IMG/VR virus record: IMGVR_UViG_3300042013_000067
Coordinates: 32,001 to 96,000 of that record
Length of the DNA stretch: 64,000 nt
Direction: 5' to 3' (one strand)
Source of the DNA: a virus
Lineage: Duplodnaviria; Caudoviricetes
The notes beneath the pieces were generated by a model. The model was not told the DNA's origin. It saw nothing but the letters and a program-made list of their open reading frames with translations, and searched no databases. Positions within the stretch are counted from its first letter, which is position 1. The number at the start of each line of letters is the position of its first letter. A program made the position numbers and the translations under genes. Below, in pieces: positions 1 through 64,000 of this stretch.

Positions 1-98
1 GTCTGGCTGAACCAATGCGTGTGGCGATTAAAACACTGGTCGCCAGCATCCCAGCAGATGTCGAGTCTGTCGCATTCAACGTTTACAAAGCGTCGTAA
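1..98 (+). CDS. 3' end of a hypothetical protein (partial, runs off the window)
   Basis: Frame starting at nt 3 is open (LAEPMRVAIKTLVASIPADVESVAFNVYKAS) to TAA at 96-98, which overlaps the AAGGAGG SD of the next gene. Confidence 0.6.
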   Translation, partial: LAEPMRVAIKTLVASIPADVESVAFNVYKAS

Positions 99-108
99 GG
101 AGGTTTGT

Positions 109-708
109 ATGTCGGGCGAAGAAGAAGGTAGCTTGGACTACAGCGCGTTGCTGCTGGGTAATTCCATGGAAACCATCTTGGAATCTACCGAGGCCGAGAT
201 CCCACGCATTCCTGAGTCTCGCTTCATTAATGAAGTGCTGCCTCTGTTGGAACGGCCGTTCTACCATTCGTCGATGGTGTTGTACACACGGTACGTCAAA
301 GAACTGACCAATGCTCTGCGGGTGCATGCTGACGGTGAGCCACAGAACATCCTGTTTGAAGTACCTCCCTTCATTCAGACTACCGGTGTAACACTGCCGG
401 TTAAAGGTGCTCCTACCACCGACACCACACTGCGCAACATCTATATTGAAGCAGACCGTGGTGTGGATGTGAACCCGATTGTGGCTTCGTTCATGTCGAA
501 GATCACCCACCGTCCGAATCTGCGTGAAACACTACTGGACCCGCTCAAGGCAATCTTGGCGCGCTACGGTCGTGTGATCGACATCTCGGATGAAAAGAAC
601 CAGATCGACACACCAGAGCTGGCAGCAGCCAAAGCCGCGGCAGCAGCGCCGGGTGTGCCTGCAACCCTTCCAGCGGGCGACAGTAGTTTCACCGGCGAGT
701 ACGAATAA
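109..708 (+). CDS. Hypothetical protein, 199 aa, at a chimallivirus core-block position upstream of sbcD
   Basis: ATG at 109 with strong SD AAGGAGG (97-103); the track start at 19 overlaps the previous gene; Ala/Pro-rich tail. Confidence 0.75.
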   Translation: MSGEEEGSLDYSALLLGNSMETILESTEAEIPRIPESRFINEVLPLLERPFYHSSMVLYTRYVKELTNALRVHADGEPQNILFEVPPFIQTTGVTLPVKGAPTTDTTLRNIYIEADRGVDVNPIVASFMSKITHRPNLRETLLDPLKAILARYGRVIDISDEKNQIDTPELAAAKAAAAAPGVPATLPAGDSSFTGEYE

Positions 709-713
709 CGCCT

Positions 714-1871
714 ATGAAAACAGCCAACTGTAAGCGACCTGGTTGGTTTCGTTGTGCGAGTTTCGGGGATGTCCATCTTGGGCATCCCAATACGTCGACG
801 GAACACATCATCCGCAACTTGGTACAGTACATCCATGAAGATCTGATTAAAGATCTGGACATGCTGATCATCGAGGGCGACCTGTTCGACAGGCTGTTAA
901 ACAGTGCAGACGACAACATCTTCCGTATCCAGCGTTGGGCCACCCAGTTGATGTGGTGGTGTGCTAAACATGGCACCATGCTGGATATTGTTGAAGGAAC
1001 TCCGTCGCATGACTGGTTCCAGTGCAAGTTCTTTGTCGAACAGAAACAGAACGCCGAGATCCCGGTCGATCTGTATTACTCTAAAGGCCTCTCGATTCGT
1101 TACATCGAGCGGTTTGATATGCACGTCCTGTATGTACCGGACCACTGCTTACCACACCCAGACGATATCCTCAAGGAAACGCGTCTGCAAATGGCTAAGC
1201 TGGGGATTACCCAGGTGGACTTCGCGGTCATGCACGGTGCATTCACCTATCAGTATCCGGTTGTGGTGGTTGAGCCCACCCACGATGAGCAAACCTATTT
1301 GGACTTGGTGCGGTATTTCATCTTCATTGGCCATGTCCATCAATCCTCTCAACATGAACGCATTCTAGCCGCCGGCTCTTTCGATCGTCTAAACCATGGC
1401 GACGAAGGTTATAAGGGCTTTTATGACGTCAGTGTGCAAGAGGATGGGACTCATCGCATCACCTTCGTTATCAACCATCACGCTAAGCGGTACGATACCC
1501 TCGACTGCCGCAATGCTGATATCAAAGACATCAACGTCAAAGTACAAAAGCATATGGAGGGGCTGCGTAAAGGCAGTAGTATCCGTTTGCGGTGCTACCA
1601 AGGCGATCCTGCGGTTGCCTATGTGGATGTACTGAAGCGGGAATACGCCGAGTTCGAATGGGTTAACCCTGTGGTCGACGATGTTAAGTCGAAGACCAAG
1701 AAGTCGGTGGTGGATGTGCTAGCGAATATCGACATGTCTACCTTCACCGCTATCAACGATCAAACCCTGCTCCCGTTACTCCGGCCAGAACTGGAGAAAC
1801 ATTCCAAGGATCCAGTGGAAATAGAACGCTGCCTCCGGCATGCGGATAACTTCTTATTAGAGGCTGCTTGA
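714..1871 (+). CDS. sbcD: SbcD/Mre11-like metallophosphoesterase nuclease
   Basis: Calcineurin-like motifs GDVHLG, GDLFD, GTPSHD, MHG, GHVH; position matches the phiKZ-like core block. Confidence 0.9.
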   Translation: MKTANCKRPGWFRCASFGDVHLGHPNTSTEHIIRNLVQYIHEDLIKDLDMLIIEGDLFDRLLNSADDNIFRIQRWATQLMWWCAKHGTMLDIVEGTPSHDWFQCKFFVEQKQNAEIPVDLYYSKGLSIRYIERFDMHVLYVPDHCLPHPDDILKETRLQMAKLGITQVDFAVMHGAFTYQYPVVVVEPTHDEQTYLDLVRYFIFIGHVHQSSQHERILAAGSFDRLNHGDEGYKGFYDVSVQEDGTHRITFVINHHAKRYDTLDCRNADIKDINVKVQKHMEGLRKGSSIRLRCYQGDPAVAYVDVLKREYAEFEWVNPVVDDVKSKTKKSVVDVLANIDMSTFTAINDQTLLPLLRPELEKHSKDPVEIERCLRHADNFLLEAA

Positions 1872-1872
1872 T

Positions 1873-2706
1873 ATGCTGGCGATCGATCGTGAGATGGGTA
1901 AAAAGCTCCCGCTCTCTATCGGGACGTCTTTTGCGTTAGAAGGCTTGTTGGGGATCCATGAGGGCAACCCCCATCAGCCTGCTGGCCACAAAGGTATCAC
2001 CACTTTGTGGATCAACATTCGGACACTGGTGCGCAATTATCGAGAGGCTGTGAAAACAGCTGACCGTGACCGCCTCCGTTACGATGAAGCCGCACTCAAC
2101 ATCCTGACAGAGATGCAGGCGATCCCTGAGATCCTGCGTCAAGCCAACCGCAAGATTGATGTGGTGTTTTATCATCAGGCGATCGAGGACATTAAACAGC
2201 AGTTCTCGAACGCCACTTTTAAAGCACCCAAGACCGACCTCCAACACGCGGCAGCGACTTATGAGACGCTGACGATTCGCTTACTGCTGGCAGAGTGTGT
2301 AAACGCTAAGCTGCCAGTACAGCAAATACGCAGACAACCCACGCCGTCACATGCTGTGGCGGCAATCATCACACACTACCCAAAGGACTTGTTCTGGAAG
2401 GGGTGTTTCGAACGTCTGTTCTTGTTGGAGTCGCACACCGGTCGGTTGAAGACATACGTCGACTGGTATACCAAACTCAACGGGATCAAATCCGATAACC
2501 CGGTTCCCCTGAACGAGTTTACTATTCAGGTGTTTGGGGATAGCTATTTGTTCGATGGTCAAGATCAGAAGATCAAGGCCGAGCTGCGAGAACTGGCCCG
2601 CGTTAGACGCTGGAACGGGACCACCAGCATGAGCAAGGTATCGACAGACATCCTGAGTAACGGGAGTGTCCTCTTGAAGGAGACGTACCGAAAACTGCTA
2701 CCGTGA
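1873..2706 (+). CDS. Conserved chimallivirus protein (phiKZ gp66-like position), possibly a degenerate PIN/5'-nuclease fold
   Basis: 277-aa ORF between sbcD and the ChmC-like gene; LWINIRTLVRN resembles the first strand-helix of 5'-nucleases without the catalytic Asp (weak inference). Confidence 0.65.
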   Translation: MLAIDREMGKKLPLSIGTSFALEGLLGIHEGNPHQPAGHKGITTLWINIRTLVRNYREAVKTADRDRLRYDEAALNILTEMQAIPEILRQANRKIDVVFYHQAIEDIKQQFSNATFKAPKTDLQHAAATYETLTIRLLLAECVNAKLPVQQIRRQPTPSHAVAAIITHYPKDLFWKGCFERLFLLESHTGRLKTYVDWYTKLNGIKSDNPVPLNEFTIQVFGDSYLFDGQDQKIKAELRELARVRRWNGTTSMSKVSTDILSNGSVLLKETYRKLLP

Positions 2707-2795
2707 ATAAATACTCCAGCACTTAATCATACGTGCACACTTACCGCCGACTACGACTGACCGTATGTCCTCTTGAAGTAAAGGAATCGATTCCA

Positions 2796-3548
2796 ATGAA
2801 CCAACCCGCTCGCCCTGCACTCGACCCGAATATCCTCGACGTAATGTCTAACTGGCTCTTCACCGATCCAGTACCGGGATCTTCGAAGCGTCCAAACTTC
2901 CGCGTCAAAGTGTTGGGCAACGTCCCACGCATCTCGGTCAAGACTAACGTCGAAAACGACAAGCAGTTCGGCAAGATCGACTTCCAAACCGATCTGGCGA
3001 CCTGGGGTACTATCATCGCACTGGCCAATGACATGGCTGAAGGCCGTGATGACAGCGACGGTTACAACTGGGATTACAAGGATGACTTCCTTGCCGGTAA
3101 GAAGCTCGATCGTGAAATGGTTCTGTCCACCCTGCAAATCGGGCGTGACCGTGAATCCGGCCGTATGTACATCTCGGTGCTGTCCAGCGACAAATCCCGT
3201 CCGCGCATCCAGTTCTGGTTCGGCCCTACCAAGTACCACGACATCCGTCACCGCGACGGTAGCCCACTGTTGCCGAAGAAGCTGTCCGAGTCGTTTGCTC
3301 GCGGCTTCCTGAAGCCAATCAGTGATCTGGTCACCCACCTGCTCATCACCACTTTCAACCCTGATGCCAAGAACGTGGCCAAGGCGATGGTTCCAGGCGG
3401 TGGCGGTGGTAATAACTACCAGCAGGGTGGCCGTGGCGGTAACAACTACGGTGGCGGCAATTCGGGCGGTGGCAACAACTACGGTGGCGGCGGTCAATCT
3501 CGCCCTCCGGCTAACGATGCCGTTGACTTCGACGACTTCGTGATGTAA
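2796..3548 (+). CDS. chmC: ChmC-like nucleus-associated RNA/ssDNA-binding protein (phiKZ gp67 position)
   Basis: Directly upstream of the gp68-like and PicA-like genes as in the conserved cluster; ~200-aa folded domain plus Gly/Asn-rich disordered tail; ATG 2796 with AAGGA SD. Confidence 0.7.
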   Translation: MNQPARPALDPNILDVMSNWLFTDPVPGSSKRPNFRVKVLGNVPRISVKTNVENDKQFGKIDFQTDLATWGTIIALANDMAEGRDDSDGYNWDYKDDFLAGKKLDREMVLSTLQIGRDRESGRMYISVLSSDKSRPRIQFWFGPTKYHDIRHRDGSPLLPKKLSESFARGFLKPISDLVTHLLITTFNPDAKNVAKAMVPGGGGGNNYQQGGRGGNNYGGGNSGGGNNYGGGGQSRPPANDAVDFDDFVM

Positions 3549-3552
3549 GCAG

Positions 3553-3587
3553 CATAAGTCCCAGGGGTGCAAACCCCTGGGCTTTAT
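3553..3587 (+). terminator. Stem-loop terminator (CATAAG-family)
   Basis: CCCAGGGGT-GCAA-ACCCCTGGG followed by CTTTAT, right after the chmC stop. Confidence 0.75.
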
Positions 3588-3618
3588 AACCTGTCGATAA
3601 ATTGGAGTTAATTTAAGA

Positions 3619-3638
3619 CATATATCATCTTCGTGCAT
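3619..3638 (+). promoter_or_regulatory. Putative early (virion RNAP) promoter, TATATCAT motif
   Basis: TATATCATcttcGTG after an AT-rich tract; similar motif at 8609 and 61383; resembles the phiKZ early consensus TATATTAC. Confidence 0.55.
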
Positions 3639-3665
3639 TAGTCCAACCATCCACAAGGAGCTATA

Positions 3666-5225
3666 ATGAAACTTGAGGTTTCGCGAGTCCAGAGCACTGG
3701 TTTCGTCGAAGTACGGGCCAGCCATAAAAATGAAGATCCACTGATCTGGGCTGCTGGTGCGTACGGCAAAGTTCGTTTGGCGGATCCGACTGCGGTCTTC
3801 AATGAAATCAATGCATATTGGGCCACGTGCCCAGAAGAGGTCCTTGACGGTATTTGGGCATGTTACGTTGGTATCCATGCGGTAACTCGCTCGGTCACCG
3901 ATAGCTTTTATGTCGCTCAGTCCATCCGGTTCTATGTGAACAAGATGTACAGCCTGATGCCGATGGAATCGTTCAAACACTGGCTGCTGATTTATGGCAA
4001 CCTGCATGTGCCGACCGAGATCCAAGACAGCATCACCGAAGGCAGTCGTTACACCGATGAAGGTCAGACCTATCTGAAGTCCGACTACATCAATCTGGCG
4101 ATCTTCAGTTTGGCTATCCGGCCAATGCTGCCGATCTGGGGCTCTTACATCGATCTGATTCAGGACAACCAAAAAGGCAAAGAGCTGGATGCCTTGGGTT
4201 TGATTCTGGATACAGAATTGGTGGACTGGCCGGCTGAGCTTACGGTTTACGACAAGCTGCAACGTTACATCGATGAACGCATCAGTGACAACAGCATCAG
4301 CATGGCGAGTACTTGGAAGGGCTTGAGTTCTTCTGAGATTCCGAAGTTGATTCTGGCGAAAGTGATCGTCCGCCGGTTGACCATTGCGGTGATGTGTGAT
4401 CCACAGGCTACCAGTATCATCTCCAGTGTGCACTGGTACATCCGCTATTGCTTGAACCCAGCTGATCGCACCACAGCTGAACGGGTAAACGATAAGAAGA
4501 TCGACTCCAAGTCTGGTGAAGACGACGATAAGACCAGCTTCATCGATGCCCACAAAATCAAACAGAAGGTTGTCATCGGTGACGCGACGACTTTCGAAGA
4601 AGACGCAATGCGGCCTGCGTTGCTGGCACAAGAAGTAGACCCGACGATTGACTTGGGTTTGCTGGAACAGTGCTTGGCGTGCATTCCGAAGGTTGAAGAC
4701 TACCCGCTTGAAGTACACCAGAAGCGGTTGGCCCAATGGGTCATGGCTAAAGCCTTCAGCGCCAAAGCGTATCCACACATCGACAAGCCGTATCTGCACA
4801 ACCTCATCGCCACTACCCAAGCGTTACTGTGGCACTGGGGCTTCATCGACATCGCGTTGATCATGCAAACCTCGCGGTATGTTGAAGAAGGCATTACCGG
4901 CACCAGCTTACCGATTGCAACCAAGAGCTGGCCACGTATCCAACCCAAGTATAAGGAAGAGTTGAATGTAGCCTTTCCCTACTTGAAGCCCATGCGTCCC
5001 CGTCCAGGCGATAGTAACCCCAACGAACGGCATACTAACTACACAATCATCGCGATCACGAACATTACGACCGAGATCCGTTCGGCCAATTGGGTTTACC
5101 ACGGGCCTAAGGCGTTGTGGAATGTCAGTGACCAGCCAAAAGGTCACAACATCATTGCAATGCCTCAGCACTTCAAGAACTTACTAACGGACATGACTTT
5201 GCATCTTGCAAAGATCAACCAGTAA
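3666..5225 (+). CDS. Non-virion RNA polymerase promoter-specificity subunit (phiKZ gp68-like)
   Basis: 519 aa (about gp68 size), synteny between chmC and picA, AAGGAG SD. Confidence 0.75.
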   Translation: MKLEVSRVQSTGFVEVRASHKNEDPLIWAAGAYGKVRLADPTAVFNEINAYWATCPEEVLDGIWACYVGIHAVTRSVTDSFYVAQSIRFYVNKMYSLMPMESFKHWLLIYGNLHVPTEIQDSITEGSRYTDEGQTYLKSDYINLAIFSLAIRPMLPIWGSYIDLIQDNQKGKELDALGLILDTELVDWPAELTVYDKLQRYIDERISDNSISMASTWKGLSSSEIPKLILAKVIVRRLTIAVMCDPQATSIISSVHWYIRYCLNPADRTTAERVNDKKIDSKSGEDDDKTSFIDAHKIKQKVVIGDATTFEEDAMRPALLAQEVDPTIDLGLLEQCLACIPKVEDYPLEVHQKRLAQWVMAKAFSAKAYPHIDKPYLHNLIATTQALLWHWGFIDIALIMQTSRYVEEGITGTSLPIATKSWPRIQPKYKEELNVAFPYLKPMRPRPGDSNPNERHTNYTIIAITNITTEIRSANWVYHGPKALWNVSDQPKGHNIIAMPQHFKNLLTDMTLHLAKINQ

Positions 5226-5239
5226 CATCGGAGAACACC

Positions 5240-6829
5240 ATGAGTTATTCATTCGGCGATAACACCCAGACCCGTGTTGAGCTGTTCATTATGGCCCAAA
5301 CCGGCTCTTACCAAGAGCAAACAATTCGCCCGTTCAAAACCAACTACTCCGATCGAGTGGTGCAACAGTTAACCGAAGCAACTCACGCCGGGCATCGCCT
5401 CGGTGTGGCAGCGGTAAACGCCATTGCTGCTGAAGTGATCCAGCCTTCGGCGAACATTGAAGGCTTCGTGGGTATTCCGGAAGGCTGGACCAGCCGCCGG
5501 TTCCGTTTCATCATGCGCGTAGTGGAAGTTCACCCGTTCATCCCGGACGAGAAGACCATCCGGATCTTCTTCGGTTACAGTGACCACAGTGATGTATCGC
5601 ACGGCGGTTTGCTGGATCCACTGACCCGGATCTACTTCAACTCCGAAACCACGATCCGTGATAAGATCGTAAATGGCATGAATGGTCCGGTGCGTCAGGC
5701 AATCGTAACAGCGGCCAACCAGATCATCACTCCAATGACGATCTTGAATGCCGGCAAGACTGGTAACATCATCAACACGCACATGATCCGTCCTGAAGAC
5801 GTGTTCAACATGCGTGAGACCGCCATCGTTTCGCACATGGCCGGTCAGAACATCGAAGGTGGCATCGACGTCACTTACGACACACGTGCGTTGTCAGGCG
5901 TGGGCAGCTTTCAGTTGTCTCGTCGCCGTGATACATCGCCGACGCGTTACGTCGCCGATACCTTGGGTTCTCTGCAACACGCGGTTCAAGAAAACCGCAT
6001 GATCCAGCAGGGTTACATCAACAATAACTCGCTCGGTCCAGTGGTGTTCTCCGAAGCCGGTGCCAAAGCATCTAACACCAGTATCGGTAGCGATCTGTTC
6101 TTGGCCAAGCTGCGTGACCACGCCGGTTATATGGAGCGTGGCTATGTGACCTTGGAAAACTTGATCGCATTGTTCCCCGAAGTGGGTAACTTCGATCAAG
6201 TCACTCGTTATGCACTGGATGATGGACGGAGTATCCGTCGCGTTACTCAAGCACATGAGTCCGAGCATTGGCAGGGCGCTGACAAGACCTCGATCGCAGC
6301 CAGCCTGATTGCTCAGGTGGTGCCAGCGATCATGATGGACAACTTCATCCGCAACATCAGCTTCTCAGTGACTAACTCGATGATCCCAGGGCAATACGCG
6401 CTGATTATCGATAAGAAGCTGACCCGCTCGATTGTTGATGAAGTCAACATGACGCAGTACATCCAAGAGTTCGAACGCCGTCTGTGTGTTGATGCACTGA
6501 ATTCTATTACCTTCGGTGGTAACATTCCGTTCAGCATTTCGGTGATGTCTGACTTGGCTGGTGATAGCATCATCAACATCAGTCTCGACAATAGGCCAAT
6601 GGCTCAATACATCGCCCCGACCTTCACAGACAGTTTGTTCTCGCCGATGGTATCGACTCAACTCGACGCGGCGAACAAAGTATCCAACGACATGATCCAG
6701 ATCGCCAGTGACGTACTGGACCTCGGTCAGTCAGGTGTCAACTTCAGTGTTGCGGCTCCAGCCCCAACAGTAATGAACCCGAATTTTGCAGGAGCTAGCA
6801 ACTATGCCGAAGACTTTGGACTTCTATAA
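5240..6829 (+). CDS. picA: Phage-nucleus protein import factor PicA/Imp1 (phiKZ gp69-like)
   Basis: 529 aa immediately downstream of the gp68-like subunit; N-terminal TGSYQEQTIRPF and WxxxRFRFIM segments resemble the family as recalled. Confidence 0.7.
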   Translation: MSYSFGDNTQTRVELFIMAQTGSYQEQTIRPFKTNYSDRVVQQLTEATHAGHRLGVAAVNAIAAEVIQPSANIEGFVGIPEGWTSRRFRFIMRVVEVHPFIPDEKTIRIFFGYSDHSDVSHGGLLDPLTRIYFNSETTIRDKIVNGMNGPVRQAIVTAANQIITPMTILNAGKTGNIINTHMIRPEDVFNMRETAIVSHMAGQNIEGGIDVTYDTRALSGVGSFQLSRRRDTSPTRYVADTLGSLQHAVQENRMIQQGYINNNSLGPVVFSEAGAKASNTSIGSDLFLAKLRDHAGYMERGYVTLENLIALFPEVGNFDQVTRYALDDGRSIRRVTQAHESEHWQGADKTSIAASLIAQVVPAIMMDNFIRNISFSVTNSMIPGQYALIIDKKLTRSIVDEVNMTQYIQEFERRLCVDALNSITFGGNIPFSISVMSDLAGDSIINISLDNRPMAQYIAPTFTDSLFSPMVSTQLDAANKVSNDMIQIASDVLDLGQSGVNFSVAAPAPTVMNPNFAGASNYAEDFGLL

Positions 6830-8177
6830 ACAGGCCCTCCCATCGATGCGTTACAGCTTCGATAAAGAAGGACTCGTCAGTTACACCACAGCCACCGGCC
6901 AGCAGATGCCAGCCGAAGTCGATGGCAAACGGATTGTGCTGCCGACCGATGCCTGGTTGAAGAAGGGCTTCGGTGATACGTTCTTGGGTTGGCACCCACT
7001 GTCTGAAACCATGGCGCGTCGTGGTACGTCGCCGATCATGCAACACATGCAACGCAATGCGCGGGCACAGCTGAGCTTCACTTACATCTACTTGGCTCAA
7101 CAACTGCTGCGTGTTGCAGCAGATCGCGAGCTGCACAAGGAACTGCCGGTCACTGATGACTGCAATGAGTTCCTCAAGAAGATGCAGTTGGCTGACGATA
7201 AGTTGGTCAAGGTGTTCGACAAGCTGATCCAAGCGGCCAGCGAGAAGAAACGCCTGATCACCCTCTACCTGAAGAACGGTGGGACGTACGAAGGCAAGAA
7301 GGTCAATCGGTTGGCGGTGATCCGCTTCCCGTTGATCGAACTGCTGGAGACCGAGGACAACAAAGTCTTGGGTGTTGAGGTCAAGCCTAAGCAGCGTCAG
7401 GTGTTGTTGACACTGCTGCGCACCATCTTGCCTAACGGTGATGACCCTGAGCAATACAGCGCAGGTTCGAACAACCGCATCGCACCGTACTTCCATGCGT
7501 TCATGCAGGCCTATCGCAAGGTGATCGTTCAACTGAACAAGATCATCACGCGTTACGGTCAGCCCATGGCACTGCCGGTCAAAGCGTTCCCGGTGTTCGA
7601 TGAAGAATACTTGGGTATGTTCGGCGATATCTACGACGAGATCCCATCGCTCGAAGGTAACGACGGCGGCGTGCAGGAAGTTGAAGAGGAGGATGAAGTA
7701 GCTCCGGTGAAGAAGACAACCCAGCGGGTCGAGGTGGCGGCACAACCAACCCAAGGCATTCAGGTAGTCCAATCACCAGCGGCACAAGGCGTGCACACCA
7801 GCACACCAATGCGTCAAGCCGCGGCACGGGTTGTAGAAGAAGACACCATCGACTTCGAAACCCTGAAGCAACACATGCTCCAACCGCAACAAGCGGCCAT
7901 GATGGGTGCAGGTTACCCTAACATGGCCGTTGGTGGTGTTGGCGTGGCCCCTCAAGGTCATGTGGTGATGCCATGGCAGCCTCAAGCTGCGGCACCACAA
8001 GCATACAACCCGTTTGCTGCTGTGGTTGCATCGCGTCAGATGGAAACAACCATGCCGCTCAGCAACCCTTATGGTAGCGGGGCGTATGGCATGGGTGTCA
8101 GTACTGGTATGGGCTCCACCATTACCCCAGGTATCGGTGGGTATCAAACAGGCATGGCAGCGCAATCCTTGCTGTAA
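6804..8177 (+). CDS. Conserved chimallivirus protein (phiKZ gp70-like) with long Q/M/G/A/P-rich disordered C-terminus
   Basis: ATG 6804 after GGAG SD, overlapping the picA end; 457 aa; last ~150 aa low complexity. Confidence 0.7.
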   Translation: MPKTLDFYKQALPSMRYSFDKEGLVSYTTATGQQMPAEVDGKRIVLPTDAWLKKGFGDTFLGWHPLSETMARRGTSPIMQHMQRNARAQLSFTYIYLAQQLLRVAADRELHKELPVTDDCNEFLKKMQLADDKLVKVFDKLIQAASEKKRLITLYLKNGGTYEGKKVNRLAVIRFPLIELLETEDNKVLGVEVKPKQRQVLLTLLRTILPNGDDPEQYSAGSNNRIAPYFHAFMQAYRKVIVQLNKIITRYGQPMALPVKAFPVFDEEYLGMFGDIYDEIPSLEGNDGGVQEVEEEDEVAPVKKTTQRVEVAAQPTQGIQVVQSPAAQGVHTSTPMRQAAARVVEEDTIDFETLKQHMLQPQQAAMMGAGYPNMAVGGVGVAPQGHVVMPWQPQAAAPQAYNPFAAVVASRQMETTMPLSNPYGSGAYGMGVSTGMGSTITPGIGGYQTGMAAQSLL

Positions 8178-8182
8178 TGCGG

Positions 8183-8227
8183 CATAAAAGCAGGGCTCTT
8201 ACGGGCCCTGCTTTTCTATTCTTTTTT
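8183..8227. terminator. Bidirectional intrinsic terminator between convergent genes
   Basis: AAAAGCAGGGCTC-TTAC-GGGCCCTGCTTTT plus T tract; CATAAAA flank. Confidence 0.8.
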
Positions 8228-8578
8228 GCCGAGGTACAGAGTACGTATGGTTTCCAGCAATCCACTGTCAGGGAACAGAAGAATCCGCCCTGCTGTGGGT
8301 GTCGCTAGCTCTATACGCTTACGCCCGAATTCATTGGGATTGTGCATCCCGTTCATCCGCATGATGATCCAGTGAATATCGTGCGACTGACCTATACTGG
8401 CCAGATAACCAAACAGGTTGCCCTCAAACTGGTACAACGAGTTGGCTTCAACCTGATGCTGTTTAGGGTTAGTAAAGCGAAGGATGTTTAAATGAGATTC
8501 GATCTGGTCACGAAAGGCCTGCACATAAAAGATCGGGTCTCCGGGATCCGCGAAGGACTCTGTTACCTTAAAGGCCAT
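8216..8578 (-). CDS. Small conserved protein, possible LysM-like / T4 gp53-like baseplate component
   Basis: 120-aa ORF; FEGNLFGYL...HWIIMRMNGMHNP resembles the LysM-type YG...YWxILxxNxIxDP pattern (inference). Confidence 0.55.
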   Translation of the reverse strand: MAFKVTESFADPGDPIFYVQAFRDQIESHLNILRFTNPKQHQVEANSLYQFEGNLFGYLASIGQSHDIHWIIMRMNGMHNPNEFGRKRIELATPTAGRILLFPDSGLLETIRTLYLGKKE

Positions 8579-8606
8579 GGGGGATATCCCTCTAAAAGAA
8601 TTTGAA

Positions 8607-8626
8607 CCTATATCATGTTCGTAGAT
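8607..8626 (+). promoter_or_regulatory. Putative early promoter upstream of nvRNAP beta subunit
   Basis: TATATCATgttcGTA at 8609, same motif as 3621 and 61383. Confidence 0.5.
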
Positions 8627-8650
8627 TCACATGACTAAGAGGCAGCAACG

Positions 8651-10774
8651 ATGCGTGAAATTGATCCTACCCTATTGGGTCAGCTCGCAACCGATCCGTT
8701 TTTCGGTACGGTGAGTGCAGCGCGGGGTGCGATGTACGCTTCCCATATCGGTCAAGCACCGATTATGGAAGAGAACGAACCCCGTCGTACGATGACGGGA
8801 GTGGAGCCCCACTACGCTAAGCACACCTTTGATATCCGCTTCCCAGTAAGTGCTACGGTGCTACATGTGATCCGTAAGTATCCGCCGGGATTGGGTATGG
8901 GTGCTGATGCAATCCGTCATAACCCTCTAACTACGATCATCTACGAGGACTACTACTGCCCATCCAAAACCATCGGCGTGATTCAGGTACCAGACTTTAA
9001 CAGTCTGCACCAGGATTTCGGTTACAAGTATCAACGCAATGAACGCCTGTGGGATCGAATCGTTCCAGGGGCTGACATCGAGAAAGGCGAGGTCCTGTGT
9101 AATTCCTCTGCAGTAAAAGCCAACGGTCTTTATGGCACCGGCATCTCGGCTGAAACTGTATTCTTGTCGGTACCGGGCACCATCGAGGACGGCTTTGAAT
9201 TCAGCGAAGAATTCCTAGAGCGAATGGCGCCAACTACCTATGGCAAGTTCATCGGTAGTGCTGGACAAAAGTCGATCCTGTTGAACTTGTATGGTGATGA
9301 CAAGATCTACAAGCCTTTCCCGGATATCGGCGAGCGTGTACGTGCTGATGGTCTGATCATGGCCATGCGGGATATCGACGAGAACCTCGCCCCAGCTGAG
9401 ATGACCGCGCGAGCATTGCGTACGGTGGACCACGCATTCGATCGTCGGATCTATGGCAAGCCAGGGGCTATCGTCAAGAACGTGACGGTGTATCGTGACA
9501 GCCGGGTCTTCCCAAGTAACGTGCCAATCGGCATGGATACCCAGCTTAACAAGTATTACCAAGCTGGCTGCCGTTATTACCAACAGCTGATGACTATCTA
9601 CGACGGCCTGCGTAAACGTCGTGGTAAGAAGCTGCGTATCACCGAAGAACTCAACCAACTCTTGGTGGAAGCGCAGATCTATCTGCCTACCCCAGATAGC
9701 CAGCGCAAGCTGACTCGGATGTATCGTCTGGACGTACTCGACGAATACCGGGTTGAAGTCACCACTGAAAACAAAATGATCCCAGACATGGGATTCAAAG
9801 CGACCGACTGTGTGGGTGGTAAAGGTGTAGTGTGCCGGACTCGTCCAGCGCATGAAATGCCATTGACCAAACATGGGGTTCGAGCTGACGTAGTCATCTA
9901 CGGTGGTTCGACGATACGCCGGTCTAACTTCGGCCGGTTCTATGAACAGTACTACAACGCGGCATCGCGTGATCTACTGTTCCGTCTACGTGAACAATGT
10001 GGCTTCTTGCCGCAGGTTCGCCCAACCAAACATCAACTACAGGAACTGAGCAAGAACCCCGACCTGATCCGCAGTGTGTTCGAGCAACTGCGCAGCTACT
10101 TCAAACTGTGGGCACCAATCCACAACGAACTGTTGGAGCCTGATGCTAACAACCCTGCAGAATACGTGCTGACGGTGCTCGAAGACAGTCAGCATAAGAA
10201 CCCAGGCATCACTGTGAATCTCCCCGTGGATAACCCGGTGGATATCTTGGATACGATTCGTCAAATCGAAGCCAGTGAGTTCACACCGCATTACGATACG
10301 GTTACCCTAACCGACAACGCAGGTAATGTCGTAGACACCGATTCGAAAGTGCTGTGTGGTGCATTGCAGATCTTCCTGCTGGAGAAGATCGGTGAAGACT
10401 GGTCGGGTGTGGCGTCAGCCAAGACCCAACAGTTTGGTTTGCCTGCGAAGATGGGCAGTGGTGATGCCAACCGTACACCGGGGCGAGAGAACCCGATGCG
10501 ATCGGCTGGTGAATCCGAAACCCGTTCCTACGTGGCGACCATTGGTGCATGGGCTACAAACGAATTGCTGGATCAAACCAACAACCCGTTGTCTCACCGC
10601 CAAGTGATCCGTTCGATCTTGCAAGCTGAGCACCCAACAGACATTCCGGTAGCAGTCCCACGGGACCAAGTGCCATATGGTGGTTCGCGACCAGTGTCGC
10701 TGATGAACCACTTGCTCGAAGTGCGCGGCGTGCGTTTCATTTACACACCTGATGACCATCGGGTTCTTCAATAA
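8651..10774 (+). CDS. rpoB: Non-virion RNA polymerase beta subunit, C-terminal part (phiKZ gp71-73-like), uninterrupted
   Basis: Motifs ARGAMYASHIGQ, GTIEDG, GFKATDCVGGKGVV (RpoB GDK..GRHGNKG), KIGEDWS, RSAGESE (RpoB RFGEME). Confidence 0.9.
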   Translation: MREIDPTLLGQLATDPFFGTVSAARGAMYASHIGQAPIMEENEPRRTMTGVEPHYAKHTFDIRFPVSATVLHVIRKYPPGLGMGADAIRHNPLTTIIYEDYYCPSKTIGVIQVPDFNSLHQDFGYKYQRNERLWDRIVPGADIEKGEVLCNSSAVKANGLYGTGISAETVFLSVPGTIEDGFEFSEEFLERMAPTTYGKFIGSAGQKSILLNLYGDDKIYKPFPDIGERVRADGLIMAMRDIDENLAPAEMTARALRTVDHAFDRRIYGKPGAIVKNVTVYRDSRVFPSNVPIGMDTQLNKYYQAGCRYYQQLMTIYDGLRKRRGKKLRITEELNQLLVEAQIYLPTPDSQRKLTRMYRLDVLDEYRVEVTTENKMIPDMGFKATDCVGGKGVVCRTRPAHEMPLTKHGVRADVVIYGGSTIRRSNFGRFYEQYYNAASRDLLFRLREQCGFLPQVRPTKHQLQELSKNPDLIRSVFEQLRSYFKLWAPIHNELLEPDANNPAEYVLTVLEDSQHKNPGITVNLPVDNPVDILDTIRQIEASEFTPHYDTVTLTDNAGNVVDTDSKVLCGALQIFLLEKIGEDWSGVASAKTQQFGLPAKMGSGDANRTPGRENPMRSAGESETRSYVATIGAWATNELLDQTNNPLSHRQVIRSILQAEHPTDIPVAVPRDQVPYGGSRPVSLMNHLLEVRGVRFIYTPDDHRVLQ

Positions 10775-10791
10775 CTAGACGGAGTTGAGCC

Positions 10792-12768
10792 ATGGGTTGT
10801 TTTGTCGCACGGGATCTTCTGGCGATGCCAGAGGATGATCTTTGGAATATACCCCACGACGAATACCATAAGCTGATCTGCGCAGACGGAGAGATCGAGA
10901 TTGTTGGGGCTGACCTCATCAACTCGGTCTATCTGTGGTACCCGCTCATCGATTACCCAAATGCACCGATTGTTAAGCAGTATGTGCATGGCTCCGATAT
11001 GGAGTTCAAAAGTAATTCGAACCTTGTAGTGCTGAACACCCTCTTGTGGGGTGTACACAGCTTCTACGAAGAGCGGGTAGACCCAGAGATGATGGCTCTG
11101 GCGGCTATGCGTACGATGAACCGCTGGTACAACGTTATCACTGTCCGCTGCGCGGCTTCGGTGACCACCATGTCGATTCTTGACGTGTTGGAAGTAATGG
11201 ATCATCCTGAGATCAAGCAGGTCAACGCCACGGTGGAGCCTAACCGGCACTCCATCGAGGAAGTCGCTTATAAAACCATTGAGCGAGTGCTCAAAGATCC
11301 AAATGAATTACCGCTCAACCCGATCGCTATGGGTATTCGCTGTGGTACCCAGAAAGTCGATCAGGTCAAACAGTGCTTTGGCCCACGGGGTTACGTAACC
11401 GATATCAACTCAGACATCTTTGAGGAGCCGATCCTCAAGGGTTATGTAGAAGGCATCTGGGACCTGTACGGATCGATGATCGAATCCCGTTCGGGTACCA
11501 AAGCTCTGGCGTACAACAAAGAGCTACTGCGTAACACCGAGTACTTTAACCGGAAGACCCAGCTGATTGCACAGTACGTGCGTGGCTTGGCCGAAGGTGA
11601 TTGTGGCACGCCGTATTACCAAGACGTGCCCGTGATTAAGATCCTGCTGAAACAGATGGCAGGGAAGTACTACCTCAACGAGGAAACCAACAAACTCGAC
11701 TGGATCCGTGGCAACGAAGAACACTTGATCGGCAAGACCATTAAGATGCGGGGAGTGATGACCTGTACGCATCCGGGTGTCGGTATTATTTGTTCGGTTT
11801 GCTATGGGCGTCTGTCGTATTCCGTACCACGGGAAACTAACATCGGGCAGGTCTCGGCCGTACAAGTGGGTGATAAGATCACCTCCAACGTATTGTCGAC
11901 TAAACACACCGACGTAACGTCGCGTGTGGACCGGCTTCAGTTGTCTAAGGTTGAAGGTGACTACCTGCGTTATGGTAAGCAGGAGGAGGCGCTGTATATG
12001 CGCCAAGAACTGCAAGACCGTAACGTAAGGCTGGTGATCGATCGCAATGAAGCCTCGAACTTGGCAGACATCCTGATGCTCAAGGATCTGTCGGGTTATC
12101 CTGTCACAAACGCTACTGAACTGTCGCAGGTCCACATTCAAGTGGAAACCGCCGAAGGTACAGTGTCGGACATTCTGACGGTCTCGCTGTATAACCGTAA
12201 GTCGAGTCTGACTGTGGAAGCGCTGGAGTATCTGCGCAAACACAAGTGGGAGTACGACAGCCGTGGCAACATCGTAATCCAACTGAATGACTTCGATATC
12301 ACGAAGCCGATCTTGATCCTTCCGAACAAACACGTCAACATGTATGAGGTGATGAAGCGCATTCGTTCCTTCCTGCACTCGGGCAGTGACGACGGTGCCA
12401 AGTCCAAACTCGATCCGCTGGAATACTCGGGCAAGATCTACCTGAAGAACTTCAAGGACCCTACTACTGGGCTCTTGGTCTTCGCCAACATGCTCAACGA
12501 GAAGTTGAAGATCAACATCGTTCACTGCGAGATCTTGGTCTACGCTATGATGGTGCGTTCCGCCGTAAACCGCGACTACCGCCTGCCGAAACCCGGCATC
12601 AGTGGTGTATTCGAGAAGTACAATCGTTTGATGTTGAACCGCAGCCTATCGGGCGCCATGGCGTTCGAGAAGCAGCATGAACCGTTCAACAACCCAGCGT
12701 GCTACCTGACGCTGGATCGTGATGATCACCCGTATGACACTGTCCTGCTGGGTGGTAAAATGAACTAA
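10792..12768 (+). CDS. rpoC: Non-virion RNA polymerase beta' subunit, C-terminal part (phiKZ gp74-like)
   Basis: Motifs SGTQKVDQVKQCFGPRGYV, ESRSGTKAL, EYFNRK, GDCGT, Zn site CTH...ICSVCYG, NIGQVSA...NVLSTKH. Confidence 0.9.
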   Translation: MGCFVARDLLAMPEDDLWNIPHDEYHKLICADGEIEIVGADLINSVYLWYPLIDYPNAPIVKQYVHGSDMEFKSNSNLVVLNTLLWGVHSFYEERVDPEMMALAAMRTMNRWYNVITVRCAASVTTMSILDVLEVMDHPEIKQVNATVEPNRHSIEEVAYKTIERVLKDPNELPLNPIAMGIRCGTQKVDQVKQCFGPRGYVTDINSDIFEEPILKGYVEGIWDLYGSMIESRSGTKALAYNKELLRNTEYFNRKTQLIAQYVRGLAEGDCGTPYYQDVPVIKILLKQMAGKYYLNEETNKLDWIRGNEEHLIGKTIKMRGVMTCTHPGVGIICSVCYGRLSYSVPRETNIGQVSAVQVGDKITSNVLSTKHTDVTSRVDRLQLSKVEGDYLRYGKQEEALYMRQELQDRNVRLVIDRNEASNLADILMLKDLSGYPVTNATELSQVHIQVETAEGTVSDILTVSLYNRKSSLTVEALEYLRKHKWEYDSRGNIVIQLNDFDITKPILILPNKHVNMYEVMKRIRSFLHSGSDDGAKSKLDPLEYSGKIYLKNFKDPTTGLLVFANMLNEKLKINIVHCEILVYAMMVRSAVNRDYRLPKPGISGVFEKYNRLMLNRSLSGAMAFEKQHEPFNNPACYLTLDRDDHPYDTVLLGGKMN

Positions 12769-12840
12769 CTACCTACAGGCCCGCCCTTAGGTAGTTACCT
12801 AGTGGACGGAGGTAGTGTGGGGGCTTTCGAGCCCCCATGC
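12768..12840 (+). promoter_or_regulatory. Three tandem hairpins in the rpoC-helicase spacer
   Basis: ACTACCTA/TAGGTAGT (12768-12795), TACCT/AGGTA (12796-12814), TGGGGGC-TTTCGA-GCCCCCA (12818-12837). Confidence 0.55.
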
Positions 12841-12846
12841 CTTAAG

Positions 12847-14361
12847 ATGTCAGTCAGCCTTAAGATTGAGAAGTACTCCCATGGCTGCCGCGTAACTGGG
12901 TTTGATGTAGATTCCTTGCACAAGACCACGCGGTTTTTGGAATCCCTTTCACTTAAGGAACCTCAACGCGTACAGAACCGCATGCAGATGGTGCTGAAGA
13001 AAAAGTACTACGGCATGACGGAGAACAAGCGCGAGCTATTTATTCACCGCAACAGTTTACCGGCGTATGTAAACCACTTGAGCGAGACGGGTTACCCAAC
13101 CGCCAAGATTGTGTACAAGGACATCCCAGTTCCACCGGCCGTAAATGCCGAATATCTCATCAACGAAAAATATGTCCTGCGGGACTACCAAATTCCGATC
13201 GTCACTGAACTAGCTGACGACACCTACTCACGCCGCTTAGACCTACAGACAGGTAAGGGCAAAACGTTTACCACCCTAGCAGCACTCGCTCGGATGGCTG
13301 TACGGGGAGTTGTAATGATCCCGCCAAAGTACTTCGGGATCTGGAAGACTGCGCTGGAGGAAACTTACAGCGACAGTACGAAGTATCGCATGGTCTCGGG
13401 CTCTGGAGAGCTCAAGCAGCTGATCATCGACGGATTGGATGGCAACATACACGAGGAGGTCGTAATCGTCTCCTGTGTGTCCTACAGGAGCTACATCGAC
13501 GCTTATGAAACCTACGGTGATAACATCGAGGCTTCGGGCTATATGGTACCACCACCACGCTTTCATGAAGCGATTGGTGCGGGCTGCCAGATCAACGATG
13601 AGTTCCAAGAAGACCCAGGCCTGTACTTCAGGATTGACGTGTACTCGAATGTCCTGAAAATGATCTACTTGTCTGCTACTCCTTATACGGGAAATCCGTA
13701 TGTAACCCGCATGATCGATGTGATGACTCCTGCAGAGACTCGCTGTACTCTACCGGAGTGGGATCGCTATATCGACGTCGTGTGGATTTACTACAGTGAT
13801 CCAACGGTTCAACCTAAGGATTATCTGACGCCATTCAAGAACACGTACAACCATGCGCGTTACGAAACCAAGATGCTGGAGAAGAAGAAGCGTCTTGAGT
13901 TCTACCACGCTTATGTACGACGTGCGGTTGAAGGGTTGTTCGTACGGGACATGCAGAAAGGCCAAAAGGCATTGATCTTGTGTTCGACAGTGAAGTTCAT
14001 TCATGTCTTGACCAAGTATTTGCAGAAAGAGTTTCCTGATCTGTCCATTGGCTTCCACGTTGCTGGTTGCGAATACAAGAAGCTGGTGACCTACGACATC
14101 ATCGTCTCCACACCTAAGTCGTGTGGTACCGGTGTTGACATCCCTAACCTGCGGGAAACTTTCCTGTTGGTGGGTACAGGTTCCGAGAAAGATGCGGTGC
14201 AGATCATGGGTCGTACTCGCCCTCTCAAGGGTTGGCCAGAACACACACCGCGCCTCAATGTGTTGGTGTGCAACAACATCCCGCAACATCTTCGCTACAT
14301 GACTGCCAACGAAGAGGTCTTTGCCAAGAAGGCAAGGTACCAACGCAAAGCACGACTCTGA
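12847..14361 (+). CDS. SF2 (UvsW/RAD25-like) DNA helicase (phiKZ gp75-like)
   Basis: Q motif LRDYQ, Walker A LQTGKGKT, motif II DEFQ, motif III LSATP, GTGVDIPNL, QIMGRTR. Confidence 0.88.
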   Translation: MSVSLKIEKYSHGCRVTGFDVDSLHKTTRFLESLSLKEPQRVQNRMQMVLKKKYYGMTENKRELFIHRNSLPAYVNHLSETGYPTAKIVYKDIPVPPAVNAEYLINEKYVLRDYQIPIVTELADDTYSRRLDLQTGKGKTFTTLAALARMAVRGVVMIPPKYFGIWKTALEETYSDSTKYRMVSGSGELKQLIIDGLDGNIHEEVVIVSCVSYRSYIDAYETYGDNIEASGYMVPPPRFHEAIGAGCQINDEFQEDPGLYFRIDVYSNVLKMIYLSATPYTGNPYVTRMIDVMTPAETRCTLPEWDRYIDVVWIYYSDPTVQPKDYLTPFKNTYNHARYETKMLEKKKRLEFYHAYVRRAVEGLFVRDMQKGQKALILCSTVKFIHVLTKYLQKEFPDLSIGFHVAGCEYKKLVTYDIIVSTPKSCGTGVDIPNLRETFLLVGTGSEKDAVQIMGRTRPLKGWPEHTPRLNVLVCNNIPQHLRYMTANEEVFAKKARYQRKARL

Positions 14362-14368
14362 GGTTTAC

Positions 14369-14617
14369 ATGGCAAAGTTCCGTAAGAAAGCGACTGTGGT
14401 AGATGGCGTCCAGTGGTTTAAGGATGGTGATCATCCAGCCGTGTTTATCCAGACAGAGGCCAGCCATGTATGGGTGCGTGGCCAAGCCTATGTGCATACC
14501 CACCTCGGTCAACAACTGGTGCGTCCGGGCGATTGGATCGTTACTGACATTGACGGCAAACACCGGCATTACTTTGATACGGCCTTCAAAGATCGTTACG
14601 AACCTGTAGTTGAATAA
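14369..14617 (+). CDS. Small phage protein of the RKK...PGDWI family, function unknown
   Basis: MAKFRKK...VQW...VRPGDWIVTDIDG...F...YEPV matches a widespread ~80-aa phage family; GAGGT SD. Confidence 0.75.
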   Translation: MAKFRKKATVVDGVQWFKDGDHPAVFIQTEASHVWVRGQAYVHTHLGQQLVRPGDWIVTDIDGKHRHYFDTAFKDRYEPVVE

Positions 14618-14624
14618 CGTTTAA

Positions 14625-14653
14625 CTCCTCTCCTTCGGGGGAGGAGACTTATG
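14625..14653 (+). terminator. Stem-loop terminator
   Basis: CTCCTCTCC-TTCG-GGGGAGGAG followed by ACTTATG. Confidence 0.65.
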
Positions 14654-14671
14654 CCCGTCTAGGAGTTTACC

Positions 14672-15112
14672 ATGCTACACCTTTTTATCATGGATAATAC
14701 GCAGTCGCCCGACCCTGATAACTTCAAGAGTTACAGTGATTTGTTCCCGGATATCATCCCACTGGAACATCGGAGGGGTAGTTGTATCACCTGTGAGCTC
14801 AACCCTACCGAGCACTATAAGTGGTCGTACTTCCGTATCTCAGGGCAGAACGCCGAGCATGACAACCGGATCTATGTCGCCGGTCGGTTCGATTACGATA
14901 AGTTCCCACAGACCGAGGGTTTTGTGTCGGATGTATTATTGCCATTTATTAAGTTCGAGTTGCTAATGATGCGCCGCGCCTTCCGGAGCCAATTGGTCAA
15001 CCGCCTCGACCGGGGTAATGATTGCATTTATATCTACAGTGCCGACACATCGATCCTCAACGACGTAACCAGTAAAGCGTTCCGAGAGCAAGTTCTTAAA
15101 CCGGTGGTATAA
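14672..15112 (+). CDS. Hypothetical protein
   Basis: 146-aa ORF with AGGAG SD. Confidence 0.7.
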   Translation: MLHLFIMDNTQSPDPDNFKSYSDLFPDIIPLEHRRGSCITCELNPTEHYKWSYFRISGQNAEHDNRIYVAGRFDYDKFPQTEGFVSDVLLPFIKFELLMMRRAFRSQLVNRLDRGNDCIYIYSADTSILNDVTSKAFREQVLKPVV

Positions 15113-15164
15113 CATGCTTAGCCACCATCCATGAAAAACCCAACGACGACAACGAGGTAAAGCT

Positions 15165-15638
15165 ATGATCCAGACCAACGCAGAAAAGCTGGCTCCGGTA
15201 TTGGCCAGCATGGAAACCATCAATAACCACCAATATCGCTTGGGTGTGGTTACCCAAGAAGATGATAAGCTTCTCGGTGAGCATTATTGCTTTATTGAAC
15301 GTCGTGTCGACACTGCCGAACAACCCTACGTACGCGATACGTTTGGTGAGTGGATGAACTTCTTGGAACTCAGTATCAAAACGGATGCTGAAGTTCCGGT
15401 TGAAACCGAACCATTCGGTATGCGCATTGCTACCGACACCCTGTTGAACCTGCTCTACGCTCCGTCAGTTATCGAAGAGCGTAACATTCTGCGCGGTGTC
15501 CTCGACATGATGGCCAGCCATGAATACGCTGTCTATGCTGTCGACATCGTCGGCCGTGATGATCACATCTGGGTCACACTGTCACTAACTAACCACGTCG
15601 ACGTTTACACCATCGACCTCACTGTCAATACCAAGTAA
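15165..15638 (+). CDS. Hypothetical protein
   Basis: 157-aa ORF with GAGGT SD. Confidence 0.75.
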   Translation: MIQTNAEKLAPVLASMETINNHQYRLGVVTQEDDKLLGEHYCFIERRVDTAEQPYVRDTFGEWMNFLELSIKTDAEVPVETEPFGMRIATDTLLNLLYAPSVIEERNILRGVLDMMASHEYAVYAVDIVGRDDHIWVTLSLTNHVDVYTIDLTVNTK

Positions 15639-15648
15639 GGAAAACACC

Positions 15649-16203
15649 GTGGAACAGTCTAAAGTTGAATTGAACCCAGAACTGCTGGGCGATGTCCTAC
15701 TGACCCCTTTTGCACCATGCATCACGCCTCGTGGCACGATGTTCCCTGATGCACCGAAGGCGCCTGAGTCAGCTCGGGCGGTTATCGAGATCAGTCCAGA
15801 GAACTTTACTGACGTATCCAAGTACTCGGTACGGATCAAAGTCCAAACTGATGCGGTGTACATGTTCTTGGGTCTGGATCGGATCAATACCGAGCACCTG
15901 CAACACAACACCGGCCAGATCTCTTATGGCTGGTCCACCGACGATCATTTGATGACCGTCACGTGTGATCTGGACAGTTACATTGTTGTAACGCGTGAAG
16001 CGCTGACCGGCAAGGTATTGCAGACGGCTGAGTACAGCTACGAACACAAACAACTTCAAGCACTGATTGGAGCGAAAACACCGGAAGGTGGTTTCGTGTT
16101 CACCGACCAACCCGGTGGTAACATCGTACGGCGTGAACCGAAAGTGCGTAAACCGATCCCTGCATTTAAGCTGTCGCAATACCCAGGCATCTCGCACAAG
16201 TAA
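15649..16203 (+). CDS. Hypothetical protein
   Basis: 184-aa ORF, GTG start with AAGGA SD, ends at a terminator. Confidence 0.7.
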   Translation: MEQSKVELNPELLGDVLLTPFAPCITPRGTMFPDAPKAPESARAVIEISPENFTDVSKYSVRIKVQTDAVYMFLGLDRINTEHLQHNTGQISYGWSTDDHLMTVTCDLDSYIVVTREALTGKVLQTAEYSYEHKQLQALIGAKTPEGGFVFTDQPGGNIVRREPKVRKPIPAFKLSQYPGISHK

Positions 16204-16214
16204 CTGCCACACGG

Positions 16215-16263
16215 CATAAAGCCCCTCCCTTAACCGGGAGGGGCCTATGTCGCTTTTTCTTTT
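16215..16263. terminator. Bidirectional CATAAAG-family terminator
   Basis: CATAAAGCCCCTCCC-TTAACC-GGGAGGGGCCTATG plus T tract, at a convergent junction. Confidence 0.85.
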
Positions 16264-16783
16264 ATATCCCCTGACCATTAGTTTGCTTGGCCAGTTCTCG
16301 TGCGGCTTGATCGGCAGCAGTATCCCGCTGTCGAATCGCATCTTCAGCCATTTCAATGACAAACATGGCGATCGGATACGGTAGATTCCAGAACTCAGTC
16401 AGTGAATAACCTTGTTCATAAATCCGGTAGGTGTGATAACGACGCACCAGACTAATCATGGGTCCGCCTTCCCATGTGTTCTCCTTAGGATGGAGAGCCA
16501 TTAGGGCCATTGGACGCATGGGGTCTGGGTTGTGGACATGGTCGTAGATACCATAGTCTGTTTGATAAGCCATCAAGCTGAGCTGAGCCGCAGCTGTTGG
16601 TCTTACAGCCGGGGAAGTGCGCAACAGTTCATCAATAAGCCCATGTTGCTGGGCTTGCTTTAAACCGAATGTTTTAAACAGGACATGCCCGTTAGGGTCG
16701 TCATCGTCAAGCGTTAAACGACTATAACGGGAGTCCGTGTTTATTACAGAATACGGTTGAGCTTCCGGCTTGCCAATCTGAAA
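16262..16783 (-). CDS. C-terminal extension of a tail/baseplate assembly chaperone, probably reached by -1 frameshift (GT/gp51-like)
   Basis: Frame is open for 173 codons from the slippery site to TAA at 16262; contains GYSLTEFWNLP, similar to the T4 gp51-like YSLTEIENMxP motif. Confidence 0.65.
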   Translation of the reverse strand, partial: FQIGKPEAQPYSVINTDSRYSRLTLDDDDPNGHVLFKTFGLKQAQQHGLIDELLRTSPAVRPTAAAQLSLMAYQTDYGIYDHVHNPDPMRPMALMALHPKENTWEGGPMISLVRRYHTYRIYEQGYSLTEFWNLPYPIAMFVIEMAEDAIRQRDTAADQAARELAKQTNGQGI

Positions 16784-18411
16784 AACTCCGCCAGTGGGTC
16801 AACCGGTACCAGGTTCTCGAAACGTTGCTTGAACTTGGTGGCTGCTGGCGAATCGCAAACTGGGCAATTGTAAGAATTGATTGCTGGCATGGCTACCAGA
16901 CTGTCATCGATATACTTCTCGACGGCAGCGTTGAATTCTTCGACGAGATCGTCGGAAGAGTAGATGTCCGAAAGAGTTTCAGCGATGAAGCTCTTGTCTT
17001 CAGAAAGGATACGGTAACCTTCTGGAGTAGTGTCGTCAAAATCGACGATCGCTTTAACCCAGTGTGCGTATTCACGTGCTGCAGTGGACTCAGCCAGCTG
17101 TTCGATGAACGCGCTGCGGTTACGGCCTTCTGGTGGTTCGTTGAAAGCACCCTGCGACATTTCGATGATGCCGCTGAGCCAACTACGACCCAGATCTTCA
17201 TGGTCATACACGTTCGGGCAACCGAACATGAAACCAAATGCCCCGACACGCTCTACACGACTGCGACCATGGACGTGGTGGCTGGCGTACGTGGTGAGTT
17301 CTTCTTTGGTCCGTGGAGCACGGGCGTCGATACGGAAGGACATATGACGTTTCTGCCACGGCGTCAGACCGTTGGTATCCACCCACCACATGTTGACCAC
17401 TTGGAAGAGGTCTTTAGCGATGTGGTTGCATTTACCGATGTCGGCGATGCATGGGTTAGCGTAGGTATAGCCACCTGGATACAGTGTCGCCGCCAGACCC
17501 AAGAGCACCCCTGGAATATCGCGGGTATCGATCAACGGTTTAAGATCCGTTGGTGTCGAGAACGCCACGTTGGCATTGGTTACGTGTTGCAATGCAAAGT
17601 CGACCACGATGGTCTTGATGTAGTGCGCGACGTTAGAGAAGGCCAGACCACGAGTTTCCGAACCCACTGTGAGCTTGACGTTAGCCACGTCTTGGTTCAT
17701 AGCAGTCAGTTCGACCAGCGATGGCGCTTTGAAGCGCAGCCAGATACCCGAGTGCCACAGTGGCAGGTCCACGGTACCACCCACACCCGACTTACGGGTT
17801 ACGTAAGACTTGAGTTCTTCTAGGGTGTACTTACCATCCGGGTCCAGTCTTTGAACCGGGATACCGCCACCGATCACCGAACCTTCGTGGGCAATGGTCT
17901 GTGACCAGTGTGAATCATCGCGAGCCAAGGTATTACGGTGACGATCCGAGTCGTCAGCGATGCCATTAGACAACGCGCCTAACAACAGGCGTAGGTGAGG
18001 GTCACCGACGTTATCAGGGATGCTGTCAGTCTTACGACCCAGCGTTGTGATCAGGCGGTTCTCACTACCCAACATGCGCTCCATCACCGCGGCGCTATGT
18101 TCCAGCGCTTGCTTCACTACATCCACGGATTCACGCAGGATAGCGATGCATTCGCTCAGCGGTGGCGGTTCTTTACCTTCTGGCAGTGGCTTGGTCACCG
18201 GACGTGTTTCGGTGAACACGTGCTTGTCCGCCGTTGGAGTAAATGGTTCTACTGCAGGCAGTGGTTCATCAGGAGCATCCTGTGGTCCAGTAGGTGCTGC
18301 CACCTCCGGCTCAGGCAATGGGACGCCTTGTTGCTCATCAGCACTCGCCCGTCCAACCGTCTCACCGAGTGCACCCTGCTCATTGCTGTTTGGTTCTTCA
18401 GGCGGTAGCAT
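16744..18411 (-). CDS. T4 gp26-like baseplate-hub / tail assembly chaperone (phiKZ gp77-region protein)
   Basis: 555 aa; LPLWHSG..LRFKAP, DIPGVLLGLAATLYPGGY..C....C.H and CPVC patterns resemble the gp26-like family; acidic/Pro N-terminus. Confidence 0.6.
   Translation of the reverse strand: MLPPEEPNSNEQGALGETVGRASADEQQGVPLPEPEVAAPTGPQDAPDEPLPAVEPFTPTADKHVFTETRPVTKPLPEGKEPPPLSECIAILRESVDVVKQALEHSAAVMERMLGSENRLITTLGRKTDSIPDNVGDPHLRLLLGALSNGIADDSDRHRNTLARDDSHWSQTIAHEGSVIGGGIPVQRLDPDGKYTLEELKSYVTRKSGVGGTVDLPLWHSGIWLRFKAPSLVELTAMNQDVANVKLTVGSETRGLAFSNVAHYIKTIVVDFALQHVTNANVAFSTPTDLKPLIDTRDIPGVLLGLAATLYPGGYTYANPCIADIGKCNHIAKDLFQVVNMWWVDTNGLTPWQKRHMSFRIDARAPRTKEELTTYASHHVHGRSRVERVGAFGFMFGCPNVYDHEDLGRSWLSGIIEMSQGAFNEPPEGRNRSAFIEQLAESTAAREYAHWVKAIVDFDDTTPEGYRILSEDKSFIAETLSDIYSSDDLVEEFNAAVEKYIDDSLVAMPAINSYNCPVCDSPAATKFKQRFENLVPVDPLAEFFRLASRKLNRIL
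16780..16786 (-). promoter_or_regulatory. Candidate -1 ribosomal frameshift site G-TTT-TTC
   Basis: In-phase GAG TTT TTC 12 codons before the stop; the -1 frame has a TGA just upstream and is open downstream. Confidence 0.65.
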
Positions 18412-18940
18412 CGACTTGTTTCTCCAGAATGCTTACGTATTCTTCTTCAACCGTTTTGGCCAGTGCCATCATCAACGGTTGGATACCGTCTTCGTAATGG
18501 GTGGCCAGCTTGTTGTAGCCATCAGCCAAGTCCAGAACGTCGGTTACTTCCGATGCTGCTGGCGCGCCAGTCTTGCCCTTGTGGAAGGCGTACAGACCCT
18601 GCAGGTTTTCGTTGTAGTTGCTGATGTCGACGCACAAGGTATTGAAACCCCGCTCGAACGCAGCTGGATCATTCAGGTGCTTCTTGATTTCAGGCAGCTC
18701 GTGCTTAACCGGAATCACCCAAGGACTGGTGTTGAGGATGAGGCCTGCGCAATTCTCATAAAGCTTGCCCAGGATATCGAAGCCCATATCGGACTTGAGT
18801 GCTTCATCGGCAGCGATAGCGCCCATTTCGGCGACCTGACCAGCGATGGCTTGTTGTTCGGCGACTGGCAGCAATGCGAAGTCTTCCAGTTTCTTTTGTT
18901 CCGGTACGACGATAGCGCTACCGTTGATCAGCTCGCTCAT
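18398..18940 (-). CDS. Hypothetical protein, first gene of the minus-strand chaperone operon
   Basis: 180-aa ORF with AGGAGAAGAGG SD, overlaps the start of the 555-aa gene. Confidence 0.8.
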   Translation of the reverse strand: MSELINGSAIVVPEQKKLEDFALLPVAEQQAIAGQVAEMGAIAADEALKSDMGFDILGKLYENCAGLILNTSPWVIPVKHELPEIKKHLNDPAAFERGFNTLCVDISNYNENLQGLYAFHKGKTGAPAASEVTDVLDLADGYNKLATHYEDGIQPLMMALAKTVEEEYVSILEKQVDATA

Positions 18941-19051
18941 CCTCTTCTCCTAAGGCGTATATGGACGATGACATATATATTGCTTAACTAGGTAAAAACC
19001 CACAGAGTTGCAAAACACTATGAGTAACTCTTTTCCGTGGAAGGTAATGAC

Positions 19052-19900
19052 ATGCAAGACATGTTCAAAGAACGTCTGAATTCCGTATTGCCTTTTGAGC
19101 AATTGGAACTGGGTGCCAATGTCCTTGGTCTATTTGAGGATGTTGGGTTCACATCGCCATTCGAACCGCTTCAAGAGATTATAGAGGTAGGTACTTCTAA
19201 TCTTTGTACTGAGCAGTATGTCTCTCGGGTACTGACTTTGTTGTCAGACAGCATGGACGATTACTTGCTGGCCTTTGGTGTAGAAGTTACTGAGTCGACA
19301 CCGTTGCAATTCAAATTTGATCTGGGCACCACCCTCGTCAAGATTCCTTTCTACTATCTACCTGTGGAAGTACTGAACATCATTGAAGCGTCTGGCGACC
19401 ATGAAGCCATTCTTGCCGATCTGATTCAACTGACCACAGGGGTTATCCCTGAGGAGTCGTTAGAATATCTGTGGCGTGTGAACGAAGCATTGGTGCCAAA
19501 GATCGCAGCTGAGATGCGTAAGGCACTCGAACTGGACGAAGCGACCAATGCGCTACAACGTCCCCCAGTCGATCGTAAGCGTATCTCCAGTATAAACCGC
19601 CTACTGCAAGATGCCCGTGCTAACGACCACCTGGGTTCGCTACGCGAGCTCCTAGAGGCCAAAGCGGCCATAGGTGCTCCTTACGAGGCGCTGGTGCAGC
19701 AATACGTGGAGTCGTTGTCATTAATGCCAGCGGATCATATGACCATTGAACTCCTCGGCTTAGCCTTGTTCAGCAATCTGCCTGCCGATGAATGGCTTAA
19801 GGCAACGCAGCAAGCGGCTGGTGAGTTCACGGATCTGTTATCCGACCATCGCAAGATCGAAGTCGTGTTGAACGACTATCGAAACTTCTTCGAGATGTGA
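19052..19900 (+). CDS. Conserved protein, probable virion component (phiKZ gp79-like position)
   Basis: 282-aa helical ORF directly upstream of the vRNAP subunit; TATG late-type motif at ~19018. Confidence 0.65.
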   Translation: MQDMFKERLNSVLPFEQLELGANVLGLFEDVGFTSPFEPLQEIIEVGTSNLCTEQYVSRVLTLLSDSMDDYLLAFGVEVTESTPLQFKFDLGTTLVKIPFYYLPVEVLNIIEASGDHEAILADLIQLTTGVIPEESLEYLWRVNEALVPKIAAEMRKALELDEATNALQRPPVDRKRISSINRLLQDARANDHLGSLRELLEAKAAIGAPYEALVQQYVESLSLMPADHMTIELLGLALFSNLPADEWLKATQQAAGEFTDLLSDHRKIEVVLNDYRNFFEM

Positions 19901-21288
19901 GCATGAACAAGCGTGAGTTCTTTCTCAAGGGGCTACGCTCAGGTGCGTGTAAGAAACGTGCTTGGGTCATGGGGTGCTTCAGCTTCATCCTCAAGGATGG
20001 GCCACGACACCTCGCCCCCGATTACCCTTACCGCCTTTTTAAGGTGGGTGAGGACATGTATTTCATCGACCCGGAGCCGGCTAACCCAAGCCCTGCTACC
20101 GACCTGCTGCCTGCTAACCTGACCAAGATCGATGACTACATCCATGGCGAACCGATGTTCGAATGGCTGGAAGAGTTCGAACTACAGCCGGGGGATCTGG
20201 TAAACTTTGCTGGCACAAGCCCAATCGTCACCACACCGGGTAACGTGTTGGTGAACCACCTGTGTTTCTGTTTGCCGTTTGGGGACATCATCCCGTATCA
20301 AGACGCTTACATCAACGCAGGCAAGATCAACGACATCATCCTTGAACTGTTGGTCGATGACCCAGATCCGGATGACGGTGTGTCGCCACACCCCGATGGC
20401 AAGATCTACGTGCGTCAGATGTTGATGTACAACGAATACGCCTTGAGTCTCACCGCGTGGGCTGAAGATAACGTCACCCCGATTTCACCGAAGTCCCTCA
20501 CGGGTCACCCTGACCGTGAACGGGTCAAAGCGGAACTGATGGAGCAATACAAGGATCAGCTCGACGATCCTTCGATCATTGCCCGTATCGGTAACGTACT
20601 GGAAGAACTGGACATGGAGTATCTGAAGGACGATCCCGCCTTCAAGTTCTACATGTCGAAACGTGCGAAGCTGTTCAGCGGCTCTCGTAAGAAACAGTTC
20701 TACATGTTCGGTGGTGAAGACCCATTCGGCGATGGCACCTCGGTAACCTTTATCCCGCGTTCGCTGGAAGAAGGCATCGACATCAACAACCTGCCAACGA
20801 TGATCAACGCACAACGTGCGGGTTCCTTTAACCGTGGTTATCAGACGCGTCTGGGTGGTGAAGTAACCAAGACCATCTACCGGATGTTGGGTACGACTAA
20901 AATCGAACCAGGTGACTGCAAAGCCACCATCGGTATTCCGACCTATATCAACCCAAACTACCTCAAGCGTTTCACCGGTTTCTATTACGTGGAAAACGGC
21001 GTGACCATGCCCATCAACGATGAAGTGGTGGCACGTCTAGCGGGCAAGACCGTGGATCTACGTGATCCCATGGCCTGCAAGCAAGATGCTAACCGTAAAG
21101 ATGACGAACCCGGTAAGGGTAAGAACATCTGCTCCATCTGTGCAGGTGACGCCCTCTCGGAAATGCCCGAAGGTATCCCGGCCGCATCGGCAATGGTGGG
21201 TGGTCGCTTCCTTACACTCTTTTTAAAGAAAATGCATGCTAGCGCGCTAAAGACCACGAAGTGGGATTTCAGGCAGCATATACACTAG
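19897..21288 (+). CDS. rpoC: Virion RNA polymerase beta' subunit (phiKZ gp80-like)
   Basis: QRAGSFNRGYQTRLGG, GDCKA, Zn site DPMACK...ICSICAG, ASAMVGGRFLTLFLKKMH (RpoC AQSIGEPGTQLTMRTFH). Confidence 0.88.
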   Translation: MSMNKREFFLKGLRSGACKKRAWVMGCFSFILKDGPRHLAPDYPYRLFKVGEDMYFIDPEPANPSPATDLLPANLTKIDDYIHGEPMFEWLEEFELQPGDLVNFAGTSPIVTTPGNVLVNHLCFCLPFGDIIPYQDAYINAGKINDIILELLVDDPDPDDGVSPHPDGKIYVRQMLMYNEYALSLTAWAEDNVTPISPKSLTGHPDRERVKAELMEQYKDQLDDPSIIARIGNVLEELDMEYLKDDPAFKFYMSKRAKLFSGSRKKQFYMFGGEDPFGDGTSVTFIPRSLEEGIDINNLPTMINAQRAGSFNRGYQTRLGGEVTKTIYRMLGTTKIEPGDCKATIGIPTYINPNYLKRFTGFYYVENGVTMPINDEVVARLAGKTVDLRDPMACKQDANRKDDEPGKGKNICSICAGDALSEMPEGIPAASAMVGGRFLTLFLKKMHASALKTTKWDFRQHIH

Positions 21289-21384
21289 GTAATGTGATTC
21301 CTAGCTGTCTTTTGAATGACTGCAACATATCCACTGATCGGACCATGGTATGTGGTTCTCCTATTGATCCCCTGAGGACAAGTT

Positions 21385-22665
21385 ATGACTGATGAAAACC
21401 AGCAAGACCAACAGGCACAGGAGCAAGCCAATGCACCTGAACAAGAAAGCTTCGGCTCTACCCCAGCTGAGCTCTCGACTGAAGTCAAAGGCGCTGACTC
21501 TGACGCTACAGCTGCTGCCTCTGATAGCACCGCAGACCAGGCTGGTGAAACTGCTCCCGAAAGTGGTGCTGGCGGTTCAAGCGATCAGTCTGCTGCGCAA
21601 GAAGAAACCGACGTAGTGACTCTGGCTCGTGCCAAACACCAGGTCGATATGGTAGTCGGTGACGCCCTCGTACTCGAATACGTCAATGCCGTCGGCGATG
21701 TCAGCACTGACTACAACCTCGGCGCGTGGTCGACTGAACTGCTGTTGACCGTCCTGAAAGGTCTGATTCGTTTCCCTGAATCCGAACTCAAGAACCTGAT
21801 CGTGGTTCTGCGTCAGCGCATCGAGATCCCATCGGCCTGGGCCGACAAAGGCGTGATCGAATACCTGCGTGCCGGTGTGGAGCCAAAGCGCACCACTAAC
21901 GGTGTGTGGTTGGTTGACGTTACCCGTTCGGGTCGCGTACCTGCTGATTGGTCGACCGCTGAACTCGAAGCATGGGCTAAAGGCGAAATCCAAGCAGGTG
22001 GCAAGTCTCACGACAATGGCCTCGCGATCGAACTGAAGGCCCGTCTGGGTCTGAAGTGCGAAGACACGCCGAAGTCCGTGCGCAAAGCCTACAAGGCACT
22101 GTCGCCAGTCGACATCAAAGTCGTCGGCGCTGAAGCATCCACTCCGGTGGTTGTAGCAGCCGCTACCGACACCGATGAAACCGAACAGCTGCAACAAGCG
22201 AAAGCTGTTGTTGCTCAGATCGAAAAGGTAGAAGGTCTTACCAGCATGAACGTTGCATTCATCGATGACGGCTTGGCCAAATACATCGACGCCGTGAATC
22301 CACTGCGCCCGATTACTGAAACCGCCCAGCTCAAAGCGCAAAACGATCTGGACACACTGTTCCAGTACATCATCCTGCTGGAACCACAATCCATGGTTGC
22401 CGGTCTGGAGCGTCTGAAGGTCACCTTCAAGAAGCAGATGGAAGGCAACGGCGTGTTCAGCTTCAGCAACGTCTTCCGCTTCACGCATCTGATGCGTGAT
22501 GACAACAAGCGTCAGACGCGTCACGTGGGTTTGCTGGAACTGTTCCGCGTGTATTTCGCTGACGCCAAAGAAGCTCGTAAACAAGTTGACCTGCGTATCC
22601 TGCTGCAATATCAGGATGCACAGAAAGTCGACGTGTTGGCCGAGTACTTCACCCGCATCGCCTAA
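21385..22665 (+). CDS. Conserved hypothetical protein (phiKZ gp81-like position) with acidic N-terminus and three Trp-initiated repeats
   Basis: 426 aa, GAGGA SD, strong codon bias; WSTELLLTVLKG / WADKGVIEYLRAG / WSTAELEAWAKG. Confidence 0.8.
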   Translation: MTDENQQDQQAQEQANAPEQESFGSTPAELSTEVKGADSDATAAASDSTADQAGETAPESGAGGSSDQSAAQEETDVVTLARAKHQVDMVVGDALVLEYVNAVGDVSTDYNLGAWSTELLLTVLKGLIRFPESELKNLIVVLRQRIEIPSAWADKGVIEYLRAGVEPKRTTNGVWLVDVTRSGRVPADWSTAELEAWAKGEIQAGGKSHDNGLAIELKARLGLKCEDTPKSVRKAYKALSPVDIKVVGAEASTPVVVAAATDTDETEQLQQAKAVVAQIEKVEGLTSMNVAFIDDGLAKYIDAVNPLRPITETAQLKAQNDLDTLFQYIILLEPQSMVAGLERLKVTFKKQMEGNGVFSFSNVFRFTHLMRDDNKRQTRHVGLLELFRVYFADAKEARKQVDLRILLQYQDAQKVDVLAEYFTRIA

Positions 22666-22669
22666 CGAC

Positions 22670-22702
22670 CATAGCCCCTCCCGTAATGGGAGGGGCTTTA
22701 TG
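22670..22702 (+). terminator. CATA-family terminator
   Basis: GCCCCTCCC-GTAAT-GGGAGGGGC then TTTATG. Confidence 0.8.
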
Positions 22703-22797
22703 CCGCCTAACGGCTAAATCTATGTATCTACCAAAGAACCACCCCCTAACTAGGGTATTTTTATAACAACGCGTGACTTAGGAGTCAGGGAGCAACC

Positions 22798-24897
22798 ATG
22801 CTCGAACTGTTACTTAGCTTCGGACGGACCCTAGGTGCTAACGACAATACGGACATTCCATTTGCACCAGACACCCCATTCAAGGGTATCGTACCCTCGG
22901 CGTCTTTTATTACGGGTGATGCACTGGCCGCTCAAATCGGTCTGACTGCTGGTGATCCGCTTAACACCAATGCGGGTTGGTTACACTTTATCGAAGACAA
23001 CGGCCTAGAACTACTGATCGCCAAGAAGCCACTGCGCTACAACTTATCGTGGGAACAAGTCAATACCGCAATAAGTGGTGGGGCTAGGGAACTTACCATC
23101 AACGGCGACGTTTACATTTGCCGTAACATCACCGGTGCAATAACCACTACAGCCGCAGCAGTGCCGTCTAACGCCGGTGGTGAGTGGAACCGTTACATGT
23201 ACAACGTCTATGACCAAACTGATCGGTCCGGGATCCCTGAGGCGTTGCTCTGGGGTAATTACACTGAGGCTATGTTGGGCATCCCAACAACATCAGGTGG
23301 TAATGATCTCAGCAATGCTGCCTTCACCATGTGTTCGGAGACCCTTACTAACGGGTATTGCCTGCGTGGTAACGACTGGCAGAATTCCAGTGGTGGTCAC
23401 AACATCAAAGGCATCTGGAACATGCCGGCGAACAACCCACAGACGTACTACGGTTGGCGTCCGGTGTTGGTGAAGAAGTCGACACTACCATCTTCACCAT
23501 TTAAAGGTGAGGTATTGGCAGCGGATCTGATCACTGGTCCAGCGTTGGTCGCGGCAGTGGGTGTCACTACGGGTACAGCGTTTGGTAACGGGAGCCCGGA
23601 TTGGCTTAAGTTCGTAGACAATGGTAAGACATTCTACATCGCCAAGAAGCCATTGCGTACCGGTGTTACATGGGAGATCCTTAACGGTTTCGGTGCGGTA
23701 TTCGGAACCAAGGTTATCACTATCGGTGATAAGCAGTATCGGGTACGTCTGATGACAGGCGGTAACGCCGACCCTGCCAGCACTGGAGGTGGTGAATACA
23801 ACAACTACTTCTCACGTTGCACTACCTACTACACGGGTGCTGCTTCCGATCGCTTTGCCAACTACAGCGGTGCTGACGTAGGTTGGGCGGGTGGTACTAG
23901 CTCCGGTGAACTCTCCCTGATTCAAGAACATACCGGTTCGTCAGGTCCAGGGGCGCGTGGTTACCCAGGCTTCTTGGGTCTGTGGTATCAAGTTGCAAAC
24001 ACTACGCACTCGGGTTACGGATGGCGTCCAGTGTTGGAACTGATCGGTGATACACCGGTGTTGGTGGATACGTGGAGTCAGATCGCCACACTACCAGCTG
24101 GGGTCAACGGAGCCAGTGCTTGTGTGATTGCGGATAAGCTCTATGTCTACGGTGGTCAAGATGCATCCTTTGCCGTTAAGGGAGCCTTGTACGAAGTCAA
24201 TCTGTCTACGGGTGAGGTCATCACCAAAACAGCTGACATCCCACGTCGTTATCACGCCGCTGTAGCTATCGGTGGGAAGATGTATGTCTACGGTGGTTAC
24301 ACCACGGCATATGACGCAGCCGTACGGATCTATGATCCAGCTACTGATACCTGGAGTGCTGGTCTGGCTGGTATCGCAAGTGACCGTCATGGCTACGCGA
24401 TGTACAACAGCAAACTCTATGCATGGGGTGGTAACAACGGCACCACACTGAGTCAACTGAGAACATATACCCCAGCCGGCAACACTTGGGCTAACGTCAC
24501 CATTACTGGTGTAGCAGCGGCATCTGTTTACTTAGGTTCTGCTGATGTCTTCGGTAACTATGCCTACACACTCACAGGCTACAACAGCCCGAAACAATTC
24601 CGACAAGTCAACCTACTCACTAACGTGGGTGCCGCATTGCCTGACGCGCCACATGGTGTCTACGGTCATGCACACGGTTCGATGAAGAACGGTATCTACG
24701 TCTTCGGTGGTACAGTTGACACTGTTGACAAGGACAAGAGTGTACTGCGTTTCGACGTCAACACACTAGTCTGGAGTTACCACGGCACTATTCCGTACAC
24801 GATCGGTGAACGCGCAGCATCTGCTCAAGATGCCAGCAACATCTATCTGGCGGGTGGTGTAGGTGCTCCTACCGCAGTTTGGAAGTACACCCCGTAA
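22798..24897 (+). CDS. Virion structural / receptor-binding candidate: two GWRPVL-terminated domains plus C-terminal Kelch beta-propeller
   Basis: Repeated GDALAA.IG...WL.F...IAKKPLR...W...GWRPVL domain; Kelch repeats LYVYGG, MYVYGG, LYAWGG, IYVFGG, IYLAGG. Confidence 0.75.
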   Translation: MLELLLSFGRTLGANDNTDIPFAPDTPFKGIVPSASFITGDALAAQIGLTAGDPLNTNAGWLHFIEDNGLELLIAKKPLRYNLSWEQVNTAISGGARELTINGDVYICRNITGAITTTAAAVPSNAGGEWNRYMYNVYDQTDRSGIPEALLWGNYTEAMLGIPTTSGGNDLSNAAFTMCSETLTNGYCLRGNDWQNSSGGHNIKGIWNMPANNPQTYYGWRPVLVKKSTLPSSPFKGEVLAADLITGPALVAAVGVTTGTAFGNGSPDWLKFVDNGKTFYIAKKPLRTGVTWEILNGFGAVFGTKVITIGDKQYRVRLMTGGNADPASTGGGEYNNYFSRCTTYYTGAASDRFANYSGADVGWAGGTSSGELSLIQEHTGSSGPGARGYPGFLGLWYQVANTTHSGYGWRPVLELIGDTPVLVDTWSQIATLPAGVNGASACVIADKLYVYGGQDASFAVKGALYEVNLSTGEVITKTADIPRRYHAAVAIGGKMYVYGGYTTAYDAAVRIYDPATDTWSAGLAGIASDRHGYAMYNSKLYAWGGNNGTTLSQLRTYTPAGNTWANVTITGVAAASVYLGSADVFGNYAYTLTGYNSPKQFRQVNLLTNVGAALPDAPHGVYGHAHGSMKNGIYVFGGTVDTVDKDKSVLRFDVNTLVWSYHGTIPYTIGERAASAQDASNIYLAGGVGAPTAVWKYTP

Positions 24898-24900
24898 CGG

Positions 24901-24932
24901 CATAAGGCCCTCCCTAAACGGGGAGGGCTATG
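24901..24932 (+). terminator. CATAAG-family terminator
   Basis: GCCCTCCC-TAAACG-GGGAGGGC then TATG. Confidence 0.75.
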
Positions 24933-24976
24933 CAATCGAACAGACTATAGTTAGGAAGTATGTAGGGGTACCAGTC

Positions 24977-26320
24977 ATGCTGGAAATGTTATTGCATTAT
25001 AACCCCCCATCCGGATCGGGACCGTTCACCCCACCTGAGGTGATCGCAGGTAAGGCCTTCCAAGGATGGGTTGCTAGTGGTGATTTTATAACGGGTGATG
25101 CGCTAGCCACAGCCATTGGTTTGGCGGCTGGTACGTCGCACAACAGTGACGCAGGCTGGCTTCATTACATCGATGGCGCACGTGAGTTCTACATCGCACG
25201 TAAAACACTGCGATATAACCTAAGCTGGAGTCCGATTGAGATTGCCTTAGGTAGCCCAAATAAGATCATTCAGATTGGGGCGGACTATTACCAAGTCAAA
25301 CAAATGACGTCGATGTCGGTTGATCCTTTTTCTAGCATCGTCAGTAACGATGGTGGTGGCGATTGGAACAAATATATCTACCCATTGGTCTCTGGGCCGG
25401 CACGGGCACAGTTCACGGCTGAGGTATGGTCGTACTATACCGAAACCGATCTTGGTCTGTCTGCAGTATGGGGGACCCAACCAAATGGTTCGATCACCCA
25501 TACGGTGGAAAAACACAACACCATACCTGATATTCGTGCCGCTCGTGGACGAACCTATTCAGGTAGCACTGCAGTGTCCAGTGTAACTGGACGCACTGTG
25601 TATAATGCAGCTAACCCTAGCGAAGGTAACGCAGGTACAGGGTTAAGTCAGTATGGCTGGCGCCCGATCTTAGAGAAAGTACCTGAGCCACCACCGGCTG
25701 ATCTGTATTATGGTGAGGTAGCTTCAGCTGACTTCATTACGGCATCGGCTCTGGCGACCGCTGTAGGTGCGAGCGCATTGGGTACAGTAACCAATGCTGA
25801 CGTCAGTTGGCTGAAGTTCCGTATTGATGGTAAGACCCAGTACATCGCCAAGAAGCCATTGCGTCATGGCGTCACATGGAATAGCCTCAATGCACTAGGT
25901 CTGGTGTTTGGCACCCAGACGGTGGTTATTGGTGGACAGACGTATAAAGTGCGCCTACCCACAGGGACCTCGGTACCTTCAGCCAACGTATACAACCCAG
26001 CGCACATGGGTGGCGATTTCAACGACATGATCTACCCAATCTACGGTGGGGTAGTGATTAACCACGCGATGGTTCAAGCCTACCCGCGCTGGGCAGCCTT
26101 CACCGATGCCGAGCTTGGCCTCAACACCGTGAAATCACCAATCATCAACGGTGGTTTGACCTTGTGCCAAGAACTCGCTGCTCAAGGGGGTTATCTGGTG
26201 CGTGGCTATAACGACAATGACAACGCCGGTGTAGCTCAGTTGGTAGCTGGTTGGTACGTCACTGGAGACTCCACGATACAATACTCTGGTTGGCGTCCAG
26301 TGTTGGAGCTGGTTCCTTAA
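24977..26320 (+). CDS. Virion structural protein, paralogue of the preceding gene (two GWRP-terminated domains, no Kelch)
   Basis: Starts MLEMLL like MLELLL of the paralogue; same domain twice; the track start at 24863 crosses a terminator. Confidence 0.78.
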   Translation: MLEMLLHYNPPSGSGPFTPPEVIAGKAFQGWVASGDFITGDALATAIGLAAGTSHNSDAGWLHYIDGAREFYIARKTLRYNLSWSPIEIALGSPNKIIQIGADYYQVKQMTSMSVDPFSSIVSNDGGGDWNKYIYPLVSGPARAQFTAEVWSYYTETDLGLSAVWGTQPNGSITHTVEKHNTIPDIRAARGRTYSGSTAVSSVTGRTVYNAANPSEGNAGTGLSQYGWRPILEKVPEPPPADLYYGEVASADFITASALATAVGASALGTVTNADVSWLKFRIDGKTQYIAKKPLRHGVTWNSLNALGLVFGTQTVVIGGQTYKVRLPTGTSVPSANVYNPAHMGGDFNDMIYPIYGGVVINHAMVQAYPRWAAFTDAELGLNTVKSPIINGGLTLCQELAAQGGYLVRGYNDNDNAGVAQLVAGWYVTGDSTIQYSGWRPVLELVP

Positions 26321-26323
26321 CAG

Positions 26324-26357
26324 CATAAAGCCCCTCCCGTGATGGGAGGGGCCTATG
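26324..26357. terminator. Bidirectional CATAAAG-family terminator
   Basis: CATAAAGCCCCTCCC-GTGAT-GGGAGGGGCCTATG at a convergent junction. Confidence 0.8.
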
Positions 26358-26362
26358 TCCGC

Positions 26363-27199
26363 TTAGAACGTTTTATATTCCGCGCGAAGGGTTTCGACAT
26401 GCCTGCCTGTTTTCAGATGGGTCTGGATGATGTCGTAGTGGTCGACCTTGACATGGATGTGGTATTTCACATCCTCTTTAAGGTCAGGCCAACTGTAAAC
26501 GGAAGTACCGTCAGAATTCTGCGACACCACTAAGTCGGCTTTGTTGGCGGTGTCCCATTCAGCTTCGATCAACTGACAGTTCAGGACGAGTGCTTTTTTC
26601 ATCTGTTCAGCACATTCCTGTATCGAGCCCCCTAGGTTAACGGTGACTGGGGCAAGTGCGTCACGTACCCCACCCAAGGTGTTTGCCATCAACATGGTGG
26701 CTTTCATGGCTTTGGCCATAGGGGGATCAATGAGCTCGTCAGGGCGGTAGCTACCGATGCCCGGTGAGTAGAACTGGATGTGGTCAATGCTGCGATTGTC
26801 ACCGCGTTGGGCGAAGGACTGTGCCTTACCCTGAATCTGGTCGAACTCTTCCTTCGTCAGGGTAACTTGACCTGCCTCGTAGTCGATCAACGCGTAGTAG
26901 CAAAGACGCGCCACCTTCCAGTAGGTGATGTCGTAGTTGTCATCGTCCTGACACGTATCGTGCCCGGTCACCAGGTTGATGTGGTGCTCACCCAGTGCGC
27001 GCTGTACGTCCTTACGCTCCTCCAACATCTCAATGACCGCCGTGAGTTCAAGGAACTCATTGCGCAGCTCCATGATGGCATTGCGGCCTTTGTACTGACT
27101 GGCCACACCGTGATGCTGACACTTGAGGGCTTCTTTGGTGACTTCGGAAGCTTCTTCAGCTAGCTTGCCCAAGAGGTACTGCGTCCAATTCATGCTCAT
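26363..27199 (-). CDS. MazG-like NTP pyrophosphohydrolase domain fused to an unknown C-terminal region
   Basis: N-terminal LGKLAEEASEVTKEALK...LRNEFLELTAVIEML fits the all-alpha NTP-PPase ExxE...ExxD/E pattern. Confidence 0.65.
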   Translation of the reverse strand: MSMNWTQYLLGKLAEEASEVTKEALKCQHHGVASQYKGRNAIMELRNEFLELTAVIEMLEERKDVQRALGEHHINLVTGHDTCQDDDNYDITYWKVARLCYYALIDYEAGQVTLTKEEFDQIQGKAQSFAQRGDNRSIDHIQFYSPGIGSYRPDELIDPPMAKAMKATMLMANTLGGVRDALAPVTVNLGGSIQECAEQMKKALVLNCQLIEAEWDTANKADLVVSQNSDGTSVYSWPDLKEDVKYHIHVKVDHYDIIQTHLKTGRHVETLRAEYKTF

Positions 27200-28028
27200 C
27201 TAACATCTCCGCTGGTCTATTGAGAAATTCGTCAATGATCGGCAGTACCCGATCGAGGTCCGTAAGAAGGAACAGGTGTCCATCGTTAAACACGTGAAAC
27301 TCACTGTTCGGTATCTGTAGAGCTAACACCTTCATGTTAGTCAGTGGTATCAACGGATCGTCGTTACCCGCTAACACCAAGGTAGGTTGCTTAAGCTTGT
27401 GCAGCCAAGGCAGACTGGACCACCAGTACACCGCCGCCACCTGATAGTAATAGCCATAACTACTGCGATGGGCATGGTTGGCTTTGTCCTCTGCCATCTT
27501 CTCAGCATGGATAGCAGCCAAGGCTTTGTCATAGCGGAACTTACCCCCGTAGATGGACGGAGCAATACTAGCCGCATACGCAGGGTCAGTATAGCGCCGT
27601 GGACTGGCCATCAGGCACAACACACGCCAACTCGGCATGAAGGAGATAATCCCCGCTGAAGTAGCTGCCAGTATCAACCGGCGGCAACGCTGAGGATAGT
27701 CGTGTGCGAACTGCTGCGCTAGGAAGCCACCCCACGACAGACCGATAACATCTACTTGACCATAATCCAAATGGTCCAGCATTTGGGTGACGATCTTGGT
27801 CAAGCCAGAGAAACGGTAGGGGAGCAGCGGGGTAGATGAACCCCCAACACCTGGAACGTCAAAGGCAATAACTTCCAAATCAGGACGCATTGCTCGGACA
27901 AAAGGTAGCACCAGCTCCAGACTGGCGCCGATACCGTTGAACATCAGAAGCGGGGTTGTCTTTTTAAGGCCAGGGCGTACTGCTACCCTGATGGTCTGCC
28001 CATTAAGATCGATTGTTTTAATATCCAC
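27156..28028 (-). CDS. phaZ: Intracellular mcl-poly(3-hydroxyalkanoate) depolymerase
   Basis: Colinear with Pseudomonas PhaZ: AVRPG..TPLL.FNGIGA.LELV.PF, EVIAFDVPGVGGSSTP..PYRF, lipase box GLSWGG, QQFAHDYP.RC, MASPRRY, LAGNDDPLIP, DGHLFL. Confidence 0.95.
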   Translation of the reverse strand: MDIKTIDLNGQTIRVAVRPGLKKTTPLLMFNGIGASLELVLPFVRAMRPDLEVIAFDVPGVGGSSTPLLPYRFSGLTKIVTQMLDHLDYGQVDVIGLSWGGFLAQQFAHDYPQRCRRLILAATSAGIISFMPSWRVLCLMASPRRYTDPAYAASIAPSIYGGKFRYDKALAAIHAEKMAEDKANHAHRSSYGYYYQVAAVYWWSSLPWLHKLKQPTLVLAGNDDPLIPLTNMKVLALQIPNSEFHVFNDGHLFLLTDLDRVLPIIDEFLNRPAEMLDEHELDAVPLGQAS

Positions 28029-28029
28029 T

Positions 28030-28479
28030 TTATGCCGTATCCTTGACGTCGAACATGCTATACGAGTCGAGCATCAGCGCTGGCTCATTGAGGAGCTCGG
28101 CTAGTGCTCGGGCTTGTGACACCGGTGTAGTTGCAAAACGATCTGAAAGCAGGTTACCTGCCCTCATAGCTATTACCCTTAGCTCTGCGAAGAGAGCTGG
28201 GTTTTCATGCACCCACCGACGCCACAGCTCCTTGTAGGCAGCATATACATCGACCGTAGGGTCGAGTGGTGGTTTTCCCTTACCAATACGCCAGTCATCA
28301 ATGCCAGGAGTACCGTAACCCTTCACGGAAAGCTGGTAGTGCTCCTCAATGGTGAACCCGTCAGAAAGACGGGCTACCATTGCTGAGAACCGACGGTCTC
28401 CTTTCGTGGAGCATTCTAAGCCGCCAAATCGCGACCACTTGAATTGTCCACTGCTGGTTGAGGACTGGCCGCTTGCTTT
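28030..28479 (-). CDS. Conserved phage domain (ECSTKGDRRFSA...TIEEHYQ family, possibly NADAR-like); N-terminal part lacks an in-frame start
   Basis: Frame open from ~28505 with no ATG/GTG/TTG until 28380; the family-like segment KWSRFGGLECSTKGDRRFSA lies upstream of that ATG, partly inside the polymerase 3' end. Confidence 0.65.
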   Translation of the reverse strand, partial: KASGQSSTSSGQFKWSRFGGLECSTKGDRRFSAMVARLSDGFTIEEHYQLSVKGYGTPGIDDWRIGKGKPPLDPTVDVYAAYKELWRRWVHENPALFAELRVIAMRAGNLLSDRFATTPVSQARALAELLNEPALMLDSYSMFDVKDTA

Positions 28480-30380
28480 TTTGCTTTGTGTGCCAAGTAG
28501 GCATCAAGCATGGTATCGAATGCTGGAGCACCCATGAGCTTCTGTGTGATCTCGACCGCGTTCACGCGACCGCCCGTTAAGTTGACCCCGAACTCACGCC
28601 GTACTGCTTCGGTGATCCCCTGAATCTGACAGAACTCCATAACGCAGGTTTCCCGTGCGATGTTGAGGATCTGCGAAACGTTCGGGTAAGTTGACACAAT
28701 GTCCAAGTCGGCTACGTGTGTAAAGATCAGCGTGAGATAATCTCGCATTTCCTCCACACAGTCCATACCCTCTGCCGCCGCCATATACGAAGGCAACGTG
28801 ACGATCCAATCGTCATGGCCAATCACGAACTTATCCAGTTCGGTGGACATCTGATCGGACGCTGTACCAATCACCGACTTGTTCGGACGGTTCAAGTACC
28901 AGAAGTGCATATCGTCGCAAAGACGTTTTGGGTTGGAGTTAAAGTTCTTGAAGTCCGAGTTCTTCGAATACATCGTAATCGACGAAGCCAGATCTTTAGT
29001 CTTCTCGTCCAGTTGCTCCAGGCGAATACTGTCGACGATGTTGTAAACACCGTAGATGATCTTGTGCTTGGTCTGCATCACTTCGTGCCAACGCAGACCG
29101 GTGTGCTGATCGGTTTCCTTGATCTTCAGTTTATCGAAGTCCAACTTCACTTCACAGACGTCACCCACCTTCACCATGTCGTGGTGGAAGTTCTCCACCA
29201 GTTCATCGTTGATGTAGTAGTAGACGAATCCACCCTTGCCACGGACCATGTCATTGGCTTTGTCGATAAATGCTTGGATATCGCCCGGCGCTTTGATCTT
29301 GGCTTCGTACTCGCTATTGAGTTCCTTCTTCAGAATCGCAGACAGGGCATACGACGGATCTTTACCGTTGGCCAGTCGAGTAATGCGATATACAGTCATC
29401 GCATCAATGCACTGGAAGGTCGCTGGATGGGTTACCCAGTTCCACCGGTCTTCCACGTTAATGGACATGACCTTACCAGAAGCCGTGGTCTTCTGTGTGT
29501 TACCCTTACGGTAGTTGAAGTACTTGTATTTCTGCGGTACCGTCGGGTCACTGAACACCGAAGCCAGATCAATACCTTCTTTCTCCAGAGCACGGATGAT
29601 TTTGCTCATGTCGAAGTCCATGTTCCAGAAAGCAAACCAATCTGGCTTCCAGACGTGGAGCATCTCGATACAACGCATGACCACTTGGCCTGGCGTATCA
29701 GCGATCAGAACTTCAATGTTCAGCTTACGTTCATCGATCAGAGACGGAATAAGTCGCTTGGCCTCAGCCAAGGTCTCAGCTACGGGGTCAGCGATATCAC
29801 CGATCCAGCTCTTCAGATAAACTAAGCGGACGTTTTCTTTGTGACTGACCGACATGCAGATAATGTCATCTGTGCCATTGACTACGTCGGTCTCAATGTC
29901 ACCACCACCGACTGTGTTAAAGCTGATGGTTTCTGGATACTTGCTGCGGTACTCAGCCTTGATGCAGCATGCGGAGTTAACGTCAGCACCGTACACGTAC
30001 GGGTTACGTTGGATAACGCGTTGTTGTGGGCGATGGCCTGGGTTAATGTCCAGGACTTTGGCGATGCTCTTAACCAAGTCGAGTTGCGTAGTCTTGAACT
30101 CTTGCAGATTGCTAACGAGTTCGTAGTCTTTCTTCTCTTCGTGGTTACGACGGCCTTTATGGGTAATCCAGAAAGGGCGTTTATAGTTCTCTTCAAACCG
30201 CAGACGGGGAATACGCCGACCGTCATCCAGGTGTACAACTTCCTTTACAATCAACATGTCGCTGAGGCCACGTTCTTGGTCAACGACATAAGTAATATGC
30301 TTTGCTTCAAAGCCTGTAGGTTTTACGATGTTGCTCACGAGATTCCCCTTCAGGTCTGTGTACGTACGATAACGTGGCAA
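28416..30380 (-). CDS. polB: Split family-B DNA polymerase, exonuclease-containing subunit (phiKZ gp82-like)
   Basis: ExoI DIETD, ExoII FWNMDFD, ExoIII YNIVD, polymerase motif A DLDIVSTYPN; motifs B and C absent, as expected for the split chimallivirus polymerase. Confidence 0.88.
   Translation of the reverse strand: MPRYRTYTDLKGNLVSNIVKPTGFEAKHITYVVDQERGLSDMLIVKEVVHLDDGRRIPRLRFEENYKRPFWITHKGRRNHEEKKDYELVSNLQEFKTTQLDLVKSIAKVLDINPGHRPQQRVIQRNPYVYGADVNSACCIKAEYRSKYPETISFNTVGGGDIETDVVNGTDDIICMSVSHKENVRLVYLKSWIGDIADPVAETLAEAKRLIPSLIDERKLNIEVLIADTPGQVVMRCIEMLHVWKPDWFAFWNMDFDMSKIIRALEKEGIDLASVFSDPTVPQKYKYFNYRKGNTQKTTASGKVMSINVEDRWNWVTHPATFQCIDAMTVYRITRLANGKDPSYALSAILKKELNSEYEAKIKAPGDIQAFIDKANDMVRGKGGFVYYYINDELVENFHHDMVKVGDVCEVKLDFDKLKIKETDQHTGLRWHEVMQTKHKIIYGVYNIVDSIRLEQLDEKTKDLASSITMYSKNSDFKNFNSNPKRLCDDMHFWYLNRPNKSVIGTASDQMSTELDKFVIGHDDWIVTLPSYMAAAEGMDCVEEMRDYLTLIFTHVADLDIVSTYPNVSQILNIARETCVMEFCQIQGITEAVRREFGVNLTGGRVNAVEITQKLMGAPAFDTMLDAYLAHKAKKQAASPQPAVDNSSGRDLAA
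28476..28482 (-). promoter_or_regulatory. Candidate -1 frameshift heptamer A-AAA-AAG with downstream stem
   Basis: In-phase GCA AAA AAG in the polymerase frame; GCGGCCA/TGGTCGC and GTCC/GGAC stems begin 3 nt downstream. Confidence 0.6.
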
Positions 30381-30430
30381 AGTATTCTTATGAATATGAT
30401 TACAACGTCCTGCTTAGGATAGGTCTCCCC

Positions 30431-31750
30431 ATGTCAAAAGAAACCGTCTCGCTTGAGCTGTTGAACGCAAAAGCCAAGCGTCCGCTCGGCATTCGTATCG
30501 AAGCGGTGGTTGAAAAGTGGATTGAACGACGTGAGTTCAGCTACTTCTACACCAGCGAACAACTGCTCGAATTGCAAAAGATTGTAAAAGAAGAGATGGG
30601 TGTAAACGTCGAGTTCGAAATCATCGATAACCCGTCGATCAACGCCGCTGTCGGGATCGTACGAATCCCAGGTCATTCGGGCAGCACCTACTGTGGCCCA
30701 GGTACGAAGGCTGTTACGGTGGTCAGTCGTAGCCTGCCACAAGAACTGCGCAAGATTAAGATCGACCTCGATAAGGGTAAGATCACCGGCGCACTGCTGG
30801 ATGACTTCAAGAACAAGGTCACCATCTTCAGCGGTATGATTCAGCATCCGATCGGCATTACCGCCGAAGAAGTTACTGCTGCGATTACCCATGAACTCGG
30901 GCATGTGTGGAACCAGTACTTCACCCTCGGTGATTACGTTTGGTTGAACTATTACCTGCAAGACGGTCTGGAAGTGCTGCAGGGCACTAAGCCCAACATC
31001 TATAAGCTGGAGATCCTTACCGAAGCAGGGCTTGAGAAGTTCTGTAGCGATAAGGAGGCTTTGGCTGAGATGAAGCGGGCACCGACAGCGAAGAACGTTC
31101 GTCGGGTGATCCTGATGGCCTTCCAGAAAGCCCCACGCCATCACCTGACCGCCAGTAACAACAACACCTCGTGGTTACGTGAAGAACAGCTCGCTGATCT
31201 GTTCGCTTCCCGTATGGGCTACGCCCGTGCTTCGGTGACGTTACAGGCGAAGATGGATAAGATCTATGGTAGTCGTTACCTGATCGGTTCTACCGCCTTT
31301 GCATTCATGGAAGTAACCAAGGTAGTGCTTAATACAGCAGCCCTGCTAACGACCGTTGCCGCGATTGCATATCCTCCGATCTTGTTGGTGGCTCTGGCCA
31401 TGCGTATCACCGCCGCTAACATGGGTCCGGATGACGATCCTCTTATCTACGATAACGACATGGAGCGTAACATCAAGTTCCGTCGTGACCTCGTGGCCCA
31501 GCTTAAAGTGTTGGGTAAGGACAAAGGGCTGGAAGAGAAGATCCTAGCCGACATCGCCATGATCGATGAGGTACTGGCGATCTATCGCAAGAACACTACT
31601 GTCTGGGAATCGATACAGATCCTGATCAACCCAGACGTACGGCGTAATCGCCATCAGCGTGCTCGTGAAGAGGACCTGGAAATGTTGCTTAACAACGACC
31701 TGTTCGTTGCTGCGGCTAAATTCAATGCACTGTCGAGGACTTTACCATGA
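30431..31750 (+). CDS. Virion protein with zinc-metallopeptidase motif and hydrophobic hairpin (phiKZ gp84-like position)
   Basis: AAITHELGH (HExxH), downstream EEQLADLFA (M48-like ExxAD), hydrophobic segment near the C-terminus. Confidence 0.7.
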   Translation: MSKETVSLELLNAKAKRPLGIRIEAVVEKWIERREFSYFYTSEQLLELQKIVKEEMGVNVEFEIIDNPSINAAVGIVRIPGHSGSTYCGPGTKAVTVVSRSLPQELRKIKIDLDKGKITGALLDDFKNKVTIFSGMIQHPIGITAEEVTAAITHELGHVWNQYFTLGDYVWLNYYLQDGLEVLQGTKPNIYKLEILTEAGLEKFCSDKEALAEMKRAPTAKNVRRVILMAFQKAPRHHLTASNNNTSWLREEQLADLFASRMGYARASVTLQAKMDKIYGSRYLIGSTAFAFMEVTKVVLNTAALLTTVAAIAYPPILLVALAMRITAANMGPDDDPLIYDNDMERNIKFRRDLVAQLKVLGKDKGLEEKILADIAMIDEVLAIYRKNTTVWESIQILINPDVRRNRHQRAREEDLEMLLNNDLFVAAAKFNALSRTLP

Positions 31751-32190
31751 CCACTGCCCACCAGTTCGCCCAACAACTCAAGGCGATCGAACCGGCCAAC
31801 ACCAATATCCGTCTGGCCCGTAGCCTGACCCTGGTCCATGCTTTCGCCATGGCGGTACCGGTTGGCAACTACACCAACGCCGAACAAGCGGCCGACGCTT
31901 CCAGCGATCTGTTGAAGAAACTGATCAACGACGTCAACGAACACGTCACCCTCGACACCAAGCTGTGCATGGGGTTGCTGCTGCCTACCCTGAAGCTGCG
32001 CTTCGAACTGATGGCCGGGACTACTGACCCAGCCCTGATCAAGATGGTCCTGAACTCCGAAGCTGCGGCTGAACTCAAGGGTCCAGATGACTTGGCCATG
32101 ACCGAGTACCTGACCAGTCGTCCTGGTTATGCCAAAGAACAATTGCTCATCAGTGAATCTGTTCGCGAACTGATCGCGGACAACGCCTGA
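31747..32190 (+). CDS. Probable virion structural protein
   Basis: 147 aa, ATGA overlap with the upstream gene, strong codon bias. Confidence 0.75.
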   Translation: MTTAHQFAQQLKAIEPANTNIRLARSLTLVHAFAMAVPVGNYTNAEQAADASSDLLKKLINDVNEHVTLDTKLCMGLLLPTLKLRFELMAGTTDPALIKMVLNSEAAAELKGPDDLAMTEYLTSRPGYAKEQLLISESVRELIADNA

Positions 32191-32200
32191 GCCTTTGGTG

Positions 32201-32512
32201 ATGAACTCTGAAACGCTCAGCGAGGGTACCTTGGTGTACCCACGCCTCACCGCGGAGTATTTGAAGTCGCTGATCAGTTTTATCCAGTACGACCACGTGC
32301 CTCAAGCACGCACTACTATTTGCACCGTGATGCTGGAGCATGAATTCGCCATTACGGTGTCGGTAGTCTGTCCCAATGCCGATCTGTACGATCAGGCGTC
32401 GGGGGAGAAACATGCACTGAATAAAATGCTGGCAGCGATTCGTGAACGTGAGTACTACGTCTTACGTCGCATGCTCCATCAAGAGAAGTTATCCAAAGCC
32501 GGGGACGTGTGA
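32201..32512 (+). CDS. N4 Gp49 / Sf6 gp66-family protein (candidate nucleotide-signal sponge)
   Basis: PRLTAEYLKSLI...TTICTVML..F.IT...C...D...GEK.A...I...E.Y.L pattern of the Gp49 family. Confidence 0.65.
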   Translation: MNSETLSEGTLVYPRLTAEYLKSLISFIQYDHVPQARTTICTVMLEHEFAITVSVVCPNADLYDQASGEKHALNKMLAAIREREYYVLRRMLHQEKLSKAGDV

Positions 32513-33735
32513 TGGAAGAAGATATCAAGGGTATCGATGAGCTGGAGAAGGCTCTCGAAGAACAGGTCACGGGCGAGATCCCAGAGCCTGAAGTAGATGC
32601 ATTGAAGATGGCATCCGACAGTCTCACCGACTTGGTGCAGATCAAGGACACCATTTTGGCTGAAGGCGTGTCTCAAGAAGACGTGCGTTCGGTGTTCACC
32701 ATTATCAAACGTTTGAACGATGCTGGTATCGAAGTGGGTGTTTCGCCTTCGCTCGAAGATCACGACATCGGTCACTACACAGCCAGTCGTACGATGGTTA
32801 ACGTGCGTATCTCCCAAGAAGGTATTGGCGAGACTATCCTCAGTGTAATTCGCATCGCGCTGGAGAAGCTGGTTGAATTCGTGATTGGTACTGTTCGCTG
32901 GTTCAAACTGTTGTCGGCCAAAGACAAAGCTATCGATGCTGCGTTCGATCGGGCTAAGTCCAAGGCTAAAGACGTACAGGTAGGTATCGCACTGTTCCGT
33001 CGCTACAGCACGGCGGACAACAGTAAGATCGAGGCCGACGCCAAGGACTACGCCAAAGAACTGCTGGTTAACGGTACGTTGCCACGCAACTACCTGACAC
33101 TGGCGGCAATGTTCCACCAACCTTCTGTGGATGAGATCAAGACCATCCATAAGAAGGTTGAACGCGCGTGCATCTACCTGCGTTCTTCGGTCAAGAGTCT
33201 GAAGATCTTCTTGAGCAATCCGACCACCGATCTTAACATCGATGTGACGATGATGGAAGACTTGGCCACGGTACGTGACCAGGTTGGCCTGATGCAACAG
33301 GTTGACCCAGACACCGCGTTCATCAGCATGTTCATCAAACCAGACGTATTCGCTGACAGTACCGTGCGTCGTGAAGCCGAACCTTTGGCTAAATACGAGT
33401 ACATTCTGAAAGCGTACTTCAGTGTGGCCGATGAGCTGCGTTCGATCCGCAAGATCAATCTGGATCAATACGACGAAGAAGGGGTTCGCTTCATTACTGA
33501 AGTGATCGCTGAACTCACCAAAGCGTTTGAAGACCTCGGCACCATCGTGAGCTTCTTCGCTGCGGTTAAAGCAGCCCAGATGTTGGTCTTCAGAGTCCAA
33601 CTCCAGTTCCTGAACCGTTACGCTTCGTTGCTCTACCTGCATGCTCGTGATTCTGCGGTGCATGAAGGTACACGTCTGAAAGTGGAAGGTGTATTCTCCG
33701 ACCTGGAAAAGAAACTTAAGACGTACGGCTTGTAA
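32509..33735 (+). CDS. Virion head protein with acidic propeptide (phiKZ gp86-like position)
   Basis: 408 aa; prohead-protease type S-x-E sites (VSQE, PSLE, ISQE). Confidence 0.75.
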   Translation: MMEEDIKGIDELEKALEEQVTGEIPEPEVDALKMASDSLTDLVQIKDTILAEGVSQEDVRSVFTIIKRLNDAGIEVGVSPSLEDHDIGHYTASRTMVNVRISQEGIGETILSVIRIALEKLVEFVIGTVRWFKLLSAKDKAIDAAFDRAKSKAKDVQVGIALFRRYSTADNSKIEADAKDYAKELLVNGTLPRNYLTLAAMFHQPSVDEIKTIHKKVERACIYLRSSVKSLKIFLSNPTTDLNIDVTMMEDLATVRDQVGLMQQVDPDTAFISMFIKPDVFADSTVRREAEPLAKYEYILKAYFSVADELRSIRKINLDQYDEEGVRFITEVIAELTKAFEDLGTIVSFFAAVKAAQMLVFRVQLQFLNRYASLLYLHARDSAVHEGTRLKVEGVFSDLEKKLKTYGL

Positions 33736-33740
33736 GGCGA

Positions 33741-33773
33741 CATAGAGCCCTCCCTTGACGGGGAGGGCCTTAT
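33741..33773. terminator. Bidirectional CATA-family terminator
   Basis: GCCCTCCC-TTGAC-GGGAGGGC then CTTATG, at a convergent junction. Confidence 0.8.
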
Positions 33774-33778
33774 GCCGT

Positions 33779-36667
33779 TTAGTGACGCAGGAAGTTAATG
33801 GTCAAGTCATCCTCGATCATCAACTCATCGTTAGAAAGTACGGTTGGTTTCTTACGCAGTGACAGACGAACCGAGTCATCCTGTACTGTCAGGATGCTGA
33901 AGTCCGCCGTACCACCCAAACCAGAGATCTCTACACCACTGACGTCGTCACCCGCAGCCAGTTTCAGCGCAGCGATAATGTCAGAGCGAACCACGAGGGT
34001 TTGACTGAGCATGTTGGTGATGATCTGCTTGGTCATTTCGATCAAGGCAGGACGCAGTGAGGTGTTGCGGTAGCTCGCGGCATCCATGTAGTAGACGACA
34101 TTGAGACCTTGGTCCAGTGAGATATCCGCCAACAGACCATCGCGTACCGTCGCGGTGGTGTTACCGAATGTAGTGATTGGGTAGAAGAAGATCTCGGATT
34201 CATCCAGCAGTTGCTTACGGATGTTTGCGATGTCGCCTTGCACCCACTCCACTACCTGCATCGGGATTTCATCTCGATACTCAACCGAAGCGGCCTCAGT
34301 AGCGAAGTAGTACATGCCATCCACGAGGAACAGCGTGAACTCACGGTGAATCTTGCGTGGCGCCAGTAGCACAGGTTGACCATTAGCGTCCAGCACAGTG
34401 TCGCCTTTGACATACTGCATCGTAGGCAATCCGGTGATCTCGTCCAACACTGGATCACCCACGTGATGAAGAATGTTGTACTCGATACCACCCTGACCGT
34501 CGGATTGGATAATCCGGTGACCGTCACCGTCTCGTTCGAAGATGGTTTCAGTCCAGTAGGCTGGGATATCCACGGTGTAGTGCTGGTACGACTCTTGACT
34601 CAACACTGTACGGTTACGTCGCCACAGATCGGTGAGTTCATAACCCAAGCGCACCGTCAGGCACTCACGCATCACGGTCATGAAGGTGTGCGACAGCAAG
34701 TGCTCTTGGACCATGGCATCGATATCGTTACCGACATAGCCGGGCGATTCAATACCGTTCACGATGATCGTGAAGTCAAGGTCGTGTTCCATGCCCAAAG
34801 CGAAGTGAGTCTGAGCCAAATCAAACATTGACAAGTTCGTGGTGTAAAGGCTGTTAGCCGAGTCCACGTCATAGTTCGTTTTGATCTCAAATTCAAAGAC
34901 CCGCTCGTTGTCTTGGATACCGACCATCGTACCGTTGACACTGGCATAGTTGTTTTCACCAATAGGCTTGTAGCCCATCTGTACCACAACCAGTTCGTCA
35001 CCCAATTGCTTGAACTGAGTATCGGTCTTCAGTTTGACTTGGATACGGAAACCAGCATCGGTCTTTTCAATCGAGTAGGTATCGATCGAGGCTTGCAGTT
35101 GACTGCTGTCGTTGTCATCCACGTACGTCTTACGCACTACCTTGGGTGCACCGAAGTAATACGGTCGCACATCGAAGTTAGCACTGGACGCATCCAGCAC
35201 ATAGTGGAATGGCGTATAGAGGTAGTTACCCTCTAGAATCATCCGTGCCACTGCTTCAGGACTGGCTTGACGCAACGCCGCAATACGACCGTCGTCCACC
35301 ACTGTCACCACACCACCTGTGTAATCAAACAGGATCGTGGGCAACAGGGTAATACGATCACCGTTGTCCGCTACGTGAGCACTGAGGGCCAGTTGCTCCA
35401 TAGAGAACTGCGTCTGGGCCATCATCGTACCCACTCCGGATGCGACCGAGTTGTTGGACGGTGGTGGTAGTCGCCGGCTCGCCAAGAACTGACGATGGGT
35501 TACGTTGTTGACGTTGGAGACGAGGTTGTAACCTTTACGTTCCAGGTAGTAGTTGAGCTGCACATCGGTGATCGGGAACGGAGCACCGTCAATCACACCA
35601 TCAATCACGGCATCACGCAGGACCTCAAAACTGGTCGCGTTGCTACCGCCACGAACGCGGTTAGGGCTGAGCACAGCAAACTCACCAATGTGGTTCAACG
35701 GGTCGGTGTATGTCTTGTCATCGTCGATGGAGTTAAAGTCAACGTCGAAAGACTCACGCTGATAACTACCCAAGTCCAGATCGATTACACCCTTGGTATT
35801 GAATACATCGATTCGCAACTCACCCACCGCCGTACGGTTGGTGGTATAGACCAATGGGAATTCAGCATGCACTTTACCGTTCAGTACCTTAAGCACTAAG
35901 GTCAGCTTAGTGGGGTCAAAGTTCTGATCGCTGTGCGTAGTTCTGATCTCGGTCCAACCACCACTGCCATCGGAGATATAAGCCCGAACATGGAAGAACT
36001 GATCTGGGAAAGTGAAGGTCGCCTCAAACGGCTCACTCGGGTTCAGCGTCTCGGTGTACGAATTCATCTGGAACTGGTAGATCGGGATCTGCAAGAACAG
36101 ATACCATTGACGATCGATCAGCAGTTCTCTCGTGGTAACGATGTTCGAATCCAGTGTCTGGATCGGCGACAGTGTGTCCATGTCGTAAACCACTTGCAAA
36201 CCGCCGTGACGCATTTGGCGGATGATAATGGCGTACTGCATGGTAAAGGTGTGGCCTGCCACCGTGATGGTGGTGTTGCGGGGGATCACCAGCTTCTTAA
36301 TGCCGTCAATCCCCTCATCGACCATGCGCGAGATGATCTCGGCTTTGTTGAAATAGAATTCAAACGTGGTACCGGCTGGGTTGGCGAAACGATTGAGGTA
36401 ATCGTCATCGCTCATGTGTAGGTAAAGGTCTTCAGCGGTGATCACGTTATTGCGATACAGACGGCGCACCAACGAAATACCTTCGGCCATCGCCATTGCC
36501 GCACACAGGGTGCCGTTCTCGATGGCATACACGAAAGGGTGAGAACCGTCCGGGATCTCGAAGCTACCGTTCCCGTTAACTTGACGTTCGAGCTCGTCCA
36601 TCGCCAGCTGAATCATCAGGTTCGGATTAGTCCGGACCGCTTCAAGGTTATCTTTATATTCGCTCAT
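33779..36667 (-). CDS. Baseplate wedge-like virion protein (phiKZ gp87-like; T4 gp6-like)
   Basis: 962 aa; RGGSNATSFEVLRDA resembles the baseplate J/gp6 GG.D.ES...R motif; synteny. Confidence 0.65.
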   Translation of the reverse strand: MSEYKDNLEAVRTNPNLMIQLAMDELERQVNGNGSFEIPDGSHPFVYAIENGTLCAAMAMAEGISLVRRLYRNNVITAEDLYLHMSDDDYLNRFANPAGTTFEFYFNKAEIISRMVDEGIDGIKKLVIPRNTTITVAGHTFTMQYAIIIRQMRHGGLQVVYDMDTLSPIQTLDSNIVTTRELLIDRQWYLFLQIPIYQFQMNSYTETLNPSEPFEATFTFPDQFFHVRAYISDGSGGWTEIRTTHSDQNFDPTKLTLVLKVLNGKVHAEFPLVYTTNRTAVGELRIDVFNTKGVIDLDLGSYQRESFDVDFNSIDDDKTYTDPLNHIGEFAVLSPNRVRGGSNATSFEVLRDAVIDGVIDGAPFPITDVQLNYYLERKGYNLVSNVNNVTHRQFLASRRLPPPSNNSVASGVGTMMAQTQFSMEQLALSAHVADNGDRITLLPTILFDYTGGVVTVVDDGRIAALRQASPEAVARMILEGNYLYTPFHYVLDASSANFDVRPYYFGAPKVVRKTYVDDNDSSQLQASIDTYSIEKTDAGFRIQVKLKTDTQFKQLGDELVVVQMGYKPIGENNYASVNGTMVGIQDNERVFEFEIKTNYDVDSANSLYTTNLSMFDLAQTHFALGMEHDLDFTIIVNGIESPGYVGNDIDAMVQEHLLSHTFMTVMRECLTVRLGYELTDLWRRNRTVLSQESYQHYTVDIPAYWTETIFERDGDGHRIIQSDGQGGIEYNILHHVGDPVLDEITGLPTMQYVKGDTVLDANGQPVLLAPRKIHREFTLFLVDGMYYFATEAASVEYRDEIPMQVVEWVQGDIANIRKQLLDESEIFFYPITTFGNTTATVRDGLLADISLDQGLNVVYYMDAASYRNTSLRPALIEMTKQIITNMLSQTLVVRSDIIAALKLAAGDDVSGVEISGLGGTADFSILTVQDDSVRLSLRKKPTVLSNDELMIEDDLTINFLRH

Positions 36668-36676
36668 CGTACACCT

Positions 36677-37732
36677 TTATTGCTGGGGTGTTGCTGTGGT
36701 TGGGAGGTCGACGCGGAGTATGCCGCCCTTCTGGGCTTCATATACGTTCTTGAATACCCACCATTCCAGTTCCATGGTGGCCGGTTCGATCCGTGGGTAT
36801 GCCCCTTTGTGGTTGAAGTATTCACGCTCGTAAGGTTTCAACTTCACCATCGAACCCGCGCGCTTATCGTCACGCATCGCAGGGTTGAACTCTTCCTGTA
36901 GTTCGTTGAACTCGTAGATCAGAATGTGGTCGTAGTAAGTAAATCCTACGGCCTTAAAGACGAAGGTGATGTTGTCACCAATGCCGGGAAATGGACTGTT
37001 GTTACCCGAGTCATCAAAGTCAGCATGTTGTGCCAGACCTGCGGTGATCGGATACGAAGCACCACATGCAAACAAACGAGTGACGTATGTTTTAGTGACG
37101 TCGGTTACAATCCGATAAATCCGTGTGTTGTAGTCGATGACGTTATAAAGGACGTTATCGGGATAAGGCATGATACGCCCTTCACGGGCCAAGCCTTGGT
37201 ACCGCTCCCACAGAAGCAGCATGAATGTTATAGGGTCGCCGATAATGTTGCGGAACGTGCACTGCAGATCGAAGCTGCCGTACATATACGGCACGTCATC
37301 CACGTACGTGTAGACCTCACGGTACAGACCTGGATCCGATGTAAACGTACCGAGGGTGAAGTCTTCCCATCCCGAGATTGAAACCAGATTGTTCCCCAAC
37401 AGGGGAATAAAAGGATTCAATGGATCCACGTTTTCACAAGTCAAACCTGCACGATGTGCTTCGGGATCCATGTAGGAACGCAGTGCACGCTGGATGCCGC
37501 TAGGGGCCTCCATCAGCAGGTTCGACATAGGCCGGTCGATCTGTAAGTTATCGTATGACAAATTCAAATCGGGTTTCGTGAAGAATGTGAAGCCGTGGTT
37601 CTCTGTGTTTAGCAGGTTCGGAGCAAACCGGCCCACCATGTTGTTCCCATACAGGGTATCGGACAGAACCCGATCTGCTGGAGAAAAACCACTATTCTGT
37701 GTGATCTGATTTAGATAGTTCTCATATGACAT
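36677..37732 (-). CDS. Virion protein with tail-tube-like fold, possible tube initiator (phiKZ gp88-like)
   Basis: DLQCTFRN...LLWERY...DYNTRIYRIVTD...GASYP pattern resembles T4 gp19/gp54-type tube proteins. Confidence 0.6.
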   Translation of the reverse strand: MSYENYLNQITQNSGFSPADRVLSDTLYGNNMVGRFAPNLLNTENHGFTFFTKPDLNLSYDNLQIDRPMSNLLMEAPSGIQRALRSYMDPEAHRAGLTCENVDPLNPFIPLLGNNLVSISGWEDFTLGTFTSDPGLYREVYTYVDDVPYMYGSFDLQCTFRNIIGDPITFMLLLWERYQGLAREGRIMPYPDNVLYNVIDYNTRIYRIVTDVTKTYVTRLFACGASYPITAGLAQHADFDDSGNNSPFPGIGDNITFVFKAVGFTYYDHILIYEFNELQEEFNPAMRDDKRAGSMVKLKPYEREYFNHKGAYPRIEPATMELEWWVFKNVYEAQKGGILRVDLPTTATPQQ

Positions 37733-37765
37733 GCCGAACACCACTTGTGTAAAAGGAATATAGCC

Positions 37766-38914
37766 ATGCCGCTACCTGCCGCAGCCATCCCGCTCGCAAT
37801 GTCGGTCGCCAAGACGACTGGCGCGACCATTGCCGCAAACGCGGCTTCTAATGCCATCGGCGCTATCGTGCAGGCTGCACGTAACGGCACCGATATCAGT
37901 TCGCTGGCGGACTTGTCTCGCCCAGCGCGTGTTGAACCGTTGGTGCTGGTTGAACAAACCCTGCAAAACCAACCGTTCATGGAAAACGTAATGAAGTTCG
38001 GTCTGACCAACTTCGCTGCATACTACATGCAAGCGTTCAACATGTTGATGAACGTAGGTCGCATCGAGACCCTCAAGGTATTCGATAGCCTGAACCCTAA
38101 CCGTAACTTCGGTATGGGCCAAGGTGCACTGTTGCAAGGCACCGTACTTTCCCAAGAAGAATTCGACCTCGGCTTGCCGTCGCTCGAAGCTTATGACCGG
38201 CCCATCGAACCTGGCTTGATTGCCTCGCTCGAATCCGCCGATGAAGTCAGCGGTAATGCCAAGATCGAGAAGCTCTACGAAGTAGAAAGCCTCTCCGTCG
38301 GCAAGCTGGTTAACGTCGAGCTCAAGGACGGCGACCAGATCTCGAAGATCCCTGTGTTGATTCGTTTGCAGGCCACCACGGTCAAGACCGATATCATGAC
38401 ACATATCTTTACCGCTGGCGGTCGCGACAGCTACGGTGAACGTTTCCAACTGGCCCGTGCTGGCTTGATCCGTCCGATCCGCGACCTGATCTTCGGCATC
38501 GATCTGATCGATGAGCACCGTCGCGCTCTGATGAACGACACCAGCGGTGCCTACAAGGCCATCACTGACCGTCGCCGTAACAACGTCAAGAAAGCGGCTA
38601 TGTCCGGCGTGGTCTCTGCGGCCGATGCTTCGAACATCGCTATCATCACCAAAGAAACCGCCAAGGCCATCGGTCAGAAGCTCTACGGCAAACTGGACAA
38701 CCAAGCGGTCCGTAACCGTATCTTCGACAACAGCTACCTGTTGCTGCTGATCGTTGTTGATGAGCGCTACGAACAAATCACCGTCTACCACCGTGGTCTC
38801 GACATTCCAGGCGAACACTCCTTCAAAGAGATCGCTGCTGCCGAGAAAGGTCGTGGTCAGGACATCACCGAGGTGTACAAGATGATCTTGGGCGCCATGG
38901 GTTCGAACGTCTAA
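37766..38914 (+). CDS. Internal head protein (phiKZ gp89-like)
   Basis: 382 aa, AAGGA SD, S-x-E sites (LSQE, PSLE, ASLE), synteny. Confidence 0.7.
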   Translation: MPLPAAAIPLAMSVAKTTGATIAANAASNAIGAIVQAARNGTDISSLADLSRPARVEPLVLVEQTLQNQPFMENVMKFGLTNFAAYYMQAFNMLMNVGRIETLKVFDSLNPNRNFGMGQGALLQGTVLSQEEFDLGLPSLEAYDRPIEPGLIASLESADEVSGNAKIEKLYEVESLSVGKLVNVELKDGDQISKIPVLIRLQATTVKTDIMTHIFTAGGRDSYGERFQLARAGLIRPIRDLIFGIDLIDEHRRALMNDTSGAYKAITDRRRNNVKKAAMSGVVSAADASNIAIITKETAKAIGQKLYGKLDNQAVRNRIFDNSYLLLLIVVDERYEQITVYHRGLDIPGEHSFKEIAAAEKGRGQDITEVYKMILGAMGSNV

Positions 38915-38929
38915 AAGGGCTGAAGCATA

Positions 38930-39835
38930 ATGAATGCGATTATCGATTACATCAAAAAACTCATGCCGCTCTGCGAGCGTCGTGAGATGCTCATGGCCCT
39001 CAAAGGCCTGCGTGACGAACACAACGATACGCTGATGCCTGTCATCGCCGAGATCCGTGATCAGCTGACCGACCATCAGTTCACGTCCAAGTTGTATAAG
39101 GACTACGAGATTCGTCTGCGTCGTCACATCAACTTCAATCAGCCGCCAATCACGCTGCTGCTGCGTTCGATCGAAAACCTCCAAGCTCTGTTTCCGTTCA
39201 TCGAGAAAGAGATCAACGAGAACTTCGGTCCACAGGTCGCTACCGCCAGCATGACCTACGACAGCGTTAACGTGCTGCGTTTCCTCGACTCGGTGGCTTT
39301 CTACATTCGCTACGCGCGCAAGTTCTTGCTGCGTGTGGTGGCTGAAGAAGCAGCCGCGGTCGGTGGTACCCGTCAAGACCTCGTTCGTGGTGAGCTGGAA
39401 TACCTCGATGAGAACCTAGACAACTTCTGCGGTCTGTTCCCAGCGATGATCAAATCCGAAGGCGAACTGCGGCAGGTGTTCCGTAAGGTCTCCACTGCAG
39501 TCGTCGACGAAGCCACCAGCGATCTGGCGTTCAAGTCCCTCGGTAACGAGAAGATCGACCCACTGAAACTGGCTAACTTCTCCCCACAGAGAAACTGGCT
39601 GATGTCGATGGGTAAAATGTACGCCGAATGGCAGGTTGCCCGTTACCGTTCTGGTAAGGAAGACTTGGCCGCGCTGCAAATGCGCCTGCAAGAAATGCGT
39701 GAACTGGTTGCCGGTGGTAAAGCCAGCCCAGCCGTTCAGGTTGCAGTGAAGCGTCTCGAAGATCGGATCAGTAAGCTTGATGCTAAACTGGCCAAGGTCG
39801 AAGAAGATGCACAAGACGGGAGTGTCGCCGCATGA
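38930..39835 (+). CDS. Internal head protein (phiKZ gp90-like)
   Basis: 301 aa, C-terminal coiled coil, synteny. Confidence 0.7.
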   Translation: MNAIIDYIKKLMPLCERREMLMALKGLRDEHNDTLMPVIAEIRDQLTDHQFTSKLYKDYEIRLRRHINFNQPPITLLLRSIENLQALFPFIEKEINENFGPQVATASMTYDSVNVLRFLDSVAFYIRYARKFLLRVVAEEAAAVGGTRQDLVRGELEYLDENLDNFCGLFPAMIKSEGELRQVFRKVSTAVVDEATSDLAFKSLGNEKIDPLKLANFSPQRNWLMSMGKMYAEWQVARYRSGKEDLAALQMRLQEMRELVAGGKASPAVQVAVKRLEDRISKLDAKLAKVEEDAQDGSVAA

Positions 39836-40362
39836 TCATGCCCAACGCAGTCAAAGAACATCGCGCTAACCCAGGTTATCACGGTGGTCCAGCTGACTCG
39901 TTGCCGCTTGTGGCGTTCCGCGATGGGCAGCCCGATGTGGTTGCCCTGATGCGGGAGTTCATCGCCCCTGGTGCACCGACAGCGACCTGGGAGTTCCGTC
40001 GTAAGGTGATCAAGTTAGCTGTAACCCTGTTTACGGGCCGCAGCAACTGGTTCATCAACATCGACTCCGAACCCACCATCCAGCATTACAACTACGAGTT
40101 CATTCTCGACACGGTGCGGTATATCGCCACCGGCCATCGCCGCCTCAGTATTCACAGCTGGCCTGATCTGATCGGTCACAACCAAGATGGCGTCATCGAC
40201 AAAGAGCACGCTGCGGTACGGACCTTGTTTAAAGACTTGGCCTTGTCCAATGACATGCTGTCGCTGATCCAGCGCTGGTGTTCGTACAAGGGTGGGGTGG
40301 AAGATCTCATGTACACCCTCAACATCCTGTTCGGTGACCGCGTCATTCAGGTAACAGAATAA
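39832..40362 (+). CDS. Conserved structural-region protein (phiKZ gp91-like)
   Basis: 176 aa, ATGA overlap; ends DLMYTLNILFG. Confidence 0.7.
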   Translation: MIMPNAVKEHRANPGYHGGPADSLPLVAFRDGQPDVVALMREFIAPGAPTATWEFRRKVIKLAVTLFTGRSNWFINIDSEPTIQHYNYEFILDTVRYIATGHRRLSIHSWPDLIGHNQDGVIDKEHAAVRTLFKDLALSNDMLSLIQRWCSYKGGVEDLMYTLNILFGDRVIQVTE

Positions 40363-40384
40363 GCGTGGGCAACCACGCTTTTTT
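40361..40384 (+). terminator. Intrinsic terminator
   Basis: AAGCGTGG-GCAA-CCACGCTT followed by a T run. Confidence 0.8.
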
Positions 40385-40404
40385 GATTTATTAAGGAGCA
40401 GGCC

Positions 40405-41640
40405 ATGCGCCACTTGAAACGTCATCTTGAGCGTGTATCGCTGGAAGATGCAGAAAACAACGAAGCGGACCTGACACCGAAAGATCCGGTGGTCGAGAAC
40501 GTCGATTCTGAACCAGAAGAAATCGAGAACCTAGCAGCTGACCTACTGGTCGAGCCTGAACCTGCTGGTGACAGCGTACGTGCTGAGATCGTCGAAGTTG
40601 AAGACATGTGCGTGGCCGTTGAAGAATTCCAAGCGTTGCTGGGCGCCGCAGTACAGCGCGGCGGCATGCGTGCCGAAGAAGGCATTATCGTCGGTACAGC
40701 ACTGAAGCACTTCAATAAGCGTCTGGGTATCCAGGGTAAAGAGACCTTGGGTCTGGAAGACTTCGGTGGCAATATGTCCCGTCTGAAAGCTACCCAGATT
40801 TCCCAGGAAGCTTTCGCCGACGTAGCCAAGGCCGCTGCTGCCAAGATAAAGGACCTGATCGCAAAGCTCCTGGCCTTCTTGAGAGAGAAGGCCGCCGCGT
40901 TTGATGCACAGGGTCAAAAGGTCAAGGTAATCGTTGGTCAGATCAAGCAACGCGTCAAGACTATCGTGACGGGCGAGATCGAACTCGAATACCAAGGCAA
41001 CTACATCGGCGAGCGAGATATCCTCAACGCCAAAACACTGGCTGGTGCTGCGGTTTGGGCCGAGAGCCTAAACAGCCATATGTCTTCGCACCTGAAGGCT
41101 ACTGCTGACGTGATCAAGAAGCTGGCCCTTAGTCAGGGCACCGCTGAAGACGTCGCTGCTTTCGATAAACAGATCGAAGGCATGTGGGGTTTGAACACCA
41201 ACCCTATCGCCACGGTCATGCGTGTGGCAAAGGCAGTGGGGTATCCACTGACACAGTCGAAGATGGCGATCCTCACCCACAAAGAAGGTTCGAGCGGCAC
41301 TCCTGTTCTCTCGCACAGTTTGGAAGTCAAAGGCGACCAAGCGAAACCGATCAAGATGTCGTTGACCAAAGGGCAGTATATTGCCCTGCTTGATGCCACC
41401 GAAAAGATGAACAATTCGGTGCTGTCGATGTCTGCCGCTTACGCTGCAAACTCCAGCGTAGTCATGGGTATGAGTATCAGTTTCAGAACCCAGGAAGCAC
41501 AGACGGCTGCGGATAAAGTTCTGTCGGGTCTAATCGCCTTGATCGAACAAGACATCTACGGTGTGGTTAAATGCATCGGTGCTGCTCGCGGTGAGCTCGG
41601 CTACATCTGCGCGATCGCTGCCAAGAAGTTCGGTCTCTAA
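40405..41640 (+). CDS. Inner-body / ejection protein paralogue 1 (phiKZ gp93-family like)
   Basis: MRHLKRHLERVSLED, acidic propeptide, GLEDF and ISQE protease-type sites, AAGGAG SD. Confidence 0.78.
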   Translation: MRHLKRHLERVSLEDAENNEADLTPKDPVVENVDSEPEEIENLAADLLVEPEPAGDSVRAEIVEVEDMCVAVEEFQALLGAAVQRGGMRAEEGIIVGTALKHFNKRLGIQGKETLGLEDFGGNMSRLKATQISQEAFADVAKAAAAKIKDLIAKLLAFLREKAAAFDAQGQKVKVIVGQIKQRVKTIVTGEIELEYQGNYIGERDILNAKTLAGAAVWAESLNSHMSSHLKATADVIKKLALSQGTAEDVAAFDKQIEGMWGLNTNPIATVMRVAKAVGYPLTQSKMAILTHKEGSSGTPVLSHSLEVKGDQAKPIKMSLTKGQYIALLDATEKMNNSVLSMSAAYAANSSVVMGMSISFRTQEAQTAADKVLSGLIALIEQDIYGVVKCIGAARGELGYICAIAAKKFGL

Positions 41641-41647
41641 ACACAAC

Positions 41648-41677
41648 GCGGCGCTGTCGAAAGACAGCGCTGTTATG
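41648..41677 (+). terminator. Stem-loop between paralogues
   Basis: GCGCTGTC-GAAA-GACAGCGC then TGTTATG. Confidence 0.6.
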
Positions 41678-41688
41678 AGGATTTTGAA

Positions 41689-42966
41689 ATGCGTCATCTG
41701 AAAGCACATATTGAACGCGTCAGTCAAGAAGACGCAAGCACCACTGATGTGGACCTGAAGGAACCGGCAGTAGGCTCGGAACCGGAAGAACTCAAAGAGA
41801 TCAATACTGACTGCTTGGTCGATCTCGATGCTCCTCCTAAGGCCGAAGTCAACGAACTGGAAGAGTGCAACGACATCAAGACCTCGCTGGAGCACTTCAG
41901 CGGTCTGCTCGACGATGCTAAGGCCCGTGGCGGTATGCGTCCTGCTGAAGCAGTGCTCATGCGCACCAGCCTCAAGCACTTTGCCAAACGCCTCGGTGTT
42001 GCGCAGAGCGAAGTTCCATCGATGGAAGACTTCGATGGTGATTGCACCCGCATGCAGGCCAACACCATCTCGCAAGAAGCGATCGTGGTCATCGACAAGG
42101 CACTCATCGACAAGATCGTTGAGTTGATCAAGAAGATGTTGGCCAAGGCGAAAGAGTTTATCGCTAAGCTGGACGTCCAGACCGTCAAGGTTGATCAGAT
42201 CCTGGGCAACATCAAAGCGCGTTATCGCAAGTGGAAGACCGGTGAGGTGACTTTCAAGTCGCGCTTTGGTTCCGTGATGCGCAGCGAAGACTTGACGCCA
42301 CAAGGACTGCGGGCACTCACCGAAGCCGCGAATTTCTCGACGAACTTGTTGTACCACTTCCAAGCTGCGGTACGGACCTCCACTCGCCTGAACGTCAATG
42401 TGCTGCTGGGCAGCGCCGGTGAAGAAGCCGACATTACGAAGTTCGAGAAAAACATTCGTGAGATCTGGGGTCCGCAACACAGTCCTTTCGTTCTGGCCCT
42501 GAATAGTGGTCGTACGGAAATCAACATCGGTTCGGCCACCCACGGCAAGCTGAAGAACGATACCCCGAACGGTCTGACTAACCAGTACTCGATGGAGTTC
42601 ATCACTGACTACGGTGATGGCACTACAGCTGAGGCTGAAGTCACTCTGACCAAATCCGAATTCAGCAACATGGTCAGCACCTGCAACACTCTTAATGAGA
42701 AGGTGAAGAAGAACACCGAGACGTACAAAGCCATCACCCAAGCGGTGGTTGAGCTGGGTCAGATGGCCCACATAGCCAAGAACCCTATGGTGATCAGCCG
42801 GATCAACACGGTGGCCTCGGAACTCAGCTACATGCACACCGTGGAGCTGGAGAACGTTGTGCGTAAGGTTGCCTATCTGCGCAACGCTCTTGGTGTATTC
42901 TTGCTGCTGGCCGGCAGTGAGTTCGACAAGGACGGTGAATCCGTCAACGTTGCGAACAACAAGTAA
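41689..42966 (+). CDS. Inner-body / ejection protein paralogue 2
   Basis: MRHLKAHIERVSQED, SLE/SME/SQE sites; first ~150 aa colinear with paralogue 1. Confidence 0.78.
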   Translation: MRHLKAHIERVSQEDASTTDVDLKEPAVGSEPEELKEINTDCLVDLDAPPKAEVNELEECNDIKTSLEHFSGLLDDAKARGGMRPAEAVLMRTSLKHFAKRLGVAQSEVPSMEDFDGDCTRMQANTISQEAIVVIDKALIDKIVELIKKMLAKAKEFIAKLDVQTVKVDQILGNIKARYRKWKTGEVTFKSRFGSVMRSEDLTPQGLRALTEAANFSTNLLYHFQAAVRTSTRLNVNVLLGSAGEEADITKFEKNIREIWGPQHSPFVLALNSGRTEINIGSATHGKLKNDTPNGLTNQYSMEFITDYGDGTTAEAEVTLTKSEFSNMVSTCNTLNEKVKKNTETYKAITQAVVELGQMAHIAKNPMVISRINTVASELSYMHTVELENVVRKVAYLRNALGVFLLLAGSEFDKDGESVNVANNK

Positions 42967-42969
42967 CGA

Positions 42970-42997
42970 CATAAAGGCGCCTACGGGCGCCTCTATG
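42970..42997 (+). terminator. CATAAAG-family terminator
   Basis: CATAAAGGCGCC-TACG-GGCGCCTCTATG. Confidence 0.75.
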
Positions 42998-43020
42998 TTT
43001 GTCTGTGAATAGAGGTGTGT

Positions 43021-44256
43021 ATGTCCGAGATTTTGGGTGAAGCCAAAGACGAACAGTATGTCATGGATGGTGAAAGCGATATTGAGAAACTACATAATCG
43101 CTTAAACCCACCCGGCACACTGGCTCTCGCTAACCGTTTCTTTGGTGGCTTGAGTGAAGGCTACTACTCCGGTGAAGACGCTAACGGCATGACCGACGAA
43201 GAACTCGGTAACAATGCCAAGTACATTGCTGAGCTGTTGTCGATAGATGACGACAACGCTTTGAGCGTACTGCGTCTGGTTGATAGCGTAGAATCCTACG
43301 AAGAACATCCACGGTTGGATATGGATTTGTTCTCAACAGAGATCTCGCAAGAAGACCTAGCCGACAATAGCTTGAAAGCCTTGAAGACAATCTTTGGCTG
43401 GACTAAGTCTATCGCCAAGCAGGTCTTCAACGAAATGACCAACTACGAACTCGTGGCCCGCTATTTGGCGTTCCATGCTGAAAATATCCAGACGTTGTCT
43501 CGTGACCGTCGTCAATCGACGCAGTACAACAACCAACCTCTGGTGGTGAACACCCGTATTGTTAACCTCTCGATTCGCTATATGCCAGTAAAGGACGTAG
43601 CCGGTTTGTTGACAGCCATGCGTATCTTGTCCAACGTCACCAAAGACTACTTCAACTACAACGGTGATGATCTGCTGAGTGTGGCTGATCGGTTACCGAG
43701 CCTGATCCACGATGCCGAGGCACTGCAAGGGTCCTTGGTAAATGCATCCCCTGCGAAACTGTTCCGTACCACCAGCTTCTATCCGGGAAATGAACCCGAT
43801 ACTCATGTCACCGCTCACCTGTTGGGTTGTCACCGAGTGTCGATCAAGACCCAGTTCTCCACTGGCCTGCTGGATCAGCGCTTCACCGTGCGACTGGTGC
43901 CATCGGATATCTCTCCACGTCCGTTGCCAGACAAGATCGAGTTCAAACGCTTCACTGTCCAAGCCATGGACCAAGTCCTGCGGCAGGTAGTGGACTTGAC
44001 CGAGTTCCTGCAAGAGATCAACACACCAATGATCCGTCAACGTCGTATGGCGCGCATCGATCGGATCTCGGTGCTGTCTCAAAAGATCGCCAAGGATATC
44101 GAAGCAGGACAGTTTGATGCAGAGCGTCACCGTAAAGTGATCGCCCTAGTTAACCAATACAACGACTGGATCATCACTCCGTATAAGGAACTATATGGAT
44201 TGGTTTGTCGTAACGTCCGTGCAGTGCTCAACGTTTGTGAGCTCAACACACAGTAA
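43021..44256 (+). CDS. Internal head protein (phiKZ gp94-97 region)
   Basis: 411 aa, GAGGT SD, ISQEDL processing-like site after an acidic N-terminus. Confidence 0.7.
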   Translation: MSEILGEAKDEQYVMDGESDIEKLHNRLNPPGTLALANRFFGGLSEGYYSGEDANGMTDEELGNNAKYIAELLSIDDDNALSVLRLVDSVESYEEHPRLDMDLFSTEISQEDLADNSLKALKTIFGWTKSIAKQVFNEMTNYELVARYLAFHAENIQTLSRDRRQSTQYNNQPLVVNTRIVNLSIRYMPVKDVAGLLTAMRILSNVTKDYFNYNGDDLLSVADRLPSLIHDAEALQGSLVNASPAKLFRTTSFYPGNEPDTHVTAHLLGCHRVSIKTQFSTGLLDQRFTVRLVPSDISPRPLPDKIEFKRFTVQAMDQVLRQVVDLTEFLQEINTPMIRQRRMARIDRISVLSQKIAKDIEAGQFDAERHRKVIALVNQYNDWIITPYKELYGLVCRNVRAVLNVCELNTQ

Positions 44257-44359
44257 TTGTCGAATCATATAGGCTAAGTGCAGTCGCATTCAGTCATTCT
44301 TAACTGGCTAAGCTGATCCCCTAGCCAGCAACACTTCTGTACAGAAAAGGTTGAAGACC

Positions 44360-45745
44360 ATGAGCAAGCTGCAAAAATACATCGAACGCGTTTCGAACGA
44401 AGACGCCGAAGAACTCCTGCCTGAACTGCCACCAGAAGAGCAAGAGCAGGCTGCGATCATTCAGGAAGAAGAGCTGGACATTCCTGAGCCAGTGGCCGAA
44501 GTTACCCCTGAGCTGATCGAAGACGCCGAGGAAGAAGTCCTCGAAGCCGAAGCCGAAGTCGCTCCGATGCCAGAAGCCATCGAAGAAGTCAGCGAAATCG
44601 AAGCCGAAGTCGGCGACGAGATCGCCTCGATCGAAGAATACACCGCGATCTTGAAACACGGCCTGCGCACCAATACCTTCTCGCCTCAGTTCGCGGCCAA
44701 AGCCCAGGGCGAAATCAAACGTCTGTCCGATACCTTCGGTGACGAAAAGGTTGCTGTCTCGCTCGAAGACTTCAGCGGCGACAACCTGAAGGAATATTAC
44801 ACCGTGTCGCTGGAAACCTTCAGTGGTTTCGCCAAGCGTCTGTCGGACGTACTGTTCAACGCCACCAAATCCCTGGCCGACAAAATCAACACCAAGTGGG
44901 GCCACGACAACTACCTGAAGAAAGCTCAGGCGCTGAACCTGCGTGCTGACGCTGTCTTGTCGGGTTCCGCCAAAGGCGAACCTGTCACGGTCAAAGGCAA
45001 GGTTGTTGCTCGTCAGTTCCAGATCGGCGGTGAGTTCAACGGCAACCCGCTGGAATCCATGAACCGCGACATGCGTTTCCTGTCGGGCGAAGGTTCCAAA
45101 CTGGTCCGCTCGATCGACGTCTACCTGGGTAAAACCATGGACGTTATCGAATCCGCAGTCAAAGACGGTGGTGTTGGCAAAACCGGCGATATCGTGGCTA
45201 AGGTCCTGGACCTGAAGCGTCCAGCCGACGAGCTGTCCGAGCAAGCCTACAAGGGTGCAATGGCTGGCGGTCTGATCTTCGTGAAAGCGCAAGACAAGGC
45301 CAAAGAAGGCGACCGTCGTGCTGCCTACAAAGACATCACCCGTGGCGCTATCCCAGGCACCGGCAGTGTTGGCTTCAAAGGCGACGCTGCTGACGTTACC
45401 GTCGACAAGCCAACCGCTGACAAGCTGGCCAAGTCCGCCAAGGCGTACGTAGCTCTGGCTCTGAAAGTGGTTGAAGCCAACGGCCTGAAGTCCCTCCAGA
45501 CTTTCTACCGTCGTATCGAAACCCAGCAGCGCGCGGTGAGTTCGGCTAACGCCACTTCCTGGAGCGAGAACAAGGACCTGAACACTCTGGCCAGCAAACT
45601 GCTGGACATGGGTCAACAGCAGTTTGCTGTTTACTACACCCTGCTGAACACTGCGTTCTCGAACGCAGAGCACGCCATTGCTCTGGCCGAGAAAGCCGTG
45701 ACCAAAGGCGAAAGCAAAGCTGCCGCCCCTGCTGCTGCCGAGTAA
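44360..45745 (+). CDS. Abundant inner-body / ejection protein paralogue 3
   Basis: MSKLQKYIERVSNED, very acidic propeptide, VSLEDF and VSLETF sites, codon bias comparable to the capsid gene. Confidence 0.8.
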   Translation: MSKLQKYIERVSNEDAEELLPELPPEEQEQAAIIQEEELDIPEPVAEVTPELIEDAEEEVLEAEAEVAPMPEAIEEVSEIEAEVGDEIASIEEYTAILKHGLRTNTFSPQFAAKAQGEIKRLSDTFGDEKVAVSLEDFSGDNLKEYYTVSLETFSGFAKRLSDVLFNATKSLADKINTKWGHDNYLKKAQALNLRADAVLSGSAKGEPVTVKGKVVARQFQIGGEFNGNPLESMNRDMRFLSGEGSKLVRSIDVYLGKTMDVIESAVKDGGVGKTGDIVAKVLDLKRPADELSEQAYKGAMAGGLIFVKAQDKAKEGDRRAAYKDITRGAIPGTGSVGFKGDAADVTVDKPTADKLAKSAKAYVALALKVVEANGLKSLQTFYRRIETQQRAVSSANATSWSENKDLNTLASKLLDMGQQQFAVYYTLLNTAFSNAEHAIALAEKAVTKGESKAAAPAAAE

Positions 45746-45762
45746 TCGGTAAACGCAGAAAA

Positions 45763-45790
45763 CATAAAGGAGCCTTCGGGCTCCTTTATG
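45763..45790 (+). terminator. Perfect CATAAAG-family terminator
   Basis: CATAAAGGAGCC-TTCG-GGCTCCTTTATG, 12-bp perfect stem. Confidence 0.85.
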
Positions 45791-45836
45791 CCGTCTTGAC
45801 CAGATCTTATAGACAGACTTTGAACGAGGACCCATC

Positions 45837-47519
45837 ATGCCAAAAGGTCTTATCCCCATCGCTGCTTCCCACATCTCGGTGGGTCGTCGTGTTGCAGTGA
45901 ACATCATCCAGCATTTAACTGAGTTGATGGGCCTGCCTGAAACCACTCAGGTGTTCCTGCCTGGACAAACCCAAGCGATCCCTCTGAACAATGCCGAGTT
46001 CGGTAACTGTTGCTCCACGAGCCATACGTTCCCAGGCGATAGCCGTATGACGGTTACGGTGATTGAAGAGGCAGAGGAAGACCATGCCTTACCTACTTCA
46101 GTGATCGATAAACAAAACCGTCCGATCATCGAAGACAAGATCCATAACGTCGCCGTATACCCAACTTACCGCTATGTAAAGATGACTTGCAACATCGAGT
46201 TCGTGGCGGCTAGTTCGACACAGGCGGCTCGTTGGCTCGATGACATGCGCGCGATGTTCTCCGCAGGGCGCACTGAGAACATCCATGACCTCGAATACTA
46301 CTATCAACTACCCGATGGCTTGACCTTTGTATTAAAGGCCTGCCATGACGCTCTGATGAAGTCTCCGTGGCCCATCACTGAAACGTTCGAAGACTGGGTG
46401 GTGGGTAAGCTGGTTAATGGGGCGTACCCTAAAGACCTGACGACGCTGATCGGTACACACCACACCTTGGCGATTGCTGAACACCAGTATGAAGTCTTGG
46501 GTTGGTTCGATTGGACCACTACACCAGAAACCCCGGAGCGTTCTTCGGATGGTTCGGGTAGCTACACGGTAAACCTGAATTACCAGATTGGTTATGGCCG
46601 TCCTACCCACGTCTTTATCGAATACCCATTCATCCTCAATCAGTTCCCGATCGCCAAGAAGTTCCGTCACACGGAACCGTACTGGTTCTATCGGGATCGT
46701 AAGCGCAAGGTCAGTATCACCAAAGAAGCCTTCGATGAATTCCGGTTCATCCAAGATAACGCCGGTGCAGTACCTTACGTGCATTACCCTAACACCAACG
46801 ATTGGTATCCACCACCCGATCAGAAGCTCGGCTATGCGCTGCCTCTCTTTACTGGGTTGGTGATGCTCAGTGCTGATGACCAACAGACCTTGATGGATCT
46901 GTCGGAGCTGGGGACATGCCGGTTCACCCCGCATTTCCTTGAGTACTTCTTCGCTCAGGGTAATGATGCTCTCGATGGTCTTAACGCGGTGTTCGAGTTC
47001 CGACTGTGGAAAAACAATGAACTCCTGCGGGGGGCTAAACTCCAGTTCAAGCCGGGTACGCTAAAGATCCAGTCGGTTAAACCTTTGGACCCGCAGTTCA
47101 TGTACCACGTTCAGATCTGCATTAAGCGCAATTGGGCATTGGTGAAGCCATCTGTGGTGACCTGCCTGCGCAATTGGCCTACAGTGGCCTTCACGCTGCT
47201 CAAGGTGCTCGGTGTACGTTTGGGTGGGGCTACCCTACTGTCTGAGCTGCAGCTCATCGCAGCGAACGCTCCAAGGCTTAATGCGGCTCCTTGCCGGGGT
47301 GAGGGTTATTTGTTGCCTGAAACCACCCCACCTGAGGTTAAGTGGGGTCTGCATCCAGACGACGTGTTCATTAAGAACGGTGTCGTTCGAGCCAGTGAGC
47401 TGGAACAAGCGGTGAAGGACACAGACACCATTGCCGAGAATTACATTAACTACAACACCATCGGTCCGCTGACGGTGATGTTCTTCGATATCTTGACCTT
47501 CCGTAATCCTAGCAAGTAG
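45837..47519 (+). CDS. Virion structural protein (phiKZ gp98-like)
   Basis: 560 aa, GAGGA SD, synteny. Confidence 0.7.
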   Translation: MPKGLIPIAASHISVGRRVAVNIIQHLTELMGLPETTQVFLPGQTQAIPLNNAEFGNCCSTSHTFPGDSRMTVTVIEEAEEDHALPTSVIDKQNRPIIEDKIHNVAVYPTYRYVKMTCNIEFVAASSTQAARWLDDMRAMFSAGRTENIHDLEYYYQLPDGLTFVLKACHDALMKSPWPITETFEDWVVGKLVNGAYPKDLTTLIGTHHTLAIAEHQYEVLGWFDWTTTPETPERSSDGSGSYTVNLNYQIGYGRPTHVFIEYPFILNQFPIAKKFRHTEPYWFYRDRKRKVSITKEAFDEFRFIQDNAGAVPYVHYPNTNDWYPPPDQKLGYALPLFTGLVMLSADDQQTLMDLSELGTCRFTPHFLEYFFAQGNDALDGLNAVFEFRLWKNNELLRGAKLQFKPGTLKIQSVKPLDPQFMYHVQICIKRNWALVKPSVVTCLRNWPTVAFTLLKVLGVRLGGATLLSELQLIAANAPRLNAAPCRGEGYLLPETTPPEVKWGLHPDDVFIKNGVVRASELEQAVKDTDTIAENYINYNTIGPLTVMFFDILTFRNPSK

Positions 47520-47527
47520 GTGCTCCC

Positions 47528-48934
47528 ATGACTGGTCTTTTCCGTGAGATGGAACCGGATGAACTGCCGACGCCCCCGGCGCCGGTTAAGGTTCACATTG
47601 AACCGAGGAACTATTCGGGTATCACGATTGATACCGAGTATGTTCCTTCTTCTGCGATTCTGGTGTGGGCTGAAGGCTCCACTTGGAACGTGGATTACTA
47701 TTCACAAGTGTTGGGTACCTCGGTCGAACCTAAGCCGTTGGACCTGCACCTGTCTCCCATCGAACAACAATACCGGCTGCTGCGCAAGATCCCACTGAAG
47801 GTAACTGAAGCACTGACGTGGTCGGTGCAAGACCCTCAGACCAATGTACGGGTTGGTACGGGTGGTGGTTACACTTACCCATTCCTGACGGCTAACGTCG
47901 GCGACATGTTTGTGGCTAACATCGGTGACGGGCAAGTGGGTTTGTTTACCATCACGTCCTCGACACCAGCGACCATCCTGCGTGACTCGGTTTACAAGGT
48001 CGAGTGGATCTGCGTGGGCATGGCCGAAGCGCAGTACATGGAGAACTTGGCTGCCAAGATCATCCAGACGCTGTACTTCTCGATGTCGTCGCTGTCCCGT
48101 GGCTGCGGTCCATTCGTGACTACCGAACAAGCGGCCAAGATTGAGGACTACTCGGCGATCTTGGAAGAACTCATTCGTCGTTACATGACGGACTTCTTGT
48201 CACTGGAACACAACACCTTGTTGGTGCCTGACCAGACCCGCAAAACGTACGATCATTTCGTGACTCGCATCATCTTGAAGATGTTGACTCCACATGACGA
48301 CATGCGTATCCGTAAGGTGCGTGAGCAAAACGTCATGGGTGATCAAGTCATGAAACAACCTACGTTCTGGGACGCGGTGTTGCGCGCTGACCCGGTACAG
48401 CTGTATGGCGGTACTGAGCGTGTACATGTTGTGTCCACCAATAACTTCCGTGGATCACCTCTGCTGCAAGCGATTGGCTTCACCGGGATTCCCTGCATTG
48501 TTTACCCGCAGGAAGTACCGACTGACGTTGATGCGCAGTATGATGGTGAAGACACCCATCGCCCGCTCGGTATTGCTTTTAAGGAAGGCCGTCCACGCCG
48601 TCCTGAGTTGGGTGAGTTCCGTTCTCAAGCCGAACGTAACCTACCCTTCTTCCAGAGCATCCCTGATGACGTGGAAGACATCCCGGTCTGGAAACGTCCA
48701 GCCGATATCCATCCGGTGGTAATCGACGACTACTACGTACTGTCCGAAGGCTTCTATAAACAGTTGCCAGGGCAGTCGAAGCTTGAGTTGTTGACCCGTC
48801 AGTTCTTGAACCATGAAACGCCACACGCGGAGCAGTTCGATGATCTCCTGACTCGTATCTACGATTGGGATAACCTCGAACGGTTTTATTACTATCCGCT
48901 GGTGATTGCGATTCTGAAAACCATGTTGAGGTAA
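47528..48934 (+). CDS. Virion structural protein (phiKZ gp99-like)
   Basis: 468 aa, AGGT SD, synteny. Confidence 0.7.
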   Translation: MTGLFREMEPDELPTPPAPVKVHIEPRNYSGITIDTEYVPSSAILVWAEGSTWNVDYYSQVLGTSVEPKPLDLHLSPIEQQYRLLRKIPLKVTEALTWSVQDPQTNVRVGTGGGYTYPFLTANVGDMFVANIGDGQVGLFTITSSTPATILRDSVYKVEWICVGMAEAQYMENLAAKIIQTLYFSMSSLSRGCGPFVTTEQAAKIEDYSAILEELIRRYMTDFLSLEHNTLLVPDQTRKTYDHFVTRIILKMLTPHDDMRIRKVREQNVMGDQVMKQPTFWDAVLRADPVQLYGGTERVHVVSTNNFRGSPLLQAIGFTGIPCIVYPQEVPTDVDAQYDGEDTHRPLGIAFKEGRPRRPELGEFRSQAERNLPFFQSIPDDVEDIPVWKRPADIHPVVIDDYYVLSEGFYKQLPGQSKLELLTRQFLNHETPHAEQFDDLLTRIYDWDNLERFYYYPLVIAILKTMLR

Positions 48935-48937
48935 GTC

Positions 48938-49495
48938 ATGTACGCCCCAGAGGTCAGTGCAGCAAACCATCTCTTCAACCAGCGCTACCAAGTTGTGATT
49001 CCTCGCAGCTTCATGTTCGGTGAAGAATACATCCGTAAGGTCGGCTACGGTTCTACTAACGATCCTCATGTGGATCGGATGCAGGCGAGCAGCCTTGTGA
49101 ATGTGCAGCAGACAATTGCAGGGTTGGCTTACCTGTTTTGTCAAGGTGCTGAACCTCTGCTGGCGGACGAGACAGAATGCGTCCCTATCTACAAGGCAAT
49201 CGTTAAACACTTAAGCGATTGGCGGGATTTCTCCTACCAAGGACTGAACCCTGATTATTGCCCACCGATGATTGACTTCCATGCGTTTGAACGACTGGCG
49301 GTCTATTATCACTATCGGGTGCAAGAACTCGAACCCGTGGCGCAGTCCAACAGTAAACTGCGTGACGCGGTACTTAACATGAACCGTGGTGGCATGCGTT
49401 CAGTGAACCGTGCGGCTACGTCCCAAGACGAACCCCATATCAAGCCCTTCGTCTCGATTGCCGATGACATCGAGAGAAACCTCTACGGAGACTAA
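48938..49495 (+). CDS. Conserved protein (phiKZ gp100-like)
   Basis: 185 aa, GAGGT SD, synteny. Confidence 0.7.
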   Translation: MYAPEVSAANHLFNQRYQVVIPRSFMFGEEYIRKVGYGSTNDPHVDRMQASSLVNVQQTIAGLAYLFCQGAEPLLADETECVPIYKAIVKHLSDWRDFSYQGLNPDYCPPMIDFHAFERLAVYYHYRVQELEPVAQSNSKLRDAVLNMNRGGMRSVNRAATSQDEPHIKPFVSIADDIERNLYGD

Positions 49496-49497
49496 TC

Positions 49498-50862
49498 GTG
49501 TCTACTGACAATACGTTGATCAACACGGAGATGACAGAAGTGCGTGCCAGTGGTCTGGGTGCGCATTACTACATCAAAGTGCAGCTACTGGTAAACAAGC
49601 AGTGGCTGAAACCCATTAAGCTGGATCTGTATTCAGTGGACCGGGACTATGAGTCTGGTTACGCGGATATCCGCGTGCTGAGCTTCATGATGCTGTTGGG
49701 TGTATACACCTTCGATGTACTGCCCTATCGTAATGACATTGCGGTGGATGTCACTTACGTACCGGTTGGTGAAACAGGTGCGGGGCAGGTGTCTACCCAG
49801 CGTAGTTTCACTCGGCGTTACAAAGGTTTCTTGATGGATCCATCGGATGCCTCGATGACCACCAACGTTAGTAACCAAGGCACTAAGCAGGCTTTGGACA
49901 ACCAGATGCCCAAGCAAGTGGAGATGCAACTGGTCGAAGAATACGTCTACGACATGCAAATGCGGTCGGTAGGCACCAAGTTCCGCAATATGACGCCCTA
50001 TGACGCTCTCCTGACCATTTTAAACCGTTCTACGGCCTACATGGAAGGGAAAGACGAGAAACGCATTCTAGGGGTCCATCCGGTCGGTACACCCAATACT
50101 GAGAAACGCACCCAGATCACCATTCCACACGGCAAGAAGATTGGGGAAGCGGCGAGCATCCTGCAAAACGATGAGGGTGGGGTGTTCTCAGCAGGACTAG
50201 GTTGCTACCTGCAAGATCAGTATTGGTTTGTCTATCCGCTGTACGACACCAACCATGCTTCGAAGAAGACCCGTACTGTCACGATCTACTGTGTCCCCAC
50301 TGACCGTTACGACGGGACTGAGCGGACCTATCGGCAAACCGATAACCGTTTGATCATCCTAGCTTCTGGTGATGCTGCATCGCTCAGCTTGTCTGATAAC
50401 TCCCACGTACAGTCCGGTAACGGCTTGCGCTTCTTGGACGCCCGTAAGCTGTTGAATGGGTTTGCTACCAACAACGGCAATCGGATGTTGATCGATAAAG
50501 CCACGAACGTATTTGAGATAGCGGCTAAAAATATCACTGAAGGCATTAACAATATACAGTGGTCCGGCAAGTCCATCAGCTCGAACCCTTTTGTTCACTA
50601 CAGTGCGATTGCACGTATGAACGGGCGCATCCAAACTGTGGAGTGGCGACACGGGGACGGGGACCTGCTACGGCCTGGGGATCTGGTAGAGTTCTATTCT
50701 ATCGCCCAAGGCAAGATCAACAAGTTCAAAGGGGTATTGTTGGGTACGCGTGAACAACGCAACGCAGCAGAACCCGGTATGGTCGTCACCCGCCATCACG
50801 GGGTGGTGAGCTTGAAACTGTTTATTGAAACTCCAACTACCGAAACTACCGCGGGGGCATAA
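49498..50862 (+). CDS. Virion structural protein, possible baseplate hub (phiKZ gp101-like)
   Basis: 454 aa, GTG start, beta-rich; synteny; hub fold is inference. Confidence 0.62.
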   Translation: MSTDNTLINTEMTEVRASGLGAHYYIKVQLLVNKQWLKPIKLDLYSVDRDYESGYADIRVLSFMMLLGVYTFDVLPYRNDIAVDVTYVPVGETGAGQVSTQRSFTRRYKGFLMDPSDASMTTNVSNQGTKQALDNQMPKQVEMQLVEEYVYDMQMRSVGTKFRNMTPYDALLTILNRSTAYMEGKDEKRILGVHPVGTPNTEKRTQITIPHGKKIGEAASILQNDEGGVFSAGLGCYLQDQYWFVYPLYDTNHASKKTRTVTIYCVPTDRYDGTERTYRQTDNRLIILASGDAASLSLSDNSHVQSGNGLRFLDARKLLNGFATNNGNRMLIDKATNVFEIAAKNITEGINNIQWSGKSISSNPFVHYSAIARMNGRIQTVEWRHGDGDLLRPGDLVEFYSIAQGKINKFKGVLLGTREQRNAAEPGMVVTRHHGVVSLKLFIETPTTETTAGA

Positions 50863-50893
50863 AGCCCCCTGTGGTACCTCTGGACTTTTTATG
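50853..50893 (+). terminator. Degenerate CATAAAG-family element at the core/accessory boundary
   Basis: CATAAAG...CTTTTTATG flanks kept, internal stem broken; alternative GGGGGC-ATAAA-GCCCCC hairpin. Confidence 0.45.
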
Positions 50894-51295
50894 CCCGATC
50901 CCAGAAGTATGTTCATTAAAGTTGATCCGGTGTGGTCTTACACTTACGCTGGTACCGCTAAAGATTTCCTCGAACTAGACTCGTACATACTGGCCAATCT
51001 GTATCGGGTGGCCTGTGAGTACGTGGTGATACGCCACAATTTTATCTCGGGGCATATCGACAACAACCGCTTCACCACCATCGTCGGGGCTATATTCCGC
51101 GACTACGAACACGACACTACTCTGCATGGTGTAATAAAGTACTATGCTGAGGATCTATATAGGCGTGTCCGTCCAGTGCTGGACGTTCACCGGAACATGC
51201 TGCAAAAGATCCTGTTTAACAATGACGATCGTGGCGAGGTCAATGGCCTAATCTTCGAATACGTCGTTTGGCCTCAGTCGACTTCATTGCATTAA
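50891..51295 (+). CDS. Hypothetical protein
   Basis: 134-aa ORF from ATG 50891. Confidence 0.6.
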   Translation: MPDPRSMFIKVDPVWSYTYAGTAKDFLELDSYILANLYRVACEYVVIRHNFISGHIDNNRFTTIVGAIFRDYEHDTTLHGVIKYYAEDLYRRVRPVLDVHRNMLQKILFNNDDRGEVNGLIFEYVVWPQSTSLH

Positions 51296-51299
51296 GTTT

Positions 51300-51313
51300 G
51301 AGAACTATATAGT
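51300..51313 (+). promoter_or_regulatory. Putative early promoter, GAGAACTATATAGT copy 1
   Basis: Identical 14-mer at 51766; contains palindrome ACTATATAGT; 30 nt upstream of an ATG. Confidence 0.55.
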
Positions 51314-51342
51314 GCTGTTGATGTACAACTGGAGTAACACTA

Positions 51343-51720
51343 ATGGGTAAGCTCGGAGGTGGTGCGTTTGTGTTTCTTGTAATCATCGGCTTAATGGTCG
51401 CTGGTGGTCACATGATCCTCAACGGTATCAAACGGTTCTTCAATCGCAGTAAGCGGGCAGCATCTGTTTATGACAAGATGAACCTGCTGATGACTCAGCT
51501 TAAACAAGAGGGTTTCTTTGAACCCTCAGCTGAACCTGAAATGATTCATAACCGTGCTGTATCTGAAGCACTCTCAGAATCCTCGAAAGAGGAGGGTTTC
51601 TTCTGGGGCATCAGTAAACGTAACATCTTCATTAAAGAGAACCCCTATGAAGATCGCTACGACACGATACTGGTGTATGGCAATAAAAGCATTGGGTTCA
51701 ATTGGCGAGGGCAGCTGTAA
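51343..51720 (+). CDS. Hypothetical protein with N-terminal membrane anchor
   Basis: 125 aa, GGAG SD, hydrophobic AFVFLVIIGLMVAGG. Confidence 0.7.
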   Translation: MGKLGGGAFVFLVIIGLMVAGGHMILNGIKRFFNRSKRAASVYDKMNLLMTQLKQEGFFEPSAEPEMIHNRAVSEALSESSKEEGFFWGISKRNIFIKENPYEDRYDTILVYGNKSIGFNWRGQL

Positions 51721-51733
51721 AGCTGCCTTTATG
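51707..51733 (+). terminator. Stem-loop terminator overlapping the stop codon
   Basis: AGGGGCAGCT-GTAA-AGCTGCCTTT then ATG. Confidence 0.6.
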
Positions 51734-51765
51734 CCGTAGACGAAGAACTTGATTGAAATAAAAGT

Positions 51766-51779
51766 GAGAACTATATAGT
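51766..51779 (+). promoter_or_regulatory. Putative early promoter, GAGAACTATATAGT copy 2
   Basis: Identical to 51300-51313, preceded by an A-rich tract. Confidence 0.55.
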
Positions 51780-51839
51780 CTTGGTGAATTAGGAGCAATG
51801 TAGCCCTAATCATCTTCCCCTTTTCAGGAGTAACATCTA

Positions 51840-52055
51840 ATGAACATGATCAAAACTGCTTTCGCTAAAGTTAAGCCATTCGCCAAAACCGCTGGCATCG
51901 TTGCCGGTAGTGCTGTGGTCGCTGGTGGTGCCTACTTGGCCTACCAAGCTCTGCGTGGTGGTGGTGCAGAAGCAGCAGCGGAAGCTGTGAGCGCAGTGGC
52001 TGACGCCGCTGCTGAAACCGTGACCAATGCTGTAGCAGCCGCCCTGCGCGGTTGA
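51840..52055 (+). CDS. Small Ala-rich single-pass membrane protein
   Basis: 71 aa, CAGGAG SD, AGIVAGSAVVAGGAYLAY hydrophobic segment, strongly biased codons. Confidence 0.8.
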   Translation: MNMIKTAFAKVKPFAKTAGIVAGSAVVAGGAYLAYQALRGGGAEAAAEAVSAVADAAAETVTNAVAAALRG

Positions 52056-52061
52056 TATAGT

Positions 52062-52104
52062 AGGGGTGGGGCCTTCGGGCCCCATTCCCTGTTTTTCCTT
52101 TTTT
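52062..52104 (+). terminator. Canonical Rho-independent terminator
   Basis: AGGGGTGGGGCC-TTCG-GGCCCCATTCCCT plus long T tract. Confidence 0.85.
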
Positions 52105-52118
52105 GTTAGGAGTGCGTC

Positions 52119-52499
52119 ATGTCAGAAGAAAACCTGTCGTCGGATCCTGAACAGATCAAGGCGACGTTAGCAGCATTGGCTGCAAAGTACGGCGAGCACC
52201 TTCGCAAGTTCAGTGAACTTAAACCCGGTACCATTCTCAAAGTGTACCGTAACCACAGTAACCCACTCGCCCATCCCTACGTGGAGAACTGGGTTGAACA
52301 ACTGGCGGTGGTGATCGAGATCCAACCTGTGTTCGTCTGGGTATACAACACCCCACATCAGCTACCAAAGATGGCCGCCCTCAAGTTCGAGGATCGTGTC
52401 TTGGTTCAGGTTGAAGATGCTGGTAGTGAACCACGCTTGCTTTCCATGTATGGCAAATGGGAAGTGTACAACACTGATGCAGCTCCTAGCGCACTGTGA
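52119..52499 (+). CDS. Hypothetical protein
   Basis: 126 aa, AGGAG SD. Confidence 0.75.
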   Translation: MSEENLSSDPEQIKATLAALAAKYGEHLRKFSELKPGTILKVYRNHSNPLAHPYVENWVEQLAVVIEIQPVFVWVYNTPHQLPKMAALKFEDRVLVQVEDAGSEPRLLSMYGKWEVYNTDAAPSAL

Positions 52500-52941
52500 T
52501 CTGTTTGAGACCCCAGGCGATGTTCGAGTCATTACGGTAAACTGTAAAGGCGCTATGGGTCTGGGTGTTGCACAGACCTTTCGAGATCGCTATAAAAAGC
52601 AATACTGGGAATACAAGCGCCGTTGCCATGGTGGCTTTGTACACCTAGGGGTGCCTGAACTGATTGTTACCGATGACGGACTTAAGTGGTTGTTGTTTCC
52701 CACTAAGTACGATTGGCGACACGCTTCAGAATACCACTGGATTCATTGGGGTCTTCAGTTTATCATCGAGAATATCGGTGAACCCGACTTCGTACAACAC
52801 GACGAGAAGATCGTGTTCCCGCCTTTAGGGTGTGGACATGGGCAATTAGACTTCCGTCATATTCACCGACTCATGGGCATGTTCGATGGACACGTCCCAA
52901 ACCCTATCGTACTTATAGCACCACAGGACTACGACATATGA
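52477..52941 (+). CDS. DarG/TARG1-like macrodomain ADP-ribosylhydrolase
   Basis: DLFE...[44 protein letters not shown] match the DarG macrodomain, including the FPTK lysine. Confidence 0.85.
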
Positions 52942-53384
52942 AGCCACTACGTCAAGCAGTTTACTCCAGCCGTACTGCAGACAAGTTCGTTGTGCGTCTG
53001 CCGGATGGCATGCGTGAGAAGATCAGCGAACGTGCACGGCTTAACCACCGCTCGATGAACTCACAGATCGTGGCCACACTGGAGAAAGATCTGGCAATCG
53101 AGTTGACCGAGGCAGAGCGGGCATTGTTGGAACAGGAAGCACATACCCGCAACGACGTCACTACACCGGTGTCAGTGGGTATGTTGGCCTATTATCACTT
53201 CGACGAGAAACCCGACGAGTTTTCCTTGGGTGTGATCACCGCCATTGCTGTAAGCTTCGACGACAAGGTATTGGTTACCTTCGACATCTCGCCTAAGCAG
53301 TGGCCTACCAACATCGTCGGTTCACTCAACGGCGACCCACGCCGCTGGTTCCCAATTGCCAACATCAAACCTTTCCTGATCTAA
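52938..53384 (+). CDS. amrZ: AmrZ/AlgZ-like Arc-family ribbon-helix-helix regulator with a novel C-terminal domain
   Basis: [49 protein letters not shown] closely matches the Pseudomonas AmrZ N-terminus; ATGA overlap. Confidence 0.88.
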
Positions 53385-53400
53385 CCACAAGGGGCGTTAT

Positions 53401-53766
53401 ATGGATCAGCTTATGGCTGCCTACGAGCAGCTGCTTGCTGTCTACGATGTGTTACACGGAATGGCGCAACAGAACATTCTCGTGATCCTCATCGTTAACG
53501 CCCTGACTACCTTTGCCTTGGCTTTTGCCAAAGCATTCCAGTCCCGCAACATCGTACTGGGTCACTACTGGGCTGCGTACGTTACGTCTTGGGGTGTCAC
53601 TACCCTTGAGGTAACGAACATCAGTCTGATTGTGGTAGGTGGTTGGTGGTTGATATTCTCCGCCGGGTTCGGCGGTTCCCTAGGTTGTGTGGTCGCCATG
53701 GCCATGCACGAAAAATACTTCATGACGCGAAAGCTTGCCGAGGAGGCAAACCATGAAAAATACTAA
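53401..53766 (+). CDS. Multi-pass small membrane protein
   Basis: 121 aa, three hydrophobic segments. Confidence 0.7.
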   Translation: MDQLMAAYEQLLAVYDVLHGMAQQNILVILIVNALTTFALAFAKAFQSRNIVLGHYWAAYVTSWGVTTLEVTNISLIVVGGWWLIFSAGFGGSLGCVVAMAMHEKYFMTRKLAEEANHEKY

Positions 53767-54532
53767 GACTACTGGCATCGTATTCACCACTCCGTTCAGC
53801 TCCCTGATCGAACCCCTGAAACAGACCGACCTGGTCAACCTCAAAGCCATGCCGATGGAAAGCATCCCAGCCGGCGCTAACCCGTTTCACCACGATGCCT
53901 CCAGCATGGGCACTAACCTGTCTCGTGGCTGGATGATGATGCATCAAGGTGAGTTCTCGGATCACGGTCTGACTCAACCGTACTTGGTCAACACGGTTAC
54001 AGGTCAACGCTTTCTGCTGAACTTCGAAGCGCAAGAAGACACCTACGTCGATGCCGTGTGGTGTGGCAAGTTGGACATCGACCACGGTGAGCTATACGTG
54101 TGGAGCCGCAGCTACCAGTTCGCTGAGTTCTACACACTGCTCGACCATCTGCGCATCAAGTCGATGGGTAAGCAAGGGTTGGTGCGTGGCTACAAGCATT
54201 CTCCGGTTTATGTCTACGTCGGTGAATACTTCGTGCGTTACGACGTGGTGTGTGATGGTGAGGCATTCGATAAGTGGTGCAAGGAAAACGATCTGCTGAT
54301 CGAACGTGACGACCCTGCGGTCATCGCGGCCAAGCGTTATGAATCGGCACAGTTGATGGTAGCCGCCACCAATGACCAAGTCGGTCCTGTCGTGATCATT
54401 GACGAGGATTCAATCCGTAAACGTCTGGTGTTTGATGAGCGTGAACATACAGCCAATGACGTCCTGCGTGCAAAGCATGGACTGCCAATGGACAAAGGCG
54501 TTACCGTAAGAGTCATTCCAGATGGTGAGTGA
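53753..54532 (+). CDS. Hypothetical protein
   Basis: 259 aa from ATG 53753 with GAGGAGG SD. Confidence 0.8.
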   Translation: MKNTKTTGIVFTTPFSSLIEPLKQTDLVNLKAMPMESIPAGANPFHHDASSMGTNLSRGWMMMHQGEFSDHGLTQPYLVNTVTGQRFLLNFEAQEDTYVDAVWCGKLDIDHGELYVWSRSYQFAEFYTLLDHLRIKSMGKQGLVRGYKHSPVYVYVGEYFVRYDVVCDGEAFDKWCKENDLLIERDDPAVIAAKRYESAQLMVAATNDQVGPVVIIDEDSIRKRLVFDEREHTANDVLRAKHGLPMDKGVTVRVIPDGE

Positions 54533-54570
54533 CGAGTTACAAGTAGTCATTTTCAACTTCCACTAAACAG

Positions 54571-54603
54571 CATAAAGCCGCTCCCTCCGGGGAGCGGACT
54601 ATG
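54571..54603 (+). terminator. CATAAAG-family terminator
   Basis: CATAAAG-CCGCTCCC-TCC-GGGGAGCGG-ACTATG. Confidence 0.75.
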
Positions 54604-54640
54604 ACTGCCACTAACTAAACAGACCCTTAGGGACTAACAA

Positions 54641-54829
54641 ATGAAAACTTTTAAATCCGTGTTCAATGCTCTGGTAGTTGCTGTATCCCTCGGTAGCTCT
54701 GTGTCGGCTGTGGCAGTTATGGTTCAGGTTGGCAACAACCCAACCCCTCAAGTCACTGACGATCGCGTAGTGCTCGGTCATCGCGTAACACCCGGCGGTC
54801 AAGAGGTACTGGTGTACGCACAGCAATAA
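54641..54829 (+). CDS. Small hypothetical protein with signal-peptide-like N-terminus
   Basis: 62 aa, AGGGA SD, MKTFK followed by a hydrophobic stretch. Confidence 0.6.
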   Translation: MKTFKSVFNALVVAVSLGSSVSAVAVMVQVGNNPTPQVTDDRVVLGHRVTPGGQEVLVYAQQ

Positions 54830-54895
54830 CCAAACCAACGTGCATACTTTCATTAGCACGATTAAGATTATCAGAAACTTTTGCGAGAATAGACA

Positions 54896-55129
54896 ATGAG
54901 TGACTTCTTTGAAATGCGTGCTGCCCTTGAGCGTAAGAAAGCTGAGGATGCAGATCGCAAACTGCATGGTCGCATTTATCAGGCCATGTTGGTAATGCTC
55001 ATCGGTGTGGCTTTTGGAGTCACCAGTGGTATTGATCAGCTGGAACAACCAGTGGGTCAAGTAAGTGTTAGTCACTGCAAGCAAGACTGTTTGCGTTCTA
55101 CCTACCTTGTATCAACTACCCACCCGTAA
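54896..55129 (+). CDS. Small membrane protein
   Basis: 77 aa, central hydrophobic helix. Confidence 0.55.
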   Translation: MSDFFEMRAALERKKAEDADRKLHGRIYQAMLVMLIGVAFGVTSGIDQLEQPVGQVSVSHCKQDCLRSTYLVSTTHP

Positions 55130-55140
55130 GGAGTTTCACC

Positions 55141-55482
55141 ATGTCAGTTAAAATCGGTGGCTTTGCCGCCTTCTGTATCGCCCTGGTTATCGCCGGTGGT
55201 GTTGAACGCATCGTTCACACTGTCGTTAACCGCAACAAGTCGGTTTGCTCTCCCCCGACGCCCAAGCAAGATGCATTCTGGGCTGAGTTCGCTACCAAGC
55301 TGGCTGAGCTGCGAGCAGCATCGCCGACCATCTCAGCCGAGGAGCTACCGACCAAGCTGAAGGAAAGCTTGCAAACGGCCTACGACGCAGCACTGGCCGA
55401 GTGCTCAAGTTCCTATGAGGTCGATGGTTTCCTGGAGCAGCTGGACAGGAAACTGGCGGCTCTGGGTCGTCTCTCCGAGTGA
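55141..55482 (+). CDS. Hypothetical protein with N-terminal membrane anchor
   Basis: 113 aa, AAGGAG SD. Confidence 0.75.
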   Translation: MSVKIGGFAAFCIALVIAGGVERIVHTVVNRNKSVCSPPTPKQDAFWAEFATKLAELRAASPTISAEELPTKLKESLQTAYDAALAECSSSYEVDGFLEQLDRKLAALGRLSE

Positions 55483-55488
55483 CCACCA

Positions 55489-55520
55489 CCCACCTCTGTA
55501 AAGGGGTGGGATTTATTCCT
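55489..55520 (+). terminator. Intrinsic terminator
   Basis: CCCACCTCT-GTAA-AGGGGTGGG followed by ATTTATT. Confidence 0.65.
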
Positions 55521-55564
55521 TGTATCGCAATACTTTTTATCTAACCAACCATAGGTGATACGCA

Positions 55565-55939
55565 ATGACTAATGAAGCAAACAGACCACAGCACCTCAAT
55601 GGGGTCACCCTTAAAGAAATGGCTGATCACGCCTGTACACTGGCCGCACTCGGGTACGGACACTGGCACCGCTGGGAGTTCGCTAAGCACACTGGAGTGG
55701 TTTACGCCACTGATACGTACTGTGTGTTCTTCAATGCTAAAGGAGTTGCTTTCACTGGCAGCTTTAGTGTGTTTGCAAACACACGTTACAAAACTCGTTT
55801 CATGGATATCGCTACGGCGTTACACGCCAAGCAAAAGGATCTGGGGCCACTCTTCGAAAACATGGATGAGTTGATCATCGGTGAAGACGGGTGTACTCTG
55901 GACGCTGACTCACTCGACGTATTTTGCGCTAGTCTTTAA
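55565..55939 (+). CDS. Hypothetical protein
   Basis: 124 aa, AGGTG SD. Confidence 0.7.
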   Translation: MTNEANRPQHLNGVTLKEMADHACTLAALGYGHWHRWEFAKHTGVVYATDTYCVFFNAKGVAFTGSFSVFANTRYKTRFMDIATALHAKQKDLGPLFENMDELIIGEDGCTLDADSLDVFCASL

Positions 55940-55952
55940 TAGGAGTCTTACA

Positions 55953-56273
55953 GTGAACTACTACGAAATAATGATGTTTGTTTTATACTCCCCATGGGGT
56001 TGGGCTATCATCGGTGTATTGCTGGCGACCTTTATCTTTGCCAACATAATGGTCGATGCAACAACCAACATCGAACAGGCAACCATCTTGGTCATCGATC
56101 CTGATGGCCCATATCCGGACTTAACCCGTGAAGCATTCCATAGCCTCGCGCAAGATATCCCACTATACGAAACCAGAGCGTTCTGGGCCTACACACGAGC
56201 TGTCGCAGTAATTACCTTGATTGTCATCGTGTGTGTTCCGTTCTTCTTCACGTACTCAGGCTACGCCAGCTAA
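55953..56273 (+). CDS. Two-helix membrane protein
   Basis: GTG at 55953 with AGGAG SD; two hydrophobic segments. Confidence 0.7.
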   Translation: MNYYEIMMFVLYSPWGWAIIGVLLATFIFANIMVDATTNIEQATILVIDPDGPYPDLTREAFHSLAQDIPLYETRAFWAYTRAVAVITLIVIVCVPFFFTYSGYAS

Positions 56274-56286
56274 CTACCCATGACGA

Positions 56287-56335
56287 CATAAAGCCCCTCC
56301 CTAACCGGGAGGGGCCTATGCCGCTTTTTCTTTTT
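56287..56335. terminator. Bidirectional CATAAAG-family terminator, near-identical to 16215-16263
   Basis: CATAAAGCCCCTCCC-TAACC-GGGAGGGGCCTATG plus T tract. Confidence 0.85.
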
Positions 56336-56795
56336 AGCCGCCGTAGTCAGCGTAGATCGTACAATCTGCTTTGGCCTCGTAGCGCACGTAGTTGTTGGCG
56401 TCCGTCAACACGATCTGGTAGCAGACATGGACATTCAAGCCCAAGCGCTGCCAGTAAGCCTCGAACACACCCCAGTTCTCGATGGCAAGGTCAGGGTGAA
56501 CCACTGCGGCCTGAGTCTTGAACTCAGCCATGAAGTGATGCATGTTATCCCGACGGATGTAGATGTAGATCGGCTTACGTTTTTCTGGATAGCGAACCTG
56601 GTGTTGAATGGTTACCAGAATCTCCCGTACGAAGTTCTCGTAGTTCCTGTCCTCCCTCGGAATGATTCGAGCAACCGCCTGTAGGAAGTAGTGGGGATTG
56701 ACCCGACATTCTTCCAGAATCATTCCCTTCTGCTCAAGGGTCAACATAGGGTCGAATGGATCGACCCCTTCCAGCTTCGAGTTGCTCAGTGTCAT
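56334..56795 (-). CDS. Hypothetical protein whose N-terminus resembles a segment of the chimallivirus large terminase
   Basis: LEGVDPFDPMLTLEQKGMILEECRVNPHYFLQAVARI; ATGA overlap with the helicase stop. Confidence 0.65.
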   Translation of the reverse strand: MTLSNSKLEGVDPFDPMLTLEQKGMILEECRVNPHYFLQAVARIIPREDRNYENFVREILVTIQHQVRYPEKRKPIYIYIRRDNMHHFMAEFKTQAAVVHPDLAIENWGVFEAYWQRLGLNVHVCYQIVLTDANNYVRYEAKADCTIYADYGG

Positions 56796-58330
56796 GCTGC
56801 CTCCCACCATGGGTTCTCATCCTCAGTACCGGCACGACCACCACCTGGAGCAGCAACACTACGGTCTTCACCATCGATATCCCAAGGGATTGTACCGATG
56901 ACTTCAAACGGCAGTACAGCGTACTGATCTTTAGATGCAGTCACGTTGTTACGGTGTTTACCACGTGCAATGGTCAGGTACTTCCGACCATTGACTTCGA
57001 CGATGTGGATCATCAGCTCTAGGTCTGGTTCTTGACCTAGACGCTTACAGCCATCGTAGTAGCCCTTGTTAGCCACGTTACGGACAAAGTCATCGACGTT
57101 GTCACGAATGAGCAACAGAGCTTCCGAGGAGAGCTGGTGTGGGGTGAGGAAGGTGATGCCGCGTGGCGAGGTGTAGTTACGCACACGACGGAACAACAGA
57201 CGAATGTCATCACCTGCTACCTTAGCATCCAAGCCGGTCTTCGGCAGCATGTTCAGGTAGTCGACGATCAACATCTGGATCTCGTAGCCTTCAGCGATCA
57301 GGCCATCCAAATGTTGAGTCAGCGATGCAGCAGAGAACTCGGTCGGGTCGAAGCGATCCATCCGAACTTCGAAGCCAGTCTCACGCAGTCGTGCCGAGAC
57401 ATAAGCCGAAGCTTCTTGAATGTTGATCTGATCTTCGATAACCGGTTGACCAGTCTCGTTCTCCTTGAGGTACTTATACACCCACAACAGGTTGTCAGCC
57501 ACCTCGTTCTCAAACGAGATAAACTGAATCAGAGGTTTCTTGGTGACGTCTCGCATCACTGGCTTGTTGAACAAGCAGAAGTGAACGAACAGCGACATCA
57601 TAAAGCCAGACTTGAACTGGTGCTGCAAACCACCGACGATGCCAAACTCACCGCGCTTGACTGCACCGATCTTACCCAGCATCCGGTTCAGGCATTGCCA
57701 GCCAGTACGGAAGGCACCTTCAGTCGACAGCAGGTCTTTAACTGCACCAAACTGTTCTTCTAGAGCCGCTAGATCCGAGAAGTCCATCCCACCCATTTGT
57801 GCCGGGTGGTTCAGCCGCTCACGTGCTGTGATGTAGGGTTCCAACCGCATGCCCATCTCAGCCATCTCGGTAACCACATCGGCTACAGAGCTACGCTTAA
57901 AGGTGAGCTTGTGGTGGTATTCCTTAAGGATGCTGGTGATGGTTGCTTCGTTTAGGTAAGCCGAAAGCTTACGACGATATGAGTGAATACGTTTAATGAT
58001 CTCCGACGAATCGGTAAACGTTTCGGTCAATGCAATAGCCAACGCTTCGTAGAGGTAGTCTTCCTCACGGCAGGCTACCTTCAACTGCTGAAGGATTTCA
58101 GTGTCAGTTGGGAAGTCGTCTGTACGCTGAGCGCACAGCCAGACCACAATCTTGTAGACCTCGGTAAAGATCTGACGACCACTGTCGATATCAATCGTGG
58201 TCTCAGGTTGCGGGAGCGAGTTGACGATCTCGGTGATGATATTGGTGGACGGAGAAGTAGCCACCCCAGGACGATGTTCGAGGCACAACAAGCTAATGCA
58301 CTGGATTAGTAGCTGTTTAGGAGTAAACAT
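56792..58330 (-). CDS. dnaB: DnaB-like replicative helicase (phiKZ gp118-like)
   Basis: FRTGWQCLNRMLG, variant Walker A GGLQHQFKSG, ISFEN, LIVDYLNML, TPHQLS, RGKHR. Confidence 0.88.
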   Translation of the reverse strand: MFTPKQLLIQCISLLCLEHRPGVATSPSTNIITEIVNSLPQPETTIDIDSGRQIFTEVYKIVVWLCAQRTDDFPTDTEILQQLKVACREEDYLYEALAIALTETFTDSSEIIKRIHSYRRKLSAYLNEATITSILKEYHHKLTFKRSSVADVVTEMAEMGMRLEPYITARERLNHPAQMGGMDFSDLAALEEQFGAVKDLLSTEGAFRTGWQCLNRMLGKIGAVKRGEFGIVGGLQHQFKSGFMMSLFVHFCLFNKPVMRDVTKKPLIQFISFENEVADNLLWVYKYLKENETGQPVIEDQINIQEASAYVSARLRETGFEVRMDRFDPTEFSAASLTQHLDGLIAEGYEIQMLIVDYLNMLPKTGLDAKVAGDDIRLLFRRVRNYTSPRGITFLTPHQLSSEALLLIRDNVDDFVRNVANKGYYDGCKRLGQEPDLELMIHIVEVNGRKYLTIARGKHRNNVTASKDQYAVLPFEVIGTIPWDIDGEDRSVAAPGGGRAGTEDENPWWEAA

Positions 58331-58461
58331 TTATTTTGTAATCCGTAACCGAGTGTTTTTACTAACGTATCATCTATCGTGTCTGTATTAGTTTGTAGAG
58401 TATATTTGTATGAAGGTTTTGACACCCAAGAAAGCCTATGTTTCCCCCAGGTGAACGCGAT

Positions 58462-58971
58462 ATGACTACGTTAGTGGTAGTACCGAAGGACGTCGCCGCC
58501 GTCATTGAAGGCCAGGGTCTGAACTTTGACCTCTTCAAAGATACCAACAGTATGTTGAAGTATCTGTCCGCTGCTGACGTGGCCGACATCGTGATTGCGT
58601 CGAACGACTTCCCTTTCGATTACGGTTCCATGTTTACTATTGATATGGAACAAAAGCTGCATGAGTACATGCAGACCAACGAACTTGCCGATAAAGCGCG
58701 CCGGATCCAGAGTCGTATTGAAACCGCCCAGCTCAAGTTTGCTGCGGAGGTTGATCACTTTGTGTCGTCGTATCAGCTTTATTGTGTAGACGAGAAGTTA
58801 TGGGTTGCGGTGCAGCAGAGGCAGCACATCGGTGATAGCGATCCTAAACGGCTACTCCTGAAAGTGAACAGCGCGTTCTTTGACGCACTGCTTGCTCAAG
58901 CATTGCATACTACATCTTTTGAGAAAGTGTGCGCCACCAACCTGTTCAACGATTATTTGAGCTCGCTCTGA
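58462..58971 (+). CDS. Conserved protein upstream of the capsid gene (phiKZ gp119-like)
   Basis: 169 aa, AGGTG SD, synteny. Confidence 0.7.
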   Translation: MTTLVVVPKDVAAVIEGQGLNFDLFKDTNSMLKYLSAADVADIVIASNDFPFDYGSMFTIDMEQKLHEYMQTNELADKARRIQSRIETAQLKFAAEVDHFVSSYQLYCVDEKLWVAVQQRQHIGDSDPKRLLLKVNSAFFDALLAQALHTTSFEKVCATNLFNDYLSSL

Positions 58972-58981
58972 TTTGTACACT

Positions 58982-58985
58982 TATG
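58982..58985 (+). promoter_or_regulatory. Putative late nvRNAP promoter (TATG) for the capsid gene
   Basis: TATG in an AT-rich spacer 76 nt upstream of the MCP start; TATG is the known phiKZ late consensus. Confidence 0.4.
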
Positions 58986-59060
58986 TGTATGGGTTCGTGC
59001 CTGTTTAGGTAACCCTGCTTAAGCAGCAAAACAGAAAACTCCTCTATAGGGAACCGTTCC

Positions 59061-61277
59061 ATGGAAAACATCAAGCAAATCTTCGCTAAACGCAACAGCG
59101 TTGGCGTAGCCTTCAGCGTGCAGGCTCTGGTAAAGAACCTGGATGCGAACATCGAAGCAGCTGGTTCCACCCTGCGCATCAACGCCGACATGGCCGAACG
59201 CGTTTCGAACGAAGACTTCGGTGCTGCCGACGTCGGCGACAAGATCGATAACGTCTACGAGGCCCTGGGCCGCGAGCTGGCTACTCTGTCTTTCGAAGCG
59301 TTCAACGCCGAGCGTAAAGGCGACGCAGCCCGCATCAGCGAAAACATGCAGGTTGCTGCTACCATCGGCCTGTTCGGCGCATCGAACGAAGGCGCGTACA
59401 AGAAAGCCCTGTTGGCCTCGACTCGCGCTATCAGCTCCAGCGACCAAAACATCATTGTTGCCAAAGGCAACATGGTCGGCGCCAGCGGCACCATCCCGGC
59501 ATTCGGTGAAGGCGTCTCCCTGGAAAACTACAACGAGAAGTCCTCGCGTGACTTCCGCGTCGTTACCGCGGCCTACAACCTGAGCTCCTCGCGTCAGGAT
59601 GCCTTCTCTGAAGCCATCTACCGCACCACTCTGGTTAACGCCCAAGAAGGCGGCGCCGTTCAGATCGTGCCATACGTGGCCCTGCTGAAAGACGTATACC
59701 ACAAAACCACCGGTGCCAAGTTCGACACCAAAGAAGTGAACGTTGTCGACGCTTACCGCGATCCTTCGATCCTGGACCAAGAATCGACCATGCTGATCCC
59801 AGCCGTTGCTGCTGGTAACGCTGTGCACTTCGTTGCCCCTGGCGACGTGGCCGTGGTTGCGAAGACCGACGAGCGTGGCGGTAGCTACAACACTGCTCCT
59901 CTGAAGTTCGGCGCCAAGTTCGACCTGATCGGTATCTCGAACCACAACGCCCTGGTTGGCTCCGGCGTACTGGATCTGTCCGACACCATCGACCCTGCCG
60001 GTTCCATGAAGAACCTGTACATCAAGTCGGCTGGTAATGGCACCGAGCCTGCCCAGGTTCTGAAGTTCAAAACCGACAAACTGCCTTCGGCTACTTTCGT
60101 ACCGAAGCTGGTCGGCGATACCCGCAACATCGCGGTGAGCTTCGAAACTGAAAAGCTGAAAATCGTCGGCGGTAGTCGCGGCGTGGGCGGCGGTACTCTG
60201 GAAGCGATCACCGAGCTGGACGCTGCCAAGTGGACCGTACTGCTGAGCATCAAAGTTGACGGTACCATCTCGGTATCCCGTGGCCAGTGCCAGTTCATCT
60301 CCGGCCCGGTTACCATCGAAGGTATCCGCGACGAAGACGGCGGCGTGGTCGACCACACCTCCGGTGCCGGTGCTGCCCTGGTTGCCAAGTTCGGCGCGCT
60401 GACCGCTATCGGTTACGACCTCGACGCTCGCTTCACCAACACCAACAAACGTAAACGCGGCCAGCTGATCCAGACCCGTGCGGTGCAATTCCGCTACCCA
60501 ATCTGGATGCACTCCCCAGTTACCCTGCCACTGTCCGTAATGGACGAGCAAGGTCCAGGCGAAGTTGCACGTGCTCTGACCGTCGTTACCGACATCCGCA
60601 ACAGTGCCAACGCCGCTACCGCTGCGCTGAACTACGTTGCCCAGCTGAAAGAAGTGGTTGGCGATTCCTCGGCCGTGGCTGAGTTCGGCGACGTAGAAGG
60701 TGCCCTGAGCATCATGATGCGTCCTACCTACCGCTACCACAAGCTGGTCCTGACCGGTAGCCTCGACACCATCCGTTCCGGCGACCGCTGGACCGACGTG
60801 ACCGAAGCGCTGCTGAACACCATCAAAGGTCTGCTGTTCCCAGCATACCGCGACTCGAACATCGAGAGCGTGTTCCAGGTGGTATCGGGCAACATCGACG
60901 AACGTCCGAAGTTCCTGATCTGCACCGACCGCGAAATCGCCAACTACCTGCAACAGGTCGGCGATAACCGTACTCTGGGTGCATACCTGAAGTACGACGT
61001 TGTTGCTACCAACAACAAGAAGTTCGACGGCAAGATCCTCGTGATCCCAACCCGTGAGAACCCAGGCGAGAACGACGTTCTGAGCTGGGGTCAGTTCTTC
61101 TTCGTACCAACCATCGTCGGCGACATGCCGATCGCTCGTGATGGCCAGACCTCCCGCGAAATCACCGCGGTACCGTTCAACCGTCACGTCAACAACATCC
61201 CATTCGCGATCGAGATCGATGTTGAAGGTCTGCGCGAAGTGATGTCCACCTCGCTGTACAACGCTATCCTGCCTTAA
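59061..61277 (+). CDS. Major capsid protein precursor (phiKZ gp120-like)
   Basis: 738 aa, extreme codon bias, propeptide ending at VSLE followed by NYNEK, AYNL.SSRQDAF.E, position between dnaB and gp123. Confidence 0.9.
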   Translation: MENIKQIFAKRNSVGVAFSVQALVKNLDANIEAAGSTLRINADMAERVSNEDFGAADVGDKIDNVYEALGRELATLSFEAFNAERKGDAARISENMQVAATIGLFGASNEGAYKKALLASTRAISSSDQNIIVAKGNMVGASGTIPAFGEGVSLENYNEKSSRDFRVVTAAYNLSSSRQDAFSEAIYRTTLVNAQEGGAVQIVPYVALLKDVYHKTTGAKFDTKEVNVVDAYRDPSILDQESTMLIPAVAAGNAVHFVAPGDVAVVAKTDERGGSYNTAPLKFGAKFDLIGISNHNALVGSGVLDLSDTIDPAGSMKNLYIKSAGNGTEPAQVLKFKTDKLPSATFVPKLVGDTRNIAVSFETEKLKIVGGSRGVGGGTLEAITELDAAKWTVLLSIKVDGTISVSRGQCQFISGPVTIEGIRDEDGGVVDHTSGAGAALVAKFGALTAIGYDLDARFTNTNKRKRGQLIQTRAVQFRYPIWMHSPVTLPLSVMDEQGPGEVARALTVVTDIRNSANAATAALNYVAQLKEVVGDSSAVAEFGDVEGALSIMMRPTYRYHKLVLTGSLDTIRSGDRWTDVTEALLNTIKGLLFPAYRDSNIESVFQVVSGNIDERPKFLICTDREIANYLQQVGDNRTLGAYLKYDVVATNNKKFDGKILVIPTRENPGENDVLSWGQFFFVPTIVGDMPIARDGQTSREITAVPFNRHVNNIPFAIEIDVEGLREVMSTSLYNAILP

Positions 61278-61320
61278 GCTTAGGCTTCGGCGGTAAGTGT
61301 AGTGCACAGAGTGAAATAAG

Positions 61321-61357
61321 CATAAAGCCCCCGCCTGCAATGGTCGGGGGCTTTATG
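61321..61357 (+). terminator. CATAAAG-family terminator after the MCP gene
   Basis: CATAAAGCCCCCG...CGGGGGCTTTATG. Confidence 0.8.
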
Positions 61358-61380
61358 CCGTGTTTCGAAATAAATAGGGA

Positions 61381-61400
61381 TATATATCATTCCCGTGACC
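61381..61400 (+). promoter_or_regulatory. Putative early promoter
   Basis: TATATCATtcccGTG after an A-rich tract; heads the operon containing the gp123-like subunit. Confidence 0.55.
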
Positions 61401-61438
61401 CTCTGCCTGTAACGGCATCCACTTAAGGATCACGCCCA

Positions 61439-61876
61439 ATGAATTTCTTCCTTAAAGTAGCTGCTGCTTATCAGGCAGTACGTTTCACGATGGAATTATG
61501 TCGTGAAGCAAAGCAATTAAAAGCCCAAGCTAGACCGGTAGAGCCGACTCCTCCGAGTGAGAATAGTGGCCATTTGGTAATGCCTGAAAAAGAAAATACT
61601 CTGGACGTTAATAAAATAGGTGTCAGCTCGTCAGCTGGCTCTATACCTGGTTATGACGATCCTGGGTTTATACCGGAAGCTGTTGAGGGAGATTCCCTCG
61701 GAAAATCCACAGGGCGAATCGGAGTCGATAAAGACTGCTCCGCCGGTTCGCCTATTGTGGAGCAGCAGCATTCCAAAAAGAAACCTAGGGCGCGCAAGAA
61801 GCGGGCGCGTATTCGTCAGGCGATCCCCAGATTCACCATAGTCGAACCGACGCTGGTGTCTGTGGAGATTCGTTAA
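61439..61876 (+). CDS. Hypothetical, largely disordered protein with a basic patch
   Basis: 145 aa, AAGGA SD, atypical AT-rich codons, HSKKKPRARKKRARIR. Confidence 0.6.
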   Translation: MNFFLKVAAAYQAVRFTMELCREAKQLKAQARPVEPTPPSENSGHLVMPEKENTLDVNKIGVSSSAGSIPGYDDPGFIPEAVEGDSLGKSTGRIGVDKDCSAGSPIVEQQHSKKKPRARKKRARIRQAIPRFTIVEPTLVSVEIR

Positions 61877-61890
61877 CAGGACAGCTTAAG

Positions 61891-63111
61891 ATGAGCCGTG
61901 AACTCCAGCACCTGTTCGGATCGATCGCAATCGACCCACAGGAAGAACCCAAGAAGAAAAACCCGAATGTCGCTACCAATGTGCGCTATGAGTTTTATAG
62001 CACCATGCGTAAGAAGATATTCTGGCGAGACTCACGTGGTGTTGTGGCCATCGAAGGTCCTAATGCGGCCACCAGTGGCGAAGCGTTTTACATCACGGTT
62101 GAGTACGATCTACAAACTAATGTCGAGTTAGACACTCGTGAGCTTTTTGCCTCCTTCAACCTACCGGACTCCAGTCCGCTGCGTAAAGAACTCTACAACC
62201 GCATCAACGCACTGGCCAACACCGTAAGCTGGAACAGCAACCGTCGGTTCCGTTACACGGTGGCTGTCACAGCAGACCAGATCGAGGCTGCGGGTGGCGT
62301 GGTGTATCTGCGTGACTTTGATCTGATCGTCGGCTACGAGTATCTGCGCGAAGAAGCGCTACACCCGTATTCGCAAGAAGGTCAGCTGGCTCGGATGCGC
62401 CAACAGATGCAATATGGTAACCAAGGGGCTAACCTGCGGTTCGTATTAATCGACAATACCGGTAAGGTAGAACCGGTGTGGTACAACAACGGGATTGTTG
62501 TAGTCGAAATAAAACCCCAGCGGGATGTCCAGCTGGCGGATGGGCTTTATGTCTTCTACCAGTATCGGGAAGGCGAGGAAGTACAAGCGGAGTTTCTTTC
62601 GCTCGTAGATTCCAAGGCTAAGTACCATTTGTTCGACACCCGGATAGAAGCGGTTAATCTGGGCAAGCTGGACAAGATGTTAGAACGGCTGAAATACGAC
62701 AACGAAGCCGTGTTGTTAGAGATGAAGCAACAACTGGCTACCACCGAGATCGAGCAGAAGCGCGAGAAGGTAGAGCTGGAGCGTGAGAAACAAAGACTGC
62801 AAGCAGAGCGTGAGGAAGACGAACGCCGTCGTAAGGAAGAGCAGACTGAACTAGACGCCAGAGAGCGCCGATTCCAGGAAGACCATTCACGACAGATGGC
62901 CAACATTAAAATGGAGCGTGAACGCATCGAGTGGGAGCGGAGCCAGTGGGGAGAACGGCAACGCTTTGACATGGACATGCGAACCCGTGTGCAACGAGAC
63001 AACAACGATGCCGTAAAGAATGTCTTTGAAGTACTGAAAATCGGGGTTGGGCTATTAGGCCCGTTGATTTCGGCATATGTCCTTTTTAAAGGCGGTGTCG
63101 GTAAGAAGTAA
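61891..63111 (+). CDS. Conserved coiled-coil protein with C-terminal membrane anchor (phiKZ gp122-like)
   Basis: 406 aa, E/R/K/Q-rich coiled coil, terminal IGVGLLGPLISAYVLF. Confidence 0.75.
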   Translation: MSRELQHLFGSIAIDPQEEPKKKNPNVATNVRYEFYSTMRKKIFWRDSRGVVAIEGPNAATSGEAFYITVEYDLQTNVELDTRELFASFNLPDSSPLRKELYNRINALANTVSWNSNRRFRYTVAVTADQIEAAGGVVYLRDFDLIVGYEYLREEALHPYSQEGQLARMRQQMQYGNQGANLRFVLIDNTGKVEPVWYNNGIVVVEIKPQRDVQLADGLYVFYQYREGEEVQAEFLSLVDSKAKYHLFDTRIEAVNLGKLDKMLERLKYDNEAVLLEMKQQLATTEIEQKREKVELEREKQRLQAEREEDERRRKEEQTELDARERRFQEDHSRQMANIKMERERIEWERSQWGERQRFDMDMRTRVQRDNNDAVKNVFEVLKIGVGLLGPLISAYVLFKGGVGKK

Positions 63112-63133
63112 CGTGTGATGCTGGGGAGCTACT

Positions 63134-64000
63134 ATGCACAACAAAATGGTTGAGCGTGTCATGGGACGTATCGCCCCCTTTACGGAGACAATTGCGGAAG
63201 GGTTAGCCTACGAGCACATGATGGGCAAGCCAAGGGGTCGTGATAACGAAGTAACAATCAACAACACGATGGCCTACAATGAACGCGTGATCCGGGTGAA
63301 CCAAGTATTGTTTCCCCCAGGATTGCGGTTCGAAGGTAGCAGGATGTGCACTGCTATCGAACACTTCGAGAAGATCACCCACGAGTACCAAAGCAAGCGC
63401 ACGGCCAACATAGCCCCTCACAGCACCTACATGGTGGAATACAACTTCAGCTATGATGCTGGGGATGGCAAGGGACGTGTAGATCTAATGCCGCGCTACG
63501 TACTGCTGCCGTTTGTACGGCCAGGTGGGCTGATGGATCTCAACGGAGCGACCTATAACCTGTCACCTATTCTGGCAGACATCGGTTATTCGGTAAGCCG
63601 CAACAGCATCTTCGTACCCTTCCGTCGGGCGAAGCTCACCTTCAACCGGGTGGACTATCGTTACATGAAAGACGGTAAGCTGGAGATCGTTTACATCATC
63701 TGGTCGACTGTGCACCAGGAAATGCATAACCGCAAGAACTCCGATCGCAATGATCGGCAGCACATCGAAAGCTGCATGGCTCACTACTTCTTCTGCGAGT
63801 ATGGGGTCAAGGAAGCATTCAAGCGCTGGGGTAATGCTGATGTAGAGATTGTCCATCGTAATGACCTGAAGAACTATCCACGGAGCAAGTTCCACATCTA
63901 CGAGTCCTGCGTGACCCGTAGTCGTCATCCGGCAGGTGATGTCTGCTTGGTGTTGCCTAAGGAACAAGTCTCGAAGTTTACGGACATGTTGGTTGGCGGG
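63134..64000 (+). CDS. rpoB: Non-virion RNA polymerase beta subunit, N-terminal part (phiKZ gp123-like), partial
   Basis: Not in the ORF track because it has no stop in the window; ATG 63134 after GGGGAG; translates MHNKMVERV...YVLLPFVRPGGLMDLNGATYNLSPILAD...FVPFRRAKLTF. Confidence 0.8.
   Translation, partial: MHNKMVERVMGRIAPFTETIAEGLAYEHMMGKPRGRDNEVTINNTMAYNERVIRVNQVLFPPGLRFEGSRMCTAIEHFEKITHEYQSKRTANIAPHSTYMVEYNFSYDAGDGKGRVDLMPRYVLLPFVRPGGLMDLNGATYNLSPILADIGYSVSRNSIFVPFRRAKLTFNRVDYRYMKDGKLEIVYIIWSTVHQEMHNRKNSDRNDRQHIESCMAHYFFCEYGVKEAFKRWGNADVEIVHRNDLKNYPRSKFHIYESCVTRSRHPAGDVCLVLPKEQVSKFTDMLVGG

Follow-up and report, generated by a model that had tools for sequence, protein, structure and literature searches.

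The analyzed stretch of 64,000 nucleotides from the virus record IMGVR_UViG_3300042013_000067, hereafter the window, carries on its minus strand an open reading frame (ORF) of 555 aa (16744..18411), a homologue of phiKZ gp77, PhiPA3 gp074, and 201phi2-1 gp136 (phrog_4585). Residues ~1-41 of the encoded protein are predicted to be disordered, its core comprises residues ~200-555 and features four conserved cysteines (C321, C328, C516, and C519), and its C-terminus reads ...PLAEFFRLASRKLNRIL*. The 555-aa ORF shares its first 14 nt with a gp78 homologue of 180 aa (phrog_14050; 18398..18940, minus strand), and both therefore probably belong to one operon. Six relatives and the window have the same neighbors at this locus: an SF2 helicase, an RNA polymerase beta subunit, and homologues of gp78 and of gp79, the latter annotated as 'structural head protein'. 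Hence, the surroundings consist of replication, transcription, and head genes, while tail genes do not adjoin, in agreement with an earlier sequence-only reading of this DNA, which had remarked that the gene does not lie beside a tape-measure gene.

The same reading had drawn attention to the end of the gene, where it reported the codons GCG GAG TTT TTC AGA, an upstream TGA in the -1 frame and an open -1 frame throughout the following gap of 119 nt, all of which are present in the sequence. Within these codons, F543 and F544 correspond to positions 16785-16780 of the minus strand, and GAG TTT TTC is found 11 codons ahead of the stop of the 555-codon ORF. The proposed slip site G_TTT_TTC (Phe543-Phe544; 16780..16786, minus strand) includes a T run at 16785-16781. 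The TGA closing the -1 frame (16799..16801, minus strand) is located six codons ahead of the slip point, and from the slip point at 16780 this frame is open as far as a TAA at 16264-16262. The resulting extension (16262..16780, minus strand), a homologue of PHIKZ076.4, PhiPA3 gp073, and 201phi2-1 gp135 (phrog_12109), amounts to 172 codons and the TAA; the earlier reading had given 173 codons. The sizes predicted for the two products, i.e., 555 aa for frame 0 and 544 + 172 = 716 aa for the trans-frame protein, were reproduced by computation.

Between the slip site and the frame-0 stop, a dual-coding overlap (16744..16779, minus strand) encodes RLASRKLNRIL and the stop in frame 0, which is the end of the predicted C-terminal helix of the frame-0 product, and QIGKPEAQPYSV in frame -1. 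The apparent intergenic gap of 119 nt (16625..16743, minus strand) encodes protein in the -1 frame, including a GHV..FG motif that is invariant in the family. The first ATG, GTG, or TTG codon of the -1 frame is the TTG at 16624, as had been noted before, and none occurs upstream of GHV..FG. A GC-rich hairpin, GGCCCCTCCC / GGGAGGGGC, followed by TTTAT, can be read from the sequence 17 nt past the stop of the extension (16216..16245, minus strand); located between convergent genes, it likely represents the end of the transcript.

Relatives from IMG/VR were retrieved with an alignment of 6 sequences; a single-sequence search gave none, and an alignment of 8 sequences was too diverse. The main tally covers 33 loci, namely 32 distinct IMG/VR relatives (25-73% identity) and the window, and the site was also found in eight GenBank phages including phiKZ, PhiPA3, Phabio, Noxifer, PCH45, and a Bacillus phage. 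A T run (T5-T8) is situated at an invariant FF dipeptide in all loci examined (about 40), and the downstream frame relative to the upstream ORF is always -1, never +1 or 0. In the eight GenBank phages as well as in each of the 32 distinct IMG/VR loci, no stop interrupts the -1 frame for 150-179 codons. The presence of a T run and of an open -1 frame in orthologues, for which phiKZ and PhiPA3 had been suggested as points of comparison, was thereby confirmed for these two phages and for every other locus examined.

The FF dipeptide itself, which is invariant in the protein, accounts for part of the conservation of the T run. In 33/33 loci, the first Phe of the site is encoded by TTT, compared with a TTT:TTC ratio of 172:339 (34% TTT) elsewhere in the same genes, and in the Bacillus phage AgentSmith the T run occurs in another register (GTT TTT TTA; T_TTT_TTA) with differing amino acids. 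Taken from comparative sequence data, the TTT bias and the register in AgentSmith argue for a conservation of the T run beyond the constraint on the protein. The motif T_TTT_TTY is featured by 24 of the 33 loci, and the slip sites of relatives include T_TTT_TTT, T_TTT_TTC, and T_TTT_TTA. Many relatives possess T7-T8, and the window and its clade T5 only. Its site, G_TTT_TTC with five T, is not a canonical X_XXY_YYZ heptamer; the A-site codon is able to re-pair, and the P-site codon has a first-base mismatch.

A conserved stimulatory RNA structure was found neither downstream (fold z-scores around 0) nor upstream of the site (mean z -0.4), and no upstream Shine-Dalgarno stimulator at the proper spacing was found to be conserved across the relatives. 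Hairpins 8-10 nt downstream of the site are restricted to some clades (L029/L030, L036-L039). A hairpin of 5 bp ahead of the T run, which was picked up in a terminator scan, was discarded as it is not conserved. Due to the lack of a conserved stimulatory structure, the efficiency of the frameshift could be low.

Homopolymer runs are prone to sequencing errors, and an assembly or sequencing indel might have split what is actually a single gene. This explanation appears extremely improbable, as about 40 genomes and metagenome contigs, all independent of each other, show the identical two-frame layout and both frames are conserved past the site. Moreover, a single-frame version, i.e., a natural in-frame fusion, was found in 0/172 representative homologues, a sample composed of the best 150 of the 1,746 representatives of the gp77 family at 50% identity and 22 further matches. 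None of these proteins extends more than about 35 aa past the motif, with 136 of the 172 fitting a strict pattern (ends 8-34 aa past the motif) and the other 36 having been checked by eye. Homologues of 686-687 aa in BFVD, which were considered as possible fusions, turned out to be longer at the N-terminus, and the same metagenomic phage has a separate downstream ORF of 171 aa.

Public databases treat the locus differently: all annotations examined list two genes, as seen in every record opened (phiKZ-type KTN4, PhiPA3, Phabio, Noxifer, PCH45, and others), and the -1 ORF of the window indeed contains a TTG and an ATG. Two independent genes could therefore be assumed, with TTG 16624 or an ATG further on as the start of the small ORF and no function for the open frame ahead of it. 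Nevertheless, the small ORF is given very different starts from one record to the next, the products measuring 80-182 aa, and GHV..FG is lost with every one of these starts. Upstream of this invariant motif, 21/33 loci feature no ATG, GTG, or TTG at all, and the remaining loci show only scattered start candidates, all but one without a Shine-Dalgarno sequence. Furthermore, conservation of the protein in the -1 frame starts at the T run, and the tblastn similarity of the extension to its relatives begins at extension residue 1-2, overlapping the upstream gene. Together with the invariable -1 position of the downstream frame, this renders two separate genes very improbable. Termination-reinitiation is excluded by PCH45, where the frame-0 stop lies 44 codons past the T run and thus downstream of GHV..FG. 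On these comparative grounds, the two-ORF arrangement is not due to chance.

Accounting for the site, the open frame, the start codons, and the lack of fusions, strong comparative evidence speaks for the hidden -1 frameshift between both ORFs that had been proposed from the sequence. The 555-aa ORF and the small downstream ORF hence most probably constitute one recoded gene of the phiKZ gp77 family, to which a probability of about 0.85 is assigned. Most ribosomes would stay in frame 0 and synthesize the 555-aa protein ending in a short conserved helix, and a fraction would slip back by one base on UUU UUC (Phe543-Phe544) and read 172 codons in the -1 frame. The slipped product of 716 aa would share the first 544 residues and continue with a conserved C-terminal domain, which is predicted to be mostly helical. 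The small ORF would have no start of its own able to yield its conserved N-terminal part, and, as in the case of lambda G/GT, the ratio of the short to the long form would be fixed. No published description of a frameshift in the gp77 family was found in the literature searched.

The fusion could also be encoded by mRNAs with an extra or missing U if the phage or host RNA polymerase slipped on the T run. The T7-T8 runs of many relatives have lengths with known transcriptional realignment in bacteria and phages, these phages use unusual RNA polymerases of their own, and a slipping polymerase would fit the missing conserved frameshift-stimulating RNA structure. Still, the window and its clade keep the same architecture with T5, which is too short for efficient slippage. 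At the phiKZ-like locus, RNA contigs from four studies cross the T7 run and both ORFs unbroken and keep the genomic T7 with no indel; these data are contigs, which drop minor variants, and exclude a majority edit only. The contigs stop about 10 nt past the stop of the extension. The phage of the window itself was found in no RNA run. Altogether, slippage of the polymerase is rated as improbable, and we infer that the slippage on the T run is ribosomal rather than transcriptional.

Regarding the function of the recoded gene, the AlphaFold model (pLDDT 82, pTM 0.83) was compared with predicted structures, so that the comparisons with BFVD and ESM Atlas involve predicted models on both sides. In the Foldseek search against BFVD, entries named 'Baseplate hub assembly protein, T4-like' and 'Baseplate hub subunit' appear among unnamed ones below the own family, and about 20 gp26/gp51-type proteins are matched with E-values of 8e-5 to 1e-2, a probability of 1.0, and a TM by target of 0.45-0.60. 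In the ESM Atlas, one cluster with PF12322 members matches with a TM of 0.45 over 317 residues. Alignment of profiles by hhalign with gp26/gp51 indicated a weak similarity, with probabilities of 18-31% and E-values of 5e-4 to 1.4e-3 (reversed control 0.5%), the best figures being obtained with a combined gp26+gp51 profile (E 5e-4, probability 31%), and the CxxC region of the 555-aa protein aligns with the CxxC of gp51. By HMMER, neither the window protein nor four homologues matched PF12322 at the cut-off of 24.5 bits; T4 gp26 and gp51 score 216 and 178 bits on it. No Pfam or PDB match was obtained for the window protein, and a search of the AlphaFold DB Swiss-Prot models gave noise only for both models. 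Based on the predicted structures, the core of the gp77 family appears to share the fold of the T4 gp26/gp51 (PF12322) superfamily, and the designation of the upstream protein as 'gp26-like' is thereby supported at the level of the predicted fold.

The extension was likewise expected to be a 'gp51-like' tail on account of its GYSLTEFWNLP stretch, and this expectation was not borne out: in hhalign, the gp51 tail was the top match three times with a probability below 1%. An alignment of the extension with the T4 gp51 tail and with gp26 as candidates stayed below 1% as well, and a collinear fused alignment reached only 15.7%. A fold search with the extension retrieved only its own family in BFVD and nothing informative in the ESM Atlas, and a search by PLM features gave sub-threshold leads only (a PF12322 cluster and a 'TAC GT' cluster, both at 0.81).

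According to PMC3004832, T4 gp26 and gp51 count among the hub assembly chaperones, and gp51 does not occur in the virion. As the shared body of the two gp77-family forms has the predicted fold of this superfamily, a role in hub and tail assembly is suggested. Specifically, both forms being non-structural factors for the assembly of the central hub and the contractile tail is given about even odds, and the recoding of the gp77 family combined with a hub-assembly function in general terms is regarded as likely. In the passages searched of the Goslar virion structure paper, no gp77 homologue appears to be named among the built proteins.

The frameshift could be real and the protein nonetheless serve another core function, e.g., in replication, transcription, or the head. 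The neighboring SF2 helicase, gp79 'structural head protein', and RNA polymerase beta subunit would be in line with such a function, as would the missing Pfam and PDB matches of a protein that is linked to PF12322 by fold prediction only. Against it stand the many gp26/gp51-type hub-assembly names below the own family in the BFVD list, the Atlas cluster as a bridge to PF12322, and the alignment of the CxxC region with gp51. Additionally, no canonical PF12322 gene was found elsewhere in the complete genome of 283.6 kb, which is a weak test since control genomes were likewise without a match. A function apart from hub assembly is therefore considered rather unlikely.

If the recoding applies, the small downstream 'gene' in the records would be the tail of a longer protein with arbitrary annotated starts, and a conserved recoding in a family of 1,746 representative clusters would correct the annotations of jumbo phages. 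The predicted 716-aa protein would be invisible to current proteomics searches. A synonymous change of the T run would offer a simple handle to separate the roles of the two forms. Moreover, if the hub-assembly reading is true, the fixed-ratio two-product design of tail assembly chaperones would have arisen in a second protein family.

The proposed site resembles known U- and A-rich frameshift motifs of bacteria and phages, such as dnaX A_AAA_AAG, those of IS elements, and the HIV-type U_UUU_UUA. Shared with these is a homopolymeric slippery motif, which in the gp77 family is read by tRNAPhe. In contrast, the window has only G_TTT_TTC, and neither a conserved downstream hairpin or pseudoknot nor a properly spaced upstream Shine-Dalgarno sequence was found.

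Xu, Hendrix and Duda reportedly described a conserved tail-assembly-chaperone frameshift of long-tailed phages in 2004. Like lambda gpG/gpGT and P2 E/E', the gp77-type locus would use a -1 shift at a slippery run a few codons ahead of the upstream stop. As in lambda, one assembly factor comes in a short form and in a form lengthened at the C-terminus (here predicted from sequence), the downstream ORF lacks a start of its own, and the architecture is kept while the sequence diverges. However, the protein families are unrelated, as the gp77-type protein has no TAC Pfam match, and no TAC entries appeared in the fold searches of this protein and its extension. The sizes differ by a factor of about four, with roughly 140 + 280 aa for lambda G/GT compared to 555 + 716 aa here. 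Lambda G/GT is located between the tube and tape-measure genes, whereas the gp77-type gene is not (window and six relatives), and binding of a tape measure is not known for the gp77-type protein. The assignment to the G/GT family of tail assembly chaperones, as first proposed for this locus, consequently has to be dropped on the grounds of the Pfam result, the position, and the size, and what is left of the comparison with G/GT is an analogy of logic.

The comparison with T4 gp26/gp51 concerns the protein itself. Both systems share the predicted fold of the ~200-555 core, the conserved CxxC that aligns with gp51, and the occurrence of the fold in a shorter and a longer version. In T4, these versions are two paralogous genes, with gp26 consisting of PF12322 alone and gp51, which also carries PF28602, of PF12322 and a C-terminal domain, whereas the long gp77-type form would arise via recoding and not from a second gene. 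Besides, the gp77-type protein has double the size, including ~200 additional residues at the N-terminus, and its 172-aa extension is not significantly similar to the tail of T4 gp51. A tentative and rather doubtful idea is that in jumbo phages the short and long forms of the gp77 family take the place of the T4 gp26/gp51 pair. If the link to gp26/gp51 is true, these 'hub assembly catalysts', which have long been unclear, would become testable in a new system. Under a full equivalence, the T4 and phiKZ lineages would both need a two-form hub or tape-measure chaperone, realized by a conserved -1 frameshift in some phages and by two paralogous genes in T4. This would explain the seeming lack of a G/GT-type frameshift in T4 and extend the principle of lambda G/GT to a second, unrelated protein superfamily.

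Recoding in the gp77 family, by which the 555-aa frame-0 ORF of the window (18411-16744, minus strand) would be joined to a downstream extension through a -1 frameshift, is very probably real (probability roughly 0.85). The elements named in the sequence-only reading, i.e., the 555-aa ORF, the T run, the TGA upstream of it, the open -1 frame and the reading frames for predicted products of 555 and 716 aa, are all present. The slip site GCG GAG TTT TTC AGA encodes Phe543-Phe544 11 codons ahead of the frame-0 stop, with its T run at 16785-16781 (minus strand) and the TGA of the -1 frame upstream at 16801-16799 (minus strand). From the slip point, the -1 frame remains open for 172 codons, traverses the 119-nt gap between the annotated ORFs and ends with TAA at 16264-16262 (minus strand), resulting in a predicted long product of 544 + 172 = 716 aa; no ATG, GTG or TTG occurs in it before the TTG at 16624. 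The sole correction needed concerns the slip site, which possesses the T run and reads G_TTT_TTC, an imperfect rather than a perfect heptamer. Upstream, the last 14 nt of a gp78 homologue (phrog_14050; 18398-18940, minus strand), which KTN4 lists as 'putative virion-associated protein', overlap the 5' end of the 555-aa ORF, suggesting that gp78, gp77 and the extension form a three-cistron unit. The extension stop is followed after 17 nt, between convergent genes, by a GC-rich hairpin (GGCCCCTCCC / GGGAGGGGC) with TTTAT behind it (16216-16245, minus strand), which is probably a terminator, possibly a bidirectional one; a terminator scan of the window also placed a plus-strand terminator-like site at 16236-16260.

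The virus record that contains the window is complete, spans 283.6 kb and has terminal repeats; the nearest phage is Pseudomonas phage Noxifer (76% nucleotide identity to the window). According to GenBank notes, phiKZ gp77, PhiPA3 gp074 and 201phi2-1 gp136 are homologues of the frame-0 ORF, and PHIKZ076.4, PhiPA3 gp073 and 201phi2-1 gp135 those of the extension. In tblastn searches, the extension matched 71 phage records, the matches starting at its residue 1 or 2 and thereby overlapping the upstream gene at its 3' end. The expectation that T run and open -1 frame would be kept at orthologous loci was borne out in eight GenBank phages (Noxifer, PhiPA3, KTN4 (phiKZ), Phabio, PA1C, Serratia phage PCH45, Klebsiella phage KPN8 and Bacillus phage AgentSmith) and in 32 of 32 distinct IMG/VR loci fetched (25-73% protein identity). 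Each locus examined features 5-8 T at an invariant Phe-Phe position, 8-44 codons ahead of the frame-0 stop, and a downstream frame that is always -1, never +1, and open for 150-179 further codons; the shortest run (T5) is that of the Noxifer-like clade, to which the window belongs. All 33 loci have TTT as the first Phe codon, compared with a TTT:TTC ratio of 172:339 elsewhere in the same genes (naive probability ~1e-18, not corrected for phylogeny). In the 200-kb AgentSmith genome (locus L045, ~4350-4870, annotated with a 215-nt 'gap'), the frame-0 residues are Val-Phe-Leu and the T run is kept as GTT TTT TTA, i.e., a T_TTT_TTA heptamer. Because of this codon bias and the AgentSmith register, coding for the FF dipeptide alone would not account for the T run.

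An alternative to a fusion product would be an independent start of the small ORF. Across 33 aligned extensions, a GHV..FG motif 21-44 residues past the slip point contains an invariant Phe. For 21 of the 33 loci, among them the window, the stretch from the upstream -1-frame stop to this motif holds no ATG, GTG or TTG; the others show scattered start candidates, with a Shine-Dalgarno-like sequence at just one. Small-gene starts vary widely across public records (products of 80-182 aa), with those annotated in the Noxifer, PhiPA3, KTN4, Phabio and PA1C records differing by up to ~70 codons and every one of them excluding the conserved GHV..FG segment. Judged from these sequences, the small ORF would not be able to stand alone as a gene. 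In PCH45, translation of the extension by termination-reinitiation is ruled out, since the frame-0 ORF there runs 44 codons beyond the T run and past the GHV..FG motif.

Searching 1.84 billion representative proteins with a profile yielded 1,746 family members, of which the best 150, together with 22 further matches, were checked for natural in-frame fusions. In all 172, the FF position lies within ~35 residues of the C-terminus (136 by a strict motif pattern, at 8-34 aa; the remaining 36 judged by eye). As no in-frame fusion was found among these 172 representatives, the two-frame design is kept by selection, an argument for a need of both forms.

Frameshifting could occur during transcription or translation. 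The window's own phage was absent from the RNA runs searched. At a phiKZ-like locus (L016), RNA contigs from four studies extend unbroken from the 3' end of gene 77 across the T7 run and the extension, and none has an indel at the T7 run; thus, the consensus RNA is in the genomic frame, while the contigs leave room for minority slipped transcripts. At the T run, slippage of the ribosome is judged likelier than slippage during transcription. The contigs end at 3313-3333 in three of four runs, close to the extension stop (3323), and one nanopore contig ends in poly(A) at 3333. In two runs, the contigs have an additional A behind position 3321, where the extension stop and the transcript end lie; this is probably a strain difference or poly(A) tailing during library preparation. 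No conserved RNA structure was found downstream or upstream of the slip site. In two clades only (loci L029/L030 and L036-L039), an 8-bp hairpin lies 8-10 nt downstream of the T run, a spacing as expected for a frameshift stimulator; it is absent from the window's clade and most others.

Regarding the identity of the proteins, neither the frame-0 ORF nor the extension matched Pfam, and the PHROGs families matched by both are of unknown function. Sequence and fold searches of the PDB gave no match, nor did fold searches of AlphaFold DB Swiss-Prot with the models of both parts. For the 555-aa protein, the AlphaFold model is confident (pLDDT 82, pTM 0.83) and features a disordered N-terminus followed by two similar alpha/beta modules (~213-345 and ~385-555), which hold the conserved C321, C328 and C516-x-x-C519. 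In BFVD, the protein's own family is followed by ~20 matches of roughly 250 aa (E 8e-5 to 1e-2, probability 1.0, TM by target 0.45-0.60) named 'Baseplate hub assembly protein, bacteriophage T4-like', 'Baseplate hub subunit' or 'Baseplate hub assembly chaperone', and a viral protein cluster of ESM Atlas (542 aa; PF12322 in 14% of its members) aligned with a TM of 0.45 over 317 residues. Accordingly, the predicted fold resembles T4-type hub assembly proteins, in agreement with the earlier description of the upstream protein as gp26-like. T4 gp26 and gp51 both belong to PF12322 by domain search (precomputed domains: PF12322 alone in gp26, PF12322 and PF28602 in gp51), and are listed as hub assembly chaperones, gp51 being essential and absent from the particle (PMC3004832). 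In a profile-profile comparison, a combined gp26 and gp51 profile aligned with the CxxC region of the gp77 family (E 5e-4, probability 31%; reversed control 0.5%). Some GenBank homologues are already named 'baseplate hub' or 'baseplate hub assembly protein', and the upstream AgentSmith gene 'putative baseplate hub assembly protein'. The rest of the 283.6-kb genome yielded no canonical PF12322 gene, a weak test given that control genomes were equally without a match. From the models, the gp77 family may represent an enlarged, very divergent member of the gp26/gp51 fold class, and a function in hub assembly is plausible, at about even odds. The extension is modelled as mostly helical (pLDDT 74), with structure matches in BFVD to its own family only and no informative match in ESM Atlas. 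The proposed gp51-like tail was not supported: GYSLTEFWNLP against the gp51 tail (NYSLNSISKMIP) was the top local alignment in three comparisons at a probability <1%, and the fused product, aligned collinearly with gp51, reached only 15.7%. This resemblance is a lead, not a result.

No paper describing the gp77-family frameshift site was found, in line with the earlier remark that no description for phiKZ-like phages was known to its author. The label of a G/GT-type tail assembly chaperone pair can be kept for its logic and not for family membership, which is rejected on family match, gene context and protein size: the gp77-family pair matches no tail assembly chaperone family, its neighbours are a helicase, the gp78 and gp79 homologues and an RNA polymerase subunit, and its proteins are ~4x larger. 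As an analogy, and only as such, the comparison is valid, since both systems feature a 3'-proximal -1 shift, short and long forms with a common N-terminus and a downstream ORF without a start.

Follow-up and report, generated by a model that had tools for sequence, protein, structure and literature searches.

The window analyzed here, a 64,000-nucleotide stretch of viral DNA, contains a gene, phaZ (27156..28028, minus strand), for a homolog of the intracellular-type mcl-PHA depolymerases. This 290-amino-acid open reading frame, with a GTG start and a TGA stop, lies within a leftward operon in the order DNA polymerase, putative NADAR-like gene, PhaZ, and MazG-like gene. First in the operon is a DNA polymerase subunit gene (28416..30380, minus strand; phrog_3011, E = 1e-225) with 83% amino acid identity to gp083 of phage Noxifer. 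The putative NADAR-like ORF of 116 amino acids (28030..28380, minus strand; phrog_9995, 78% amino acid identity to Noxifer gp082) stops 1 nt before the PhaZ start. On the other side, the start of a 278-amino-acid MazG-like NTP pyrophosphohydrolase homolog (26363..27199, minus strand; phrog_4856, E = 1.4e-9 over residues 2–63; 70% amino acid identity to Noxifer gp080) overlaps the 3′ end of phaZ by 44 nt. Between convergent genes at 26323..26362 there is a GC-rich hairpin (ΔG −34.8 kcal/mol, z −6.6 against shuffles), which is probably a bidirectional terminator ending the operon; copies of it are present elsewhere in the contigs of the same phage. The operon structure suggests that phaZ is co-transcribed with the DNA polymerase genes. 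Phages of the phiKZ type use RNA polymerases of their own, and no RNA run holding the phaZ sequence was found among the sequencing runs searched.

The carrier genome, from a rhizosphere metagenome, is Noxifer-like, 283,622 bp long, and 100% complete with a DTR; the genes around phaZ are 64–83% identical to Noxifer genes. Using tblastn, we detected homologs of chimallin (38% identity to phiKZ gp54 over 601 amino acids, E = 6e-107) and of PhuZ (33% identity over 236 amino acids, E = 2e-36). The original prediction had assumed a phage with nucleus and PhuZ machinery, and at the level of encoded genes this was borne out, with the two homologs predicting a nucleus-forming jumbo phage of the Pseudomonas type. 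Noxifer, a nucleus-forming relative, has no phaZ, and an unrelated gene, gp081, fills the slot. As such a close relative lacks the gene, phaZ is dispensable for a Noxifer-type phage. We rejected gp081 as a decayed phaZ because it is unlike PhaZ and has no homolog in the carrier genome; the slot reads as one of replacement, not decay.

The arrangement recurs in other data sets. A second independent rhizosphere study contains identical pieces of the phaZ region, and in a biofilm metagenome contig, at 87–90% identity, the NADAR-like and polymerase genes again adjoin phaZ, of which the N-terminal half is present. An assembly chimera or contamination was rejected on the basis of operon packing, genome-matched GC content, and the same gene order in these two further independent metagenomes.

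Family, active site, and lid of the phage enzyme

PhaZ belongs by sequence to the poly(3-hydroxyalkanoate) depolymerase family. Against the NCBIfam equivalog TIGR02240, it scored 382.6 bits (E = 1.1e-114, profile positions 5–265 of 276), with a curated cut-off of 250.6 bits, a runner-up family at 100 bits in the same search, and a canonical host PhaZ at 602 bits. PHROGs assigned it just to the generic phrog_789, “esterase/lipase.” Identity to Pseudomonas enzymes was 56–66%, and to bona fide Pseudomonas PhaZ 59–66%. An AF2 model (pLDDT 91.7, pTM 0.90) was searched with Foldseek, giving P26495, the PhaZ of P. oleovorans, as the top Swiss-Prot match (TM 0.89/0.91, 56% identity), with E-values for the ranks below it weaker by 20 orders of magnitude. 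Matches in the PDB were lid-bearing esterases at TM 0.76–0.78.

The active site could be compared with that of PhaZKT, for which the catalytic triad is Ser102/Asp221/His248, and for which activity is lost on deletion of loop 34–38 or on mutation of Asn35 (PMC12504323). The corresponding FNGIG loop of the phage enzyme occupies residues 30–34 (27927..27941, minus strand; PhaZKT 34–38), with N31 at the position of Asn35; in an alignment of 130 sequences its N and both G residues are invariant, and I is found in 129 of 130. The nucleophile, Ser98 (codon 27735..27737, minus strand; PhaZKT Ser102), lies in GLSWG at residues 96–100 and is invariant in all the aligned sequences (49 viral, 40 bacterial, and 41 of unknown context). 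Asp224 (27357..27359, minus strand; PhaZKT Asp221) lies in DDPLIP at residues 223–228, and His251 (27276..27278, minus strand; PhaZKT His248) in GHLF at residues 250–253. Relative to PhaZKT, the Ser-to-Asp spacing is 119 residues plus a 7-residue insertion, and the Asp-to-His spacing is 27 in both. All three residues align with the PhaZKT triad and are invariant in every complete sequence of the alignment. Family score and motifs together agree with the original description of a full-length PhaZ with its catalytic motifs intact.

A lid, or cap, domain spans approximately residues 129–195 (27444..27644, minus strand) and corresponds to the PhaZKT lid at 133–192 (PMC12504323). It is all-helical in the AF2 model, with helices in the lid region at residues 134–141, 143–146, 149–160, 162–165, 168–184, and 192–200. 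From family, triad, and lid, the protein is predicted to be a cytoplasmic serine hydrolase that bears a lid and is competent for catalysis, as part of an overall explanation that we judge to be probable.

The lid also holds the clearest departure from host enzymes. A segment reading AEDKANHAH, picked out in the original prediction as a short insertion, is found at residues 179–187, and comparison with 40 phaC-linked Pseudomonas PhaZ sequences defined 7 inserted residues, AEDKANH (aligned as A179–H185 with ambiguous boundaries; 27474..27494, minus strand). These lie at the lid hinge, directly ahead of the position of PhaZKT Ser184 and the YYWQLF hinge. An insertion of equal length is present in the nearest phage homologs (L004, L005, and L007), and none was seen in the phaC-linked Pseudomonas PhaZ sequences shown in the alignments; several other phage PhaZ clades are without it and are conserved to an equal degree. 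The hinge itself reads YYYQVA as against YYWQLF in PhaZKT, with 3 of 6 residues changed. In PhaZKT, hinge 184–195 (S184, YYWQLF) is required for activity on polymer instead of soluble esters, and S184F raises esterase activity while lowering depolymerase activity 16-fold (PMC12504323). As the insertion adjoins the S184 position and the hinge reads YYYQVA, polymer specificity should not be assumed for the phage enzyme.

A phage lineage of PhaZ under selection

In a phylogenetic tree, window PhaZ fell in a clade with support of 96/86 that includes phage-borne sequences and sequences of uncharacterized context; the members inspected were phage-borne, with the exception of one chromosomal copy from P. 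lini, a low-GC orphan. The phaC-linked Pseudomonas PhaZ sequences formed a separate clade with support of 100/100, so that the comparison with Pseudomonas PhaZ called for originally sets the window protein outside it. The tree was rooted on phaC-linked PhaZ from non-Pseudomonas Gammaproteobacteria. These replaced one distant viral locus, L057, as outgroup, and another, L056, stayed in the ingroup. Both have very long branches, and the final tree still carries long-branch warnings, with L056 grouping with the second G410 copy.

Relatives of window PhaZ were found at 51 IMG/VR loci, none of them beside phaC. In the flanks, phaC was absent at all 54 viral or metagenome loci and present at 79 of 80 bacterial ones. 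The phage flanks comprise ~21 distinct contexts, with 48-kb siphoviruses and lambdoid phages among them, and PHROGs and DTR genomes confirm bona fide phage settings. All 10 phage homologs tested scored above the TIGR02240 cut-off, and every complete viral homolog retains the triad and the FNGIG loop. The GTDB species representatives scanned yielded no bacterial copy above 65% identity to window PhaZ, whereas phage contigs reached 77%. Of the 50,697 GenBank phage records, just two, RP12 and RP31, had a full-length homolog.

Composition places the gene with its phage. The GC content of phaZ is 51.9% (GC3 55.7%) in a genome of 52.0%, vs a mean of 64.4% (GC3 82%) for 79 bacterial phaZ genes, in keeping with the phage-like rather than high-GC codons described originally. 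A tblastn search of the 283,622-bp carrier with all ORFs of the P. paraeruginosa pha cluster returned phaZ as the sole match, with no phaC1, phaC2, phaD, or phasin genes. The gene is thus a family member, as judged from its sequence, that stands outside any bacterial pha cluster, and the claim that the degradative step alone was captured holds genome-wide for phaC1 and phaC2. Seven phage–phage phaZ pairs with unsaturated dS gave dN/dS values of 0.04–0.16, which indicates purifying selection on phage phaZ; between window phaZ and its nearest relatives dS was saturated. The separate clade, the saturated dS, and a GC content adjusted to the genome together indicate an old acquisition, as first proposed, and not a recent capture from a host. 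A host-type gene in a complete phage genome and under selection, window phaZ has the marks of a phage auxiliary metabolic gene.

Candidate roles during infection

Our main reading, which we consider probable though well short of certain, is that the phage mobilizes host PHA for ATP and carbon. PhaZ would be made together with the phage DNA polymerase gene products and would attack host PHA granules, releasing (R)-3-hydroxyalkanoic acids for conversion by host FadD and β-oxidation into acetyl-CoA, reducing power, and ATP. This would support replication of a 284-kb phage in rhizosphere pseudomonads that are rich in carbon, limited for nutrients, and very low in PhaZ of their own. The native PhaZ of P. 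putida is undetectable by western blot, and raised PhaZ alone drives β-oxidation and the TCA cycle, with ~10-fold higher ATP in stationary phase (PMC8764540). The habitat fits, with the source and the second independent holder both being rhizosphere metagenomes. Bdellovibrio likewise profits from degradation of prey mcl-PHA, probably via ATP, but its progeny number is not raised by it, which counts against the main reading (PMC4834554). Where PHA builds up owing to a shortage of N or P, extra carbon may also miss the true limitation. Of the functions originally put forward, supply of 3-hydroxyacyl carbon and energy is nevertheless the best-supported prediction.

The target could instead have changed, with the phage clade having drifted toward an esterase for 3-hydroxyacyl oligomers, HAA/rhamnolipid precursors, or other lipids, so that granules are no longer attacked. 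We regard this as unlikely. In its favor, the insertion and the YYYQVA hinge fall in the region that balances esterase and depolymerase activities in PhaZKT, and the PHROGs family is a generic esterase/lipase one. RP12, though a Ralstonia phage, retains a family member (291 bits), and Ralstonia stores short-chain PHB, not mcl-PHA. Against such drift, the TIGR02240 score is far over the equivalog cut-off, identity to enzymes of the characterized type is 59–66%, every residue known to be essential is conserved, phage clades without the insertion are equally conserved, and PhaZKT, like its variants, acts with high specificity on mcl-PHA (PMC12504323). That phaZ is instead a recent host fragment or a mis-assembly with no phage role is very improbable. 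The slot is variable, holding a different gene in Noxifer, but the GC content is that of the phage and 12 points under bacterial phaZ, identities in the GTDB representatives scanned end at 65% while phage contigs extend to 77%, dN/dS is low, the gene is tightly coupled within its operon, and two further independent metagenomes have it in the same gene order.

A further rival, built on the original idea of space clearing, has PhaZ retained chiefly for breaking down bulky PHA granules at mid-cell, which would let the chimallin nucleus expand and the PhuZ spindle center it. The carrier does encode chimallin and PhuZ homologs, and PhaZ occurs in three separate chimallin-encoding lineages, namely the window phage, a 307-kb phage (G002), and RP12. 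In P. putida, PhaF tethers the granules along the nucleoid and so places them where the nucleus forms, a further point in favor. However, of the 8 complete genomes with PhaZ that were tested, only 3 had a chimallin homolog, and the other 5 gave no match. Those without include DTR siphoviruses of 48.5 and 49.1 kb, with PhaZ between head and tail genes, and complete genomes of 86, 104, and 229 kb; a chimallin match was likewise missing from incomplete lambdoid contigs, where PhaZ lies in the nin region. The PhaZ proteins of the three chimallin phages are divergent (59% and 45% identity) and encoded at different genome positions, and nucleus-forming Noxifer lacks phaZ altogether. The space-clearing proposal is therefore unsupported and very unlikely, as the gene family is under purifying selection in many phages that cannot form a nucleus. 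A second, physical role as a side benefit in chimallin carriers is similarly a long shot; here, early removal of mid-cell granules tethered to the nucleoid would open both the space and the track required by the PhuZ spindle for centering and enlarging the phage nucleus. If it were true, storage granules would be a mechanical obstacle or passive defense for nucleus-forming phages to remove.

Relation to known systems and significance

The phage enzyme resembles PhaZKT (P. putida KT2440/KT2442; the family of P26495) in its α/β-hydrolase core, helical lid, homologous triad, FNGIG loop, similar length, lack of a signal peptide, and disordered C-terminal tail. Unlike PhaZKT, it is phage-encoded, has no flanking phaC1/phaC2, carries the 7-residue insertion and the YYYQVA hinge, has a GC content of 52% vs ~64%, and belongs to the separate 96/86 clade. 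Among phages, RP12 ORF269 and RP31 ORF266 were listed as “poly(3-hydroxyalkanoate) depolymerase” by Matsui et al. 2017 without analysis (PMC5468394), and the RefSeq label of this protein is “esterase/lipase.” RP12 is also a phiKZ-related, chimallin-encoding jumbo phage, and its protein has an intact triad and passes TIGR02240; it differs in its 45% identity, helicase/acetyltransferase neighborhood, Ralstonia host, long branch, and lack of a lid insertion. A functional parallel is PhaZBd (Bd3709) of Bdellovibrio bacteriovorus, where an invader's own depolymerase exploits the PHA of Pseudomonas prey with an ATP benefit (PMC4834554), although PhaZBd is of the extracellular type, without a lid, not a family homolog, and from a cellular predator. 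Cyanophage psbA and talC are likewise host-derived metabolic genes kept for energy or carbon flow in infection, but act on photosynthesis or central metabolism rather than on a storage polymer.

In rhizosphere and wastewater pseudomonads, PHA can account for a large part of the dry mass, and to our knowledge how phages handle, or profit from, this host store is essentially unstudied. Earlier reports of PHA-related auxiliary metabolic genes cover phaC and others (PMC12013262) and a candidate PHB depolymerase from a Gloeobacter prophage (PMC13317609); these are synthesis genes or a short-chain PHB depolymerase, at annotation level only. Our literature search turned up no work on a phage-encoded mcl-PHA depolymerase, and intracellular mcl-PHA degradation has been called a Pseudomonas-specific trait (PMC12504323). 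The phage enzymes are natural variants of the lid, and as such are interesting for recycling mcl-PHA bioplastics by enzymatic means. For the phages themselves, PhaZ appears to be an accessory cassette and not part of the nucleus machinery, a gene type common to many unrelated phages. Its diverse lineage, present in very different phages, is apparently older or faster-evolving than that of the host genus itself, and this breadth suggests that phages commonly mobilize the carbon stores of hosts whose nutrient supply is imbalanced.

PhaZ and its active site

The PhaZ gene is an uninterrupted ORF of 290 codons (window 27156–28028, minus strand) with a GTG start, an AAGGA motif 11 nt 5′ of the start codon, and a single nucleotide separating it from the stop of the preceding ORF. 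Its translation contained all of the motifs quoted in the original prediction. In NCBIfam, PhaZ scored 382.6 bits against the poly(3-hydroxyalkanoate) depolymerase family TIGR02240 (curated equivalog cut-off, 250.6), and the runner-up, 3-oxoadipate enol-lactonase, reached 100 bits, far under its own cut-off; Pfam matches were to generic alpha/beta-hydrolase families only. The AlphaFold2 model, computed from a 60-sequence alignment, was confident (mean pLDDT 91.7, pTM 0.90), with disorder confined to the last 11 residues. The top Swiss-Prot fold match was P26495, PhaZ of P. oleovorans (TM 0.89/0.91, 56% identity, E 2e-40), with other matches ~20 orders of magnitude weaker. The closest solved structures were lid-bearing esterases, and no structure of the TIGR02240-type PhaZ family was found in the PDB.

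In PhaZKT, the reference enzyme of P. putida, the catalytic triad is Ser102/Asp221/His248 and the lid comprises residues 133–192. Both the FNGIG loop (34–38, including Asn35) and the YYWQLF hinge (190–195) are essential, as deleting either abolishes activity, and the hinge mutation S184F increases esterase activity while decreasing depolymerase activity 16-fold (PMC12504323). The triad counterparts in the window PhaZ are Ser98 (within GLSWG), Asp224, and His251, and FNGIG occupies residues 30–34; triad and FNGIG residues were invariant across the complete viral, unknown-context, and bacterial sequences of a 130-row alignment. Asp-to-His spacing is 27 in both enzymes; between Ser and Asp, a 7-residue insertion adds to a spacing of 119. 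The short insertion originally proposed is real, with seven extra residues (aligned A179–H185) compared to the phaC-linked Pseudomonas enzymes in the alignments. It is located exactly at the lid hinge, which reads YYYQVA rather than YYWQLF. Insertion length is identical in the three closest phage homologues, and the insertion is shorter or absent in other phage clades. This altered hinge is the one reservation on the predicted substrate specificity.

The carrier phage and the PhaZ operon

The carrier record is 283,622 bp long with direct terminal repeats and is rated 100% complete, the window being bases 32001–96000. Among named phages it is most closely related to Pseudomonas phage Noxifer, which infects P. 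fluorescens SBW25; the two share 79% nucleotide identity across the polymerase region. Because it encodes homologues of chimallin (38% identity to phiKZ gp54 over 601 aa, E 6e-107) and PhuZ (33% identity, E 2e-36), the carrier is, by gene content, of the nucleus-forming type.

PhaZ is the third gene of a leftward operon, following a DNA polymerase subunit (28416–30380) and a 116-aa ORF (phrog_9995, 28030–28380). The fourth gene, encoding a 278-aa MazG-like NTP pyrophosphohydrolase homologue (26363–27199, minus strand), shares 44 nt with the 3′ end of PhaZ; its MazG-type match is limited to the first 63 residues, with no family match for the remaining ~215. A GC-rich 40-nt hairpin between convergent genes (26323–26362; dG −34.8 kcal/mol, z −6.6) closes the operon. 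Near-copies of this hairpin occur elsewhere in contigs of the same phage and in related phages of other metagenomes, making it a dispersed terminator-like repeat. Converging on the operon is the gene for a 485-aa virion/fibre-like protein (phrog_1062, 24863–26320, plus strand). Homologues of this protein, 46–53% identical, lie one gene from PhaZ, again convergent, in two of the closest phage homologue loci (L004:7853–9190 and L005:5795–7111); PhaZ and the phrog_1062 gene may be co-travelling, or their shared location may be a hot spot for recombination. L007, a close relative of L004, belongs to a 229-kb genome without a chimallin match.

In Noxifer, the neighbours of PhaZ are kept in the same order at 64–83% amino-acid identity, and the PhaZ slot is occupied by an unrelated 149-aa gene, gp081. 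PhaZ was not found in Noxifer, nor was a gp081 homologue found in the carrier genome. This makes PhaZ an accessory cassette within a replication operon that is itself conserved. The assembly around PhaZ is backed by Logan contigs: identical PhaZ fragments occurred in a second, independent rhizosphere study, and a biofilm metagenome contig (87–90% identity) placed the N-terminal half of PhaZ next to the same two neighbours, the 116-aa ORF and the polymerase gene. The source sample of the carrier is likely a rhizosphere metagenome too.

Distribution and origin of viral PhaZ

Best matches in a 5.8-billion-protein collection were unnamed metagenomic proteins at 70–77% identity, with named Pseudomonas PhaZ from ~66% downward. 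A scan of GTDB species genomes yielded 590 relatives, the best 80 of which were all Pseudomonas-group (58–64% identity). IMG/VR yielded 51 loci (35–75% identity), though this number overstates independent sampling, since about half come from two or three metagenomes (L021–L051; samples 3300041407 and 3300041411). Viral loci fell into ~21 distinct flanking contexts, and the settings inspected are bona fide phages. PhaZ lies with NAD-salvage, RNase H, and Ro60-like genes on a 116-kb contig; between portal/head and tail/tape-measure genes in complete 48.5- and 49.1-kb DTR siphovirus genomes; in the nin region of lambdoid contigs, upstream of NinB, NinG, and a NinI-like phosphatase; in complete DTR genomes of 229, 104, and 86 kb; and amid long arrays of small ORFs in the two nearest relatives (P0005 and P0006). 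In the 48-kb siphoviruses, PhaZ stands alone on the opposite strand in a moron-like position; the siphovirus and lambdoid settings together are represented by L028:7953–8786 and L047:6301–7128. All 10 phage copies tested passed the TIGR02240 cut-off (291–477 bits), and dN/dS among phage copies was 0.04–0.16 where dS was unsaturated.

Probing with PhaC1 and PhaC2 of P. paraeruginosa placed phaC beside phaZ in 79 of 80 bacterial loci versus 0 of 54 viral or metagenome loci. As originally proposed, only the degradative step was captured: a tblastn search of the phage genome, using all ORFs from a Pseudomonas pha cluster as queries, matched phaZ and found no other pha-cluster gene. Its phage-like composition was also borne out, with GC of 51.9% (GC3 55.7%) in a 52.0% genome versus means of 64.4% and 82% for bacterial phaZ (n = 79). 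The gene is thus fully adapted to phage composition.

We built an IQ-TREE phylogeny of 73 sequences, rooted on phaC-linked PhaZ of Gammaproteobacteria other than Pseudomonas; of 400 genomes sampled from this class, only 4 passed the TIGR02240 cut-off. PhaC-linked enzymes of Pseudomonas group in a single, short-branched clade (100/100). Outside it, the window PhaZ falls in a 28-row clade (96/86), in agreement with an old rather than recent acquisition, and other phage clades lie nearer to the Pseudomonas clade. The window gene is therefore no recent capture from the host but part of a lineage long resident in phages that has moved between unrelated phages; given long branches and faster phage evolution, we take the tree as silent on transfer direction and capture number. 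All context-inspected members of the clade are phage-borne except an orphan copy in P. lini, the sole one of the 80 bacterial loci without phaC, which sits in an ordinary chromosomal region (GC 47% versus 56% in its surroundings). It nests at 100/100 among phage-borne and unknown-context sequences and is probably a phage-to-bacterium transfer. This second PhaZ-like copy of P. lini CC269 (L058:5995–6807; same gene at L140:10001–10807) neighbours another alpha/beta hydrolase and a histidine kinase. Separately, the non-Pseudomonas gammaproteobacterium G410 carries two tandem PhaZ-like genes directly after a class II-like phaC (L144:1584–3900), which share 36% and 38% identity with the window PhaZ; one is very divergent and joins a viral long branch.

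PhaZ and its proposed role in mobilizing host PHA

The original prediction held that granule dissolution could clear space for the phage nucleus and PhuZ spindle. We searched eight complete PhaZ-bearing phage genomes with phiKZ chimallin, which matched the carrier, a 307-kb genome (G002, 46% identity), and Ralstonia jumbo phage RP12 (26%, E 1.6e-23). No match was found in the other five (229, 104, 86, 48.5, and 49.1 kb), and the lambdoid and siphovirus carriers certainly build no nucleus. PhaZ copies of the three chimallin phages are divergent and at different genome positions, and Noxifer does without the gene. Nucleus clearing therefore cannot be the reason that phages keep the PhaZ family, though granules would be removed whichever reading holds, and the nucleus may gain a side benefit from this.

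Both the enzyme family and the auxiliary-metabolic-gene concept are established knowledge. In 2017, RP12 ORF269 and RP31 ORF266 were annotated in a list as poly(3-hydroxyalkanoate) depolymerase but not analysed (PMC5468394); RefSeq now names this protein esterase/lipase, and our literature search found no paper studying a phage PhaZ. New here are a carrier that is a jumbo phage of the nucleus-forming type, the replacement, compared with Noxifer, of a cassette within the polymerase operon, the placement of the insertion at a functionally sensitive lid hinge, and a distribution test counting against a nucleus-specific role.

The most likely mechanism is the known reaction of the family in the service of the phage. 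Phage PhaZ would hydrolyze granule-bound PHA to (R)-3-hydroxyalkanoic acids, which host FadD would reactivate and beta-oxidation and the TCA cycle would convert to acetyl-CoA, NADH, and ATP. Rhizosphere pseudomonads typically accumulate PHA under carbon excess. The mechanism is plausible because in P. putida, where native PhaZ is below western blot detection, a higher PhaZ level by itself led to greater beta-oxidation and TCA flux, with ATP ~10-fold higher in stationary phase (PMC8764540), and because the predator Bdellovibrio, with its own mcl-PHA depolymerase, gains from prey PHA, probably via ATP, though not in progeny number (PMC4834554). The position of PhaZ in a polymerase operon and its overlap with the MazG-like gene would be compatible with a role in waking the starved host; the pairing of the two genes suggests a putative starvation-override pair.

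Follow-up and report, generated by a model that had tools for sequence, protein, structure and literature searches.

In Escherichia coli, dnaX yields its two products, tau and gamma, from a single replisome gene by way of an in-phase A_AAA_AAG heptamer. The −1 shift on this heptamer runs into a stop almost at once, so that the shifted product is the shorter one; both an upstream Shine–Dalgarno (SD)-like element and a strong downstream hairpin are required. In the orfAB genes of IS3-family elements and in viral gag-pol, the shift adds a whole domain. Conserved −1 shifts also give a fixed minority of C-terminally extended protein in the phage tail assembly chaperone G/GT and in T7 10A/10B, where slippery sequence and recoding type vary among relatives, and where the proteins extended have structural or assembly roles. 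The joining of an ADP-ribose-processing domain to a viral polymerase has a parallel in the replicase polyproteins of RNA viruses with NADAR or Macro domains, though these belong to animal viruses and carry the domain in every polyprotein (PMC9503650). The chimallivirus DNA polymerase has recently been described as a three-subunit enzyme made up of gp82, gp50 and Rhc, and phiKZ gp82 has been named DNAP-N (bioRxiv 10.64898/2026.09.30.755723).

In the window analysed here, a 64,000-nucleotide stretch of phage DNA, a chimallivirus DNAP-N gene most likely carries a site of programmed −1 ribosomal frameshifting near its 3′ end, as judged by comparison with related sequences. Like dnaX, the locus is a replisome gene with the identical in-phase heptamer and two proposed products; unlike in dnaX, the shift would add a whole enzyme domain, as in orfAB and gag-pol. 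The protein extended would be a replicative polymerase subunit that gains an enzyme, in contrast to the structural proteins of the G/GT and 10A/10B systems, whereas the diversity of slippery sequences and recoding types among relatives is shared with them. Unlike in the RNA-virus replicases, the link would occur in a DNA phage and be conditional on recoding. If real, this would be, to our knowledge, the first replicative polymerase of a phage to gain an extension through programmed frameshifting. We found no publication describing a frameshift fusion of DNAP-N to a NADAR domain, and recent structural papers on phiKZ gp82, gp50 and Rhc do not mention a longer gp82 isoform.

The polymerase gene occupies 28416..30380 on the minus strand and encodes a 654-residue subunit, with exonuclease and palm, from a TTG start to a TAG stop (28416-28418). 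In a profile search, residues 19-636 matched phrog_3011 DNA polymerase (E 1e-225), and the C-terminal 206 residues are 71% identical to those of phiKZ and 91% identical to those of Noxifer. Homologues are present in 289 phage records, with phiKZ gp81-84-like virion genes as neighbours at the relatives' loci. By homology, the ORF is DNAP-N of the split B-family chimallivirus DNA polymerase, the counterpart of phiKZ gp82. The source is a nucleus-forming jumbo phage whose host, inferred from the nearest phages, is presumably Pseudomonas.

The heptamer A_AAA_AAG lies at 28476..28482 (minus strand) and is read in the zero frame as GCA AAA AAG (28476-28484), after which 19 codons precede the TAG. 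The −1 frame is open on the same strand from 28503 to 28030. It encodes a linker, ASGQSSTSSG (28447..28476), which overlaps a dispensable zero-frame polymerase tail, followed by a conserved domain (28066..28446) and a variable C-terminal tail with a TAA stop (28030..28065, stop at 28030-28032). The first ATG, GTG or TTG in this frame is the ATG at 28378..28380, used as a start by gene callers. It is found 3′ of the conserved WSRFGGLECSTKGDRRFSA segment and 17 nt downstream of an AAGGAG (28398-28403), and a product begun there would miss the N-terminal third, a conserved part of the domain. Noxifer has TTG at this codon and L008 has TTA. In reading the window linker we saw no CTG, ATT, ATC or ATA either. 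The original prediction had placed the in-phase heptamer near the polymerase end, the startless frame upstream of 28380, and the ATG behind the family N-terminus with AAGGAG 17 nt away, and had given product sizes of 654 and 783 residues; all proved correct. The bare string occurs in the window about as often as chance predicts (5 found, 5.9 expected). Heptamers of the form XXXAAAG that are in phase, however, are rare: the 21,890 codons of long ORFs contain 4, including the A_AAA_AAG described here. A metagenome contig from an independent sample covers 28356-28518 with zero indels, which excludes the assembly error that had been considered at the outset, and contig comparison for two relatives gave the heptamer without any internal change.

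The domain is about 125-126 residues long and matches phrog_9995 (E 6.5e-46), the match starting with FKWSRF at position 2 of 124 in the profile. Stand-alone homologues, which are common in other phages, begin M-x-F-x-W-x-R-x-GG, and together these place the family N-terminus where it had been predicted. An AlphaFold model of the domain has a pLDDT of 91, with low values past model residue 127. When compared exhaustively with the PDB by VIA-align, the model matched 8bat (Z 8.7), 2b3w (Z 8.2) and 8bau (Z 7.4), which are the three solved NADAR structures; the next match scored 3.5. Foldseek returned a probability of 0.97 against 8bat. The domain has an invariant Glu (in IEEHYQ), Lys (VKG) and Asp (LSDRFA). 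By eye, E34, Q38 and K42 (IEEHYQLSVK), together with D102 (LLSD, where strand 99-101 ends), have an arrangement like that of TSEHYFQAQK and LVEH in YbiA, and the Glu, Lys and Asp resemble the catalytic positions. Glu and Lys occur in an EHYxQ...K-like motif in NADAR glycohydrolases as well, and the last strand is followed by an acidic residue, an Asp like that of the DarT1-linked BC4488 subfamily. The Z of 8.7 is the score against the Geobacter DarT1-associated NADAR.

Searches by sequence were negative. Pfam had no match for the window protein or 104 homologues, HHalign gave nothing significant against YbiA or a 58-sequence YbiA profile, and a PDB sequence profile search with the domain produced spurious uL3 matches only. 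A search of Swiss-Prot AlphaFold models yielded partial C-terminal matches only, of a YeaO/DUF488-like kind, and a protein-atlas feature search with the domain returned nothing useful. The link to NADAR therefore comes from fold searches only, and the domain is assigned a NADAR fold from its predicted structure and motifs only. This gives a name to the appended "accessory enzyme" of the original prediction. A search of the phage's own genome turned up neither a canonical NADAR nor a second copy of the domain. Elsewhere, the domain is fused to YAcAr-SLOG, DUF4326 and virion proteins, in agreement with the partners reported for NADAR (PMC9503650, PMC7824862). The fold and a phage origin are shared with T4 gp30.3/AdfN and the DarG1-type NADAR DNA ADP-ribosylglycohydrolases (PMC11825919, PMC11543638, PMC11125620). 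By analogy, we infer that the domain may act as an N-glycosidase and, like DarG1, YbiA and T4 AdfN, strip DNA bases of ADP-ribose-type adducts. It differs from these known NADARs in a sequence too diverged for Pfam or HHalign, in its smaller size (about 125 aa), and in being a proposed appendage of a polymerase by recoding and not a free protein. Values of dN/dS from 0.04 to 0.23, at pS 0.43-0.95, indicate that the domain is under purifying selection; they cover the segment 5′ of the internal ATG too, and 26 residues are invariant among more than 100 homologues.

We compared the junction in 11 loci with the same heptamer type: the window, Noxifer, L008, L011-L014, L092, L093, L095 and L096, with polymerase identities of 52-98%. 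Although synonymous change has come close to saturation, the heptamer is kept exactly in all 11, as GCA, GGA, CTA or TCA followed by AAA AAG. In 35 columns the residue is invariant and has degenerate codons; one codon is kept in four of these, two of which are the heptamer codons, whereas outside the heptamer this holds for 2/33. The codon before AAA AAG ends in A in every locus while encoding four different residues, against a background frequency of 15% for A at third positions. Conservation of the heptamer thus exceeds what the protein sequence requires. The base 3′ of the heptamer is C in 9/11 loci. Neither the sequence nor the length of the linker (about 3 to 18 residues) is constant among the relatives, but in none of them does it break the frame or contain a stop.

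In contrast to dnaX, no conserved stimulator was found around the heptamer. The two arms of the predicted bulged stem, GCGGCCA and TGGTCGC, are indeed complementary (hairpin region 28428..28475, minus strand), yet the stem is not the minimum-free-energy fold, and the region is no more stable than shuffled sequence in the window (z −0.66 and −1.18). In 10 relatives, z ranged between +1.1 and −2.4 and the folds differed, with possible stems beginning 1-3 nt past the heptamer, against the 5-9 nt expected of a stimulatory hairpin or pseudoknot. A downstream hairpin was rejected as stimulator, since its folds are neither significant nor conserved, and no SD-like element was seen in the sequence 5′ of the heptamer. 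Because no conserved stimulator was found, the efficiency of the shift may be low. A lysine tRNA with a CUU anticodon would reduce the slipperiness of AAG. A BLAST search with the phage's own tRNA-Lys(UUU) against relatives gave generic tRNA similarity only.

In other relatives the junction between polymerase and domain is built differently. In the phiKZ, PA7, PA1C, PhiPA3 and 201phi2-1 lineages and in five metagenomic lineages, the domain again lies in the −1 frame, with C_CCA_AAG at the junction, replaced in L034 by G_GGA_AAG. The polymerase stop follows this heptamer directly or, in 201phi2-1, one codon further on; such a 'shifty stop' is the sole obvious helper in the phiKZ-type relatives. 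The opening of the −1 frame precedes the heptamer by a single codon in phiKZ and several others. The polymerase C-terminus and the domain share a single frame with no stop between them in L009 and L010, and a single TAG is their sole separator in L017, L018 and L043. Reassignment of TAG in these three loci was rejected, as long genes there have no internal TAG, on limited sequence. Taken together, the intact heptamer in 11/11 relatives, the likewise highly shift-prone C_CCA_AAG or G_GGA_AAG at the same junction in more distant ones, the natural in-frame fusions, and the lack of a normal ATG before WSRFGG in close relatives support the dnaX-type −1 shift, proposed at the outset, that fuses the polymerase to a startless domain.

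In a further clade, comprising RVTF4, D6 and eight metagenomic loci, the domain is in the +1 frame. In the majority of them an NTG codon stands where the domain begins, GTG in 5/10. A −1 shift cannot serve there, and the NTG points to independent or coupled initiation in the wider family. We weighed four candidate routes: tRNA-Lys slipping by −2 on G_AAA_AG, slippage in the +1 direction, reinitiation from a downstream TGA that this clade conserves, and initiation at the NTG; the sequence by itself favours none of them.

At the window locus, most ribosomes would stay in the zero frame through GCA AAA AAG and terminate after a further 19 codons, releasing the 654-residue subunit. A fraction would slip back by one base on A_AAA_AAG, the lysine tRNAs re-pairing on AAA AAA, and would continue through the short Ser/Gly-rich linker into the NADAR-fold domain. 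The likeliest product of such slippage, whatever its frequency, would be a minor 783-residue polymerase–NADAR isoform, acting at the fork to clear DNA of ADP-ribose-type adducts. Fusion would put the domain where single-stranded template is exposed and would carry it into the phage nucleus along with the polymerase. We lean slightly towards a broader reading, in which nucleus-forming jumbo phages of Pseudomonas, phiKZ included, would make a second polymerase isoform with NADAR attached by recoding and would swap the device freely: a −1 shift on A_AAA_AAG, or on C_CCA_AAG or G_GGA_AAG by the stop, TAG readthrough, a plain fusion and perhaps a −2/+1 event on GAA AAG AAG. The outcome would be an activity for counter-defence or repair, tethered to the replisome and brought into the phage nucleus with the polymerase.

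The domain might instead be made as a separate protein, through a non-canonical start in the linker or through coupled termination and reinitiation, the heptamer being incidental. Stand-alone versions in other phages agree with this, as do the start codons at the junction in PhiPA3 (L050, TAATG), PA1C (L006, GTGA), 201phi2-1 (L003, GTG) and the five +1-frame loci with GTG. However, from the opening of the −1 frame to the domain N-terminus, neither the window nor the 10 nearest relatives of its junction type have an ATG, GTG or TTG, save for one well upstream in Noxifer and another in L096. In these loci the polymerase stop falls within the conserved WxRxGG or 3′ of it, and a ribosome that reinitiated there would make a truncated domain and could not yield it whole. 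A separate protein would also leave unexplained why three heptamers of the X_XXA_AAG class occur at the junction in about 20 lineages, and why the wobble bases of the heptamer are invariant. We consider this route improbable.

A shift at the transcript level is very unlikely. The phage or host RNA polymerase would stutter on A6 and add one A, which would bring the domain into frame in some transcripts and give the identical protein; the A-run is present in the window-type loci, and chimalliviruses use unusual multisubunit RNA polymerases. Bacterial RNA polymerases slip on runs of about 8-9 or more, and A6 falls below this length. A search for RNA sequencing runs that contain this phage returned none. 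Transcriptional slippage, reviewed in PMC5009743, is moreover implausible on the CCCAAAG and GGGAAAG of the phiKZ-type loci, whose architecture is identical. We give practically no credence to the −1 frame as a decaying remnant or to the frame break as an assembly or sequencing error, even though the start codon is absent and homopolymer runs are error-prone. The low dN/dS excludes the decayed start codon that had been offered as an alternative, and the invariant residues also speak against a remnant. The same break recurs in the genomes of isolates, Noxifer and phiKZ among them, as well as across many metagenomes of independent origin, and the independent contig agrees with it.

Should the frameshifted isoform prove real, the chimallivirus DNA polymerase would also exist in a substoichiometric form that bears an enzyme as an appendage. 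DNA ADP-ribosylation, as in DarT-type defence, would then be tied directly to the replisome, and the question would arise whether fusion is the domain's ticket into the phage nucleus. The consequences for annotation hold regardless of the expression mechanism. The domain is unannotated or shortened in most deposited genomes, and many records have no CDS there. In phiKZ, PHIKZ082.1 is a 38-residue fragment of the domain, and phrog_33573 was built from such fragments.

The gene for the 654-aa DNA polymerase N-terminal subunit (DNAP-N) occupies 28416..30380 on the minus strand of the window; the virus record that holds the window is complete at 283,622 bp and has terminal repeats. It starts with TTG and matches phrog_3011 (phage DNA polymerase; E 1e-225). 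Its nearest cultured relative is found in Pseudomonas phage Noxifer (nucleotide identity ~78%; protein identity 91% across the C-terminal 206 residues), followed by the phiKZ group at ~71% polymerase identity. Two 2026 preprints give the name DNAP-N to the phiKZ homologue, gp82, which supplies the exonuclease and palm of a split B-family polymerase alongside the subunits gp50 and Rhc. An A_AAA_AAG heptamer lies in phase with the polymerase on the minus strand at 28476-28482 (GCA AAA AAG at 28484-28476), and the TAG stop, at 28416-28418, is 19 codons beyond it. The -1 frame on this strand has no stop from 28503 until its TAA at 28030-28032, and its post-shift translation reads KK-ASGQSSTSSG-QFKWSRFGGLECSTKGDRRFSAMVARL... 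The product matches phrog_9995 (E 6.5e-46) from FKW onwards, at profile position 2 of 124, which places the family N-terminus 19 codons upstream of an internal ATG at 28380, the earliest ATG, GTG or TTG in that frame. Reading of the frames and start codons, together with the profile match, therefore bears out the original prediction of an in-phase heptamer, a startless open -1 frame and a domain that begins ahead of the internal ATG.

We compared 38 loci in which this domain lies directly behind the polymerase C-terminus and sorted them into five junction types. Type A comprises 11 distinct sequences with polymerase identities of 52–98%: the window, Noxifer (loci L002/L007) and the relatives' loci L008, L011-L014, L092, L093, L095 and L096. 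Here the domain is in the -1 frame, A_AAA_AAG is in phase, and the polymerase runs 5–30 codons further. The sequence xxA AAA AAG is present in 11/11. Of 35 columns with an invariant, degenerate residue, only 4 are invariant in codon as well, the AAA and AAG of the heptamer among them; the sole other invariant lysine column is split between AAG (8) and AAA (3). The preceding codon ends in A in all 11, though the residue specified may be Ala, Gly, Leu or Ser and the background for third-position A is 15%. The base following the heptamer is C in 9/11. The linker from KK to the domain (~3–18 residues) varies in sequence, always in frame and stop-free, and the zero-frame polymerase tail past the heptamer is not conserved. 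Apart from two codons far upstream, in Noxifer and L096, the open frames of type A contain no canonical start ahead of the domain; L008 lacks even the internal ATG, with TTA in its place.

Type B (phiKZ, PA7, PA1C, PhiPA3 and five metagenomic lineages, with 201phi2-1 and locus L034 as variants) has the domain in the -1 frame behind C_CCA_AAG, with the polymerase stop immediately after. The stop falls one codon later in 201phi2-1, and L034 reads G_GGA_AAG TAG. In phiKZ the -1 frame opens just one codon upstream of the heptamer and has no start codon. Junction starts do occur in three type B lineages, PhiPA3 (TAATG), PA1C (GTGA) and 201phi2-1 (GTG). A stop right behind a slippery site is the classical 'shifty stop' of Weiss et al. 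1987, cited in the review by Atkins et al.; the heptamers named in that review are exactly the three found here.

Type C (RVTF4, D6 and eight metagenomic loci; L004, L005, L015, L028, L030-L032, L036, L039 and L040) has the domain in the +1 frame, with GAA AAG AAG invariant in the polymerase frame just upstream (10/10 loci). The first residue of the domain usually, not universally, falls on an NTG codon; across the loci the codon there is GTG, TTG, CTG, ACG or none. The domain may be made by initiation at the NTG, by reinitiation or through a -2/+1 shift. The junction lies near locus position 2980-3020 (2480-2520 in L004/L005), and the polymerase stop in all ten loci occupies a fixed place within the KRYDG codons of the domain. 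In type D (L017/L018, TAG at 2992; L043, TAG at 2977) polymerase and domain share a frame, with a single TAG between them (TAG CTA or TAG CTG) and no start codon. Since no internal TAG was found in the long genes of these loci, code reassignment there is unlikely, and they are candidates for stop-codon readthrough. Type E (L009/L010, protein P0013) is a true in-frame fusion with no stop. Relatives supply two of the features the original prediction had proposed comparing, a conserved heptamer and a natural fusion. Frameshifting, readthrough and fusion replacing one another at a single junction is the pattern seen when a fixed ratio of short to extended product is selected, as in retroviral gag-pol.

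Could the arrangement in the window be accidental? The bare heptamer is not enriched (5 observed, 5.9 expected). In-phase XXXAAAG heptamers are rare in the long ORFs of the window, at 4 per 21,890 codons including the DNAP-N site, which sits exactly at the opening of a startless conserved frame. The other three are CCCAAAG, TTTAAAG and GGGAAAG, with ORF-start/in-ORF offsets (not window coordinates) of '+' 1872/506, '+' 19896/1325 and '-' 24624/1223. An assembly error, a concern of the original prediction, is excluded because a contig of separate origin, from another sample and another study, spans 28356-28518 without an indel and because 28476-28482 is unchanged in two relatives aligned to the stretch. 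The startless frame might instead reflect a decayed start codon, as the prediction had also allowed. However, dN/dS between window and relatives is 0.04–0.23 over 45 gap-free domain codons, which include the GDxRF segment upstream of the internal ATG and have a synonymous difference proportion of 0.43–0.95, and 26 domain positions are invariant over 104 homologues. These values rule out decay; on such substitution patterns the domain is a working gene under constraint.

From these comparisons we consider it likely that the window gene is recoded by -1 ribosomal frameshifting. The majority of ribosomes would end at the 654-aa subunit, while a minority would slip on A_AAA_AAG to give a 783-aa DNAP-N-NADAR protein. 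The relatives thus support the predicted frameshift but not its hairpin: complementarity in the bulged stem is real, yet the stem is not the favoured fold, is not significant (z -0.7 to -1.2) and is not conserved, and folding of the window and relatives revealed no conserved stimulator. Asn(GUU) and Lys(UUU) are the sole tRNAs of the phage genome (177804-177877 and 180833-180906 of the whole virus record G000:C1, beyond the window; locus L097). The tRNA-Lys(UUU) reads the heptamer's codons and, speculatively, could favour slippage on AAG. Separate or coupled initiation of the domain may operate alongside frameshifting, as the junction starts of PhiPA3, PA1C and 201phi2-1 would allow, and the wider family points to other routes, type C being unable to use a -1 shift. 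In the window, however, initiation of either kind fails as an explanation: there is no start codon, and reinitiation would truncate the domain because the polymerase stop lies after its WSRFGG motif. Transcriptional slippage on A6 would yield the fusion frame in type A but cannot explain type B, and we regard it as very improbable.

Homologues of DNAP-N are present in 289 phage records, whose hosts include Pseudomonas, Erwinia, Salmonella and Vibrio. Only among the chimalliviruses of Pseudomonas, with 69 matching records, does the domain lie behind the polymerase. Deposited annotations mostly omit or shorten it: phiKZ 'PHIKZ082.1' (38 aa; NC_004629 80128-80244, position 2750-2866 of the phiKZ locus L001) is a C-terminal fragment called from an internal ATG, phrog_33573 (38 positions) covers only a C-terminal fragment, Noxifer gp082 is annotated from an internal TTG, and 16 of the 60 phage records listed have no annotation whatever over the domain. 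In the full-text literature, where coverage was incomplete and an earlier mention is possible, we found no description of frameshifting in phiKZ, Chimalliviridae or jumbo-phage polymerases, and the gp82 structure papers mention neither a frameshift nor an extended polymerase. The heptamer is of the same type as in dnaX and IS3; what is new is the combination, a heptamer and a NADAR enzyme of known kinds extending a replicative polymerase. The phage family in which the arrangement is conserved counts the model phage phiKZ among its members.

A Pfam search of the domain gave no match. An AlphaFold model built from 104 homologues (pLDDT 91.3, pTM 0.85) had as its top Foldseek match in the PDB the Geobacter lovleyi NADAR protein 8bat (probability 0.97, TM 0.54). 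Exhaustive VIA-align comparison with 48,161 chains ranked three NADAR structures at the top, 8bat (Z 8.7), E. coli YbiA 2b3w (8.2) and Phytophthora NADAR with ADP-ribose 8bau (7.4), the best non-NADAR chain reaching 3.5; AlphaFold-cluster and viral structure libraries gave weak matches to NADAR, DUF4326 and DUF2493 proteins. By eye, the invariant residues in KGDRRFSA, DGFTIEEHYQLSVK and LLSD, the last of which closes the final strand, correspond to yGdFSNF, DGktwpTSEHYFQAqK and LVEH of the YbiA alignment. Mutation of E36 or K43 in T4 AdfN abolishes function (PMC11825919), and a last-strand Asp marks the DarT1-linked NADAR subfamily (PMC11125620). The modelled domain very probably has a NADAR fold and is probably a diverged member of the superfamily, for which catalytic equivalence is plausible; we write "NADAR-fold domain" because fold and motifs match, yet HHalign against YbiA and its profile was not significant.

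Elsewhere among phages this domain occurs either alone, as a protein with the N-terminus M-x-F-x-W, or joined to YAcAr-SLOG, DprA-like, DUF4326, exonuclease, and giant virion or virion-RNA-polymerase-like proteins. These partners match those listed for NADAR by Aravind and colleagues (PMC9503650, PMC7824862), and the phage context thus agrees with a NADAR reading. Very large proteins (>850 to >1000 aa) of non-chimallivirus phage contigs end in the domain, at ~3001-3360 of loci L046, L047, L055, L060, L061, L072-L074, L076, L078-L080 and L085. As these proteins match virion structural, virion-RNA-polymerase-like, DUF7831 or DprA-like families, their make-up hints that they are delivered together with the virion.

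If the appended domain works as DarG1 and AdfN do, its target would be the N-glycosidic bond that joins ADP-ribose, or a similar adduct, to a DNA base; we give removal of ADP-ribose from DNA an even chance. Forks expose single-stranded DNA, the form that DarT toxins modify, and tethering an eraser to the polymerase, where it would act at the fork, would make sense. Fusion could also bring the enzyme into the phage nucleus along with the polymerase.

Directly downstream of the domain on the minus strand lies an alpha/beta hydrolase gene (27156-28028; Abhydrolase_1 E 2e-30; phrog esterase/lipase), whose GTG start sits one base past the domain stop and which overlaps by 44 nt a gene for a MazG-like NTP pyrophosphohydrolase (26363-27199, minus strand). 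In Noxifer other genes separate the domain from its MazG-like gene. The DNAP-N gene is split at one common site (...SHVAD | LDLVSAYPNVSQ...) by a probable group I intron, an insert of ~350–400 nt or more, in L009 (4553-4905), L093, L095, L017 and PhiPA3 (H132, two pieces). Pfam matches to HNH (weak) and NUMOD1 (faint) were obtained for an ORF in the insert region of L093.

Follow-up and report, generated by a model that had tools for sequence, protein, structure and literature searches.

An AmrZ-type DNA-binding head joined to a predicted Tudor/SH3-like barrel in a regulator of a Noxifer-like jumbo phage

The regulator gene and the phage that carries it

We analysed a stretch of viral DNA of 64,000 nucleotides (the window). 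It covers bases 32001-96000 of a virus record that is complete, has direct terminal repeats and measures 283,622 bp. The gene of interest encodes an AmrZ-like regulator and lies between a macrodomain gene and a membrane-protein gene. The features of the locus, in window coordinates, are as follows.

52063..52088, plus strand: strong terminator-like hairpin, preceding the co-directional gene run 52119..54532 that contains the regulator
52477..52941, plus strand: macrodomain gene, upstream of the regulator (PF01661, E 7.4e-5; phrog_335, E 6e-27)
52938..53384, plus strand: coding sequence of the AmrZ-like regulator (P0001), 148 aa, orthologue of Noxifer gp106
52938..53099, plus strand: regulator residues 1-54, extended N-terminus and AmrZ-type ribbon-helix-helix (RHH) head (3qoq_A, PF03869, contact residues)
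53100..53150, plus strand: regulator residues 55-71, linker with a predicted helix (58-69), conserved in the Noxifer-like clade only
53151..53381, plus strand: regulator residues 72-148, predicted acidic Tudor/SH3-like beta-barrel (AlphaFold2 model, Foldseek, structural search, profile search, net charge)
53401..53766, plus strand: membrane-protein gene, downstream of the regulator (phrog_7045, annotated holin, E 1.7e-27; Noxifer gp107 annotation)

The open reading frame of the regulator has a longer in-frame alternative start, a GTG at 52830. We placed the start at the ATG at 52938 because the relatives and host AmrZ all start at the aligned M-(R/K)-P-L, with MKPLRQ of the regulator aligning to MRPLKQ of host AmrZ. 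The TGA stop of the macrodomain gene and the ATG of the regulator overlap as ATGA, indicating that the two genes are probably translationally coupled. The product of the upstream gene, a stand-alone macrodomain protein, is a candidate ADP-ribose eraser. The downstream phrog_7045 membrane protein has three helices, and its gene starts 17 nt after the regulator stop; the other genes in the island around the regulator are small and have no known function.

Among isolated phages, the closest to this one is Pseudomonas phage Noxifer (278 kb), whose host of isolation was P. fluorescens SBW25. The full-length identity between its gp106 (YP_009609021), annotated as an 'Arc-like transcriptional regulator', and our regulator is 66%, and the neighbouring genes agree, so that the two differ in sequence divergence only. 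In the record, as in Noxifer, there is also a homologue of gp54, the nuclear-shell protein of phiKZ (chimallin; E 1.3e-112 for the record), and the phage therefore presumably forms a phage nucleus. The public sequencing runs that contain the stretch were rhizosphere metagenomes only, one of them probably made from the source sample; all were DNA runs, and no RNA run was among them. The regulator is the only Arc-family gene in the 283,622-bp record. We counted one such gene each in Noxifer, PaBG and HRDY3 and none in phiKZ, while no chimallin homologue was found in PaBG or HRDY3. This distribution of Arc-family and chimallin genes indicates that the head-plus-barrel architecture spans different jumbo-phage groups as an accessory trait.

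Two classes of promoter-like sequence were seen in the genome. The first is a family of eight members with a sigma-70-like layout (TTGAtT, 17 nt, TATAtT and a conserved leader, GTCTTTGTGAATTAGGAGCAAT), located at genome positions 83304, 83770, 130968, 148046, 148502, 184704, 260782 and 269588; it sits in a phage that has its own RNA polymerases. Just upstream of the gene island, at window positions 51300-51313 and 51766-51779, lie the genome's only two copies of an exact 14-mer, GAGAACTATATAGT, within which lies the palindrome ACTATATAGT. We considered this 14-mer as an operator and rejected it, since GGC half-sites are lacking from it and it falls within the promoter-like family. The second class, TTTAA(A/G)-n-n-CTATATCAC, resembles the AT-rich early-promoter consensus of phiKZ-type phages and was found at genome positions 5498, 11668, 25064, 25403, 40607 (window 8607), 150471, 192045, 198047 and 236319, one copy directly preceding the chimallin gene.

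An AmrZ-type head and a barrel tail

Residues 1-54 of the regulator matched the AmrZ crystal structure chain 3qoq_A (E 3.2e-17), and residues 11-52 matched the Pfam Arc family PF03869 (E 3.6e-17; 62.4 bits against a cut-off of 20.4). Both matches are far beyond chance. A stretch of 14 residues in the head is letter-for-letter the same as in AmrZ, and the earlier note on this DNA was thus right to describe the AmrZ N-terminus and recognition strand as nearly unchanged. In AmrZ, the bases are read by K18, V20 and R22, helped in DNA contact by S13 and R14 of the extended N-terminus, R28 and N43, while dimer-dimer contacts are made by H38 (through its backbone), H39, R40 and E51 (Pryor et al., PMC3325190). 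The comparison showed that K16, V18, R20, S11, R12, R26 and N41 of the regulator are the same residues as K18, V20, R22, S13, R14, R28 and N43 of AmrZ, and that H37, R38 and E49 are the same as H39, R40 and E51. The sole change at the published contact positions is from H38 of AmrZ to N36 of the regulator, at the backbone-only contact. Since the contact residues are conserved, the regulator would be expected to bind DNA as AmrZ does.

Over the whole head, the regulator and the host protein share 76% identity, and every difference falls in the two helices, which have moved further from the host than those of any other phage head in the comparison. The hydrophobic core of the RHH fold is nevertheless kept (F17, V19, L21, M25, I29, A33, M40, I44 and L48). 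Across 24-27 phage proteins, the segment S10-R26 and the R-S-M-N-S turn were invariant, whereas their tails share only about 20-35% identity. The 12 chromosomal Pseudomonas AmrZ proteins that we compared have the same head with almost no variation, and their S10-R26 segment is identical to the phage version. From a reading surface that stays fixed while the tails diverge, we infer a constraint imposed by sites that lie outside the phage's control, those of the host.

The tail gave a different picture. Residues 60-148 had no Pfam or PHROG family match, the tail had no significant match among PDB sequences, and its profile showed no similarity to the host AmrZ tail (the tetramerisation domain, residues 67-108). 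An AlphaFold2 model built on a 24-sequence alignment contained the two RHH helices, a linker helix (58-69) and an all-beta domain (83-145; pLDDT 83-89). That the C-terminal domain is beta-rich and unlike the tetramerisation tail, as the note had claimed, is borne out by both the model and the profile comparison. A Foldseek search with the barrel model returned small Tudor domains (TMt 0.65-0.70, E about 0.02), and an exhaustive structural search returned Tudor, chromo-barrel, BAH and KOW barrels (Z 5.0-6.4, rmsd 2-3 A over 50-57 residues). The ESM Atlas search gave generic small barrels only (SH3_HelY, CAP-Gly, integrase-type), below the lead threshold, and the BFVD search gave no significant match besides Noxifer gp106. 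The model suggests that the tail is a Tudor/SH3-like barrel of five to six strands, the scores allowing a statement on its general arrangement only.

We then compared the tail profile with 1.84 billion representative proteins. The short matches all carried an Arc head and the same tail; the long ones were WD40-repeat proteins scored over many repeats, which we regarded as spurious. At the sensitivity of HMMER, the barrel thus appears so far only on AmrZ-type heads and nowhere else. The net charge of the tail is -3 in the regulator and ranges from -5 to +1 across the family; such an acidic tail makes a second DNA-binding surface unlikely. Most likely the barrel serves as a protein-protein contact surface, with the regulator itself or RNA polymerase as candidate partners. 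A complex prediction with two copies of residues 53-148 scored 0.02 against a mark of 0.42, which counts neither for nor against self-association.

Relatives and published precedent

Full-length relatives of the regulator (56-71% identity) were all located on contigs of 268-283 kb. More distant relatives, of 111-161 aa, combine the head with a shorter barrel marked by the pattern W-x-P-x-x-G-x-x-V ... G-x-I ... P-x-x-x-(I/L)-(K/Q)-P. They occur in large phage genomes (contigs of 99-277 kb), near genes for a phiKZ inner-body protein, thymidylate synthase and kinase, ribonucleotide reductase and NAD-dependent ligase. The gp184 protein of PaBG (138 aa) shows the W-C-P ... G-I-G-I ... I-R-P pattern of the tail family. 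Compared singly with the tail profile, neither the PaBG tail (E 0.16) nor the HRDY3 tail gave a significant match, whereas with a profile built from the PaBG clade the alignment extended across the entire domain (E 3.2e-4, probability 39%). A model of a relative 92% identical to PaBG gp184 showed the head connected by a disordered linker to a barrel of five strands, the latter modelled at pLDDT 86-91. The earlier note had treated the protein as a foreign domain on a host head; as a one-off chimera this did not stand, the same architecture being widespread in large phages. Head-plus-barrel is an old phage architecture found in many diverged large-phage lineages, PaBG probably among them.

The HRDY3 protein XDJ14992 (L009:2498-3112; 205 aa) has an AmrZ-type head, a linker of ~100 residues that looks helical by eye, and a C-terminal barrel-like sequence pattern. 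This longer variant suggests that the linker is a variable module among head-plus-barrel proteins.

The closest characterised protein is AmrZ (AlgZ) of P. aeruginosa (108 aa, 3QOQ), which resembles the regulator in the extended N-terminus, the recognition strand, the helix-2 N-cap and the H-R...E residues, the heads being about 71-76% identical. The regulator differs in an N-terminus two residues shorter and in a 77-aa stretch, predicted as a Tudor/SH3-like barrel, in place of the C-terminal tetramerisation domain. AmrZ is chromosomal and under AlgU control, whereas the regulator is a gene of a lytic jumbo phage. Lacking the defining tail, the regulator is not an AmrZ orthologue. Judged by its sequence, it belongs with the mobile AmrZ homologues already published, of which 14 have been described in Pseudomonas (Borges et al., bioRxiv 10.1101/673095) and with which it shares coding on a mobile element and perfectly conserved DNA-contact residues. 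In that study, six mobile homologues were assayed for complementation of a PA14 amrZ deletion, which five of them achieved; the homologues of PaBG, phi3 and JBD68 repressed a csy1 reporter (Csy CRISPR-Cas) in P. aeruginosa (bioRxiv 10.1101/673095). With PaBG, AmrZ-like action in vivo has already been shown for a protein whose architecture is probably that of the regulator. PaBG gp184 is like it in having the head and, in the model of its relative, the disordered linker and the five-stranded barrel. The regulator has a longer barrel with an inserted strand pair, kinship between the two barrels is seen at the profile level only (E 3.2e-4), and its phage encodes chimallin, unlike PaBG, where no homologue was detected.

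Another phage-encoded AmrZ-like RHH factor is Gp53 of PhiPA1019, an early protein that binds the fleQ, pslA, amrZ and ftsZ promoters (PMC13650114) and differs in coming from a 94-kb phage. Mnt of P22 likewise combines an RHH head with a C-terminal module on which the higher-order state depends, and it gave a weak sequence match (E 0.029); in Mnt this module is a coiled coil rather than a barrel, and the specificity for operators differs. Phage AmrZ look-alikes have therefore already been published and tested, and the new point is the architecture, a head joined to what is predicted to be a small Tudor/SH3-like barrel. We found no description of the barrel tail in a limited literature search.

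Host and phage DNA as targets of the regulator

We consider it somewhat better than an even chance (a probability of about 0.55) that the regulator mimics or overrides AmrZ, binding AmrZ-type sites of the host and rewiring the AmrZ regulon, a proposal drawn from sequence comparison. Since all contact residues are kept, binding of the head to AmrZ-type sites is the natural expectation. Two heads would pair into a dimer, and two dimers would sit on GGC-N5-GCC or AT-GCC-AT sites, as those of AmrZ do. The sites read would lie on the host chromosome, which remains in the cytoplasm and is not enclosed by the phage nucleus, and the regulator would act most likely early in infection. It would take over AmrZ control of the flagellar (fleQ), exopolysaccharide, c-di-GMP, motility and matrix genes during infection. 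With the barrel, as a putative protein-protein contact surface, in place of the tetramerisation tail, the phage protein may be freed from AmrZ's own oligomerisation.

Several points count against this proposal, one being the divergence of the head helices from those of the host. The AmrZ motif carries little information, 11% of background fragments containing it, and does not allow targets to be predicted. Phages of the phiKZ type transcribe with their own polymerases, and host mRNA drops quickly, which makes the gain from re-tuning host promoters uncertain. If the regulator were imported into the phage nucleus, it would be barred from host DNA. As to immunity, the nucleus of nucleus-forming phages shields phage DNA from DNA-targeting CRISPR-Cas, and because this phage encodes chimallin, the motive for repressing CRISPR is weak. 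The earlier suggestion that the phage rewires the host regulon or its immunity therefore keeps its first part, in that the conserved contact residues favour binding to the same sites, and is weak in the second.

The regulator could instead act on phage DNA in the nucleus and control genes of the phage itself, as an autorepressor or a temporal switch, in the manner of Arc and Mnt of P22; Arc-family proteins are classical phage repressors. The amrZ1 operator consists of GGC, five AT-rich bases and GCC (PMC3325190). Sites of this layout were enriched in the phage genome (35 against 9.6 +/- 2.6 expected), and 18 of them lie in the 6% that is intergenic. More than half (19/35) read GGCYTTATGCC, a sequence present in 13 copies in Noxifer, against one in HRDY3 and none in PaBG and phiKZ; the control gave 1 in this genome and 0 in Noxifer. 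However, the conserved core of these sites, YTTATGCYG (48 copies), follows a GC-rich hairpin whose last three stem bases supply the first GGC, which is absent or shifted in many copies. PaBG and HRDY3 also carry AmrZ-like genes without enrichment of GGC-N5-GCC, and a phage-internal circuit could drift, yet the head is identical to the host's in very different phages. We regard self-regulation as unlikely. On the opposite flank of the hairpin there is a mirrored C-TATG. The recurrent element as a whole reads CGGACATAG, the hairpin GCCCCTCCC-N4-GGGAGGGGC, then TTTATGCCGT, at about 25 intergenic sites (e.g. window 22697, 33769 and 61352). In phiKZ, late promoters have no more than a T-A-T-G consensus at the start site (PMC7598289), and by its sequence the hairpin-TATG element is probably a bidirectional terminator flanked by phiKZ-type TATG late promoters. 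We rejected the GGC-N5-GCC sites as operators, their layout being a by-product of this hairpin-plus-TATG element. The commonest intergenic element nonetheless ends in GGC-TTTAT-GCC, the amrZ1 layout, and contains the late-promoter TATG; it is for this reason that we also considered whether the AmrZ-type head of Noxifer-like phages reads phage DNA and marks or gates late promoter/terminator junctions, which we hold to be highly improbable. If it were so, it would bear on the source of the promoter specificity of the non-virion RNA polymerase.

Three further explanations concern what the protein does rather than which genome it reads. The barrel may be an RNA-polymerase-binding Tudor domain, of the CarD/TRCF-RID or PcrA/UvrD type, that holds host RNA polymerase at AmrZ sites or obstructs it there. 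The best structural matches of the PaBG-clade model were indeed PcrA/UvrD Tudor domains (Z 7.1, 6.9, 6.6 and 6.4), followed by CarD (Z 6.7), CdnL (6.1), the Mfd RID (6.1) and the NusG KOW domain (6.0). Three PaBG-clade members gave sub-threshold Pfam matches to CarD_TRCF_RID (E 0.0098 and 0.046) and PcrA_UvrD_tudor (E 0.028), and the clade matched the E. coli Mfd RID locally in G-x-x-V-x-H-x-x-x-G-x-G (E 0.0034). Yet every Z was below 8 and tied with eukaryotic Tudor and chromo barrels, the regulator's own clade had no RID match in Pfam (E up to 10), in hhalign or among the best 50 structural matches, and the barrels of the two clades are linked at E 3.2e-4 and a probability of 39% only. We judge polymerase binding quite unlikely for the regulator, a low-weight lead seen in the PaBG clade only, which would refine the proposed override of AmrZ and replace no part of it.

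A dominant-negative poison, in which the regulator forms RHH heterodimers with host AmrZ and, having no tetramerisation tail, leaves AmrZ inactive, would agree with the kept hydrophobic RHH core and the different tail. The base-contact residues are invariant, however, although a pure poison would not need them, and what the mobile homologues did in the published assays was to complement an amrZ deletion, not to reproduce its phenotype (bioRxiv 10.1101/673095); we think this very unlikely. The names that the protein carries in the source ('plasmid stability protein') and in PHROG ('partition protein ATPase'), together with sub-threshold matches to the RHH proteins FitA, ParD and HicB, would suit a plasmid-type partition or stability protein or a type II antitoxin. 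These matches are below the cut-offs and cover the generic RHH region only; the neighbours vary between subfamilies, with no conserved adjacent toxin or ParA across the family, and the genome is that of a lytic jumbo phage. A partition or antitoxin role is extremely improbable.

If the regulator does override AmrZ as proposed, nucleus-forming jumbo phages that have their own RNA polymerases would still steer the surface, motility and biofilm programme of the host, and would do so through a copy of the DNA-reading head of a host master regulator. The barrel, and not the head, is the unexplored part of the AmrZ mimics and would be the place to seek how they differ from AmrZ.
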